From assembly GCA_951406725.2 (NCBI GenBank), contig OX597816.1, positions 10,602,001 to 10,666,000 of the forward strand: DNA of 64,000 nucleotides, given 5' to 3'. The translations under genes and the position numbers were made by a program. The stretch's first letter is position 1. Each line of letters starts with the position of its first letter. This DNA is from Octopus vulgaris (taxonomy: Eukaryota). Below the pieces are notes generated by a model. That model was given only the letters and a program-made list of their open reading frames with translations, had not been told where the DNA came from and searched no databases. Positions 1 through 64,000 of this stretch are shown piece by piece.

Positions 1-606
1 GCATATTTCAGGAGTTGTTGCTGTTTCATCAAGAGTCAATGTTCTAAATACTACAGAAAATTTGTAGAGATACACACAAAAACGAAAACAATGCACTGCT
101 AACACAAGTAGGACACAATATTGACTTACAAACCTTTAATATATCTGACAGTATATTATGGTTTCAAAATGAAATATGGAGTCTCTATCAGCAATATGTA
201 TGTACCAGTTTCTAGGAATGTATTCAATATGTGAAATTGGTCTATCCAATAATTTTACACTGCTAAACTTAGTTGCTATTTAAGCAATGTGTTTATGAGT
301 GATTAATGGATTCGATGTGGTGCTGAAGAAGCAGCAATAACTCCTGAAACATGCATATACACCCTTGACTTATTTTCTATCTTCGATTGCGTTGTTTACA
401 TAGATATATTCATATGCGAAAAGTCATAACTTTTCACTTTCAGTGCTGGCTCTAAATTCTATAGAAAATCTTTAGAGATTCACTTAGAAATGAAAAATAA
501 TGCACTGCTAACACAGAGTAGAATGCAGTATTCACTTAAAAACCCTTTAATAGACTTGGTAATGCATAATAGTTACAAAACGAAATACAGTGTCTCTACC
601 AACAAT
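1..606. mobile_element. Degenerate Penelope-like relic with direct repeats and two inverted hammerhead-like motifs
   Basis: ~90-196 repeats at ~498-606 (aatgcactgctaacac...gtctcta). 1-33 is approximately the reverse complement of ~323-354 (CTGAAGA agcagcaataactcct GAAAC). Confidence 0.4.
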
Positions 607-617
607 TAATATATAAT

Positions 618-832
618 GTGACCTCGTGTGTACTGTTGGCGATTTTTTTTACCTCTGTCTTCCCTTCTCTGGATCTTTCCTTCTCCTATGTTTCCTTCTC
701 CTATGTTTCCTTCTCCTATGTTTCGAAACGTTAAACCCTCCTTCTTCCCTTCTTTCCTGAGCGTCCAATAATACTATATTTGTTCCACGTCCCCGCGTTG
801 TGATTTTTTGTGTTTTCTTGTTTGGATTAACT
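618..832 (+). mobile_element. Short non-autonomous Penelope-type repeat; hammerhead core replaced by 3x15-bp tandem
   Basis: Inverted homolog at 48212-48418. tttccttctcctatg x3 at 676-720 precedes GAAACGTTAAAC. Confidence 0.5.
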
Positions 833-1087
833 ATATATATATATATATATATACACGTGTGTGTGTGTGTGTGTGTGTACACACACACACAGACAGAGGA
901 TGAGCTTTTTTAAAGGTTCCATCATAAGACTTTGGTCTGCCTGGGATTATAGTAGAAGACACCTAAGCTGGCATGGAGTGGGAAGGAACATGAAACCACG
1001 TGGGTGGGAGGCAGACTTTCTAGAAATGGACACAAACATAAAAACAAGCAAGCATGCATGTATGTATGTATAGATACCTAACACTTG

Positions 1088-1389
1088 TACTCCGTCTGTT
1101 ATGATGATCAATGAAACAACCTGCTCGTGAAATTAACGTGCAAACGGCTGGGCACTTCACAGACGTATGTACCCTTAATATAGTTCTCAAAGAGATTCAG
1201 TATGACACAGGAAGTGACAAGGCCAGTCCTTTGAATTACCGGTACTACTCACTTTAGCTAATTAAGTGAACTGGAACAATGTAAAATAAAGAATCTTGCT
1301 CAAGGACACAAAGCACCACCAGGAATCGAACACAAGACCTTACGATCATGAGACGAATCCCCTAACCCACTAAGTCACGCGCCTTCACT
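1088..1389 (-). mobile_element. tRNA-derived SINE (family D)
   Basis: Minus strand reads gtgaaggcgtgacttagtggg...gttcgattcc...gtgtccttgagcaaga (A/B boxes). Homologs at 21480-21785 and 34342-34640. Confidence 0.75.
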
Positions 1390-2124
1390 CTATATGCATA
1401 CATACACTGGAAAAAAGATATGCATTAAGTCTAGCAGATTCAGAAATGTACTGTGTAATGGTATTAGGATGAATATATTTACCGTAATGCATAGTGGAAC
1501 GCATTGAGAATGATTGGAAAATAAGTTCAATAATAGAGCTATGAGGTGGAAAGCAAGAAGAAATATTAGCAATGGTAGAATGAGTAATGTATTATATGGA
1601 GAGAAATAAAGCAAAAATAAGAAGAAACATAATTTTTGTTGTTTTCTTTCTTCATACAAATGAACAGATAATTGTATGTAGAATGGTAAATGGTAAATAA
1701 AAATGGTATCATTGCAGTACAGTAATGAACACAGAAACTAAAGTGAAAGGGAAAAAAAATGTATATCAAAATGCATGCATACATACGTACGTACGAACAT
1801 GTATATATGTGTAAAGGGATATGTGTTTGTGCATGCATAAGTATGTATATGTGTATATATATATATATGTATATATATGTATGTATGTATAACCATATAT
1901 AAAACCAACCAAACAACAATGAAAACTACAAAACCCAACCCAGTGAAAAACTTAACTTCCAGCTATAAAATATGCCAATTGCAACTCACAGAGAAATCCG
2001 TCAATCCCTTAAATTTGCAATAAACGGATAGAAGAATAAGCTATAAATTAAATGCATACATATATATACATACATATAAACATACATGCACGCACATATA
2101 TTTATACATATACATATATATATT

Positions 2125-2157
<33 letters not shown>

Positions 2158-2984
2158 ATACACACATATATATATATATGAAAAGAAAATGAAAAGGTTA
2201 TATATACGTTGAATTATTTCAAAGTGTAGGATTTTTTTTTCTTTTCCGTATTTTACATTTTACTCTTCTTTTTCTTTGAATTCAATCATGAACAAATTTC
2301 TCTGAAGAATTCCCCAGATTTCTTTCTCAAAGAAAATGAAGAAACAATGCACAAAATAATTCTCTTTCTTCATCAACATGAAAGATACACCATTTTATTA
2401 TTATCATTATTATTATTATTATTATCCATTATTAGCTTTATGGTGTACTGGACTGGCAGAATCATTGGAGCACTGGAAAAAATTGCTTTAGGTATTTGTT
2501 CCAATGCTTTATATACTGAGTTCAATCCCTGATGATGTCAAAGTTGTCTTTCATTCTCCAGCATTAATAAAGTAGCGTATTTGTGAAACATTTACTCTTT
2601 GCCTTCAAAATTGCTGGCCTTGTTCCAAAATTATCATCATCATCTTGATTATCATTCCGTGGTCAATTTTGCCTTTCATCCTTTCGGGGTTGATAAAATA
2701 AGTACCAGTGATACACTGGGGTCGATGTAATCTACTAGTTCCCTCTCTCCAAAATTCCAGGCCTTGTGCCTTTAGTAGAAAGGATTATTATAATCATTAT
2801 TATCATTATTATTATTATTATTATTATTATTCCGAGGTCGATTTTGCCTTTCATCCTTTCGGAGTTGATAAAATAAGTACCAGCTGAATACTAGGGCCGA
2901 TGTAATCAACTTACTTCCTCCCTCAAAATTTCAGGCCTTGTACCTTTAGTAGGAAGGATTATTATTATTATTATTATTATTCAG

Positions 2985-3595
2985 CAGTCTGATTTTCATC
3001 ATGTGCTTTCACTGCTCTACTGAGCACAGCTCTCTGTGTCTTAAGTATGTGCTGTGGTTTGATGTGGTGATCTTATTTTCACTGTATTGAAAGTGTTTTA
3101 CATAGGATGTTTGCATTGCCTAGTAGTGCTATTTTCTGTATGTTGTATAAATTTGTAAGTCCTGATGTTTTGGTTATGTATTTGTCAGAATGTCTTTAAT
3201 TATACATAATGCACGTATTATTATTATTATTATTATAGGGATTGCTTCTGTTTTTAGGTTCTTCATTTGGGTTACTTCTATTTCCAAATCTTTGTATTTT
3301 GGGAGTTTTTCTATTTCTTTTAGAGATATATTGCCATATGTTGATATTGATACATTGATTAGAAAGCATTTTTTCTTGATCTCTGATAACTATATCTGGT
3401 CTATTAGCCTTGATTTCTCAATCTGTATGTATTGGCATATCCCAGAATATGGCTGCTTTGTCATTTTCTGGGATGTGCCTATACCATCTTTTTTCTGTTG
3501 TCATTCGATAGTATTGTTATAGCTGCCAGTGTATATAGGTCCCAACTCTGCCATATCTGTGGATATATTCCTTCTTAGCCAAGCTTCCCCACCAC
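2985..3595 (-). mobile_element. R4/Dong-type non-LTR retrotransposon 3' fragment (restriction-like endonuclease)
   Basis: Minus translation gives YIHWQL...AIFWDMPIHTD*EIKANRPDIVIRD...KYKDLEIEVT...IQKIALLG; adjoins (TTA)n. Confidence 0.85.
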
Positions 3596-4814
3596 CTCAT
3601 ATTCTGCAGTTATTACTATTATGGTTGAAATGCTTAGCGGCATTTAGGCCGACTCTTTCAACCTTTTGGGGGTCGATAAAATTAGTACCAGTTATGCACT
3701 GGGGTTGATGTAATCGACTTAATCCCTTCCCCAAAATTTGAGGCCTTGTGTTTCCAGTATAATAACCATTATAATCATTATTATTATTACTATTATTATT
3801 AAGGAGGTGAGCTTGCAGAACTGTTAGCATGCTGAGCAAAATGCTTAGCTACATTCTGAGTTCAAATTCCACCAAAGTCGACTTTGTTTTTCATCCTTTC
3901 AGGGTCGATAAATTAAGTACCAGTTGAGTACTGGGGATGATCTAATCAACTTGTCCCCTCCCTTACCAAACTTCAAGCCTTGTGCCTATAGTAGAAATTA
4001 TTATTATTATGAGTGGCGAGCTGGTAGAAGCATTAGAGCATCTGACAAAATACTTAGCGACAATTCATCCGTCGTTACTTTCTGAGTTCATATTCTACCC
4101 AGGCCGACTTTGCTTTTCATCCTTTTGAAGTCAATAAAATAAGTACCAGTTGAGCATTGGGGAACAATGTAATCGACTTACTCCTTTCCTTTGCTGACAA
4201 AGTGCAAAAAAAAAAAAATTTGAAGCCATTATTATCATAATTTGGAGGTAGCGAGCTGGCAGAATTGTTAGCAAGCTGGGCAAAATGCTTAGTGGTACTT
4301 TGTCTGTCATCACGTTCTGAGTTCAAATTCCACCGAAGTCAACTTTCCCATTTATCCTTTCAGTGTCAATAAATTCAGTACCAGTTGCATACTGGGGTTG
4401 ATCTAATCAACAAGTCCCCTCCACAAAAATTTCAGGCTTTCTGCCAAGAGTAGAAAGGAAGACTTAGTGGCATTTTATCTGTCTTTACATTCTGAGTTTA
4501 AATTCTGCTGAGGTCGACTTTGCCTTTCATCCTTTCATGGTTGATAAAATTAAATACCAGTTACGTACTGGGGTCGAAGTGATCGAGTGGTCCTCCCTCC
4601 CCTCAAAATCCAGGCCTTGTGCTTATAGTAGAAAAAATTATTATTATTATTATTATTATTATTGTGTTCGAAGTTGTTTTTATTGTTGTTGCTGTCATAG
4701 TTGCTGCTTATTTTATTGAAGTTCATTATAGATTCCATCCATTCATCTGTCCAACAATCTTATCCCTCCAGTCAGCCAGTCTCCCCTTCCTCACACCACT
4801 CTTTCATTCACATA

Positions 4815-5018
4815 CTGCCTTACTGGACCCTGTGCTGGTGGCATGTAAAAAGCACCCACTACACTCTTGGAGTGGTTGGCATTAGGAAGGACATCCAGCT
4901 GTAGAAGCTCTGCCAGGCCAGATTTGAGCCTGGTACAACCGCTGGCTCTCCAGACCTCAGTCAAACCGTCAAACCCATGCCAGCATGGAAAATGGATGTT
5001 AATCGATGATGATGATGA
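4815..5018 (+). mobile_element. (GAT)n-tailed repeat (3' UTR fragment of RTE-type LINE)
   Basis: gagtggttggcattaggaaggacatccagctgtagaa...catgccagcatggaaaatggatgttaatcgatgatgat; many copies in the window. Confidence 0.75.
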
Positions 5019-5639
5019 TATATATATTTTTTCTATTCTCAGTACCAAGGCTCAAAATTTTGGGGGAAGGGACCAGTCAATTAGATTGACCCCAGTACAC
5101 AACTGGTACTTAATTTATTGACCCTCAAAAGGATGAAAGGCAAAGTTGACATCAGCGGAATTTGAACTCAGAACGTAAAGACAGACGAAATACCGCTAAG
5201 TATTTCGCCCGGCATGCTAACGTTTCCGCCAGCCTGCTGTCCTTTTCGATACTCCAATATTCTTTTCTACTCTAGGCACAAGGCCCAAAATTTTTGGGGA
5301 GGGGGCCAGCCGATTAGATTGACCCCAGTACACAACTGATATTTAATTTATCGACTCCGAAAGGATGAAAGGCAAAGTCAACCTCAGCAGAATTTGAACT
5401 CAGAGCATAAAGACAAACGAAATACCTCTAAGCATTTCACCCGGTGTGCTAATGTTTCTCCCAGATCGCTGCCTTATACACATATACATACATTGGAATT
5501 TGTTCTGCATATGAAGACTTGCGTTCAACATATCTCCCAATTTACATGGCACCAAGAATAACCACAGAAATGAAATCATTTATGAAAAGGGATTTTTGTA
5601 AAAAATGATAGAAAAATAAAATATAGAATATATAAAGGG

Positions 5640-6005
5640 AGCAGAACAATCATAACAACAACAGTATCTACAATAGCAACACAAACAACAAGAATAACAT
5701 CGGTAACATTAAAGACAGCAACTGCTAAACAAACAGAGAAAATAGAAGGAATACAACAACATGAACAACAACAACAATCACATGGCAAACAAAAACAACA
5801 ACAAAAATATAACAACAAAACAACAAAAATAACAGAAGCGACAACAAAAACAGAAACTATTAAATGAATACAGAAAACCGAGAGAACATTTGAATGAGAC
5901 AATAACTGCAACAACAACAAAAACAAATGTTGCAATGCAAGAATAATGTCAACAACAACAAAAGCAACACAGCAATAAATTTATCAGCGCAACAATAACA
6001 ACAAA
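5640..6005. repeat. Degenerate (CAA)n low-complexity tract
   Basis: Directly visible. Confidence 0.8.
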
Positions 6006-6128
6006 AAAATTGTTAAACAAATAAATCTCCATTCAAGGGGAATATTTTCATTCATTTCATCGTAGCCAAAATTCCCTATATTCCTCACTCTTGGAGATTT
6101 CTCGGTTGTCGGTGTAGCAGACATTTAA

Positions 6129-6144
6129 CCAATAGATGGCAGCA
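6129..6144 (+). promoter_or_regulatory. Candidate CTCF-like motif
   Basis: CCAATAGATGGCAGCA, one deviation from CCASYAGRKGGCRSY, in a non-repetitive island. Motif match only. Confidence 0.3.
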
Positions 6145-6620
6145 TTCTCTAGATAATCAGAAACATTCCTTCACAATTTTTGCCATTGAATTTCATTGAT
6201 CTCCTTATTTTCCCGATCGATTATCTTCAAGCCTCAGTTTAACATCTCAAACCTTTCCTTTCTTTCTCTCGTTTTGTTTTCTCCATTTTTCTTTGTGATT
6301 ACATTGCAACTGTTGTTTCAGGGACGTTTTCCCAAAAGGACCATGCTGCTGCTGGTGGTGGTGGTGTTTCTTCAAGCCCCAGGCAAGTCCTCATTGAGCA
6401 GACCGTATCATCAACATCACCATTGTCATCACCATCATCATAATCATCATCATGATGTGGTGTCTGTTTTTCCATGCTGATGAGAGTTGAATAGTCTGAC
6501 ATGATCCGATGAACCAAAGGACTGTGGAACTACATCAAGCTCCGACTGTCTACTGAGGGTGGATGGTCTCTATGGCTGGAAACCCATCCTAACACCAATC
6601 ACTTTCTGTCTCTATCATTT

Positions 6621-6661
<41 letters not shown>

Positions 6662-6667
6662 ATATAA

Positions 6668-6751
<84 letters not shown>

Positions 6752-6822
6752 TTTGCTCTATTTACATAATATTGAGGTCTCTTTCTTTCTTTTGTTATCT
6801 TACCGTTTTTACCAATATATAT

Positions 6823-6985
6823 GGGCATGGCTGTGTGGTTAGGGAGCTTTCTACCTAGCTACATGGTTTCGGGTTCAGTCCCACTGTGTGGCACTTTGGG
6901 TAGGTGTCTTCCACTATAGCCTTGAGCCGACCGGAGCTTTGTGATTGAATTCGGTAGGTGGAAGATACTGCCGTGTGTGTATGTG
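6823..6985 (+). mobile_element. tRNA-derived SINE family A (CORE-like), 5' half
   Basis: ggcatggctgtgtggtt...gggttcagtcccactgtgtggcactttgggtaggtgtcttc. Confidence 0.75.
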
Positions 6986-7052
6986 TGTGTATAGCTGCTC
7001 AGTGCCTCTCCGAAAGAGAGAGAGGGATATATATAGATATATATATATATAT

Positions 7053-7338
7053 GTCATTGCCAGTGCTGCTGGACTGGCTCCTGTGCAGGTGTAACACGTA
7101 AAAACACCTTTTCAGCGTGGTCGTTACCAGAACTGCCTGACTGGCCTTTGTACCAGTGGCACATAAAAAGCACCCATTACATTCTCGGAGTGGGTGGCAT
7201 CAGGAAGGGCACCCAGCTGTAGAAACTTTGCCAGATCAGATTGGAGCCTGGTGCAGCCATCTGGCTCACCAGTCTTCAGTCAAACCGTCCAACCCATGCC
7301 AGCATGGAAAGCGGACGTTAAACGATGATGATGATGAT
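7053..7338 (+). mobile_element. (GAT)n-tailed RTE 3' UTR repeat with internal ~60-bp hairpin units
   Basis: Same family as 4815-5018 with extra upstream units. Confidence 0.75.
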
Positions 7339-7399
7339 CAACTTAAAAAATTTATTAGAAGAAACAAACAGAAGATCTGATGAAATGAATGCACTGGAA

Positions 7400-7840
7400 A
7401 CCATACTTAGCTGACATAACCTCAACCAATGCCCTTAGTGATCATAAGTATGATTTTATGAAAAGTGCTTGTTACCCCAACATCACAACAAAATAACAGA
7501 ATATTTAGAAAGCATTAGTTTTGAGAAGATGAAGGAGGCAACATTTCGTTCTTAAATGTATACATTTAAAGGGCACTAAAAAAAAAAGATGAAAGAGTGT
7601 TTAAATTCCCTGAGAAAATATTTGTTCATTCTGACAGGGTACAAATTTGCTATGATACTCGTGTTCAAACATGATGCAAACTAAATGTCAACAATATCAC
7701 AAGCGAAAACAGAAAAGCAAAGTATCGTATAAATAAATGCTCAACTACACAGTACTTCTATGTTTCCTCTATTTTGTAATGAAAGTTTTAGTAGGGCCGA
7801 AAAGCAGAAAGACGAAAACTTGTTATAACAACAATGTTAA
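7400..7840 (+). pseudogene. Highly degraded Pif1-like/Helitron helicase C-terminal fragment
   Basis: ECLNSL, then one frame from 7625: FILTGYKFAMILVF...ISQAKT...FSRAEKQKD. Colinear with EFLNSL / RQFPVRLAF..KSQGQT / LYVAxSR. Stops present. Confidence 0.4.
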
Positions 7841-8119
7841 AACTTGATATTCATTGATGTTATGAAATGCACCCCTCACCACCACACATATATATATATT
7901 TTTCATATCCATACATACACATATACGTATATGTAAATATAAGCATATATTCTTTTATTCTTTTACTTGTTTCAGTCATTTGACTGCGGCCATGCTGGGG
8001 CACTGCTTTTAGTCAAGCAAATCGCCCCCAGGACTTATTCTTTGTAAGTGTAATAATTATTCTATTGGTCTCTTTTGCTGAGCTGCTTTTCATCTCCCAT
8101 TTTTCTTTTTTCTGGTTTT

Positions 8120-8872
8120 ATATACATATATACATACATATATATATATGTATACATAATTATATATACATGCATATATATATATATATACATATATACA
8201 TACATACATACACATACATACATACATACATATATATACATACATACATATATATATATACATACATACATATATATACATACATACATATACATACATA
8301 CATACATATACATACATACATACATATACATACATACATACATATACATATACATACATATATATATATACATACATATACATACATATACATACATACA
8401 TACATATACATACATACATACATACATATACATACATACATATATATATACACATACATATACACATATACATACATACATACATACATATACATACATA
8501 CATATATATATACACATACATATACACATATACATACATACATACATACACATACATACATATATATATACACATACATATACACATACATATATATATA
8601 TACATACATACATATATATATATACATACATACATATATATATATACATACATACATATATATATATATACATACATATATATATATATACATACATATA
8701 TATATATATACATACATATATATATATATACATACATACATATATATACATACATACATATATATACATACATACATATATATACATACATACATATATA
8801 TATATATACATACATACATATATATATATACATACATACATATATATATATACATACATACATATATATATA
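8120..8872. repeat. Compound (TACA)n/(TA)n microsatellite
   Basis: Directly visible; source of the spurious YIHT/MYVC ORFs. Confidence 0.95.
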
Positions 8873-8874
8873 TT

Positions 8875-11272
8875 GGGACGTAGTCAGTCCTCCTGTGCAT
8901 ACCTTCCTTCTTGTGACACTTATGAAGACCTGTTGAGGCAAGTGAAAATCAAATCAAAACAAATCAAAATAGATGAACATCAGTGGAATTGTATTCTTTG
9001 TGGTACCAGTGCCGGTGGCACACAAGAAAACCACCCAAACGTGGCCATAGCCAGTACCGCATCGACTGGCCTCCGTGCTGTGGGCACAACAAACACCATC
9101 CGATCGTGGCCGTTCGCCAGCCTCATCTGGCACCTGTGTCGGTGGCACATAAAGGCACCATCCGAAGACCCGGCGACGTAGTCAGTCCACCTGTGCATAC
9201 CTTCCCTCTTATGACACTTGTGAAGACCTGTTGAGGCAAGTGTGTGACACTTGTGAAGACCTGTTGAGGCAGAGGCAAGTGTGTGACACTTGTGGAGACC
9301 TGTTGAGGCAAGTGTGTGACCCTTGTGAAGACCTGTTGAGGCAAGTGAAAATCAAATCAAACCAAATCAAAATAGATGAACATCAATGGAATTTGTATCT
9401 TTGTGGTTCCAGTACCGGTGGCACACAAGAAAACCATCCGAACGTGGCCGTAGCCAGTACCGCATCGACTGGCCTCCGTGCTGTGGGCACAACAAACACC
9501 ATCTGATCGTGGCCGTTCGCCAGCCTCATCTGGCACCTGTGTCGGTGGCACATAAAAACACCATCCGAAGACCCGGCGACGTAGTCAGTCCACCTGTGCA
9601 TACCTTCCCTCTTATGACACTTGTGAAGACCTGTTGAGGCAAGTGTGTGACACTTGTGAAGACCTGTTGAGGCAGAGGCAAGTGTGTGACACTTTGTGAA
9701 GACCTGTTGAGGCAGAGGCAAGTGTGTGACACTTGTGGAGACCTGTTGAGGCAAGTGTGTGACACGTGTGACACTTGTGAAGACCTGTTGAGGCAAGTGA
9801 AAATCAAACCAAATCAAAATAGATGAACATCAATGGAATTTGTATCTTTGTGGCTCCAGTACCGGTGGCACACAAGAAAACCATCCGATCGTGGCCGTTC
9901 GCCAGCCTCATCTGGCACCTGTGTCGGTGGCACATAAAAACACCATCCGAAGACCCGGCGACGTAGTCAGTCCACCTGTGCATTCCTTCCTACTTATGAC
10001 ACTTGTGAAGACCTGCTGAGGCAAGTGTGTGACACTTGTGTAGACCTGTTGAGGCAAGTGAAAATCAAAAATCAAAATCAAATCAAATCAAATCAAAATA
10101 GATGAACATCAATGGAATTTGTATCTTTGTGGTACCAGTACCGGTGGCACACAAGAAAACCATCCGAACGTGGCCGTAGCCAGTACCGCATCGACTGGCC
10201 TCTGTGATGTGGGCACATAACAAACACCATCTGATCGTGGCCGTCCGCCAGCCTCATCTGGCACCTGTGTCGGTGGCACATAAAAACACCAACCGAAGAC
10301 CCGGCAAGACTAGTCAGGCCATAACCCATGGCCCCTACTTGGGACGTAGTCAGTCCACCTGTGCATACCTTCCTTCCTTCTTGTGACACTTGTGAAGACC
10401 TGTGAAGACCTGTTGAGGCAAGTGAAAATCAAATCAAATCAAATCAAAATAGATGAACATCAATGGAATTTGTATCTTGTGGTACCAGTGCCGGTGGCAC
10501 ACAAGAAAACCATCCGAACGTGGCCGTAGCCAGTACCGCATCGACTGGCCTCCGTGCTGTGGGCACGCAACAAACACCATCCGATCGTGGCCGTTCGCCA
10601 GCCTCATCTGGCACCTGTGTCGGTGGCACATAAAAACACCATCCGAAGACCCGGCAAGACTAGTCAGGCCATAACCCGTGGCCCCTACCTGGGACGTAGT
10701 CAGTCCACCTGTGCATACCTTCCTTCTTGTGACACTTGTGAAGTCCTGTTGAGGCAAGTGAAAATCAAATCAAATCAAAACAAATCAAAATAGATGAACA
10801 TCAATGGAATTTGTATCTTTGTGGTACCAGTGCCGGTGGCACACAAAAAATCATCCGAACGTGGCCGTAGCCAGTACCGCATAGACTGGCCTCCGTGCTT
10901 TGGGGACGTAACAAACACCATCCGATCGTGGCCGTCCGCCAGCCTCATCTGGCACCTGTGTCGGTGGCACATAAAAACACCATCCGAGCGTGGCCGTCTG
11001 CCAGCCTCGTCTGGCACCTGTGTCGGTGGCACATAAAAACACCATCCGAGCGTGGCCGTTCGCCAGCCTCGTCTGGCACCTGTGTCGGTGGCACATAAAA
11101 TCACCCACTACACTCTCGGAGTGGTTGGCGTTTGGAAGGGCATCCAGCTGTAGAAACACTGCCAGATCTGACTGGCCTGGTGCAGCCTTCGGGCTCCCCA
11201 GACCCCAGTTGAACCGTCCAACCCATGCTAGCATGGAAAACGGACGCTAAATGATGATGATGATGATGATGA
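8875..11272 (+). repeat. Hierarchical tandem array (six ~300-400-bp units) ending in a (GAT)n-tailed RTE 3' end
   Basis: gacgtagtcagtcc recurs at ~8877, 9176, 9578, 9960, 10344, 10693. Nested 30-36-bp and ~60-bp subunits plus (AAATC)n. Confidence 0.9.
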
Positions 11273-11396
11273 TACATATATATATATACATACATACATA
11301 CATACATATATACATACATATATATATATATACATACATATATATATACATACATACATATATATATACATACATATATATATACGTATGTGTGTA

Positions 11397-11442
<46 letters not shown>

Positions 11443-12186
11443 TACATAGATATATATATCCCTCTCTCTCTCTTGGATAGGCACCTACACACACGGCAGT
11501 AACTTCCACCTACCAAATTCAATCACAAAGCTTCAGTTGGCCCGGGGCTATAGCAGAAGACACTTGCCCAAAATGCCAGGTGGTGGGACTGAACCCAAAA
11601 CCATGTAGCTAGGAAGCAAGCTCCTTAACCACACGGCCATACACATACACACGAATGTATGCATGTATATAAATGTGCATTCGTGTGTGTGTCCCCTTGT
11701 CATGACGTCACATGATGGTTGTCAACAAGTTTCACCAGCATACGAGTGATTTCATTTGTCATTAGTCTCCTGTGAAAAACAGGTCCAGCCATGAGAAAAT
11801 ATTACCTTGCTTGGAAACAGGTAACAGTCTGGCAACAGTAAAAGCATCCGTTAGTGGAAAATCTACCTGAACGAATCCCGTCTGATCTACAAAAGCATGG
11901 GGAAAGTTGATGTTACAACGATGTTAACAATCACACTGATAATGATGACGATCGTGATGACGTATCGAGTTTCTTTATTCGTGCCGCTGCTTAGTTTCAC
12001 GTCTCTGTTTTCTCGGGTGACTGGTTATACCGTGCTTGATGTTTATAAAACTGTAGGTCCATTTGCTCAGTCCTTGCAGAAAAAGCAAATTACCTACAAA
12101 AAAACCCATGTTTTAAAGATGAACATGTAAATAAATAAACATGTTACTAACCCTGGATATAAATTCAGCAACACAGAGCTTTGGAT

Positions 12187-13110
12187 TAGAGGAAGTGTTT
12201 GCAAAGACTGCATGCTGGGATTTTCTTTGATCATCACTGGTAGGGTAGCTTTGCTTTCTGGATGTGTGTACATGTGCATGCATGTGTGTGTGTGTGTGTG
12301 TGTGTGATGGAGTTTTATGAATATTTTATCTTTTAATGATTGTTTAGTGTGAATGCTTGATGTGAATTCTAATTGGAAGAGGCTAAGTGATTCTATTGAT
12401 CATCATTTCAATTGGAGGATGGGGGAGAAAGAGAAAGTGATAGGAAAAGAAGAATCATTCTATGAAAGTTGGAAATATATAGAGGTCATAGAGGGGCTGA
12501 CCTTGAGGAATGGTGTATTGTTTGGTAGGTGATGGATAATTAATGAAGGTGAGCTGAGGCATTTTGCAGCCAGCTGTGGTGATGACAGGTGGATTGAAGA
12601 AGAGACCTGATAAAAGAAGTGGGTAAAATAATGATGATGACGACGATAATAATAACAACAACAACAACAACAATAATGATAATAATAAAAATAATAATAA
12701 CAACAACAGTAATAATAATTATAATTTTAGCTCAGCATCACATTAAGGGTATGTGCTACTGCTTTACTCAATAATAATAATAATAATGATGATGATAAAA
12801 ATAATAATTAATAACAACAAAATAAAATAATGATAAAACCAATTTGGCAAAAAAAAAAACATATATGTATATTGATAGACAGGTGTGAATGTAAATAATA
12901 AAAACTAAATCTATGAGAAAATATATGAATATGAGGATGAATAATCAATAATCAATAAATCTAATCATAAAAGAAAAAAAAAATTGAGAAAAAAAAAACT
13001 AATAAAATATATCGTAGACATGACGATGTGTGTGGAGATGAGAGGTGAAGATGAATAAATATAAAAATGTATGAAAAATATCCTATGAATAAAAAATGGG
13101 ACTTGGTGGT
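12187..13110 (+). repeat. Left arm of a long inverted duplication
   Basis: Reverse complement of 16993-17760; blocks 12312-12422 and 12875-12979 are near-identical. Confidence 0.9.
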
Positions 13111-13169
13111 TAAAATAATAATAATAATAATAATACAGCTGATGATAATAATAATAATAATAAAATTGT

Positions 13170-13528
13170 AGCTCAGCGTCACAGTTGACAACGTTTCTCT
13201 AAAAGAAATGGAGAAACTTTCAAAATACAAAGACCTGCAAATAGAGGTAACCAGAATGTGGAATCTAAAAACAGAAACAATTCCTATCATAGTAGGTGCA
13301 TTAGGCATGATAAAAAAATATTCAGACAAATACATAACAAAAACACCTGGGCTTACAAACACATATAGCATACAGAAAATAGCACTACTGGGCACTGCAC
13401 ACATCCTAAGTAAAAACACTTTTCATACAGTGAAAATAAGAGCATCACAGCAAACCACAACACATACCCAAGGCACACAGAGCTGCGCTCGGTAGTGAAG
13501 TGAAAGCACATAAAAAAAATTAAGACTA

Positions 13529-13530
<2 letters not shown>
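13170..13530 (+). mobile_element. R4/Dong-type LINE 3' end
   Basis: ORF 13208-13495 EKLSKYKDLQIEVTRMWNLKTETIPIIVGALG...IQKIALLGTAHIL, followed by (AAT)n. Confidence 0.85.
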
Positions 13531-13580
<50 letters not shown>

Positions 13581-13824
13581 GCAACAACATGCTCAAAATA
13601 CTGCTTTATTGAGGACAGTAGGGTAGAACATGCTCAAGAAACTGCTGTATTGGGAACAGCAAGCATTTTGAGATTGGTACTGGTGTGTTAGGTATCTTCC
13701 ATGATACTCAACACCTAAGTGGAAAGAGACTCAGTGAGACCATTGACAACAGGTTGCACTCTGATCTTACGGAATTAAGCAGAGCAAATAAGCTCAAGAT
13801 CTCTGAGAAATAGTCTAGTTATAA

Positions 13825-14225
13825 TAATCCTGTCTACTCAATGCATAAAGCCTGAAATTTTGGAGGAGGGAACTAGTCGATTACATCAACCCCCAGGGTT
13901 TCACTGGTAATTAATTTACCAACCCCGAAAGGATGAAAGGCAAAGTCAACCTCAGTGGAATTTGAACTCGTAACATAGCGACAGGCAAAATACCTATTTC
14001 TTTACTACCGACAAGGGGCTAAACACAGAGAGGACAAACAAAGACAGACAAACGGATTAAGTCGATTATATCGACCCCAGTGCATAACTGGTACTCAATT
14101 TATCGACCCCAAAAGGATGAAAGACAAAGTTGACCTCGGCGGAATTTGAACTCAGAATGTAGCAACAGGCAAAATACCGCTAAGCATTTCGCCTGGTGTG
14201 CTAACGATTCTGCCAGCTCTCCACC
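13825..14225 (-). mobile_element. Two SINE family B copies, one with the alternative 3' tail
   Basis: aaaggatgaaaggcaaagtcaacctc..gaatttgaactc occurs twice; tail tttctttactaccgacaaggggctaaacacagag. Confidence 0.8.
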
Positions 14226-15244
14226 CTAACGATAATGATGATGATGATAATGCTCTGATGCAATACCAGGCATTGACTCTCATGGTTTTTCATCTTAACT
14301 GACTGGTAGTGTTATGTACATGCTTTGTCTTGGTATAAAAGATGGGCTACAGCAAATATTCTGCTCAATATCACAGATTTGATTGTCAGTTGTTTGACCT
14401 TAACCAGTTGAACATGTCCCTTAGTGGCTGACGATATGTGCATCTCTGATCACATGCACTAGTTGGGGAACATCATAGCCATGTGCTGAGAAGAATTGTT
14501 TGGGTTTTGGATAATTCACCTCTTTAAACATTGGTGTTTCATTCAACATCCTTAAAGAAGCCTTATTCAGGGACCTTTTGAGCAGGATTGGCTACTCGAT
14601 CTGAAGAGAATTCTAACTGGTCGCCACCTGCAAGGTCATGTGCTGCTTATCTAGATATGAGATCACCATGTCATGCACATATGGTTGCAATGCATGTGTC
14701 CTTATCAAATGGGTAGTCATGATAGTATATTGGGCTTGTACCCCAGTGTCACTTTAATAGCATGCGCTGCTCTCTCAACCAATAATAATAATAATAATGA
14801 AGCTTTCAGTCAAATTGTAACTTCACATCCTTCACTCGCCTCAGGATGCTTGGTGTGTCTCAGCAAATGATTGTGATAAACACAAAGATTAAAAGTTTAA
14901 AAAAAAAAGTTATTTTCTCCTGCAGACAGTATTTTCAATCGCATGGCAACTTATTCCTTCATAGCATTTTCAAATGTAAAATCTTGTTCTTTGACAGCTG
15001 TGGTTCAGACTTGGGTGTAATTCTCATAAATTAAAGCAAAACATAATAAGAATCCGTTGTACTGTAGGTAAATGGCCTAGTCTATTACATCTTCACAGAT
15101 ACTCAACTGGTACTAATCTTATTTACCCAGAAAGAATGAATGGTGCAGTCGACCGGAATGTAAAAGCTGAGAGAAACGCTGCTAGTCATTTTGTCTGACA
15201 TGCTAATGATATTACCAGCTCACTGCCTCACAACAACAACAACA

Positions 15245-15625
15245 GCGAGGCTGTAACTGAGGGAGAAAATATAATGATTCTTTGGGACTTTCCAGTATGT
15301 TCAGACCAGACAATCAAAACAACTAAACCAGATATTGTTGTGAAAGACCAAAACAATAAAGTCTGTTTACTGATCAGCATCAGCATATCCTGTGACCATA
15401 ATATCTTGGCAAAAGAATTTGGAAGGCTCGGAAAATATAAAGATTTGCTAATCAAAATGGAAAAGATGTGGCATCTCAAAATGGTTACAAAACCAGTGAT
15501 TGTAGGAACAGTTGGAATGATCCTAAAAGGAACTGAAGATTATTTAAAAATGATCCATGCAGAGAGTGCAGAAGATTGTCTTAACTGGTATGTCATATGT
15601 ACTGAGAAGAGCATTGTCACTGAAT
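15245..15625 (+). mobile_element. R4/Dong-type RLE fragment
   Basis: ILWDFPVCSDQTIKTTKPDIVVKD...KYKDLLIKMEKMWHLK...PVIVGTVG. Confidence 0.8.
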
Positions 15626-15680
15626 TAATTTTCTTTCCCTTTTCCCTCTTTATTTTCTGTCTTCTTCTGAAAGAAGCCTG

Positions 15681-15752
<72 letters not shown>

Positions 15753-16099
15753 CCTCCACCACTATCACTTGATAACCAATGCTGGTGTGTATACATCCCC
15801 GTAACTTAGTGGTTCAACAAACAGAGCAAATAGAATACTGGGCTTACAAGGAATAAGTTCTGGGGTTCATTTGTGTGACTAAAGGCATTGCTGCAGCATG
15901 GCCACAGGCAAATGAATGAAACAAATAAAAGAATACATGCACTTACTGCAAGTGTACGCCAACAGAGATATAGACATACAGAAGTGGGTAGCTACTGTAA
16001 TTCATTAGCCTAGGCTTTTGGCAGCCAAAGTAAGTTATTAGTAGATGTTTCAATCGTGAGTTTCTTTTAACTCATCATCACAATATCAGTGATATTTCG

Positions 16100-16560
16100 A
16101 TGACTGGCATCTGTGCCAGTGGAGTGCTAAGAGCACCATCCGAGCATGATCGTTGCCAGGGCCGCTGACTGGCTCCCATGCCGGTGGCACGTAAAAAGCA
16201 CCATTCAAGTGTGACTGTTACCAGTATCACCTTACTAGCACTTGTGCCAGTGGCACATGAAAAACATTTGAGCGAGGTCATTACCAGTGCCGCTGGACTG
16301 GCTCCTGTACAGGTGGCACGTAAAAAAACCATTTGAGCATGGCTTTTGCCAGTACCGCCTGACTGGTCCTCGTGCCGGTGGCACATAAAACTACCCACTA
16401 CACTCTTTGAGTGGTTGGCATTAGGAAGGGCATCCAGCTGTAGAAACTCAGCCAGATCAGATTGGAGCCTGGTGCAACCATCTGGTTCGCCAGTCTTCAG
16501 TCAAACCGTCCAACCCATGCTAGCATGGAAAGCTGACGTTAAACGATGATGATAATGATG
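16100..16560 (+). mobile_element. (GAT)n-tailed RTE 3' UTR repeat with about five hairpin units
   Basis: gtgccggtggcacgtaaaaagcacc-type motif recurs every ~60 bp before the common tail. Confidence 0.8.
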
Positions 16561-16992
16561 CAATTCATTACATCTGATATTCAGTATTTATAGAAAGGAG
16601 AACCCTATAAGTTTGCATATCTCAGCAGTACCTTTACTGCCCATTCTTGTTTTGGTCATCCATTTTCTATTCAGAAGAGGCAAATGATTTTCAATACATA
16701 CTTCTAACATTACCAGTGCTTTATTAACGCTATCACTGTCAATGCTATTGGGTTTACAACATATATTATTGCATCATTCACTTCTTCACACCTGTATCTC
16801 AATTGTAAGCTATGGTTCTTTACGGTCTGAGTTCAAATTCCACCGAGGTCGACTTTACCTTTCATCTTTTTGGTACAGATAAAATAAGTACTAGTTGAAT
16901 ACTGGGGACCATGTAAACAACTATGAACCCTCCACTTGAATTTCCGGCCTCGTGCCTTAGTGATCGATTATTATTATTATTATTATTATAAC

Positions 16993-17760
16993 AACAACCA
17001 AGTTCAATTTTTTTAATTTACAGGATATTTATTTAGTACATTTTGATATTTATTCATCTCCACCTCTCATCTCCACACACACCGACATGTCTACAATATT
17101 TTTTATTAATTTTTTTCTTTTATGATTAGATTTATTGATTATTGATTATTCATCCTCATATTCATATATTTTCTCATAGATTTAGTTTTTATTATTTACA
17201 TTCACACCTGTCTATTCATCTATGTTTATTTTTTTATTTGCAAAATTGATTTATTACTATCACGGTTGTTATTATTATTATTGTTGTTGTTGCTGTTGTC
17301 ATTATTATTATTATTTTACCCACTTCTTTTATCAGGTCTCTTCTTCAATCCACCTGTCATCACCACACCTGACTGCTGAATGCCTCAGCTCACCTTCATT
17401 AATTATCCATCACCTACCAAACAATAAGATATTCTTCAAGGTCAACCTCTCTATGACCTCTATATATTTCCAACTTCCATAGAATAATCCTTCTCTTTCT
17501 CTCCCCCCCTCTCTCTCTCTGTCTCTCCCATCCTCCAATTGAAATGGTGATCAATAGAATCACTTAGCCTCTTCCAATTAGAATTCACATCAAGCATTCA
17601 CACTAAACAATCATTAAAAGATAAAATATTCATAAAACCCCATCATATTCTGCTCTCTCTCTCTTTCTCACACACACACTCACACACAAATCAAAGCCAC
17701 TTTATACCCATCTATCAAAGAAAATCCCAGCATGCAGTCCATGCGAATATTTCCTATAGA
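16993..17760 (-). repeat. Right arm of the long inverted duplication
   Basis: See 12187-13110. Confidence 0.9.
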
Positions 17761-17779
17761 AGTGTGCATGTATGCATTA

Positions 17780-18125
17780 TGCTAAAAGTATATACATCAT
17801 TGAAAGGCATGATACTATGACCTTTTCCTGAAAGAAAATTTCTGCATAGACATGCTATGTTATAAACTCAACATTTATGAGTGCAAGATGAGAAATCCAT
17901 CCAGCAGAGATTCACAAAAATTGCAGATGCATTTTGACCTTCTTGGGTCTTGTCAATCACGTACACTGACTGATCACATACCTTGATGAAATCTATCACT
18001 CTGATATAAAGGAAACTGAAAAATCAATTCACTGATGTTGCAAATAGCTGCTGGGCTGAATAAAAATTCAGTGTACGCAATTTAACCAGTATTAAATTAA
18101 CTATCTTTGTATCATACTTAATATA
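17780..18125. mobile_element. Degenerate repeat with permuted homolog at ~22860-22990 (probably Penelope-type)
   Basis: Shared aagtatataca.ca.tgaaagg.atgatac and cagtgta.gcaa segments in different order; decayed hammerhead-like hairpin gacc-caagaa-ggtc on the minus strand near 17935-17950. Confidence 0.35.
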
Positions 18126-18365
18126 TTTGCTTGGGATTTGATGTTACATGAATTGGTTGATGCAGGCGTATATGTGAGCATGTTGTATGTACATATCTGT
18201 TGATAAACTTTCACCCATGCGTGTATATTGCAAAGTACACAAGTGTATGTTTCATTACTATCTATGTGTGTGCCTGTGTGTTTATTTTATATGTATATGT
18301 GACGGTTCACATGCATTCATCCAGGTACCCCAAATGTTTTACAAAATTTCACTGTTCCTCTAATC

Positions 18366-18664
18366 CAGTGGTTCCCAAACTTTTTCAGGCTGCTGCCCCC
18401 TTGACACCCACACCACATTCCTAGCGCTCCCACCCCAACTAACCATCGCAAACATAGACCTCTTTCTGAAGCAAACTCAAAGCAACTGTATTTCATGAAT
18501 AAAACTTAACCTAATGTACCCATTATTTTGCTGTTTTTACATGAATCACTACCCCATTATAACCCCACATTTTACATGAATAGCTACCCCACTTTTCTTC
18601 AGCACACCCTTGGAACTTTCCACTGCCCCCAGACAGGCAATACCACCCAATTTGGGAACCACTG
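18366..18664. mobile_element. hAT-type MITE
   Basis: TIR CAGTGGTTCCCAAA / TTTGGGAACCACTG; 8-bp TSD ctctaatc/cgctaatc. Confidence 0.85.
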
Positions 18665-18729
18665 CGCTAATCAATTGTATGTGGAGAGTTTGTATCAGCT
18701 GGGTGTGTCTGCTAGTATATGTATATATA

Positions 18730-20026
18730 CAGGGTGCGGTGAATAAGCTGTTGCCTAAATTACGCAAAAATGAAAATAACAATGCCATCTCATTTTAACA
18801 GATATGTTGATCAAAATTACATAAAAATGTCTTGAAATATTAAAGAGTAAATTTATTCAATAAAGTTACCATTGGCTTCAACCATGGCCTCCAGACGACT
18901 TCAGAATCTCCTGCAAATCTTCTGGATGGTCTCCTTGTTTAAGTTGGTGAATGCTACCATAATCCTTGCCTTTCGTTCATCTTTGGTGTTACAAGGAGTT
19001 TTGTTGGTCTCTCGCTCAACTATGCCCCACACATAATAATCAAGGGAGTTAGAATCTGGGGAGTTAGGTGACCAGATGTTAAGAGTGATGTAGTCGCAGA
19101 AATTGTCTGACAGCCATGACTGGGTCTTTCTGCTTGTGTGGCATGTGGCAGAATCCTGTTGCCAGACATAGGGTCTTCCAGCAGCCACCCTCTTGACCCA
19201 GGGAAGCACTACCTTCTCAAGGCACTTAATGTAGGCCTCTGTGTTGAGCATGAGACTATGTGGGAAGATAGATGGAAGTATGTCACCATCACTAGTGGTC
19301 ACTCCAAACACCATGATGTTGACTGGACATTTGATTTTTATCACTTTCGGTACATGTTTTGGGAAATCGGCAAGTCAGTGGTTCTTCTGTGTGTTCACAA
19401 TCTGATCCTGGCAGGAATTTTTCTCATTTGAGAAAAGCCAAAGTATGTTCAGTTGGGCGGGGGATGCTCGAGTTGGTTCAAAAGCTTTGTAACATGGTCT
19501 TTGCTCTCGTCCTTGATGGCTTGGGATAAAAATTGGCCCTTTCTCATCTTGTATGAGGAATACCGAATGTCGTAATGCACAACCTGCCTGACAAAAAACT
19601 GAGACTTTCCCATGTCTCTGGCGATGGGCTTGATTAACTTGGAGGGATTGTTGTCAATCATGGCCTGGATCTCACCAACAAATTCAGGAGTTCCTTTATC
19701 AGAACAATCAGAGGGAGTTTTCAGAGTTGCCATACTTTCTTAATCACCATTAGACTCATCCAACTCTTTCCGAATCCTCTGCACTGTCCTCAGATTGACA
19801 CCCAAACACTCTGGAATGTTCGAATTGGAACTTCCAGCATGAATGCCAAGCAGTACAGCATATCATTTCCAAATTTCTGGCTGAGTGAATTGTGTCATGA
19901 TGTTTTTCTCACAGATGGTGCCCAACTGACCCTACTATACTGTGTAGTCAACAAAATCAAACACAAACAATGCACATGCACGAAATTACAAATATGAATT
20001 GGCGGCAATTTACCTATCGCACCCTC
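18730..20026 (-). mobile_element. Tc1/mariner DD37D (maT-type) transposon, near full length, decayed
   Basis: Degenerate TIRs CAGGGTGCG... preceded by TA on the left; internal transposase. Confidence 0.9.
18853..19898 (-). pseudogene. DD37D transposase pseudogene
   Basis: MTQFTQPEIWK*...FSNEK...WQQDSATCH...WSPNSPDSNSLDYYVWG...GNFIE*. 37 residues between the 2nd and 3rd Asp; stops and frameshifts present. Confidence 0.9.
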
Positions 20027-20518
20027 TGTGTGCGAGATATATATATCTATATATATATATACCTAAGTAAACGTAAGGGTAAGTAAGTTAGGCAGATCGA
20101 TATATAAAATATATTTAATATATGAAATACAAAAATTGTACCTTTCTTTAATTCTCTATAATATTTTGTGTAAGTCAGACCGTTTTATATGTATACATCT
20201 TTTGTATTTCACGTATTCAATATACTGTATATATTGATCTGTCTAACTTGCTTAAGTTTAAATCTCTTGAGCACTGCCAAGTGTATTCCATATGGGGAAT
20301 GTCTGATTCTCATCTATAAACTATATATATATATATATATATATACATACATACATACACATTTGCTCTCCCTTGGCATCATACACATGTGTGATAATGC
20401 CAAGGGAGAGCAAAGATTATGATAAGGACAGGATGCGGCTAATGACTGTCTGATGATGCTAATAACGAGCAACATCTATCTCCCCTTTTCCCCCTTTCAA
20501 CTGGCATAAACACACACA

Positions 20519-20556
<38 letters not shown>

Positions 20557-21124
20557 CTTTCTCTCCAATACTCTCACACAACTCATAGACACATTTCATT
20601 TCCTCAAATTAATAGAATTCCAGTTTTTCCAGGACATATTCATGAGAATCAGAAGAACCAGATTTTACCTTCGTATGTCCAAGGTTAATAAAATAATTAA
20701 CAATTAAATGTAATATTTAATAGTTAATTAACTTGACTCTTATCAGCTGATGCTAATTTGGATGGGAATCTATCTTATGATTATAAATGTGAAATCGTTA
20801 TTAAATGAAATTAGTTATAACACTGCTACATACTTTAAGTGTAGGTAATATAAGCTCAGTGGATATTGTCTTTTAAATTAAGGCCAAAGAACTTCCAGTT
20901 TGTAAGTTCAAATCCACTGCAGGTGCTTTATGTTTTTGAGACAGAATGGTTGGTTATATATAACTCGACTCACCTGGTTTCTATGAATTGCTACCACTGT
21001 ACGCTGAGCTGGCAGACTCTTTGGCACATCAGAAAAATGACGTGTAATATTTTTCCAGCTCTTTACATTCTCAGTTCAAATTCTACCCAGCTCAACTTTG
21101 CCTTTCATGTATCTGGATTTGTTA

Positions 21125-21330
21125 AATCGTGGCTGCTGCCAGCCTCCCCTGGCACGTAAAAAGCACCCACTACACTCACAGAGTGGTTGGCGTTAGGAAA
21201 GGCATCCAGCTGTAGAAACACTGCTAGATCAGATTGGAGCTTGGTGCAGCCTCCTGGCTTCCCAGACCCCAGTCAAACCGTCCAACCCGTGCTAGCACGG
21301 AAAACGGATGTTAAATGATGATGATGATGA
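21125..21330 (+). mobile_element. (GAT)n-tailed RTE 3' UTR repeat
   Basis: Family match. Confidence 0.75.
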
Positions 21331-21479
21331 AAGTATGTATCAAGAACTAGGATCGGTGGTATCGACATATCCCTCATCTCTCAAATTTGCTGGCCTTGTG
21401 CTTAAATCGGAAGTCATCTTGAATAAATTCGATATCACTTTGGAATATTGCTGGTCAGCGTTTTCACTGACACACAGAG

Positions 21480-21785
21480 ACACTGCATCAGTTACAACGA
21501 TGAGGGCCCCAGTTGATCCACTCAACGGAACAGCCTGTTCATGGAATTAACATACAAGTGGGTAAGAACACTACAAACATGTCCATGGAGATTCAGCCTG
21601 ACACAGAATGTGACAAGGCTGGTCCTCTAAAATGCAGGTACAACTCATTTTTACCAGCTGAGTGGACTGGAGCAAAGTGAAGTAAAGTGTCTTGCTCAAG
21701 GACACAATGTTTAGCCAAGAATCGAACTCAAGACCTTACAATCGTGAGCTGAATACCCTAACCAAGTAGACAAACACCTTCACTA
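21480..21785 (-). mobile_element. SINE family D
   Basis: Homologous to 1088-1389. Confidence 0.7.
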
Positions 21786-23879
21786 ACACACGCACACAAT
21801 CAAATAAGTCTTTGTAGTCTCACCTATATATTTAGATTTATAGATGTCGAAGCACACATCTTAAATTATATAACAAAAGTTGATGTTTGAGTTTAAACTA
21901 AAATATGTACGATTAAGTCACATGTTATAAAATCAGTCCATTAGATATACCACATCATGAGAATCTGTTAGAACTTTCAGAATTTCTGTGGCTGATTTAT
22001 TTAAGCAGTTTATTGTATACATTTTAACAATGGAATCCGTGTCACTCAATAAGCAAGCGTCTCTTATCTCATTGGAAAATATTGTAATGAATATTAATGA
22101 GAACACATATACATACATAGTAGCTTTGATATGAAATATTGTAATAAGCTGATGAATAAAGCGACATTTCTCCTTCAGTGATATTACAAATTTTCTGAAA
22201 ACACCCTTTCAGCTGGAAATTTTGTAAATTGAATTCAATGAGACAACAGGACATAACTCACATAATGAAAACTATTTTGTAGAAAATAAATGAAAGAAAC
22301 TAATAAACCTTAGCTAAATTGTTCTCTGCTACCTTGAATTGCTAATAAAACTGTGCTGTGACTTGGAATCATGGTTTGCTATAATCAATCATGAAATATA
22401 GTTTGAAAATTTTTAATATCCTCTCGGTTTTCTATAGGCTACCGTTCTTCATTAGAAATACCGTTTTATATACAAAAATGGAAAAAAAAAAAAAGAAAAA
22501 AACTTATTGGATAGCTGACCGATTATATTATAAGCATTGGATTCAATCTCAGTTTTAAGTATAGCATTATATCCGGTGAAAGTAATTGTTCAAGTAACAT
22601 TAAAATAAAATAGTTGTATACTTATTATAGTTAACGTATGTACACCGATGAGTGGCTGCAGTTTTTGTCTGAGAGAATATCTCTCAATTGACATGTGTTC
22701 GATATTGAAATGAAATGAAGATATTCCGATCAGTGATTCACAAAAACGCCACTCGTGTTTCGGCCTACATTGGCCTTGTATATGACGTGCTCTCACGTGT
22801 CGCATGGCCAGACAAAATCTCTCCATTCTGTTATGTAGGAAACATTGAATAAAAGATTCACTGATATTGCTTAAAGCCTGCTAAGCCGAACAAAACCACA
22901 GTGTATGCAACTGAAACAGCATTAACTCAAAATAGTCATCCATGTACCATACTTAAAGTATATACACCACTGAAAGGTATGATACAGTGGTTTTCGTCTT
23001 ATAGACATGCTGCATTAATAAAACAATAAGTATTGGAAGAAGAAAACCACATGTGAACGATGCATATACATCATGTACAACAAATAGATGGCAATCCAAC
23101 TTAATATTGCTTCACTGGTGTACACCAGGTATTTTACTCAGCTCGGCAGCCATTCACAATATCAGCGAGCATATTATTCAGTTTCCTGTGTATCAGAGGT
23201 GGTAAACTTCATTTTAGACTGAAATGCCCCTGGTGAAGAAAAATAAACATTTCGTTCAGTCACTGAGGAAACCTTTATAGAAATTTACACAATAAGCTTA
23301 AAATAGTAACCAGATCTCTCCCAGAAAACACTCTACAGTGAACATAATATATATCATAGGCTTTGCTCACCAAATTTCATATGTCCACAATAAATACGGG
23401 GTGACCATGGATGGAAATGGCGATCAATTGTTTCATGTGATTAGGTACTTCTATAAATAGATCTGATTGGACATAGATGATCATTGCTGAATACGATCAA
23501 CCAAAATTTCTAGCAGGCGCATGATGATTTGAAGCAAAAAAAAAAACAAAACAAAAAAAACAAGAATAAAATAATCTGTCCAACTTTATAGCTTAAATAT
23601 CTGTCTTTAATGTGAATCTTTTCTAGATTTATGTAGTATTGTACAATTTTTAAATTCTGGCTTTTGGCCATCTTGGGGACGCAGTGATATCAACAAATCA
23701 TAATTTTGTTTAAATATTATCTATCAAGAAAATCGATGAGTAGGCAGAATCGTTTACATGCCGGGAAAAATGCTAAGCAGCATTGCGTCTGTGTATCTTC
23801 TGAGTTCAAATTCCACCGAGGTCAACTTTGCCTTTCATCCTTTGGGTCGTCTATAAACTAAGCAACAGCTAATCACTGG

Positions 23880-24105
23880 GATCAGTTGTTAGAGCACTGC
23901 ATCCTTCAAAACTTCCATGCTTCCTGAGATTCGCCAACACTACACCTGATTTTCTCCCCTCCGTACACACACGCAAGCATGTACCCGACTCATACATTGT
24001 TCACTTCCCAGACATTTGTACATTACTGCATATGCTTTATACGCACTTCTGACAAGTTGTGGTGCACCTGAGCACTGTATACAATAATTTCATTATTATT
24101 ATTAT
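23880..24105 (+). mobile_element. CR1-type LINE extreme 3' end
   Basis: Homologous to 45115-45330 (inverted); (ATT)n tail. Confidence 0.7.
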
Positions 24106-24356
24106 AATCGATTAGTCGGCTCCCACGAAACTGCTGACCTCGTGCCAAAATTTGAAATCCATATTTTCTTTCAAAAAGAGAATCAACTCGTTCATAAATG
24201 TGGTTTAACAAATGAAGTGGTGTCTTGCACTGATTCACTCATGCGTAGCTGCATCTGCTTATAGACGGCAGCAAACTTTCTGAATTGAAATATCTGTTAA
24301 AACGACATCATTTGATTTTCTGGAGCAATCAGGATATGAAACGCCAAGACCTTTTT

Positions 24357-24625
24357 GGTACTACTTGAGAACAGTGGTCCCGGTGCGCACACTCGCATAC
24401 TCGCGCATCCGCCTTAGCTAGTCGTGACTAGTCGATCCTTACTTTGTGTTTTTGCGTTTTATTTACTTTGTTTAACAAAAATTATTTACTTTGTGTCAAA
24501 AAATTATTTTGTGTTTTATTTACTTTGCTAGGTCGTCGTTTTAGGATCGACTAGTCACGACCAGCTAGCGCAGATGCGCGACAACGCGAGTGCGCGCACC
24601 GGGACCACTGTTCTCAAGTAGTACC
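24357..24625. mobile_element. MITE with long TIRs, probably Merlin superfamily
   Basis: TIR GGTACTACTTGAGAACAGTGGTCCCGGTGCGC (GGNRM terminus); second copy at 31606-31900. Confidence 0.8.
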
Positions 24626-26158
24626 AGGATATGAAACTTCAAGACATTTTTGTTCTATAAAACTTGTTTATTAGAAAATATTCTTTGACTATATCGACAT
24701 ATGTATTCATTTCACATCTTCACATTTCTTGTTTTACATTATCCAGAGAAACAGCTAAAGATCGTTTTGCTTAAAATTTCTCCATCTACAATTTCTTTCC
24801 AACTTCTTAATACACAACCACCTCTCAAACCTTTGTCATGAAAACATCATATAAAAGATGGTACACAGAAGAAAGATAGAATTACCTATTTATAGACAAT
24901 ATGCCAAAAACAATATGCAATATACCTATCCAAGTGATTGCAGCATAGAAAGATAATGGAAGGAAAAACAAAATGAAACACTAAGTATAAGAGAAGTTGT
25001 TCTCACAGAAGAAAAAAATTATTTCTTAAAGCCATGATATTGACATGCAGTTTCATTGACTTAGGTAAACAAGGTGACAAGTATTGTTGATGTAAAATAG
25101 AACATTCTAGTTTACTAGCCATACGTAAATATATACAGCAGGAAATAATAATCCAAGCTTTACCCAAATGGTGTTTAAATGGATGTAGAAAACTGCAACA
25201 AAATATATTCAGATCAATTTTGTTTTTACAATGACAGCAGTTGATACTAAAACTTTGACAGAGGTGAAGTCGATCATGGACAAGTATAAATAATTTATAG
25301 ATAAGGAATCCAAATACACCCATACAAGTTTGTTTGTTTTAGCAAGGAATTTACGCTTTGAATTTCCATTTCATAGCTGTCATGGCTACTTCAAAGCGGC
25401 TGCTGTTTATCCCATTAATGCTTCAGTGCAGAATTTCCAGAGAATATTTCAATGATACTGGTATTTTCAACCTCTGAACAAACTACGTTAATGCTATTCC
25501 TTCAAGAGAATTCCTATCTTAAGCTGCCATGTACTTTTATTATCCTTCATCGTGGTGAAAAATAAAATGAAGCAATCTATGTTTATTTAATGACAGTAGG
25601 ATAAACATTTATGTTATCGTAAATGAAGATGCTACAGCACACAATAATGTTGGCCGAGATAAAGATAAATATGAATATGAATAATGGGAATGGTGTGGAT
25701 TGAGGTATAAATATTTTACACACGGAGCAGAAGCGAACTCTAAATTATGAAGGATTAGGTTCGAACCAAGGAGGCAGAGAATGGCCTTTTCTACAACCAT
25801 ACGAATTTTGCTCTCTGTGTGAGAGGACATGTTTCTGAGGTGTTCACAAATATTTGGCTAAGAAATTCATTCACAAAGTACATGAGAAGATATATATATA
25901 TATATTACGTTTATATATTTGTTTTGTTAGATTCTTGATGTGAAATCGTGTGTTGAAACAGATGTTGTTTCAACAAAGGAACGGTCATTTGATGAGGTCA
26001 CAGAAGTGTGACGAAAGAACTCTGGCTGAAATAAGATCAAGATTAATGTAAAAAATAAATAAAGCTGGAGCAAATTAATACCAAATATATAGTGCGTGTG
26101 TTTTTATTGGCTAAACTGGCAAAATGACCATTATAAATACAACAATATACACACACAT

Positions 26159-26199
<41 letters not shown>

Positions 26200-26259
26200 T
26201 TGGCATGTGAAAGCACGTTGTAGGATGTATAAAAGACAAAATAGAGTGAAAAACTACAG

Positions 26260-26660
26260 AAGACTTGTGTTATATGGTTAAAGAATATATTTAAGTCGTC
26301 ATGTTAGAAAAATATTATAAAATTTTGTGTATAGTAACATTATTTTTGTAGAAATAACCGGTTTCGTATTTTCTCCTCAAATTTCTATACCGATATTGTA
26401 TCATTTCTTCGCTGTGATTAGTTGCAGACGGGAAAGGTAATCAGGTACTATTTTCGGTATAAGGGAAATAATAAAAATTGTTGGGAATGACTAGATTTTA
26501 TTAATTTAACACGATTTGGTTTAGAAAAAATAGAATGTTAGAAGTGGTTAAGTTTTGCTTTATATTTTTTTCGATGAAGTAAGTTTCTTTATAGCATTTT
26601 TAAATAAGGAAATTTACCTCATATACATATATATAATCCGAAATTTATAGCATTAAATAT
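26260..26660 (-). mobile_element. Penelope-like 3' relic
   Basis: Minus translation YKETYFIEKNIKQNL resembles the GIY-YIG C-terminus, followed downstream by a hammerhead motif. Confidence 0.45.
26349..26387 (-). ncRNA. Minimal type-I hammerhead ribozyme-like motif
   Basis: Minus: TAGAAAT-TTGAGGA-gaaaatac-GAAAC-CG-GTT-ATTTCTA. 7-bp stem I, palindromic stem III (ACCGGT), C3->U. Confidence 0.6.
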
Positions 26661-27393
26661 CTATCATATCTCCCTGACTTCTAAGTCTCTTAGACGACTC
26701 ACACACACACACACACATATATATATGTGAATGTGTAGGAAATAAAGGAATTCTCGGACGTAGGATGGCTGTGAAGACAGCTTAGAAAATCAGTTATATC
26801 CCCATTAGAAGACGGAAAAAAGCGGTCAGCAGGTCTCTATTCAGAGAATCGAACCCTATACCCCTCATTCATTCATATACACACAACGCACCTCCATAAT
26901 AATAATAATAATAATAAAGTCTTTTATTATAATAATAAATTATTAATAATATTAATAGATGTGGTATAATTATCATCACTGAAGAAATTTGGAATTTTGA
27001 ATTGAACTGTAGAGCAAAGAAGACGAAAATCTTGTAGAACGATATAATGTTGTGGGAATGGCAGATGATGGTGTGCAGACTATAATTAACAAGCAGGTTA
27101 ATTAAGAGGTTCTACACAATAATCTTACTCACTGTAATGATTAGGAAGGGCCATTTACTGCTGAAGATGATGAACAATATTATTGCAATGGATTTTAATA
27201 CCTTTTTTTTTTTATATTTGAAATATTCAAGGTTTGATATGTAATTACGATAAAAAAAATTTAAAAAACCTGCGAGATTTCAATTGCTGACGAATTCATT
27301 TTCCCACAACAATATCTGTCATTTTCGTTCAGAGATTTTATATATATATACCCTTGAACTACCTTGAATGAATTAATGAGATCTATAGATATA

Positions 27394-28282
27394 CCGTAAA
27401 TCCTCGAGTATAATTCTTTCTTTTTATTCTTTTTACTTGTTTCAGTCATTTGACTGCGGCCATGCTGGAGCACCGCCTTTAGTCGAGCAAATCGACCCTG
27501 GGACTTATTTTTGTAAGCCCAGTACTTATTCTATCGGTCTCTTTTTGCCGAACCACTAAGTGACGGGGACGTAAGCACACCAACATCGGTTGTCAAGCAA
27601 TGCTAGGGGGACAAACACAGACACACAAACATATACACACACACTTATAATATATATATACATATATACGACAGGCTTCTTTCAGTTTCCGTCTACCAAG
27701 TCCACTCACAAGGCATTGGTCGGCCCGGGGTTTATAGCAGAAGACACTTGCCCAAGATGCCACGCAGTGGGACTGAACCCGGAACCATGTGCTTGGTTAG
27801 CAAGCTACTTACCACACAGCCACTCCTGCGCCTATAATCCGCATTTTTTCCCTAAAATTTAAAGGTCAAAATCCCTAGTGCGTACTATATACGAGGTTAA
27901 AAATGAAAAATAATTTCTAAGGAATGTCCGAGTCTCTATTTGCTGTCCAATGGTAATGTTTATTAAGCTAAGCCTGAAAGCAATGAAGTCATAAAAGAAT
28001 CATCCATAACTTGCAATAATTAACATTTATTAAACATTATTACTGTTATTTCTTTATTTTCTGCAAACAAAATGCACATAAAGCTACCCGTTTGCATTAT
28101 GTTATATATACAATAATAATTAAGGACGTTACCATATACATTTTTATAAACCAAGGATATTATATAGACCTCCCTGACTCAAGTTAGAGAAGGGGTGTGT
28201 ATTATACACAAGGTTTAGGTTTTTCAGAGGTACAGTCCCCTAAAAATCCCCTCAAGGGCGGACTATACTCAAGGATTTACGG
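27394..28282. mobile_element. TA-flanked pogo/Tc1-type MITE containing a nested SINE
   Basis: TIR CCGTAAATCCTCGAGTATA / TATACTCAAGGATTTACGG, TA on both sides. Confidence 0.85.
27415..27832 (-). mobile_element. Full-length SINE family A
   Basis: ggcgcaggagtggctgtgtggtaag head; TSD tataat at 27409-27414 and 27833-27838. Confidence 0.9.
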
Positions 28283-28856
28283 TAGAACTAATATACAATA
28301 CAGTACTGTGATGTAACTGTGACGAAAGTGTAGTAAGAATTTCTTCTAAAAGTGTGATTTTTTATTACCCACAAAGGGCGCACACGGACGGGACAATACA
28401 AGACATCTGGGGACGTATAACAATTAAAAAAATTTTAATGATAAATATAAATGACTATGAAAATGATAAATGAAAATGTGTTACCTACCTAATCTCAGCA
28501 GCACCATTTACTTCCTTTTAAATCCAGTTCAAATTAATTCCATATCGTTCTTCAAGTTCCTCATTTTTTTATACCGTTCGACACCTCCCTTTATGTTACA
28601 TAACACCTTTCTATATTCAACACCTTCCTTATAATCCTCTTAACCGACATTCCGGCACCAACTTATGACCGTTTTCCTTTTCTTTCTCTTTTATCTTTAC
28701 GAATTTCGTGTCCTTCCATCTTTCCTACAAATTCCATGTTTAATCCTTCGATTAAAACTCAAGCATAATAAGTGGGAGGGGAGGTTTGTGATTTTTTGTA
28801 TGTTTGTGTTACTTTCTTTTTCTTTTTTGTGTCGGTGGGGAATGGGTGGAGGTAAG

Positions 28857-29412
28857 ACTTCCGCCCGCCTTCCCGCCAAAACCAGCCTTAAAATTTTTTT
28901 TTTTTGGTTTTCGACACAGCCCCACCCACTTTCGGCTATGGGGAATACAAATCTGCAAAAAAATTGGCAAAAATAGGCATTTTAAAATTATCCCCCCCCC
29001 CTTCACCTCATTCCCTTCATTTTTTACTTTTTTCAGAATTTTTTTTTTTCAAAATATGCGAAAAAATACGGAAATTATGATTCTGAAAAATTTTTCGAAA
29101 ATTTGGTAAAATGTTTTTTGCAGAATTTTTTTTTTTTTTCTAAATATGCAAAAAATACCGACATTGGGATTTGGACGAAAATTTCAAAACATTTCTGTAG
29201 CTACGCTTAGGGTTTTAGGTTAGGGCTAGAGTTTTAGGGTATATGTTGGGGGAAAAAGTCAAAATTGAAGAATTGGGAGTGGGGGCGGAATTTAACAATG
29301 CCGATTTTTGGCAATTTTCCGGAACCTTTGTATCCGAAAACAGGGTTTTTTGGCAAAAAAAAAATTTAATAAACAAATTTGGGAGAAAATAGGGGTGGGG
29401 ATGGGCGGAAGT
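28857..29412. mobile_element. Foldback MITE-like insert with central TTAGGG-like tract
   Basis: Termini acttccgccc/gggcggaagt; inner inverted match 28956-29035 vs 29248-29318; ttagggttttaggttagggctagagttttagggt at 29207-29240. Confidence 0.55.
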
Positions 29413-29544
29413 TTTTCTTGGATGGGTCTGGTGTCGGCAGGGGGGGGGTGGAGTTGAAAAGGTATAGGTGGGATGGGTACGGATTGGGGTTCACACTGAC
29501 TTTCCTTCTACCAGCGACCTTCCATGTTTCTTCTTCGTTCGTTT

Positions 29545-30338
29545 CTATCCTTTGTCTACCTTCTCCGACTCTTTCTCGGCTTTCTTGTTGTTTTTTAGAG
29601 GGCAGTCTGCTCTAATGTGGCCCTTTTGGCCACATTTAAAGCATCGAGGGATTCTGCCCTCTACCGAAACTCTGAGCACCACTTTTCCTACCGACACTGT
29701 TTCCACCATCTTTTCCAAGAACTCTACTGTACTTTGCACCATTACGTCCAGTACCATTCCTCGCCAATTGGCGGCCTTCGTCTCTGCAGCTTGGAGCACG
29801 GTTACTTCTTTTTCACTTCCTAGAAGCACCACCGCTGCTGCCATCCAAGCCACCCTTATATCAGAGGGATATTCCCTCCACCTTGACCCTGGAAGTTCTT
29901 CCAAGATACGTGGGTAGGAGGATCACTCTTTCCGTCTTCAATGGGTTTGCTGAATATTCCCTCGCCTTTTCCTTATTTTTAAAATGCACATCGACAGTGC
30001 CATATCGGCTTCTTCTGGCAAGATATGTTATTTCTCGCCAGATTGGCCTCAAAGCCTTTTCTTTCACTTCCGTAGGTTCATTTTCGATATTTTTTCTTTA
30101 ATTGAATAAAAATATTCTTTTATTAAAAAAATTTCAAACAGATTTTAGGGATCTTTATCGTAACAAAGGTAATCACTCAAATATGATGGATCCAAATAAA
30201 TAGGTTTACCTCTTTTTTAGAAACCCCTGTCGCCTCTGCCAAACATTTCTTCTTTAGGCACTTGTCCATTACTTCTACTACTCTCACAAGCTCCTCGGAT
30301 GACAATAATTCTGACCCGTTTAGGTCTGAATAGAACAT
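29545..30338 (-). pseudogene. Non-LTR ORF1-like protein (L1/Tx1-like, CCHC zinc knuckle), frameshifted
   Basis: ORFs 29861-30067 and 29545-29904 join by frameshift: RYGTVDVHF...RVKVEGI/PSDI...PRCFKCGQKGHIRADCP. Confidence 0.7.
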
Positions 30339-30704
30339 ATTATTCGTTAAAGATTTAGCCTTCTCTCTTCAAATGTTGAGGGACAGCACAGATAAACAAA
30401 CCGCTGCAAAGCAGCACAAAACGTTCAAATATGACAGAAAAAACACCAGCACACAGCTTATGATTTCATGAGTGAGACGTAGAAAGGTAGCAAGAATATT
30501 CAGTTATCGAATCCGGATCACTCTATCCAATGCAGCAAAAAAAAAAAAAAATTTAAAAAAACCTTCTAGAATACGATCGCGGTTCACGAGATTTTTTTAT
30601 TTATTTATGCGCCCTTTTCAGGCCTAGCCAGGTTCATGGGCCCGGTTTCCGTGGCGTATGTATTATCCCCAGCTGGACGGGACGCCAGTCAATCGCCGGA
30701 TACT

Positions 30705-30822
30705 TGGGGAGCTTTAGGTGTTTTCGCTCAATAAACACACACAACGCCCGGTCTGGGAATCGAAACCACGATCCTCCGACCGCGAGTCCGCTGCATTAAC
30801 CACTGGGCCATTGCGCCTCCAC
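30705..30822 (-). mobile_element. tRNA-derived SINE family C head
   Basis: gtggaggcgcaatggcccagtggtt...gtttcgattcccagaccgggcg; homolog at 41496-41600. Confidence 0.75.
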
Positions 30823-31605
30823 TCACTAGAATATTACCAAAGTCATAAAAAATTCGACTATTCATGTAGAAACGGGTCTAAAAGCAGTTTCATCTTTGGC
30901 ACACTCTATCTGAGCAAGACCACTACTATATATTCAGCAGGCACCAGACCGGACACAGAAGGTGGCAGTCAGCAGGTGGTAGGAAAAGCAAAAGCTGTCC
31001 AGAGCACTGTCATTATACCCTTATTAATATTTTCGTCTGCCACTGCAATGATCTGAGTTCAAATTCTGCCACGGTCGACTTTGCCTTTCATCCTTTCGGG
31101 GTCGATTAAATAAGTACCAGTTATGCACTGGGGTCGTAGTAACAACATTTTTTTTGTTTACAATAAAAATATTCTTTTATAAAAAAAAATTTCAAACAGA
31201 TTTTAGGGATCTTTATCGCAACAAAGATAATCAATCGAATATGATAGATGCAAATAAACAGCAAGTGTTATTATTATCCGGGGCGAGCTGGCAAAATCGT
31301 TTGGGGCAGAATGATTTAACATTTTCCCTTCTGATTCTTTAAGTGCTGGTTTCAAATTTCGATGCGGTCAACTTTGCATTATGTATCTCTCGGAGCGATA
31401 ACACAAAATACTAATTTAGTATTAGGGACTAACAGAATAGATTGCTTCCCCCAACTTGCAAGCTTTTTGCCGAAATAAGGTCCTATTAACTTAGAAGGAC
31501 GTAAAAGATTGCATAATTCTTAGTATTTTAATGTGTACAGCTGGTAATTTTTGGTACCATTACAGTTGATTTTCTCTTTAGTTTATTCATTCAAAAGATC
31601 TTTTG

Positions 31606-31900
31606 GGTACTATTTAAGAAGAGTGGTCCCGGTGCGCGCACTCGTGTAGTCGCGCATGCGCGCTACCCAGCCGTGACTAGTCGATCCTTACTTTGTGTTT
31701 TTGTATTTTATTTATTTTGTTTAGAAAAATTATTTACTTTGCTTTAAAAAAATTATTTACTTTGTGTAAAAAAAATATTTATTTTGTGTTTTATTTACTT
31801 TGCTAGGAAGTCGTTGTAGGATCAACTAGTCACGACTAGCTAGGGTGGATGCGCGACAACGCGAGTGCGCGCACCGGGACCACTCTTCTTAAGTAGTACC
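31606..31900. mobile_element. Merlin-type MITE, second copy
   Basis: Same TIRs; 9-bp TSD gatcttttg/gattttttg. Confidence 0.85.
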
Positions 31901-32104
31901 GATTTTTTGATCATTCTGATACAATTCTTAGTTTTAGTTGATTTTCAAACGACCAATAAAGTCTTGTTTCAAACTTCGTGTAAAATCTTCGAGTTTGATA
32001 TGAATTTTGTACCGTAGACATAGTCCTCACTTACTTCTCGTGTGTTTATAAAAGAAAACAAGAGTTATATCAAGGGAACTCACTCTCATTATTACCCTTA
32101 TTAA

Positions 32105-32280
32105 TATTTTCGTCTGCCACTGCGATCTGAGTTCAAATTCCGCCAAGGTCGACTTTGCCTTTCAGGGTCGATTAAATAAGTACCAGTTATGCGCTGGGGT
32201 CGATGTAATCGGCTTAATCCCTTTGTCTGTCCTTGTTTGTCCCCTCTATGTTTAGCCCCTTGTCGGCAATAAAGAAATAA
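32105..32280 (+). mobile_element. SINE family B with alternative tail
   Basis: ...tttgtctgtccttgtttgtcccctctatgtttagccccttgtcggcaataaagaaata. Confidence 0.75.
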
Positions 32281-33729
32281 ATATAATATACGAGTTAGTA
32301 TGCGCACCATCGTATGCGTGTGTTATCTTTTATTTGTTTCATTCGTTGGACCGCAGCCCATGCTGGGGCACCGATCTTGGAATGTTTTAGTTGAACAAAT
32401 CGACTCCAGTACCTACTCTTTTTTAAAGACTAGTGTTTATTCTATCGTGTTCTTTTACTGAACCACTATGTTATGGGAAGGTAAACAAACCAGCACCGGT
32501 TGACAAGTGGAGAGTTGGTGTTAAAGACAGATACTAAGACACACACACACATTCACGTGTGTATAATATGCACAAGGGGATTCCACACACATTCTGTCAA
32601 CCAAATTCACTTACAACGCAGTGGTCGGCCCGGGGCCACAATAAAGTTTTCTTGTCGAAGATACGTCTCGCTTTTATCCTTCAAAACGTAGAGTAGATGA
32701 AAGCGAGCTACTTAATCTCACACACACACACACAGTTATTTACTTATGTCTCTCCTTTAATCCTTTATTCTATGCCACTTTAGTTAGTTTTGCCCAGCTC
32801 AGTTTTCAATAAGTAATATAGAAATTTAAATGTAATAAAATGCTTTAAAAGAAGTTTAAAATGCCTACATGATAATTATATTAATATATATGCATATGTT
32901 TTATTTTATTTATTAATATATTATATATATATATATATACTGATATATATGTGCATGCATTTGTGCATATGTATGGATATGCCTACACATATACATGCAA
33001 ACATCTCCATGCATACACATATAAGACCAACCCACCTACTTACCTACATATCTGTCAATACATATGTAAATATATACGTACATCAATACACACACACACA
33101 CACACACACACGAATTTGTATAATTTTAGAGGGGGTTTTGTAGATATTAAGCATTCTGCATGAAGTGGATTCAATGATTTGCCATACTTATGTATGAATA
33201 TATGATATTCATGACCCCCACCCAAAGATATCCGAACATTGTTTTTTCTGCTTGTTCCTTATAAAATACTTTATGCTCCTCTGCATAAAGATTTTCTAAA
33301 TATATGCGTTTACATGATGTTACAAAAATTGGGACATAAATTTGAATTTTAAACAGAGCTTACACATTTATATGTATGTGTGTACATACATGTATATTGT
33401 GCACACATACATACACATACGCATATATACATCTGTGTGTGTGTAGATGGGTGCATACGTGCATTAGAATGATCAGAAAACCAAATACTGTTGTTTCAAA
33501 TACATTTAATACGCACATTTCAAGTGGTTATATAACAAATTCTTATTTACATAATCTTCTCTTCTCTTTTTGCAAGTGATGCATCACGGCTGATTCAAAT
33601 TTACTGCAATTAATTTTGGTATTATTCTAATATTATATGACTCATGTTTATAACAATCTATATCCTGTCTCTGCTTGGATAATATATTGTAACACAACAC
33701 TGGTACAGAAATGGCATATTGAGCTGGAT

Positions 33730-33806
33730 AGTAGTAGTAGTAGTAGTAGTAGTAATGGTGGTGGTGGTGGTGGTGGTGGTGGTGGTAATAGTAGTAGTTG
33801 TAGTAA

Positions 33807-33884
<78 letters not shown>

Positions 33885-34010
33885 AAATAGTAGTAGAGGT
33901 AGTAATAGTAGTAGTAAAATAATGGTAGTTGTAGTAGTAGTAGAAATAGTAGTAGTAGTAGTCATGGTAGAATTAGTAGCAGGAGTAGTTGTATTGGTAG
34001 CAGTAGAAGT
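33730..34010. repeat. (GTA)n/(GGT)n trinucleotide microsatellite
   Basis: Directly visible. Confidence 0.95.
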
Positions 34011-34341
34011 ATGAAGGCATGTGCTTTAACAACACGTTGCTGCAGCCACAATTTGTATGTGGTTCTCTACTGCTGGCTGACGATACCTTTGCACAACTCA
34101 GGCAACAACCCTCAAATCCACGATTCCATTTAGGTAGTCATTGCCAGTGAGGGTTTTACGAGCTCGGGGTGCAAATCCTACCTCAACTATTACGACACAG
34201 AGAGGAAAGGCTTGATCTATACTTTGACATGCCGGGCCCCACACAGCACTGGATCTAAATGGTGAATTGTAAATATCTGGTATATTGTATTTTATTAAGG
34301 CATACTCACAAACACACACACATATACACACAATTACACAA

Positions 34342-34640
34342 GAAGGTGCATGGCTCATTGATTAGAGCATCAGGGTTACAATTGTGAGGTAGTGAGTTTG
34401 GTTCCCGGACAGGGCTGTGTTTTGTGTTCTTGAGCAAGACACTTTATTCCACGTTGCTCCAGTTCCCTCAGCTGTAGAGATGAATTGTGACATCCCTGGT
34501 GCCAAGCTGTATCGGCCCCTTTGTATTTCTGTTGGAGAGGGGAGACTGGTATGCATTGAAAACAAGTCTTCCGCAAATAAACCTGCCTGGACTTGTGCCT
34601 CAAAGGAGAACTTTCTTGGTGCAATCCGATGGTCACACGT
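34342..34640 (+). mobile_element. SINE family D-related
   Basis: gaaggtgcatggctc...gttcttgagcaagacactttattccacgttgctccag. Confidence 0.65.
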
Positions 34641-34652
34641 GCACATGAGCAC

Positions 34653-34693
<41 letters not shown>

Positions 34694-35719
34694 CAGAATG
34701 TCTTTGGTAGTGTACAGATTAAAGTATATTGGCAATAAAAATAATAACAAGAGCAATCAGAGAGTGCAAACCTCTGCTAAGGCAACACCAACAATTAGCT
34801 GGATTTAAAAATGGGAATTTCTGAAATAAACTCTTGGGTTAAGTTGGTGATTTGGCTGAATCGTTAGATCACCGGGCAAAATGCTTAGCAGCATTTCGTC
34901 CGTCTTTACATTCTGAGTTCAAATCACATCAAGGTCAATTTATGCCTTTCATCCCATCTGTGTTGATAAAATAACTACAATTCTAGTACTGGGGGTCGAT
35001 GTAATCGATTAGGGCACTTCCCTGAAATTGCTGGCCTTGTGCTAAAATTTGAAACCGATATACTCTTTGGTTCTCAGCACAAAAGACTGAAGAGAGAATG
35101 ACCACAGCTGGAATATATTTGATCAGTCTTCTTGATCAGAGCTGAATAGCTGAGGTTAAACAACATCAACAAATACCACTCAGAAACAGAGTAGAAACCA
35201 TATTTTATTATAAGAAAAATGACAACAACAAAACAGCCGTGTCCTGTCCTCATAAGCGTTGCCAACATTCAGAAGACAACAGCTGATGCTTTTAAAACAA
35301 CAATAGTCTCATGCATGACTTTTAAAATCTATAGGTCAAGTGGAATGTGACGTCAAACCGGAGCAGGCAGAAACAATGGACAATTTTCATTCATATCTGG
35401 AGAGCACATAACAGAAATTTTGAAATTAATTCTGTGTGTTGAATACACAAAACACAGATATTTTTATGTGAAACACTTTTGTATTTAGGACAGTGATGGA
35501 ATCTCTATATAGGACATGCAATCTGCAAGAGCTAGCAGCTAAATCTCTCTCAAAATCATATTCTAAAGTCTTAAATGGGAGAAGGCATGGCTATGTGATT
35601 ATAAGGTTTGCTTCTTAAGTACGGCTTCTAGGGTAAGTATATTCTGCTGTAACCCCCTGTTGACCAATGCCTTGTGAAGGAATGAATTTGGTAGTCGGAA
35701 CCTGTGAGAAGCCCATCAC

Positions 35720-35884
35720 ATACATACGTACATACATAGATGTATATACATATGCACACATGCACACACATACCCATATACATACATATATACAGATACA
35801 GATATATACATACACAAACACATGCATATACATATGCACACAAAGACACACATATATGTCTATACATATACACACATACATATG

Positions 35885-35918
<34 letters not shown>

Positions 35919-36130
35919 TAGACATACGTAGACATATATACACACATATATACACACACATAGACATACACACGCACATATATATATACATATACACGCA
36001 TATATACACACATGCATACATTCACGCATATATATATATACATACATATGCACACACACACATATATACAGACATGCCCACATATATGTCCATATACACT
36101 CACGTATATATATGCATATACACATACACA
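35720..36130. repeat. Degenerate (CA/TA) microsatellite
   Basis: Directly visible. Confidence 0.9.
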
Positions 36131-36419
36131 GACTGAGCTATAGAGTAGCACGATACTAAATGATTGTGGTACAGGAAGTGAATAAATATGAAGCACGTAC
36201 ACAGCTTGTATGGATGACAAGAAGTGAATTAATATATGATGAAGAAATTTTGATAACTGACGTATGTTATGTATTTCGTCCCATTTTACAATAGATGGAA
36301 ATTTCAATAGGTTGAGAGCCACCATACAACTCACAGTTTAGTAATGAAAATTGCCCATGATGTGAATATAAAACAAAGAGTGTAAGGAATGGAAAAGTTA
36401 AATAAAGACTACAGCACAA

Positions 36420-36921
36420 TTCGAGCATGATTGTTAATAGTGTCGCCTTACTGGCACTTGTGCTGGTGGCATATTAAAGAACATTTGAGCGAGGTCATTG
36501 CCAGTGCATCTGGACTAGTTCCTGTGCAGGTGGCACTTAAAAAACACCATTTGAGCATGGCTGTTGCCAGTACTACCCTCATGCCGGTGGCACTTTAAAA
36601 GCACCCACTACTCTCTCAGAGTGGTTGGCATTAGGAAGGGCACTTAGCTGTAGAATCTCTGCCAGATCAGATTGGAGCCTGGTGCAACCATCTGGTTCAC
36701 TTGTCCTCTGTCAAATCGTCCAACCCATGCTAGCATGAAAAGCGGACGTTAAATGATGATGATGATGAATGATGATGACAATGATGATGATGATGTTGAT
36801 GATATGCTTCAAAGCTAAGCTTAATATGTAAATTCTTTTTGTATGTGTTACGAGTTATGTAAGACATAAGTTTAACTTTAAAACATATGTAATCTGCATT
36901 TACCTTTTCCAGTACTTGCCT

Positions 36922-36959
<38 letters not shown>

Positions 36960-37205
36960 TCATCATCATCATCATCGTTTAGCGTCCGCTTTCCATGCTG
37001 GCATGGGTTGGACGGTTCAACTGGGGTCTGGGAAGCCAGAAGGCTGCACCAGGCCCAGTTTGATCTGGCCATGTTTCTACGGCTGGATGCCCTTCCTAAC
37101 GCCAACCACTCCATGAGTGTAGTGGGTGCTTTTTACGTGCCACTGGCACAGGTGCCAAACAAGGCTGGCAAACGACTACGATCGGATGGTGCTTTTTACG
37201 TGCCA
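36420..37205. mobile_element. Tail-to-tail pair of (GAT)n-tailed RTE 3' UTR repeats (36420-36775 +, 36957-37205 -)
   Basis: Family matches in opposite orientation. Confidence 0.8.
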
Positions 37206-37522
37206 ATGCACACACATATATATGATAATATTTATGACCATACCTAGCCATGAGCTGTCAACTCACTCTTGTCCTTTATTCAAACTAGACACAGTCTTCT
37301 AGTCTTAGATTTAGTAGTTGATAAAGAGATAAATGAATTAGATGTGAATTACAGTCCCTTACAACACTAAGACCCCAATAGGCTTCATGTGATTCTTTGG
37401 AAGTGTAGTCTGTTCTTAGCTACAACAGTGGCAACATTAATTTCTTCCATCTTCTTGCTCTGTTAAAATATTTGAGAAAAATTATATTAATGTGTCTTAT
37501 TAAAATTCTATTTATCTATTTG

Positions 37523-37609
37523 TGCTGCTGAAGATGGCACTACATTTAAATTTATATAATGAATTGCACTGTTCAGTTAAAAGGAGTTGCTTGAAACGGT
37601 TGTACAGCA
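37523..37609 (+). ncRNA. Type-I hammerhead-like motif with long loop II
   Basis: TGCTG-CTGAAGA-tggcac...ttgctt-GAAAC-ggtt-GTA-CAGCA; 5-bp stem I, weak stem II. Confidence 0.45.
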
Positions 37610-37654
37610 TCACTACTTGATATCCTGTTGCTTATTTTGATTTTATTCATATAT

Positions 37655-37882
37655 ATTTCTTTATTGCCCACAAGGGGTTAAACTTAGAGGGGACAAACAA
37701 GGACAGACAAAGGGATTAAGTCGATTACATCGACCCCAGTGCGAAACTGGTACTTTATCTATCGACCCCGAAAGGATGAAAGGTAAAGTCGACCTCGGCG
37801 GAATTTGAACTCAGAACGTAACGACAGACGAAATACCGCTAAGCATTTCACCTGGCGCACTAACGAGTCTGCCAATGCCGCC
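37655..37882 (-). mobile_element. Full SINE family B with alternative tail
   Basis: Family match. Confidence 0.85.
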
Positions 37883-38419
37883 TTTTTATTCATATATATG
37901 TATGTATGTATATATGTATGTATGTATATATGTATGTATGTGTGTGTGTTTGTTCATGTAAGTATATTTGTGTTCATCCCTGCCCCCACCGCTCGGCAAC
38001 TGATGGTTTGTTTATCTCACTGTAACTTAGTAGTTTGGCAAAAAAAACTGATAGAATAAGTAAGTACTAGACTTAAGATAAATACTGTTCAACCAACAAC
38101 ACAAGGCAGTTCATTTGTATGACCGCAGTTCAATGACTCAAACATTAAAAGAACAAATTCAGAAAACAGAAAAGACATCGAATAATGTTGTCTAGCAAAC
38201 AATATAAAACGACAGGATTCCTTCGGCTGGGGACACCTTTGATCATGTGTCTGCTTAATCAGATGTTGCCAAGGGATCAAAAATAACAATTCAAGTTTTA
38301 CTATTTCAATACGGGCAATACAAAGGATGAAATCAATATATCCAAGAAATTTTGCATTTAAAAAGAGAAGGAAAACAGTCACGTTTTCAACGGCCTTACA
38401 CTTTCACATGCAATTCACT

Positions 38420-39185
38420 TATACATGCATACATACATATATACATACATACATACCTACATACATGCATACATACATGCATGCATACATACATGCATGC
38501 ATACATACATACATGCATACATACATACATACATACCTACATACATGCTTGCATACATACATACATACATACATACATACATACATACCTACATGCATGC
38601 ATGCATACATACATGCATGCATACATACATACATGCATACATGCATGCATGCATACATACATACATACATACATACATGCATGCATACATACATACATAC
38701 ATACATACATACGTACATGCATGCATGCATGCATACATACATGCTTGCATACATACATACATACATACATACATACATACATACATACATACCTACATGC
38801 ATGCATGCATACATACATGCATGCATACATACATACATACATACATACATACATACATACATACATACATACATACATACATACATACATACATACATGC
38901 ATGCATGCATACATACATACATGCATGCATACATACATACCTACATACATACAAACATACATATATACTTCCATATATACATGCATACATACATACATAC
39001 ATGCATACATACATACCCACATACATACATACCCACATACATACATACATACATACTTCCATACATACATGCATACATACATACATACATACCCACATAC
39101 ATACATACATACATACCTACATACACACATACATACATGCATACATACATACATACATGCATACATACATACACACCTACATAAA

Positions 39186-39219
<34 letters not shown>

Positions 39220-39378
39220 CTTCCATATATACATGCATACATACATACATGCATACATACATAGATATATACATACATGCATAGATACATACATGCATAC
39301 ATACATACATACATACATACCGACATAGATATATACTTCCATACATACATGCATGCATGCTTCCATACATACATACAT
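38420..39378. repeat. (TACA)n/(TGCA) compound microsatellite
   Basis: Directly visible. Confidence 0.95.
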
Positions 39379-39399
39379 AAAATGTGAATTGCCCAGCAT

Positions 39400-40630
39400 T
39401 CCAAACCAAAAAAAAACAAAGACCATGCCTGGGTATGTTTTCCAAGAGCCTGAAGAAGATAGTAATATTAAACATGAAGCATATAGTCATTTGAATTCAT
39501 GACCGCTACATCACATCACACTTTGAAGGTTATGCATTTGCAATCCGGGAACAGGAGATTGTTACGAAATCCCTAATAAACAAAAGGGGCAGTAAAGCTC
39601 TCAGAGCTCCATGATGCAACCGTAAATGTAGATTATATCATATTTAAGTGGAAGACATCACACATGCCATTAGCAGAAACACAAAAATGTCAAGGTACCA
39701 CCTCCATAAGCTACCACAACGTTGTTGCAAAAACTATATGACATGCTTTTCGGTAAAAGAAAAAAAAACCCAAAAAACTGTTGTGGAATAAATATAGAGA
39801 ATCATTCCATTATTGAATACATAAACATATATCTTCACAAGGAACACAGGTGGAACATTGCTATCAAAACATGTCCAAGTGTCAACATAAACAGATAAGA
39901 AAGTATATGTGCTGTCATAGAGGTTTGCTTTACTGCTGGTGAGAATATCTCTTTGAAAACTAAAGGGAAAGAGACCATCTTTGGAGACAGCTGCTCCAAA
40001 ACCTCCAGCTTCTGTATCCAGATTATAAATTCACTTTTATAACAATAATAATTAGTACGAGTGGCGCAGGAGTGGCTGTGTGGTAAGTAGCTTGCTAACC
40101 AACCACATGGTTCCAGGTTCAGTCCCACTGCGTGACACCTTGGGCAAGTGTCTTCTACTATAGCCCCGGGCCGACCAATGCCTTGTGAGTGGATTTGGTA
40201 GACGGAAACTGAAAGAAGCCTGTCGTATATATGTATATATATATATATATATGTGTGTGTGTTTGTGTGTCTGTGTTTGTCCCCCTAGCATTGCTTGACA
40301 ACCGATGCTGGTGTGTTTACGTCCTCGTCACTTAGCGGTTCGGCAAAAAGAGACCGATAGAATAAGTACTGGGCTTACAAAGAATAAGTCCCAGGGTCGA
40401 TTTGCTCGACCAAAAGCGGTGCTCCAGCATGGCCGCAGTCAAATGACTGAAACAAGTAAAAGAGAGTACATTTGGTATTGTTAGTAAACGTCTAAGTGAC
40501 ATTCTAGACAAGCTAGGATTTTCAGAAAAAGAAATTTACCAACAAATTTACCAAAAGATATTTAACTCACACATTACAAATACAATCATAGAACAGTAAG
40601 ACTATGCAAGACTTTACCCAAGTCTAAATA
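39400..40630 (+). mobile_element. Old RLE-type LINE relic interrupted by a SINE
   Basis: EGYAFAIREQEIVTK...; after the SINE, FGIVSKRLSDILDKLGF...TVRLCKTL. Confidence 0.55.
40063..40465 (+). mobile_element. Full-length SINE family A
   Basis: Near-identical to 27415-27832; agtac near both ends. Confidence 0.9.
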
Positions 40631-40932
40631 TGTGACATTCCAGCGATGGACATCTGTATCTTTGTTAGAAACCATCTCCTTCTTCGGGTGAAGAATTCAA
40701 AGAATTAAAAACAGGAGCCTGGTGCAGCCATCTGGTTCACCAGTCCTCAGTCAAATCATCCAACCCATGCTAGCATGGAAAGCGGATGTTAAACGATGAT
40801 GACGATGATGATGATGATGATGATGATATGTTGTAAATCCCCCAAAAAACGAAGAACAAGCACAAAAAAAACAATGCAAGTATTTGGTACATGTAAAGTA
40901 TTAGCAGACGCTCAGGGAAGGAAAGAGATGTG

Positions 40933-40967
40933 GTTTTGCGTTTCGAGCTGAGCTCTTCTTCAGAAAC
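40933..40967 (-). ncRNA. Minimal hammerhead-like motif, cleavage triplet mutated
   Basis: GTTT-CTGAAGA-a-GAGC-tca-GCTC-GAAAC-GCA-AAAC. Confidence 0.55.
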
Positions 40968-41130
40968 AGAGGAAAGTCCAATAGAAAAGGAAGACAGAGG
41001 AAAAGAATTGCCAACGATTCACATGTGGTCACATTTTGAAACCTATATATATATAATGAAACATATATATATAATAGTGGACCACTGAACTCAACACATT
41101 TTTTCTCTTGTTCTCTATTTTTTCTTGTTC

Positions 41131-41166
41131 CTTTCTGTTGAAGAGCGTAGGCTCGAAACGTAGAAG
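41131..41166 (+). ncRNA. Minimal hammerhead-like motif (A6->U variant)
   Basis: CTTT-CTGTTGA-a-GAGC-gtag-GCTC-GAAAC-GTA-GAAG. Confidence 0.55.
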
Positions 41167-41959
41167 ACTTTTCCACTTTTCTCAAGTGTCAAATACACTT
41201 GCTTGTTGTTCCTACACATGTCTTCATCTTTGTTTTTCTACAAATTTCAACTATATATATATATATATATGCAAATACACATGCACACATATATAAAAGA
41301 CAAATATATTTGTATATAGTGTATTTATTTCTTTAATGCCCACAGGGGGCTAAACATAGAGGAGACAAACAAGGATAGACAAAGGGATTAAGTAGATTAC
41401 ATCAATCCCCAGTGAGTAACTAGTACTTATCTAATCAACCCTGAAAGGATGAAAGGCAAAGTTGACCTTGCCGGAATTTGAACTCAGAACATAATGTGGA
41501 GGCGCAATGGCCCTGTAGTTAGGACAGTGGACTCATGATCAGAGGATCACGGTTTCGATTCCCAGACCGGGCATTGTGTGTGTTTATTGAGCAAAAACAT
41601 ATATTTGTGTGTCTGTGTTTGTCCCCTCAACATCACTTGACAACCGATGCTGGTGTGTTTACGTCCCCATAACTTAGCGGTTTGGCAAAAGAGATGGATA
41701 GAATAAGTACTAGGCTTAGAAAAGAATAAGTCTTGGGGTTGATTTGCTCGACTAAAGGCGGTGCTCCAGCATGGCCACAGTCAAATGACTGAAGCAAGTA
41801 AAAAGAGTAAAAGTGTTAAAAGAGATCAATCACAAGACGTAATAAAACATTGAACTGCCTTCAGTTGGATTTGAACTGGGAACTGCAGGCCAATCATGAA
41901 ACTGCAGGTATTAATTTATTCTTGTTTTCTACAATTACCTTAACATCTAGCACACTATA

Positions 41960-43560
41960 CGAGTCTTTAGAAGTGTTTTACACCTCAGCAGCATACTGAC
42001 AGTGTGAAATTTCGTTGGCATAATTGAAGCTGATGTTTATATTGTCAATGAACCAGAACTACATAAACGATGTTGTAAAGTGTCTCTGTTTAATTAATCT
42101 CACTGGGTAAAAATTCATAGACCAGCGACTTGATATTTTGTTTTATGGCTTCAGTGTATTATTTTATTGTAAAACACTCCAGGTCTTGAGTAGATTTTTT
42201 TCTCAGTCTCTCATTTGCCGGTGCCAATATCCCATGATTCTCTCATTATTGTTTCAGACATTTATGCTTGCTGTGGCTCATAAATCTCAGCTGATCTGTA
42301 TCGAAATTGGTCTTAATGTTAATGTTTCTTATACGCAGGCATTGCTTACACGTTTTTTTAAAGATAGAATTTCATCATAAATATTTTTCCAAACAGACTG
42401 TACAATTAATATAAATGTCAAATGGAAACAAAACTGAATTTTCTCCATAAATCTACAGAAATGAGAACTGGGTTCTCTGCACATAAAGGCCCCTGTCTTG
42501 CTGTGCATTGTATGTAAGTTGGTTCAATGAGGCTTGCCTTTCTATCTCCATACTAAACTTATATGATAGGTTTTATGTTGCTTTCCATTTTCTTGTTGCT
42601 TACTGTAACGTCAGCTTACAGAAAGAGAGTTGCATTGCTCTGTAATAACTACATCTATCTAAGTGGGCAAGTCCACCAAGTGCTTTGGTTTCTGGTGGTT
42701 GTAACAAGCATTCAGTTGTCTTATCAACTGAACTTCCCGATATTTTATTCAGCATTTAAGAGGTTGAGTACTCCACAGATAGTTGCATCCTGCAATTACC
42801 AGGTAGAACCAACATGGTACAAGTACTTACCTTTGAATTACTGGTGTAATCCACTCAATGAGTTCAAATTCCACCGAGGTTGACTTTGCCTTTCATCATT
42901 TCGGAGCCGGTAAATTAAGTACCAGCAGTGTACTGGGATTGATCTAATTGACTGGCCCCCATCGCAAAACAATTTCAGGCCTTGTGCCTAAAGTAGAAAA
43001 GAATGTATTACTTTATTGTAAAGCAGTCCAAGTCTTTGGTAGATTTTCTTTTTCTTTGTCTCTCATTTGCTGGCAGCAGTATCTAAGAATTCTTTTAATA
43101 TTGTTTCAGATGTTTATATTTGCTGTGGGTCATAAATCACAATTGATTTGTATCAAAACTGGTCTTTAGCATTAATGTTTCTTATACATAAGCATTGCTT
43201 ACACATTTTCAGAGATAGAATTTCATCATAAACATTTTTTCCAGATTGTACAATTAATATAAATGTCAAATGGAAATGGAAGTGAATTTTCTCTGTAGCG
43301 AGGCAGGAAAGATTCTATTTTGTTGCTGTGGTTTAGCTCAGTTGTGCTTTGGCATACTCCAAACAATCAGAGCTGGAGGCGTAAGTATACAAATAGCAAG
43401 TTCCGCCCTGTGTTACCGTGTGCTTTTTGGGAATAGCTTGTGAGTTGCAGACTTGACAGCATAGAAGCAACATTGCTTTCTTAGACATGCCACATTTTCT
43501 ATGTCCACCACCAACTCATTTGATCAACATCAGCTTCCACCCTGTTTCATATAAACCTCA
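41960..43560 (-). mobile_element. Very degraded, partly tandem-duplicated Penelope-like RT relic
   Basis: Direct repeat ~42155-42445 vs ~43004-43292; minus peptides WSMPKH, IKPII, ENSVLFPFDIY weakly resemble Penelope RT motifs. Confidence 0.3.
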
Positions 43561-43607
43561 CTGTTATAATAAATCATGCGATTTTTCCTGTCTCTCATAC
43601 ACATATA

Positions 43608-43818
43608 CAGGATGTCCCAGAAGACGCGCACCATTCTAGTTTTCATTAAAAATAATTAAAGCATTTTATTTTATTATATTTTTTTCGGCATGTTTTATTG
43701 TAGAGGGTGCTCAATTTGAGCATTTGTTATGATTAATTTCAATAAAATGCCTTTGAAATCAATAAGGAGGTATTTTTTAAAAAAACCCAGGGTGGTGCAC
43801 AACTTCTGGGACACCCTG
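43608..43818. mobile_element. Tc1/mariner MITE
   Basis: TA-CAGGATGTCCCAGAAG...CTTCTGGGACACCCTG-TA. Confidence 0.85.
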
Positions 43819-44963
43819 TATTTGGTTCCCATCCAGATGCAAGATTATTCCTTGTTACCACTCGCTAGCACTCATTACACCACTGAATAAATTTCAATAT
43901 TTTCATTTTATAAAGTTGCCTTCTGAATATTCTTTATTCATGCCTCTTCAGGAAATCACTGAAAATGGATTCTTTCTATGAATTTTCTTTAAAAAAAAAA
44001 TGCTAACTACACACAGGTATAAATAAATAAATAAGCTAAAAGGATGTTTTGCAGTATCTTTACATTCTGAGTTCAAATCCCGCCTAGGGCAACTATGTCT
44101 TTGATCTTTTCACAGTTGATAAAATAAAATTAAAATAGCAATCAAGAACTGAGATTGATGATATCAACCTACGTCTTCCTTCAAAATTGCTGGCCATGGA
44201 TCTAAATTAGAAACCATTATTTTCCAGGTTCATTAACGGGATTAATAATGCTGTTTCTGTCTCTATCATGATTTGTTTAACTTCACAGTAAAATAACAAT
44301 ATTGACAAAAAATATCTGGTACAAATTGTTGTTTCATGTAAAGAACAAAGGCTGCGTTCTTTGATAATGGAGAAACGAATTAATTTTCAGGTGATATTTT
44401 AGATCCATAATTTATCTGCTTTCCAAGGATGACAGCATCATTGAAATCACTACAGCATTATATTCAATAAAACAACATATAGTTTTTAAAAAAATGTTTA
44501 AATGTAAACTTCTTTCCAGTTCATTTATTCACGAAAATGTAATGACTTTAGAACAATCAACCAAACCAATTCTATTTAACTATCACATCACTTTAACACC
44601 TGAACAGTTCTTCTCCACACTGAAGACTTAATGGACTAAAAGGCAGGCATTAAATTGAAGTCAAATTTACAAAAAAATAAATAATTAAATCAAAATGGTC
44701 AAATTTAAATTAATCTTTAAAAAAATCAAATTTTAACGATATTTTTCTGCCCTGAATTGTTGTACAAATTTTTATGGGAGATTGCATGTGTAATTTGATT
44801 GTGTCATGGCTGGGCGGTTAAGGAGTTTGTTTCTCAACTAGTTGGTTTTAAGTTCAGTTTCACTTCATGATACTTTGGGAAAGTATCAACTATTATAAAC
44901 TTGACAAAAATCTTGTAAATGGACTAAATAGATAAAAACCGAAAGAAGACCACCATAGAAGTA

Positions 44964-45004
<41 letters not shown>

Positions 45005-45114
45005 TAACGTTTGTTTTTCGTTCAGTATAATAAAAACAATTTTATGTTAATTTGATGGATTATTCTATACTTTTAGAGAGTACAAAACTATTATTCTTAA
45101 ACTAGAATATTAAT

Positions 45115-45490
45115 AATAATGAAATTATTGTATACAGTGCTCAGGTGCACCACAACTTGTCAAAAGTGTGTATAAAGCATGTGCCCTGATGTACAAATGT
45201 CTGGAAAGCAAACAGTGTATGAGTCAGATACATGCTTGCGTGTGTATGAAGGGAAGAAAATCATGTGTAATGTTGGCGAATCTCAGGAAGCATGGAAGTT
45301 TTGAAAGATGCATTGCTCCGACAACTAACAACTGATGCCGGCAGTTTGTTCCATGCTTCAGCAACTCTTAGCATGAAAATATGTTTCCGAAAGTCATAGG
45401 AGCTGTGCTGTTTTCTGACTTTGTAATCATGTCCACGGGTGTTAGACAGGTGGAGTTTGAAAAGGTGCTCAGAGTTATTGTTAGTAAGAT
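45115..45490 (-). mobile_element. CR1-type LINE 3' end
   Basis: LFKLHLSNTRGHDYKVRK...LRVAEAWNKLPASVV. Confidence 0.8.
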
Positions 45491-45619
45491 GGGTAATGGT
45501 TGTGACTTTGAAGTTTCAGTGTGTTAAGGCATCATCAACCTGCAGTCCAATGATGAACCAACTGGCCAAAATTTCAAAGTCATTGTTAATGATAGTCTTG
45601 TTTAAGAATTATATATATA

Positions 45620-46559
45620 TGAAGTGGTATCAAACAGTTCCCAGATTAGTTATGTTTAATAAAAAATAGCTTATTTACCTAAGTTTTAACATCATCTCTT
45701 TCGAAATAGTCACCTTGCACAGCAATACACTGGTTCCAGTGTTTCTGCCACTTTTGGAAACCGGTCTGGAAGTTCTTTTTTCTGTAAGCGAGTCAAGGAC
45801 TTTCTGTGATTCACTCTGGGTCTTGGCAATGGCGACCTCTGATGTGTATTTTCAATTTGGGGAAGAGATGGAAGTTGTCTGCTGGTGCTAAAGCTTGTGA
45901 ATAGGAGGAGTGTGGAAGCAATACTATGTTGTTTTTGGTGAGAAACTCCCAAGTAAAAAGAGCTTGATGACAGGGTGAATTGTCGTCAAGAATCCAATTC
46001 TTTGCTTTCCACAGATTTGGTCACTTTCACCGAATGTCCTCCCTCAAACGCTTCAAAACGTTGCAGTAGAACTCTCGGTTGATGTTCTGGCTCTGGGGGA
46101 TGAATTCTTGATGCATGATACCACAAATGTGAATGAAAAAAAAAATGATGAGCATGCTTTTGATTAAGCTGTGGCTCTGTGATGCCTTCTTCGGTTGTGG
46201 GGACAAAAGCCACTTCCATTATGACAACACTGTTGCTTCATCAAAGGGTCATACCTGTTGACCCAACTCTCATCATCGGTGATGGTATCTGACATGAAGG
46301 ATGAGTCATGGGCAACACGCTGATGGAGATCTCAACAGACTTTGAACCGGTGTTCTTTTGTTCATGACAAAATCGCTGACTACAGCCTACACGTGATCAG
46401 AAAACACAAATTTCAAAACTTGCAAAGTAAACGCAGTGATGTCACTCGGCACATTGCTTCATGAAGATCACTGCTAACTCTCACTGCACATGCAACCGTG
46501 TGCTGCTACCTGTTGGCTTGCCACACAACTAGTCCGGGAACTTTTTGATATCACCTTTG
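45620..46559 (-). mobile_element. Internally deleted mariner transposon
   Basis: TIRs gaagtggtatcaaacagttcccagattagtt / aactagtccgggaactttttgatatcacctttg; peptides KSMLIIFF, HQEFIPQSQNINREFYCNVLKRLREDI, DNSPCH. Confidence 0.85.
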
Positions 46560-47335
46560 CATGGCACCTTGGGCAAGTGTCTTCTACTATAGCCTCGGGC
46601 CAACCAAAGCCTTGTGAGTGGGTTTGGTAGACGGAAACTGAAAAGAAGCCCGTTGTATATATGTATATATATGTGTGTGTGTGTTTGCGTGTCTGTGTTT
46701 GTCCCCTCCTCCAACATTACTTGACAACCGATGATGGTGTGTTTACATCCCTTTAACTTAGCGGTTCGGCATAAGAGACCAATAGAATAAGTACTAGGCT
46801 TCCAAAGAATAAGTTCTGGGGTCGATTTGCTCGACTAAAGGTGGTGCTCCAGCATGGCCACAGTCAAATGACTGAAACAAGTAAAAGAGTATATAAATAT
46901 ATATATATATATATCATATATATAGGCGCAGGGGTGGCTGTGTGGTAAGTAGCTTGTTTACCAGCCACATGGTTCCGGGTTCAGTCCCACTGTGTGGCAC
47001 CTTGGGCAAGTGTCTTCTACTATAACCTCGGGCCGACCAAAGCCTTGTGAGTGGATTTGGTAGACGGAAACTGAAAGAAGCCTGTCGTATATATGTATAT
47101 ATATATATATGCGTGTGTGTGTTTGTGTGTCTGTGTTTGTTCCTCTAGCATTGCTTGACAACCGATGCTGGTGTGTTTATGTCTCCGTTACTTAGCGGTT
47201 TGGCAAAAGAGACCGATAGAATAAGTACTGGGCTTACAAAAGAATAAGTCCCGGGGTCGAGTTGCTCGATTAAAGGCGGTGCTCCAGCATGGCCGCAGTC
47301 AAGTGACTGAAACAAGTTTAAGAGTTAAGAGAGTT
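46560..47335 (+). mobile_element. Two tandem SINE family A copies (46560-46890 headless; 46925-47335 full)
   Basis: Family match. Confidence 0.9.
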
Positions 47336-47964
47336 ATATGCATACATATATATATATATAAAGTAAAAGCAGCTCTAGTATAATAAATATTGTTAACTAC
47401 ATATACTAATGTGTATGTTTTGTGTATTGTCTGGTGGTGGCAATGGTGTAGCAGAGTACATAACTCTCATCTCGCTGGTGTTAAAACACCTTAGAGTGAT
47501 GGACAGGCGAGATAACTCACCCTCAATCCCATTTGGGAGTGATGGACTTGGATGTTATCAACACCATCTACTTGCTTGGAAGGAAGTTGTGTCAGTTAGC
47601 CAGTCCAACGTCTTATATGCTCATGGCATACCAGCTCATGTGAATGCCCTTTCTAAAATCAGCCACTTTCCTTAATGTATTGGACCTTTTATTCATGGCA
47701 CCAGCATTAGCGAGGTTGTGATGCAGCTTGCAAAGCTAAGATCACCTGTGAGTAGAGAAGGATGTGGTTTTATGCTGGGAGATGGAGGATTACAGCAAGA
47801 AAAAAGGGATCTGGAACAGTTTATTTCTGTTGAGGAACTACATGGTTTCTATAGAACAAGTGGGTAAGAATAACAGGGTTAGACTTGGTAAAAGAGATAA
47901 AATAGTGTTGATGCTGTGTCAGGGGGGACGCATTGAATAGAAAATGCTGGACGGTCTCATATAT

Positions 47965-48584
47965 ACTCTTTACTCTTTTACTTGTTTCAGTCATTTGACT
48001 GCGGCCATGCTGGAGCACCGCCTTTAGTTGAGCAAATCGACCCCCAGGACTTATTCTTTGTAAGCCTAGTACTTATTCTATCAGTCTCTTTTGCCGAACT
48101 GCTAATTTACGGGGATGTAAACACACCAGCATCAGTTGTCACGTGATGTTGGGGGGACAAACACAGACACGCAAACATATACACACACACATACATACAT
48201 ATATATATATATAAAGTTAATCCAAACAAGAAAGCACAAAAAAACACAACGCGAGGACGTGGAACAAATATAGTATTATTGGACGCTCAGGAAAGAAGGA
48301 AAGAAGGAGGGTTTAACATTTTGGGTGGAGGTCTTCATTGGAAACATAGGAGAAGGAAAGATCCAGAGAAGGGAAGACAGAGGAAAAAAAATCGCCTACG
48401 GTACACACACGGTCACATATACGATGGGCTTCTTTCAGTTTCTGTCTACCAAATCCACTCACAAGGCTTTGGTCAGCCCGAGGCTTTAGTAGAAGACACT
48501 TGCCCAAGATGCCACACAGTGGGACTGAACCCGGAACCATGTGGTTGGTAAGCAAGCTACTTACCACACAGCCACTCCTACGCC
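47965..48584 (-). mobile_element. SINE family A interrupted at its central microsatellite by a Penelope-type short repeat (48212-48418)
   Basis: Both SINE halves flank an inverted homolog of 618-832. Confidence 0.85.
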
Positions 48585-50399
48585 TAGTACAACCAGTAAA
48601 GTGGTTGGCATTAGGGTATCTAACCATAGAAAAATCCTGCCAAAGGAGACACTGAAATTTTCCCTTCAATTATTCATTATCCACGAAATTAGTAGGCAAA
48701 AATACTCTCTAAATCTGTTCAAAATCTACGAACAATAATGAACATTATCTTGAATGACTTTTAATCTTTAGCAAACCAGCTTGGGTGAGTATTTCTCTCT
48801 TCAAGATATATTCTTCTCTCAAACTGAATTAAGCAATGTTAGTCATAAAAGCACACATCAAATTTAGAGTGCATCCACTGTTTAGAGCAGTGTGTTGCAT
48901 ATTGTATAGTAGCTAATTTCAGTAAGGTGGACTGTGTCGTTAAGGTGCCAAATGTCTTGGCTATGAACATATTGCAGCACTGGCAATAATTTACAAACTG
49001 TTAACTCTTTGGCAGCTATTCAAACTCCCTATTTAACTTGGCTTGCTTTGACTTTTCCATTTAGCATGCTAAAATATGGAGAGAAAAAAAAAAAGGGAAA
49101 AGCTACTGGTCTCTTTAGAAAGTGAAACTGCCTAATTTCTCTGCTTATTTTGCTGCTATTATATAGGAAATTACTATGTGGAACTCTTCTGCTGAATCTT
49201 GTTCACCGTGTTAGAAGAAGGTAAAAGCAGATAAGCATTGCACAGGGAAGAATATGGAGTGATTGGTTTGGTAAAGGGGAAATGCATAAACAAGATGGAA
49301 GTCATGACAGAAGGTCTTATCGTAATTCTGGTATGTCATGTATACATTTGAATAAATATAATAAAGCAGCATGGAGATGTTGTATCAGGTCATATGTGAA
49401 TGCTGTTACATTAGTGCTTGGATGTAAATAATACCTGTATGCATGTGTTAAAACAAAAGTGTCTGCCTTAAATACAAACGCATTTAAGGAATAACATACG
49501 CATTTACACATATACGCATACAATAAAACACACCCATACGTTGACAGTCTTATATATACAACACACACACACACACACACACATAATACAATGTATTTTA
49601 TTCATTTACATTTACATACATATACAAAACACTGAAGCAGAACACAGACCACAAAATACAAATGTATATACAAGCATGTATACATGCATATATTCATGTA
49701 TGTGCTCGTACATTCTTACATATATAAAGTAATGGATTCGTGTATAGACACATGTAGACATAAAACACATTCATGAGCACATACATACTTGCATATATAT
49801 ATGTATAAATAAATCATAATTTGATGTATACATAGTACATACACACATCTATCCATCCATAAAGGCATTCACCTGTGCATCCATTCATGCATTAATAAAA
49901 ACACATGCATTTATGCATAAGTACACACACACACACACATATACAAAAAAATTACATACATATCCTTGGGTTTGAAGGCAAAGAAAGCAAACAGCCAATA
50001 TTTGCAAATTCAAACTCTAAGTGGAACGGAAAAAATATACACAATTTTCCTAGATTTCAGCAAGTACCCTAGCCTGCCCATTTGATGCAAGGGAGAAGGA
50101 AAAAGAAACTATGATGATTGGTTAAAATACTGTCATCTAAAGTGAGCACTAAAAAGGTTTTGGAACTGCTGAGAGGTAATGGTCAGTGATAACAGGATCA
50201 CTTGGTACAGTGTTTGAAAGTTTGACCAAATAGCTTTCTATGATAAGTGTAACAGTTAACTACATATATCAGTAACATGTTGAAAAGCATGCGAGAAGTA
50301 GCCTGATGATCTGTGAAGAAAGCAGATGTATTATATTACAAACACTACTGCCAAACAAATACAGAATAATAATGATGATGATGATGATGATGATGTTGT

Positions 50400-50431
<32 letters not shown>

Positions 50432-50639
50432 GTGATGGTGATGATGATGTTGATGATGATGATGATAACGATTGATAAAACTCCATTAGAGAGCAAAAGC
50501 GGAATCTTTGGAAAAGGATACTAAAGTATTAACAATTTCTTTAGTGAATGCAGTAAGCTAGCACAAAAAGAGTATAAGTACAGACATAGGAGTGCATTGA
50601 GATATCAGCTATTTCTTCGGATTTAAAGTAACACATAAG

Positions 50640-51020
50640 TGACATGAGCACAAGCCAAAGGCTATGATGGGGGATAATAATTAGGGGATATAATTGGATT
50701 TCTCCATTAAGACTGAAGCAAGAAAACCAGATCTGATGATAGAGAACAAAAAAAGTCAGATCATAAACATGGGCAATACCATATAACAGTAAAGTGGATA
50801 CCAAATGAATTGACAAAACTGACAAACAGATGAAGAAAATATAGAAGGCAAAGGTGATAGTTGTTCCTTTGATAGTTTCACTTAACCCAAACTGTTATGG
50901 AAGAAACTAGAGGACATTGGAATCGAGACTTGTATTGTCAGCTTGTAAAAAAATACCCTCTTGTATCTTGTAAAAATCTTAAGAAGGATTCTTGAGATTC
51001 GAAGAGACTTGCTATCACCA
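50640..51020 (+). mobile_element. Degenerate RLE LINE 3' fragment
   Basis: RKPDLMI and KVIVVPLI motifs, KKLEDIGIE. Confidence 0.5.
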
Positions 51021-51519
51021 AACCTCAAAGAAACACCCATGCCAGATAAAGTAACATGTAACAGCTTTAATAATAAATAATCCTTTCCATTAATAGATGC
51101 AAGGACCAAAACCTGACCCTAAAGGGGCTAGTTGATTATTTTGATCTTGCTGCTCAGCTGGTACTTATTTCATCAGCCCCAAAAGAATGAAAAGCGAAGT
51201 CAACCGTGGTGACATTTGAATTCAAAATGTAAAGCCGGAAGAAATGCTAATTATTTTATCTGTTACAATTACAATTCTGCCACCACGCTGAATTAGCTTT
51301 AATAACAACAACAACAACAACAAAAACAACAACAATAATAATAATAACAACAATTGTTTAATAATTTTTGGCCAAAGGTCAGCAGTCCCAGGGAAGTGGG
51401 TTAGTTAATTAAATTGACCTGATCAATCAATTAGTATTTTATTTTATCGACCCTGAAATGATGAAAGGCAAAATATTTGAATGGTAATAATAATAATAAC
51501 GGTAATAATAATAATAATA

Positions 51520-51577
<58 letters not shown>

Positions 51578-52639
51578 TGATGATGATAATGATAATTTTT
51601 TTTATGACCAGTAAACAAGTGTCACCTTTGTCTACTGGCTATGGACAGCTGGCACTTTACCTCATACCCAGCAAAATAAGCTGAATTTTCAAGTAATAAT
51701 AATGATGATGATGATAATTTTAAATTTTGGGACAAGGTCAGCATGTTTAGGAGAGGGTGCAAGTCAATTAGATCGATCCCCAGCACTCAACTGGTAATAT
51801 TTTATTGACACCATCCCTCCAGTGCTCAACAGATACCTATTTTATTGACCCTGAAAAATGAAAGACAACAATTGACTTTGGCAGAATTTGAACTCAGAGT
51901 ATAAAAACAGATGAAACGTCACTAAGTGTTTTGCTTGGTGTACTAACAAGTGTGCCAGGTCATGGCCTTATCAATCATAATAATGATAATAATAATAATA
52001 ATAACAAGAGCACTTAGAGAGTGCAAACCTCCACCAAAGCAATACCAACATCCTCTCAATTGTTAGCTGGAGATGATTTTTAAAATGAGAATGTCTGAAA
52101 TAAACTTGACTGCTCTCACAAACGAGAATACTAAAAATGAACGTGACCCTCTCAAAAATTAAGAAAAAAAAAAAGGAAAATTAATCCAGAATCCTTGTCC
52201 AGTACTGGATTTATCCTAAAATATAATCTGTTTGTGCCAGTCATAAGACCAAACATCCCTGAAAGTTTCATCTGAATCCATCCAGCGGTTCTTGAGATAT
52301 CTTGTCCATGGACAAACAAACAAACACAACTGAAAACAATACCTCTGCCTTTGCTAAGGTGGAGGTAATAATAGCAACAATAATAAATAAATGAAGAATC
52401 ACAAACAGGAGAAGAATGATTCAAATATTGGCACAAGGTGAGCAATTTTTTAAGGGTGGTGCAAGGTGATTGCATCAGCATCAGTACTTGATTGGTACTA
52501 TGTCTCAATTGACCTCAATAGGATGAAATTGCAAAATCGACCTTAGTAGTACCTGAATTCAGGAAATAAAAACCTGGAAGAAATACTACTGACCATTTTG
52601 TCCAATACACCAACGATTCTACCAGCTTTGCTACCAAAC

Positions 52640-52677
<38 letters not shown>

Positions 52678-52718
52678 TGATGATGATGATGATAATAATA
52701 ATAATGATAATAATAATG

Positions 52719-52772
<54 letters not shown>

Positions 52773-52789
52773 GTAATAATAATAATCAT

Positions 52790-53435
52790 CATCGCTGCCC
52801 AGGACCAAGCATTGAATACCAACTCGGTGAAAAAGAATATATACCACAGAAGTGTAATGGACCTCTGCAGAATGTGTGGGAAGAGAGTCAAAAGCATGAC
52901 TTACATTTTTAGTGCTTGTGAAAGTCTTACGCAGAAAGAATACAAGCGTAGACATGACAAGGTAACCCAAAATTCTACTGGATACCATGCTGTAAGTATG
53001 GGCATGAGGTTATGGGTGCTTGGTACCAAAATAGACCAGAAAAGGTAATGAATGAAAAGGGGAAGGCAAAAATCCTCTGGGACTTTGATTTCCAGACAGA
53101 GAAGTTGTTAGATCACTGAAATATAGTAATCTTTTGAGAGGGACAAACAAGAATGCCTAATAATTGATATGGCAGTACCAGGAGATCAACATATCATCAT
53201 GAAAGAAAGAGAAAAGGTTGATAAATATTGAGACCTGAGAACTGAGATTGCTAAGATGTGGCATCTACAGGAGTTGAACATACAGGTTATCAATATTGTC
53301 ATTGGAGCATTGGGCCCAATACCACCCAATCTGAAAAAAACATCTGAAAACCTTAGAGATACTTTACAATCTAGATGTATTGCAAAGGTCAGCATTACTT
53401 GGAACTGCATGCATATAGTGTGAAGTACTGTCTGA
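52790..53435 (+). mobile_element. R4/Dong-type LINE: zinc knuckle plus RLE
   Basis: IIAAQDQALNT...CRMCGK...SAC...YKRRHDKV...KILWDFDFQT...DMAVPGD...IVIGALG; starts directly after (AAT)n at 52640-52790. Confidence 0.9.
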
Positions 53436-53544
53436 GATCCTTGTTGTGACTTGACAGACAGTATAAACCCCTGGTAGACACATTATCTTCAATCAAGAAC
53501 CTCGTGATATTGTATACTGTGCGACGTCTATAATAATAATGATA

Positions 53545-53790
53545 ATTACCTTCTTAAGATGATCATATCTCGGCGAAAGAATTTGATATAAATTTTTGCT
53601 AATCAAAATTGCAAAAGATGCGGCATCCCAAGACGGTTACAATACCTGTGATTGTAGGAACACTTGGAATGATCATAAGAGGAACTGAAGATTATTCAAA
53701 AATGATCTCCTGGCTTATCATCCATGCAGGAAGTGCAAAAGATTGTCTTACCTGGTAAGTCACACGGACTGAGAAGAGCATTGTCGCTGT
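53545..53790 (+). mobile_element. RLE LINE 3' fragment, homolog of 15390-15625
   Basis: VTIPVIVGTLGMI...QEVQKIVL. Confidence 0.7.
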
Positions 53791-54479
53791 GAATTTTCTT
53801 TCCTTTTTCCCTTTTATTTTCTTTTTCATCTTCTCTTTTTTGTTTTTTCTCTCTCTCTTTCTCCCCTTTTTCTCTATCAAATGACTTTGTAAATGAACAA
53901 CTTGGTATGTTTATTTTAATTGCCTACCAACGTATACAGTGCATTTCTCTGCCCTAGGTGTAAGAAGACACTCGGCAAGAAATGGAAACAGAATTGAAAG
54001 AAGATGCTAATGAAAATAATAATAATAATAATAATAATGATAATAATAACAACAACATCAAGAATAGGCCACCACATTTCATACCTGACAAAGAATAGAC
54101 ATTAAAGACCGAGACAGAAACTAAATGCCCAAGAGATGTTCTTGGAGCTTGGAGATGATTATGTGTGACAGAAGAATGGTATTCAATAATTTTTCAGCAA
54201 AACAACAACCTGCCAAAACAGAATTAATTTCTCAGACAAATCTTTTTGTAATGGTGCAGTAATTCTTATTAAAATATATCTTAATATGTACACACAGGTA
54301 CACACACACACACACACACACATACTTGCATGTGCACACAAACATGTCTATGCTTATCTCCCTGCCTCGCTATCTTTTTATCTATATATACATACATATC
54401 TACATACATGTACGTGTGTGTATGTGTGTATATGTGTATCAATGTGTGTGTATGTAATTGTGTACACACACACACATAT

Positions 54480-54522
<43 letters not shown>

Positions 54523-54536
54523 TCAGTCTATCTCAG

Positions 54537-54629
<93 letters not shown>

Positions 54630-54640
54630 TTATCTATATA
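54537..54640. repeat. (TCTA)n microsatellite
   Basis: Directly visible. Confidence 0.95.
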
Positions 54641-54724
54641 TATCTATTTATCTCTCCATATATATATATGTGTGTGTGTATATATATAAATACATATATA
54701 TATAAATACATATATATACATGTG

Positions 54725-54757
<33 letters not shown>

Positions 54758-55295
54758 AGATGTGTGTATACATTTCTTCTATGTATGTATAGAATGGTAC
54801 ATGTGTATGTGTCTATGTATATATCTAATAAATACGAAGTGCTTATATGTCTGTGTTGCTAGACACAACAAGACACCCACACATCTTCCGTGTCCCAACT
54901 ACTTTATCTTTCCTTACACACCAATTACAATATTTTGTTCTTCAAAACTTATTTGAGGTTTTTCATCAAATCACAACATAAAGTGACTATTCTCTTTACA
55001 AATGGTCTTATTGTTTTCTTCCACGCAACTAATGGTTTTTACTATGAACCAATGAGAGAATATCTTGTTCAGATTTCTAGAAATAACAACCAATGTTCCC
55101 TCATCGATGTGCAGGCATGGCTTGCAACCTCATGAACTCAGGTTCAGTCCCACTGCATGTTACCTTGGGGCAAATGTCTTCTATTATAGCCCTAGGTGAA
55201 CTAATGCCTTGTGAGTGAATTTCATAGACAGAAATTGTGTGGAAGCCTACTGTAAATACACACACATACACACACACACACACACACACATGCGT

Positions 55296-55344
<49 letters not shown>

Positions 55345-55359
55345 CATATATATATCCTC

Positions 55360-56695
55360 ACCATCGTCATCGCTTAACGTCCACTTTCCATGCTGACATG
55401 GGTTGGATGGTTTGACTGAAAACTGGCAAGCTGGGAGGCTGCATCAGGCTCCAATCTGATTTGGCAAGGTTTCTTCATCTGGATGCCCTTCCTAACACCA
55501 ATCACTCTCTGAGAGTGTAGTAGGTGCTTTTTACATGCCACCAGCACAGGAACCAGTCAGGTGGCACTGACATTAGTCACACTCGAATGATGCACACTGA
55601 CATTACACATCCAGCAGAGCATATTAGCTTCATTCCTTACAAGCCTATGTGTGACTTAAGCAATCTCAGCCCACGTTTCCCTGCTATGTAGCATATCTGT
55701 TCACACACATGCATCATACAGGCTACCTTTTACTCTCAGCGAGAGGCCCTCTGTTACCAGTTGAGATAGGAGCTCTCTGAACTTAGCTCAGCCTATTCTT
55801 ATTCTAGTAGCTATGCTCTCAGAGCATCCACTCCACTACTGACTTGGTCACCTAGGTAATGGAAGCTATCAACTACTTTTAGTTTTTTCCCCTGGCATGT
55901 GATGGAATCTGTTTCCAGTGTTAATTGTACCTGTGCATCTTTCACACACAAAAACTATCTTCCTTTAGCCTTCCTTTGATATTGCAGCACCTCTTATGTG
56001 TCCATAGCTTACACGGAGTACATCTTATGGAGTTTCTACCTTTGCCTTTTCTACAGATTGAGCAAGGCCATCTACCTGAAGGGGATTTGTGACTTGTCCA
56101 CATTGCTAATTTCTAAGACTTTGGTTTTTGCTAGATTGACCCTAGGGCCCTTTGATTCTAGACCTTGCTTCCACACCTGAAACTTCTCTAGTTCTGGTAG
56201 TGACTCAGCTATTAGAGGAAGGTCATCAGCATAGAAGAGCTCCCAGGGGCAGCCTGTCTTGAATTTCTCTGTTATTGCCTGGAGTACTATGATGAACCAG
56301 AGGGGGATGAGGACTGAACCTTGGTGAACCCCTACTTCTACCTGGAATTCTTCACTATACTCGTTGCCAACCCTCACCTTACTGACAGCATCCCTATACA
56401 TGGCTTGTACAGTTCTTACCAACCACTCCTCTATCTCTAGTTTCTGCATTGACCACCAGATAAGGGATTGGGGGTACCCTGTCAAAGGCTTTCTCCATGT
56501 CAACAAAAGCCAAGTACAGAGGTTTATCTTTAGCTAGGAATTTCTTCTGCAGCTGTTTTATCAGAAATATAGTTTTAGTGGTGCTTCTCCCTGGCACAAA
56601 CCCAAATTGCATCTCATCTAGACTAACTCTCTCCCTAATTAGTTAGGCTGTGCCCCTCTCTGTGACTTTCATCACCTGATCCAACAATTTGATGT
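55360..56695 (-). mobile_element. RTE(-X)-clade LINE, 5'-truncated: RT pseudogene plus (GAT)-type 3' UTR
   Basis: QFGFVPGRSTT..FVDMEKAFDRVP..GVHQGSVL..FYADDL..VNLAKTK; Cys-rich insert (WPCSICRKG...CERC); LRVKGSLYDACV..ETW..WMCNVSVH; then the hairpin/ggaagggcatcc tail. Confidence 0.9.
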
Positions 56696-57619
56696 ATATG
56701 TTATATATTTTTATTCTTTTACTTGTTCCAGTCATTTGACCGTGGCCATGCTGGAGTACTGCCTTAAAGGGTTTAATCGAAGAAATTGACACTGGGACTT
56801 ATTCTTTCTAAGCCTAGTACTTATTCTATTGGTTTCTTTTGCCAAACTGCCTAGTTACGGGGACATAAACTTACCAGCATTGGTTGTCAAGTGATGGCTG
56901 GTGGGGGTGGGGGTCATACACACACACACACACACACACGTATGTATATATATATCCCTATAACTTAGTGGTTTGCTAAAAAGTGACTGATGAAATAATT
57001 ACCAGATTTTAAAAAGTTTTGGGGTTGATTTGTTTGACTAAGCCATTCAAGGCAGTGCTCCAGCATGGTCACAGTTCAGTGACTGAAACAAGTAAAAGAT
57101 AAAAGAGGATATTACACCTAATTAATGTAAAATGCATTTGGACATGTCGGAGAGAAGAATCTGCCACAGGATAACAAACCACCTGCAAAAACAAGAAAAA
57201 CAGACCATGATTGTTATGGATTAATTGGCTTTAATTATACATGGATGCTATTGGAATTGACCAGGGGAAAGGGTGAGCAGTGCCTTGCCCCTGGTATGAT
57301 GAAACATTTCTCTTATTCAAATTTGAAGTTGTTCACTACTGAAAGTTTTTATCAGCCCATATGTAAGAGAAGAATTTAAGCCTTAAGGAAACAGACCTTG
57401 CCTTGAGACTAAATGAACAAAAAGAATTTTTTAATCTTTACAGTTGGAAGAAAAAAATGTTTAATATATAAGGTATTTTGTAAAACCCAATAGCAGTTCT
57501 TTACTTCAAGAAGTGATCCAGGAGAGGGCAGAAAGAAGATCGAAGGGGATTAAATTTCGTTTTACATCAAGTACTATAACCAACTCTCCAGGACATATCA
57601 AGAGAAATTATCACAATTT

Positions 57620-57902
57620 GCTAGTGCCACTGGACTGGCTCCTGTGCAGGTGGCACATAAAAAGCACCATCTGAGCGTGGCCATTGCCAGTACCACCTGA
57701 CTGGCCCTCATGCCGGTGGCACGTAAAAGCACCCACTACACTCTTGGAGTGGTTGGCATTAGGAAGGGCATCCTGCTGTAGAAACTCTGTCAGATCAGAT
57801 TGGAGCCTGGTGCAGCCATCTGGTTCGCCAGACCTCAGTCAAATCGTCCAACCCATGCTAGCATGGAAAGTGGATGTTAAACGATGATGATGATGATGAT
57901 GA
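57620..57902 (+). mobile_element. (GAT)n-tailed RTE 3' UTR repeat
   Basis: Family match. Confidence 0.8.
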
Positions 57903-59412
57903 AGGTGTCACAGCAAGATATTTGCATGAGATTGCTGATCTTTTAATTGAAGATTCTTACTGAGAAACGAGCCATTCCTATGCCCTTTTCAAGGCCTCTG
58001 GTACTTGTAGGGAAAAGGCGGGAATAATGCTCATCACTAATGTCTTTGCCAACCTTGACTGCAATTTATGTAAGCTACTCATTTGAAAGGCAATAGCCCT
58101 TGGGTGCGCCAGCAAGCAAATAGGATAGCCCTTAAGGTGTTACTCATGGAGCTGAGCACCAGTCATATCTGGTGATGTGTTTCTTTTAGAGAACCACTTA
58201 TGCTTGAATGCTCGAACAGACTGACATTACTCATGAGAAGGAACTGTCCAAAGAACTTCAGCAAGACACCAAATTATCCTCTGACAGAGTCTCAATGCTT
58301 TCAATAGAGAAGCAAATTCTGTTAAAGGTTCGCAAAGGAAACGTGGTGGTGTTAAACCAGGCAACAGTGCCACATAATAGCTGTTCTTCATGGATTTTAT
58401 CATATCAAACATCTGTTCTGATGAGGACAATGTTACTGAAACATTCTGTTTGCTTTATGACTAATGATATGACAGCTGGCGATTCTGCGTTTGGATACAT
58501 TGATATGGTTTCCTGTTGCTTTCTCTAAAGTAGACAAGAGATTTATGGATAGATGTGGATCAGATTCATAGCTGTCTTCAACTGTTTGCTTAGGCATAGA
58601 TCTTTAGATTTTGGAAAGATATTATGGCTAGAAGAACACGGATTTTTAGACAGCAATATTGATTTCTTGCTATGAATTAATTGCTATGGTTTTGCTATAA
58701 ACAATGTTAGATATTATAGGCACCAGTTTGAGCTATTATAGAGAAACAATAAGATTATATTCTAAGTGTGATTTACAGACACTGCACTCCTCTCAAAGAT
58801 GGCAGATTTATCATAAATATTAAGCTTATTGTTATTGATAACACCTAGAAGAAGGTGTTTCTTTTCCTCTTACCAAAGTGGATGGAGTTTTGGCCAGGAG
58901 GAACTGATGTTATTAGATGGTATCCAATGATTATTGGGTGTGTCAACCCTGAACTGTAACACCCTCCCATTGGTGAGTCAGAAGAGTTGGCCAAACCACT
59001 GCTCCTAATCTTCTCCCAGCTTCTTGTTCCATAACTCTGCTCTCTTGTTCCATAACCAGCAAGAGGCTCTTCAATAGTATAATCAAGGAATATAATTATA
59101 ATAACATTAATTTTTGTCTCTTGCTATGAAATATCTTGAAAGTTTCTCTCATGTAGCATTGCATGCCCCGGAGCTTGTTTTGTCATGATATAGCCCTGGG
59201 TGGACTGTGGCAAAACAAGAGAATGACAAAAATAAGGAGTGATAGGCGTCATAGGACCGGTGCTCATCTTGTGCTCATTAAGTTGTGAATATGAAGTCAT
59301 TTAGAATTTATTAACTGAAGCTGATGTTTTTTTATATTAATCCTGATCTTGCTGAAGTATTATAATGGAATCTACTCAGAGTTTATTTCCAAATCTTATA
59401 CACTTAGAATCT

Positions 59413-60382
59413 GTGGAATTCCTTCGAGTTGAATCGATGATGGGTTGTCAACACGGGCATTGGGAGGAGGTTGGTAGAGTAAGTGAGTCTTCTTGATGTT
59501 GATGCTCAGTCCAAGTTTAGTATATGCATGATGAAAAGCATTTAGGAGCTGTTGGAGGTGATCCTCACTGGAAAATATGAACCATTTCTGCTACCTTGGG
59601 AGCCATCTGTCAGCAAAGGTAGGCCTCAGCGATGAAATCCAACACCGTCTGAGGTGTGCAGGAACAGCTTTCGGCAAGCTTCGAACAAGAGTTTTTGCTG
59701 ATCGGGACATCCAAACCGAAACCAAACTCATGGTGTACAGGGCAGTCATTATTCCGACCCTCCTTTATGCATTCAAAACCTGGACCCCGTATAGTCACCA
59801 CCTGAGAACGCTCGAGAAATTTCACCAATGCTGTCTTCGGAAGATCCTTAACATCAGCTGGGAAGACAGAAGAACAAACGTCAGCGTGCTACTAGAAGCA
59901 AAAATGACCAGCATCGAAGCCTATGTCATCAAAGGCCAACTAAGATGGAGCGGCCATGTGGTTAGAATGACTGACGAACGACTTCCCAAACAGATCTTCT
60001 ACTCCCAACTCAAAAACAGCAAGCGTACAAAAGGAGGCCAGAAGAAACGCTACAAGGACTCCCTGAAAACGAACCTCAAAAAGTGTGACATCGACTTCAC
60101 TAACTGGGAGGAAACGGCAAAAAACAGACCACTCTGGGAAACCACCATCCATGAGGGAACGGCGACTTTCGAGTCGAAAAGGTCTGCAGAGCTGGAGGAG
60201 AAAAGATGATGACGGAAGGAGCGCCAACAACAACCACGTGCGACTCTCCCTTCTGGCACTAGATGTCCGCACTGTGACCGATCTTTTCAAGCAAGAGTTG
60301 GTCTTATCGGTCACCTACGGACTCACCAGTAAATTTGCGCGAAGACCATCATCCTCGACCTTGAGGGATTGCCATCATCATC
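59413..60382 (+). mobile_element. RTE-clade LINE insertion with 5' inversion, (CAT)n tail and TSD
   Basis: TSD acacttagaatct at 59400-59412 and 60383-60395; inverted RT segment 59413-59569. Confidence 0.92.
59568..60332 (+). pseudogene. RTE ORF C-terminus (RT thumb, C-terminal C2H2 finger)
   Basis: LENMNHFCYLGS...QLRWSGHVVRM..LPKQIFYSQL...KR**RKER...CPHCDRSFQARVGLIGHLRTHQ*. The two TGA are consistent with CGA->TGA decay. Confidence 0.9.
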
Positions 60383-61055
60383 ACACTTAGAATCTATGAC
60401 TGTGTTATGCTCATTGATGAATTACACTTATGTTAGAGTGGTGCATTCAACAAACAAAGTAGCACAGCAGTTCATACATTGCAACAATAATTATCATATG
60501 TTAATTAGAAACATGCCCTGCCTTTCCTCTTAAGTGAAATGTTAAAAAACATTGATTGAAATGACTTAATTACAATCCTAACTTTATTGACATCAGGACG
60601 AAAGCAACACAAAATTGGCACAGTTTGGATTTGAACACAGAAAAATGATACAGTACTATCATTTGTACCACACAGCTACCTTAATTTCTTTTGCTGGGTT
60701 CATGGAAATTGAAAAGTACTTTTGTTCACCTGTCATAAAAAACTCATTTAGGAATTTAACTTAGAAAAGATATTTCTATTATATTCTGATATTCTTATGG
60801 TTATTTCATGAACAGATAATGGAATTTAAATATATTCTGTCATGTAATGTATATTACAACATAACTACATAGATTTTACTTATTGTAAAATATGGTAAAG
60901 AAAATGTATGAGAGAAGCCTTTCCTAGTCTCTTATTTTGTTTATATTACTCATTTGTAAAAGAGCGAACTTTAATAAAAATTCTGTTATGAAATTGCATG
61001 CTTTCCAGTGTTTAAATATACTCATATTTGTAAATGTTTATATATATATATACAT

Positions 61056-61136
<81 letters not shown>

Positions 61137-61159
61137 CATACACTCACACACACACACAT

Positions 61160-61311
61160 ATCATCATCATCATCATCATCATTTAACGTCCGCTTTCCAT
61201 GCTAGCATGGGTTGGACGGTTCAACTGGGGTCTGGGGAGCCCGAAGGCTGCACCAGGCCAGTCAGATCTGGCAGTGTTTCTACAGCTGGATGCCCTTCCT
61301 AACGCCAACCA
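61160..61311 (-). mobile_element. (GAT)n-tailed RTE 3' UTR repeat (another at 62705-62950)
   Basis: Family match. Confidence 0.8.
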
Positions 61312-64000
61312 TATAATAATTCACTTAGGCATTGTGATATTATTAAGCAGTTGTTAGAACTCAATATACATTTGGTGAGTACAGAGTGTAATATGAATGG
61401 AATACAAAAGAACAAGAGTCAGGTGGTCACTTCCATTGGCTTACAGTTGTTTCTGCTATAAGAAGCATTACACTCAAAGCTGAGTGCTTGTGTAGCATAT
61501 GAGTTTCCTTGGAGTTATTTAGATGAAGTGTGTGTTTACTTCAAAAAGTATCAAAATACATAGAGTTGGTTACATGCAGAAACAGTTATGTAAAGAAATA
61601 TAATGGAGTCTGTTGGTGGAAAATCCTTCCAAAGGTACATAGATGAACAAATACATATGTATTCATACATCCCACATAATAAACAAGCATATATCTAGGC
61701 AAACACATAGAGATACTTATAGAAATACATATCAGTTCACATTTATAGGCACATACATATGAGTACAAATATGTAAATGAAACAGCTCGGAGTGCAATGC
61801 TTCTTATAGACGAAACAGTTATAAGCTAATGAAATTTTTAGTCTTTCATTAATTGAGATGTGTGTGTGTGTGTGTATACATGTATGTGTTTATATATAAA
61901 AGAATATTAAAATAATAATAATACAGGGTAAGATTAATTAATTAATCAATTAATTAATTGATTAATAATTAATAATTTTACCAAATAATCAGTTGGTATG
62001 TGGCGAAGCACTTAGCTAACAAATGTTGTGTTTCATCTCCTTTCATGTTACAGGACCAGCCTGTTGGTAGGTGTGGGGATGCATCTATTTAACACATTGC
62101 CTCACTTCAACCTGGGTTTTAAAGACCAAGCACAATCTTCTGTATGCTCCTGATTATAATTATATTTATGTATATAATTATAGAATATTTTGTATAAAAG
62201 AATGTTATATATGTTTCAGTAGACAGGCCTTTTATTGATTATACATGCATTATGTCATAAGCAAATGTCCTCCACATCTTCAGGTATCCAACTGTCAAGG
62301 CCTCAAGACAGTGGAGATTGGTTGTAACCAATTGATACACTTGTGTGTGTATTTAGGTTATATAGAGGAGATAGACTATTTAGCTTTTGTTTTCATCTTC
62401 TGTCTGTACGGTTGTGTTGCAAACATTACAACCCTAGATTTAATACTGCTATTAATGTCCCTAGCTGTGATCTTTGTGTTTCATCTCCTTTCATGTTACA
62501 GCACCAACCTGTTGGTAGGTGTGGAGATGCATCAATTTAACACATTGCCTCACTTCAACCTGAGTTTTAAAGACCAAGCACAATCTTCCGTATGCTCCAT
62601 CCCAGTTGATGGTTAGAGTTATTTCCAACTGCATGTGTTAGGTCATATAGAAGCTTCCTTCATTTTTGGAAAAAACAGAGATATGCAACTCTTCTCTGTG
62701 CCTGATCATCATCATCATCCTCATTGTTGTTTAACATCTCCTTTCCATGCTGGCAAAGGTTGGGTGGTTTGTCTGAGGACTGGTAAGCTAGAAGGCTGCA
62801 CAAGGCTCCAGTCTGACCTGGCAAAGTTTCTACAGCTGGATGCCCTTTCTAATACTACCCACTCTGATAGTGTAGTGGGTGCTTTTTATGTGCCACTGGC
62901 ACGGGACCAGTCAGGCAGTACTGGCATCGACTATGCTTGAATGGTGCTTTTTACTTGCCATCATCTTGAATGAATCTTGGGCAAAGAAGCACTGGCCTTT
63001 GTAACATGCACCATCCAAGTTCTTTTCTTTTCCAGGAGATGACTTTATCAATTAACTTCTCCAGATGAGCAACAGTTGCAACATTGCTGCTATTGTTATT
63101 AGTATTAATGTTTTTCAAAACACTGCTATCTTTCATTTGTTAGAATGTCTTCAGTATTTACATATTTGAACATATTCGTCTTACTTTTTCTCTTTCTTTA
63201 ACTCCATACTATTGTTATCAATTATTTTATTTGGAAGCATAGCAATACTGCCTCAATCATTGCTTGTATTTCTTCCTACTCTCAGAAAAGGAGGCATATT
63301 AAATTACCAGTAGCCATTTCTTAAAAAAACAATAATATAATGTATAAAAGACAGATATCACTTCTGTGCCAGCTAATGATGCAGACATCCAAATGGTCTA
63401 TAATTCCTATTTGCAAAACGAAACCAAATTCTTTTTCATTACCAAATATGTCATAAAAGAAATAAAAGATTTTCCTGGAAGAGGAAAGGGAAGAATTATC
63501 GCAAGATTTTAATGAAAGGCATTAATTAACCTTGGTGGAATTTAAACTCAGAACATCAAGAGACACAACAAAATACAGCAAGGTCTTTGCTTCTTTCCTC
63601 AACTAATTCTGCCAATTCTCAAAAATAATTCACCAATGCTATGTTTTTCTGTTTACTGATATCATAAGTAAATAAACAGGCAGACTTCAGATTAATATTT
63701 CTTACAACGGAAGAAATAAGCACACACTGCAGGAAAAAAATATAATAGAAATAATCCCAGAAAATGGAACAAAATATTTTTCTCTGAGCTACTACCTCCT
63801 CTGTGTCAGGTAAAAACAAAAAGATACTATTATAAAATATATTATATTAAGGAAATATATAGTGAATAAAGTACCCAAAATACCTGGAATTAAAGAATTA
63901 TTTAATAATATTTACCTGTAAAGTTAGAAAGATTCTGAAATAATAACAAAAAGCACGGTATATTAGTGCAAACATATTATTTACGGAAAACTGTAGCAAA

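What the first reader, a model, noticed from the sequence alone, without database searches (positions are those of the whole stretch)
12187..17760. Long inverted duplication of unique DNA with near-identical blocks
Seen: arms 12187-13110 and 16993-17760, ~3.9 kb apart. Blocks 12312-12422/~17527-17638 and 12875-12979/~17111-17215 are near-identical, while flanks are clearly diverged and the intervening microsatellites differ. Blocks are non-coding and contain TAAT/CAATTG/CAGGTG motifs. Inference: patchy conservation implies selection (paired enhancers, or a long intronic dsRNA such as an ADAR substrate in an editing-rich lineage) or arm-to-arm gene conversion.
Basis: partly seen in the sequence, partly recalled or inferred. 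Interest (0 to 1): 0.7.

Follow-up and report, generated by a model that had tools for sequence, protein, structure and literature searches.

The report
Octopus inverted twin with conserved blocks
An octopus genome carries two mirror-image copies of an 800-base non-coding stretch, both also present in a related organism, and one of their near-identical blocks barely changed between the two organisms, so it is likely a duplicated gene-control element rather than an RNA-editing hairpin.

Summary
The arms (12187-13112, 16992-17760) are about 90% alike and found only twice in the 2.8-Gb genome. Perfect runs of 99 and 91 nt exceed uniform divergence (P<1e-5; 1e-4 to 1.4e-3 under conservative nulls). 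A DNA run of related organism E holds both arm types with their arm-specific letters, so the duplication predates that split. In E's arm 1, block 1 has 0 listed substitutions in 91 nt plus one 7-nt insertion, against 15 in the next 156 nt (P 0.0008-0.13 by counting rule). Conversion alone does not predict that. Best reading (0.45): a locally duplicated non-coding element, likely an enhancer, under sequence constraint, its orientation incidental. An ADAR duplex is unsupported: no host exon among 230 ORFs scanned from 864 kb, two possibly-RNA runs show only arm 2, no editing-type letters. These are weak negatives. Block 2 was not compared across species. The scan had no note on this DNA but noted similar duplications elsewhere in this genome.

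The parts
12187..13112 (+). Arm 1 of the inverted duplication; non-coding, purine-rich and C-poor on this strand (purines 64%, C 8%)
   Evidence: 2 genome matches
16992..17760 (-). Arm 2, reverse complement of arm 1
   Evidence: held by runs of 6 coded organisms A-F at word share 0.24-0.76
12312..12423 (+). Block 1 in arm 1: 91-nt perfect run, one mismatch (12403), 20 more matches; nearly unchanged in organism E
17527..17638 (-). Block 1 in arm 2
   Evidence: arm-2 contigs in runs X8 and X5
12875..12973 (+). Block 2 in arm 1: 99-nt perfect run; not compared across species
17117..17215 (-). Block 2 in arm 2
12516..12563 (+). 48-nt perfect run (partner 17379-17426); 2 substitutions in E arm 1 and 1 in F arm 2, so not clearly constrained
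12575..12632 (+). 58-nt perfect run (partner 17310-17367); at least 1 substitution in F arm 2
12494..12515 (+). Patch of old arm-specific differences kept in both this genome and organism E (dates the duplication, argues against frequent conversion)
   Evidence: tables 3 and 7
12633..12835 (+). Expanded AAT/AAC microsatellite with a short insertion, about 140 nt longer than in arm 2
   Evidence: tail resembles 13142-13184
13136..16968 (.). Spacer: 74% locally repeated DNA (SINE-like and retroelement fragments, several at AAT tracts); about 1 kb not locally repeated, 16565-16830 single-copy

Best explanation
This is a single-copy local inverted duplication of about 800 non-coding bases, present in this genome and in related organism E, that likely copied a cis-regulatory element (enhancer), and the near-identical blocks are likely the parts where selection keeps the sequence in both copies. 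Shown: two copies, patchy identity, both arm types in E, block 1 almost unchanged in E's arm 1. Inferred: transcription factors would bind the blocks; each copy would act on its own, so the inverted orientation would be an accident of the duplication; later insertions at AAT tracts widened the spacer from about 1 kb or less to 3.9 kb; occasional short conversion may have added to the likeness. The target gene is unknown.
For: Patchiness beyond chance. E arm 1 versus this arm 1: 0 listed substitutions in 91 nt of block 1 against 15 of 156 outside (P 0.0008; 0.005 if the one unlisted difference lies in the block); leaving out the GA-rich tract 8 of 127 (P 0.012; 0.054). Conversion copies new mutations to both arms but would not lower divergence between species (established reasoning). 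Five arm-specific letters at 12494-12514 persist in both organisms, and E's arm-1 changes at 12523 and 12526 are absent from E's arm 2, so conversion is not frequent here. No host exon among 230 ORFs scanned from 864 kb; in Drosophila, clustered conserved blocks in exon-poor DNA worked as enhancers in 19 of 19 tests (PMC3632565, abstract). No coding or structured-RNA signal in the arms.
Against: The cross-species test rests on one contig of one run and one block. Counting only E-branch changes outside the GA tract gives 0/91 versus 6/127, P 0.037, rising to 0.13-0.28 if the unlisted difference or the insertion is counted. E carries a 7-nt insertion inside block 1 and a change in the CAATTG motif. 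Block 2 is untested. Mismatches are enriched near simple repeats (26 of 210 versus 19 of 360 sites, P 0.003), so part of the patchiness is mutational. Selection for base pairing would also slow change between species. No chromatin data, no target gene, no homeobox near the locus among 98 matches. Motif excesses are post hoc.
Confidence: 0.45

Rival explanations
1. Neutral old duplication with occasional arm-to-arm gene conversion; the blocks are about 100-nt conversion tracts.
For: Arms are close and inverted. Run X8 (organism A) has the arm-1 letter at 12403 on an arm-2 contig, 21 nt from an arm-2 letter, while this genome and X5 (organism C) have the arm-2 letter: one possible conversion, or a polymorphism. 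E's block-1 contig has 1.50 times the depth of its arm-2 contig; models give 1.42 if both arms share E's insertion, 1.27 if not, 1.0 if uncollapsed. Concerted evolution of inverted repeats is published (PMC1803023, abstract and Discussion).
Against: Block 1 is conserved between organisms, the opposite of the signature in PMC1803023 (structure kept, sequence diverged). Old arm-specific letters persist 20-110 nt from block 1 in both organisms; E's arm-1 changes at 12523 and 12526 were not copied.
Confidence: 0.22
2. Selection for a long-range RNA duplex (ADAR substrate or splicing bridge) in a long intron or non-coding transcript that spans both arms.
For: A transcript over both arms would pair strongly (duplex energies -147 to -313 kcal/mol per segment; true of any 90% inverted repeat). 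Stems also evolve slowly between species. Octopus has very high hyper-editing linked to neighbouring inverted repeats (PMC5625713, passages). Two runs guessed to be RNA hold arm 2.
Against: Those two runs (X8, X16) gave arm-2 contigs only (3 of 3 records) and no A>G or T>C letters beyond arm-2 DNA letters; no joints. Mismatches show no wobble bias (15 versus 14 of 44). ADAR does not need perfect blocks (own knowledge). No host exon found. All are weak negatives because contigs lose hyper-edited and rare reads and some records are filtered.
Confidence: 0.12
3. No function and no conversion: uneven mutation rate, with changes clustering near microsatellites and indels and the blocks being cold stretches.
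For: Mismatch odds are 2.5 times higher within 20 nt of simple repeats; 7 of E's 15 listed substitutions lie in the GA-rich tract; collapsing clusters raises P for the longest run to 0.04.
Against: Stratified permutation still gives 1e-4; 0 of 258 and 0 of 78 repeat pairs from the same region show two such runs.
Confidence: 0.15
4. Relic of a DNA transposon with long terminal inverted repeats whose family is otherwise gone.
For: The genome has such elements: a 1.2-kb inverted pair at L085/L086 is 99.8% alike and has 1,039 candidates genome-wide.
Against: Only two copies of the arms, while a family at 71-79% identity next door is detected easily; no target-site duplication seen by eye; it would not explain the blocks.
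Confidence: 0.06

Closest known systems
Enhancers as clusters of conserved sequence blocks in exon-poor DNA (Drosophila; PMC3632565, abstract read)
   Same: Blocks of high conservation separated by variable spacers in a region where no exon was found
   Different: Here the cluster is present twice in inverted orientation; conservation is shown for one block against one organism about 6% diverged, not over 190 My; no reporter test
Duplicated or paralogous conserved non-coding elements and segmentally duplicated regulatory elements (PMC7139118; 10.64898/2025.12.03.692127; search listing only)
   Same: Two copies of a non-coding element retained after duplication
   Different: Local, about 4-5 kb apart, inverted; function not shown
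Actively maintained intergenic inverted repeats in Caenorhabditis and Y/X palindromes (PMC1803023, abstract and Discussion; PMC3723533, search listing)
   Same: Inverted arms that persist across a species split
   Different: Those arms are over 99% alike by concerted evolution while sequence diverges between species; here the arms are 90% alike, keep old arm-specific letters, and the tested block is conserved between organisms
Hyper-edited dsRNA from neighbouring inverted repeats (PMC5625713, passages)
   Same: Could form a long duplex if co-transcribed; octopus is editing-rich
   Different: Arms are single-copy DNA, not repeats; co-transcription and editing were not seen

Membership tests
High-copy transposon / long-TIR element | Many dispersed copies | tested here: not met
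   2 matches per arm segment against 779-13,508 candidates for neighbouring repeats
High-copy transposon / long-TIR element | Target-site duplication and internal transposase | tested here: inconclusive
   None seen, but age could erase both
Conserved non-coding element / enhancer | Non-coding, single or low copy | tested here: met
   59-aa ORF in arm 1: 0 Pfam hits, 0 hits in 1.84 billion proteins, frameshifted in arm 2 and in E; no Rfam match on the arms
Conserved non-coding element / enhancer | Lower divergence between species than flanking DNA | tested here: inconclusive
   Block 1: P 0.0008-0.28 by counting rule, one run; block 2 not compared
Conserved non-coding element / enhancer | Open chromatin, factor binding, reporter activity, target gene | not testable with these tools
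   No chromatin data identified; no nearby host exon among 230 ORFs scanned
Conversion-maintained palindrome | Species-specific changes shared by both arms | tested here: inconclusive
   Not shared at 12523 and 12526 in E; unresolved for E's block-1 insertion (depth ratio 1.50) and for one unlisted difference; one arm-1 letter on an arm-2 contig in X8
Conversion-maintained palindrome | Arm identity near 99% along the arms | tested here: not met
   89.8% overall
ADAR dsRNA substrate | Both arms on one transcript | tested here: inconclusive
   Arm-2 contigs only in 2 of 2 possibly-RNA runs laid; holes in contigs prove nothing
ADAR dsRNA substrate | A-to-G clusters in RNA | tested here: inconclusive
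   None in contigs of X8 and X16; raw reads were not available among the 24 runs listed

The most novel reading that the evidence does not exclude
The two 100-nt blocks are held both conserved between species and identical between arms because they pair with each other across 4-5 kb (as RNA or as DNA), so that E's 7-nt insertion was copied into both arms: a single-copy, long-lived pairing element in a gene-poor octopus region.
Probability: 0.12. Interest if true: 0.65.

Novelty: new member of a known kind. Interest (0 to 1): 0.35.

Why it matters
Few cis-regulatory elements are known in octopus (own knowledge; a search for octopus, cephalopod and 'conserved non-coding elements' listed 7 papers, none on this in its title). 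A duplicated element lets one genome outline its own constrained parts, so the pair is a ready reporter or ATAC test piece. It also gives a clean case for separating constraint from conversion once more genomes are aligned. If it is only conversion or uneven mutation, it is ordinary.

Tried and rejected
Coding origin of arm 1 (59-aa ORF 12353-12532): no Pfam or protein hit, broken in arm 2 and E. Spliced exon in the arm (acceptor-like site near 12347, donor-like near 12549, seen by eye): X8's contig runs unspliced over both, no joints. Rfam: 8 weak matches, all below gathering score and none on the arms. CCDC-167 Pfam hit 69 kb to the left: a low-complexity K/E/M and hydrophobic tract; two better-placed exon-like hits lie on C11, so rejected as host exon. 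Host gene search: 150 ORFs chosen from the top 300 of 1,321 ranked in 464 kb (obvious transposon ORFs and overlapping frames dropped by eye; 3 added's list) and 80 of 3,357 in 864 kb gave only transposon-type domains or sub-threshold noise; short exons could be missed. Homeobox search: none within C3:9-12 Mb among 98 matches of 150 scored. Word-share simulation for E (observed 19 of 58 words) did not separate conversion, chance and constraint. Motif counts were post hoc and recalled, not used as evidence. No inward or outward extension of the arms among 9 unique pieces compared. A 26-nt block-1 pattern found 0 matches in metagenome contigs. Absence of arm-1 contigs in X8, X16 and X5 is a hole, not proof.

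Full report
Setting. The window is G000:C3:10602001-10666000 of a 2.8-Gb genome in 227 contigs. Earlier notes of the scan call this genome octopus, which fits the SINE-like repeats I recognise from memory; no call of mine names the species.

The repeat is real. Local alignment gives 701 matches in 781 pairs (89.8%). Perfect runs are 99 nt (12875-12973 / 17215-17117), 91 nt (12312-12402 / 17638-17548), 58 nt and 48 nt. On unique segments only (574 columns, 50 events) 0 of 100,000 permutations reached a second run of 91; with clustered mismatches collapsed P = 0.0014. Mismatches are enriched within 20 nt of simple repeats (26 of 210 versus 19 of 360), but a permutation stratified on that still gives 1e-4. 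As an empirical control, repeat pairs of 88-94% identity from the same region had two runs of 90 or more in 0 of 258 and 0 of 78 cases; these pairs overlap each other and are mostly shorter than the arms.

It is not a repeat family. Genome searches gave 2 matches for 12310-12625 and 2 plus a weak 77-nt AT-rich hit for 12835-13110. The same search found 13,508, 2,553 and 779 candidates for neighbouring repeats, the last at 71-79% identity, and 1,039 for a young 1.2-kb inverted pair 360 kb away. The spacer is 74% locally repeated, with several insertions at AAT tracts, so the arms were likely about 1 kb apart or less at first (inference). No homology extends the arms inward or outward.

Other organisms. 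24 runs were listed; 17 hold arm 2 at word share 0.24-0.76, from six coded organisms. I laid 4 of them on 12308-12625, which covers block 1 and the middle but not block 2. Run X12 (organism E, guessed DNA) gave one contig with arm-1 letters at the diagnostic sites (12403, 12424, 12465, 12494, 12497, 12507, 12512, 12514, 12515) and one whose loose end carries arm-2 letters; a third record is unrelated. So both arms exist in E and the duplication predates the split. E's arm 1 differs from this arm 1 at 15 listed places, all in 12409-12526, plus one unlisted place, a 7-nt tandem insertion behind 12394 and a 3-nt deletion at 12421. Block 1 thus has 0 listed substitutions in 91 nt against 15 in 156 (P 0.0008; 0.005 if the unlisted one is in the block; 0.003-0.013 counting indels). 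Without the GA-rich tract: 8 in 127 (P 0.012, 0.054, 0.13). E-branch changes only, without that tract: 6 in 127 (P 0.037, 0.13, 0.28). The all-changes test is the one that bears on conversion, because conversion does not slow divergence between species; the E-branch test is the one free of how the block was picked. The support for constraint is therefore real but modest.

Conversion. Five arm-specific letters at 12494-12514 are the same in both organisms, and E's arm-1 changes at 12523 and 12526 are not in E's arm 2, so conversion is not frequent. Against that: X8 shows the arm-1 letter at 12403 on an arm-2 contig, whereas this genome and X5 show the arm-2 letter; and E's block-1 contig has 1.50 times the depth of its arm-2 contig, nearer the 1.42 expected if both arms share the insertion than the 1.27 if not, within what I judge to be depth noise. 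No separate arm-2 contig of block 1 was laid for E, so this is open. Published conversion-maintained inverted repeats keep structure while sequence diverges (PMC1803023, abstract and Discussion), unlike block 1.

RNA. X8 (organism A) and X16 (organism F) are only guessed to be RNA. Their 3 records are all arm-2 type, with no joints and no A>G or T>C letters beyond arm-2 DNA letters; X16 adds G>A at 12553 and 12581 and one unlisted difference. Paralogous mismatches show no wobble bias (15 versus 14 of 44). Octopus edits inverted-repeat duplexes heavily (PMC5625713, passages), and any transcript across both arms would pair, but such a transcript is not shown; contigs would also lose hyper-edited reads, so this is a weak negative. 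That two small runs from two organisms show arm 2 alone is a hint that arm 2 is the transcribed or open copy, not more.

Context. No Rfam family on the arms. The 59-aa ORF in arm 1 has no homologue and is broken in arm 2 and E. Pfam scans of 230 selected ORFs from 864 kb found only transposon-type domains and one low-complexity artefact, and no homeobox lies near; small exons may be missed, so a long intron is not excluded. The blocks contain TAAT, CAGGTG and several other recalled factor motifs, but these were chosen after the fact in 21-27% GC sequence; CAATTG is outside the perfect run and changed in E.

Verdict. Most likely (0.45) a locally duplicated non-coding regulatory element whose constrained parts appear as blocks, as in Drosophila enhancers of exon-poor regions (PMC3632565, abstract); conversion 0.22, uneven mutation 0.15, RNA duplex 0.12, transposon relic 0.06. 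It is a new member of a known kind. I found no paper on this element in 5 searches (listings only except the three papers cited as read; no supplements seen). Interest 0.35.

Noticed in passing
L085:8741-9922 and L086:1423-2603: Young element with 1.2-kb inverted arms, 99.8% alike, about 1.5 kb apart; at least 40 near-identical copies genome-wide (1,039 candidates), some in inverted pairs: a likely recently active long-TIR transposon.
   Followed up: partly
L035:482-6995: 1.24-kb inverted arms at 98% bordered by TA tracts, enclosing a Myb/SANT-like ORF (below cut-off) and an endonuclease-RT fragment; possibly another long-TIR element.
   Followed up: no
L073:6313-8487 and L090:1-5460: Two more locally low-copy inverted pairs (281 nt at 97.5%; 309 nt at 65% with uniform decay); genome copy number not checked.
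   Followed up: no
window 8873-11300: Complex tandem array of about 300-400-nt units, also present at L012 and L026.
   Followed up: no
window 13172-13700 and 15230-15620: Fragments resembling the endonuclease tail of R4/Dong-type retroelements (recalled likeness, no Pfam hit) sitting at AAT microsatellites.
   Followed up: partly
window 14909-15075: Strong-looking splice acceptor and donor in the unique part of the spacer (seen by eye); the one open frame has no Pfam hit; if it is an exon, the arms would flank it like circular-RNA flanking repeats.
   Followed up: partly
window 12302-13112: Strong strand asymmetry of the arm: only 8% C and 64% purines on the + strand; unexplained.
   Followed up: no
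window 24346-24625 and 31595-31900: Two copies of a 280-300-nt element with 83-nt terminal inverted repeats, MITE-like.
   Followed up: no
window 62026-62150 and 62474-62598: 125-nt direct duplication at 95% identity.
   Followed up: no

Follow-up and report, generated by a model that had tools for sequence, protein, structure and literature searches.

The window, the whole 64,000-nucleotide stretch of Octopus vulgaris DNA analyzed here, contains a dead, 5′-inverted copy of a 3,880-bp single-ORF RTE family. Its parts are listed below in window coordinates; family coordinates refer to a 3,880-bp reference that is the majority of the fetched copies.

59400 to 59415, plus strand: 5′ copy of the target-site duplication (TSD), 13 bp exact (59400–59412) in the assembly, lengthened to 16 bp where an allele has A at 59413.
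59413 to 59415, minus strand: three nucleotides of ambiguous origin; they may open the cDNA of the inverted piece (family 3073–3075) or form the primer end, the TG of which pairs with family CA (2-bp microhomology).
59416 to 59566, minus strand: inverted segment, family 2922–3072, the end of the RT domain; 3 of its 151 nt differ from the family majority.
59566 to 59573, no strand assigned: inversion junction, with a 1-bp exact and a 6-of-8 imperfect microhomology between the pieces.
59566 to 60373, plus strand: forward segment, family 3073–3880, with 21 differences in 808 nt (2.6%), 10 of them of CpG type.
59568 to 60332, plus strand: what is left of the ORF's C-terminal part, with 213 aa of open frame, then two in-frame TGA codons at 60207–60212, followed by a finger of C2H2 type and the family's stop codon.
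60373 to 60382, plus strand: the tail, (CAT)3C, whose repeat is carried on by the A that opens the TSD (1-bp 3′ microhomology).
60383 to 60398, plus strand: 3′ target-site copy, present as a single copy in the empty allele of organism D.

The two TSD copies form an exact 13-bp direct repeat in the assembly sequence (59400–59412 and 60383–60395); in a mismatched-locus control, a non-simple repeat of at least 9 bp arose in 3/400 trials. A search of the octopus's own genome (2.8 Gb, 227 contigs) showed family copies matching query 154–970 on one strand and, adjacent to it, query 1–161 on the opposite strand. Therefore, the first 155 bp of the insert are inverted. The inverted segment is 94–98% identical to intact family copies on the opposite strand. 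Relative to the family majority, the inverted piece is 2922–3075 and the forward piece 3073–3880. That is, no family sequence is lost at the inner junction, and 2–3 nt (CAC) are doubled. The inverted piece adjoins the 5′ TSD exactly, and no inverted repeats flank it. Thus, the 13-bp TSD, the inverted 5′ segment continuing without loss into the forward part, and the (CAT)n tail, all claimed in the preliminary description, are found in the assembly. A CACT microhomology had also been placed at 59566–59569. Here the claim fails: at this place intact copies have ...ACAGAGAGGATC or something very near it, and none shown has AGTGAG, so the CACT belongs to the forward piece alone. The exact overlap at the inner junction is C59566 only, and the S of the peptide SEDHL is a junction product.

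The signature had further been called complete. Whether it is complete depends on the allele. In the assembly allele, with G at 59413, the TSD end pairs 0 bp with the internal priming site, giving a 13-bp TSD, a blunt start and a 3-nt overlap. With A at 59413 the repeat is 16 bp, its terminal TG pairs with family CA at 3073–3074 (2 bp), and the forward piece starts exactly there. A is found in X4, X5 and X6, three of the five sequencing runs that cover the filled junction, and G in X1, X2 and the assembly. At this insert a TSD of 16 bp is about as probable as one of 13 bp, or up to twice as probable. Organism D, having no insert, gives no polarity for 59413; X4, X5 and X6 have flank variants in common and could represent a single lineage; and the only flank site able to root the alleles, 59284, is a CpG. 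Elsewhere in the window, at 56475–56639 on the minus strand, lies an older RT fragment with 56% protein identity to the inverting RTE family.

The family has one 1,136-codon frame, with no other plus-strand frame longer than 105 codons, and a 3′ UTR of ~45 nt. Relatives at 69–94% identity carry Exo_endo_phos and RVT_1. Its structure and motifs suggest a putative assignment to the RTE clade of LINEs. L1-clade identity was considered and is contradicted by the single ORF, in place of ORF1 plus ORF2, and by a microsatellite tail that is not poly(A). Across 121 copies, one shared 3′ end is followed by CAT (41), AGT (37), GAT (6), AAT (2) or other tails (35). Inverted copies occur among these at 10/41, 8/37, 4/6, 0/2 and 12/35, respectively, with no firm difference between tail types. 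Many copies sit within TA or TACA microsatellites. A T-stretch ~10 nt upstream of the cut is described for RTE sites in PMC6007223; at 36 sites of this family, T frequency was 0.25–0.53 at positions −25 to −2, with no clear peak. Five copies (L093, L139, L066, L007 and L142) have large internal deletions between colinear pieces, some with both family ends, and are possible non-autonomous derivatives.

Richness in GC had been offered as a sign that the insert is young. The insert is indeed GC-rich (48%, against 31–36% in the flanks), but as a sign of youth this is weak because the family as a whole has 50% GC. In age the copy ranks as no more than moderately young: it lies 2.6% from the family majority and is common to organisms A, B and C, and copies of a CR1-like family in the genome are up to 99.5% alike.

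Independent alleles were drawn from 6 of 24 runs: X1, X2 and X5 (organism A), X4 (B), X6 (C) and X8 (D). In X1, X2, X4, X5 and X6, which come from four studies, single-copy-depth contigs span both outer junctions, reaching 35–59 nt from the flank into the inverted piece and crossing from the tail into the 3′ flank. All five filled alleles have the inverted 5′ junction. In X8, one 506-bp contig joins 59399 to 60383, skips 983 bases and holds the 13-bp target once; its flanks differ from the assembly at 18/381 bases. The empty site therefore has one target copy rather than two. When the 3′ flank was used to look for empty paralogous sites, the window itself was the sole match. With D empty and A, B and C filled, the insertion likely occurred after the split of D and before the split of A, B and C, a timing consistent with divergence from the family majority at 21 of 808 nt.

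Inversion is frequent in this family. An exact 33-mer from the 3′ end has 155 matches in the genome, 100 of which were examined; removal of three segmental duplicates (L045, L077 and L108) left 97 unique copies. Of these 3′-end-sampled copies, 27 are inverted (28%, CI 20–37%), another 67 are truncated and 3 are full-length; leaving out the copy in the window gives 26/96. The proportion is not different (p = 0.57) from the 639/2068 inverted (31%) among human and chimpanzee L1s given in PMC2912911. When copies picked by BLAST score are included, 121 unique copies yield 34 inversions, all with distinct breakpoints. Inverted and other copies are alike in age, with median identities of 97.2% and 97.4%.

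The 34 inversions share a geometry. Every donor lies upstream of the forward start or overlaps it by at most 34 nt, an outcome with a probability of ~1e-9 if donors were random. Twelve inversions overlap (3–34 nt), 10 lose 1–35 nt, and 12 lose 132–3,536 nt; 22 donors lie within 35 nt of the forward start, and five extend to the family 5′ end. Inverted pieces at or near that end were noted in L040, L089, L144, L065, L067 and L143; in L040 and L089, ~50 bp from the 5′ UTR sits next to a 3′ end of 110–290 bp, across a gap of 3.4–3.5 kb. Extra or mismatched bases are present in 12/34 junctions, and all 22 junctions lacking extra bases have a microhomology of 1–7 bp, where the null expectation is 56% with zero. 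Repeats of at least 9 bp flank 24/34 inverted and 34/81 truncated copies (p = 0.008); when non-simple repeats alone are counted, the figures are 14/34 and 19/81 (p = 0.07). The non-simple TSDs of inverted copies are 9–15 bp long. The last TSD base equals the family continuation in 11/15 inverted copies with a usable TSD (null ~44%, p = 0.02), and likewise in 11/15 truncated copies. Five of the 67 truncated copies (L058, L083, L084, L101 and L020) have a 13–23-nt reversed family match at the 5′ end, with a chance of 0.8% each; these were left out of the inverted count.

Two other LINE families in the same genome serve as controls. For both, the reference is the 3′ 2–3 kb, so inverted pieces from farther 5′ are missed and the control rates are lower bounds. 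The first, with an (ATT)n tail, is CR1-like, a putative clade label based on motifs. It is young: it has 2,074 exact 3′ matches, many 949-aa open frames, and copies up to 99.5% alike. Among the first 30 of the 2,074 matches, 0/28 with a visible 5′ end are inverted. The 23 copies from an RT search add 0/15, with one copy shared, for a total of 0/42. Flanking repeats in the CR1-like family are mostly short or simple. The second is RTE-like, has 33% protein identity to the inverting family and matches its own references at 83–94%. In the best 30 of 40 scored copies (1,407 candidates), 1/29 is inverted, a single copy (L188:1118-1629) with a 9-bp TSD. The inverting family differs from the CR1-like family at p = 3e-5 and from the second RTE family at p = 0.004.

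Twin priming is the model that Ostertag and Kazazian reportedly put forward in 2001 for 5′-inverted L1. We consider it likely, with a probability of about 0.9, that the insert arose by twin priming at insertion and that inversion is routine in the family. The proposal of twin priming in an RTE-clade LINE is supported: of the two findings that had been named as refuting it, misassembly is contradicted by the outer junctions in independent runs, and a doubled target by the empty site. The order of events, as inferred from the end products, would be as follows. The endonuclease would nick the bottom strand where the target begins on the left; reverse transcription primed by this end would start in the (CAT)n tail and run from family 3880 to ~3073. 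The top strand would be cut 13–16 nt away, and its 3′ overhang would prime on the same RNA at ~3073–3075, giving an opposite-strand cDNA that ends at 2922. Short imperfect complementarity would then serve to join both cDNAs, with loss of the RNA 5′ of 2922, and fill-in would double the target site. The length of the overhang and the element's own enzyme would set the rate of inversion. Twin priming explains why the breakpoint falls at the TSD edge, why donors lie upstream, how large gaps arise and why the junctions pair; neither fold-back nor inversion after insertion does so. Against it speak a weak primer microhomology in the family, 0–3 bp and no stronger than in truncated copies, the extra or mismatched bases at 12/34 junctions, and the fall of the TSD contrast to p = 0.07 with non-simple repeats.

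The weak primer microhomology suits a single-priming scheme, in which the cDNA folds back or switches template (snap-back or polymerase-theta-type joining) and no second genomic primer is used. The 12/34 overlaps of 3–34 nt and the 12/34 junctions with extra bases also suit it, as do the short inverted bits of L058 and L083, which have their source downstream of the forward start and could be products of snap-back. Fold-back would, however, copy cDNA downstream of the forward start, whereas the long inverted pieces come from upstream in 34/34 cases, 12 of them across gaps of 132–3,536 nt and five reaching the family 5′ end. The upstream donors and long gaps require that the RNA, or a longer cDNA, served as template from the second end, and we regard fold-back as improbable. 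Even less probable is that a colinear 5′-truncated copy was inverted after insertion by DNA rearrangement. The junction of this copy loses nothing, as would be the case in a clean inversion, but the breakpoint would have had to hit the TSD edge exactly, not only at this insert but in most of the inverted copies whose TSD is visible, the piece lacks bounding inverted repeats, the 5/5 filled alleles are all inverted, and the CR1-like family stands at 0/42. Finally, an assembly artefact within a repeat is scarcely credible: no contig among those listed bridges the inner junction at 59566, but five runs from four studies cross both outer edges at single-copy depth and agree with an empty site holding one target copy, so misassembly is unlikely.

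The family's distribution bears on the suggestion that the element was acquired horizontally. The identities that follow are protein identities from 14 of 64 hits that were aligned. Against P0062 (Oratosquilla oratoria LOC143034827, on a 66-Mb contig), the family ORF reaches 90.8% over 326 aa and 94.5% over 91 aa, far above the other arthropod and mollusc matches (Littorina 43–47%, Penaeus 36%). Identity is 94% to an ENA protein and 62–81% to another four loci of Oratosquilla; Mobula hypostoma (P0003) stands at 70% and Anolis carolinensis (P0010) at 63%. The RT-bearing loci of Oratosquilla, Mobula and Anolis thus encode similar proteins, known solely from gene models. The octopus genome itself has 38 PF14830 matches in tandem arrays, which we take to be a marker of molluscan hemocyanin. 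Protein identity at one locus, where contamination is possible, suggests that the family was probably transferred between mollusc and stomatopod lineages; the suggestion of horizontal acquisition gains some support at the protein level. The crossing, if true, would be a natural test of element versus host.

What is new here is an L1-like inversion rate in an RTE family, with within-genome controls and an empty site. A high inversion rate requires no mammalian host. As the inverting family has no ORF1, ORF1p is likely dispensable as well. Three families in one genome stand at 28%, ~3% and 0%, at least a tenfold difference, which makes it likely that the rate is set by the element. We lean slightly toward a broader reading: high twin priming is not an L1 speciality, occurring at ~28% in an ORF1-less RTE family and not at all in a CR1-like one; the element's own enzyme sets the rate, probably via a 10–16-nt overhang; and the family has crossed between molluscs and stomatopods. 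An element with a single protein offers an uncomplicated setting in which to examine how the second strand is cleaved and how internal priming works, steps that are also relevant to rearrangements driven by L1 and to the use of retroelement proteins for gene insertion. There is also a practical consequence, in that about a quarter of the family's insertions will be annotated as two opposite fragments, inflating copy counts.

Among the papers that a literature search listed, no account of frequent RTE inversion was found. Ichiyanagi and Okada are said to have compared RTE with L1, L2 and CR1 in 2008, and their study may give an inversion rate. In the accessible text of PMC5389967, PMC13367326, PMC2718515 and PMC11371274, "twin priming" appears only within the reference lists. 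A word search of the available portions of PMC6007223 and PMC9115989 returned no mention of 5′ inversion. PMC4476161 describes twin-primed snRNA/L1 chimeras, and RTE and L2 chimeras formed by template switch only.

The family resembles RTE-clade LINEs, as these are described in PMC6007223 and PMC9115989, in its one ORF, which encodes endonuclease, RT and a C-terminal finger, its microsatellite tail, TSDs of mostly 9–15 bp, within the 7–15 bp usual for the clade, and a first TSD base that continues the tail. It is set apart by description from molluscan RTE-2_OV, the 3′ UTR of which is ~600 nt, versus ~45 nt here (PMC9115989). With L1 (PMC2912911 and PMC4245944) it shares the TSD, the upstream inverted piece, the forward 3′ piece, the tail and a rate near 30%, as well as microhomology at the inversion junction and longer TSDs in inverted copies. 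It differs from L1 in having one ORF and no ORF1, a (CAT)n-type tail rather than poly(A), and a mollusc host. Its primer microhomology is 0–3 bp, and one third of its junctions overlap rather than delete; among inverted L1s, 28/605 are without 5′ microhomology and ~70% have 2–5 bp (PMC2912911).

A further comparison is with the elements assayed in human cells in PMC4245944. There, inversion occurred only with L1, apart from a single Nimb-2_DR insertion, and was tied to element and host factors, which of the two is the determinant being left open. A 10–20-nt overhang was proposed to be needed for inversion, a proposal that the TSD pattern here fits. The one Nimb-2_DR inversion indicates, as does the present family, that a non-L1 element is able to invert. 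ZfL2-1, with a TSD of ~5 bp and zero inversions, resembles the CR1-like family here, with its 0/42 and mostly short repeats. Unlike the non-L1 LINEs of that study, the non-L1 family described here inverts at the L1 rate, and does so in a non-mammalian genome.
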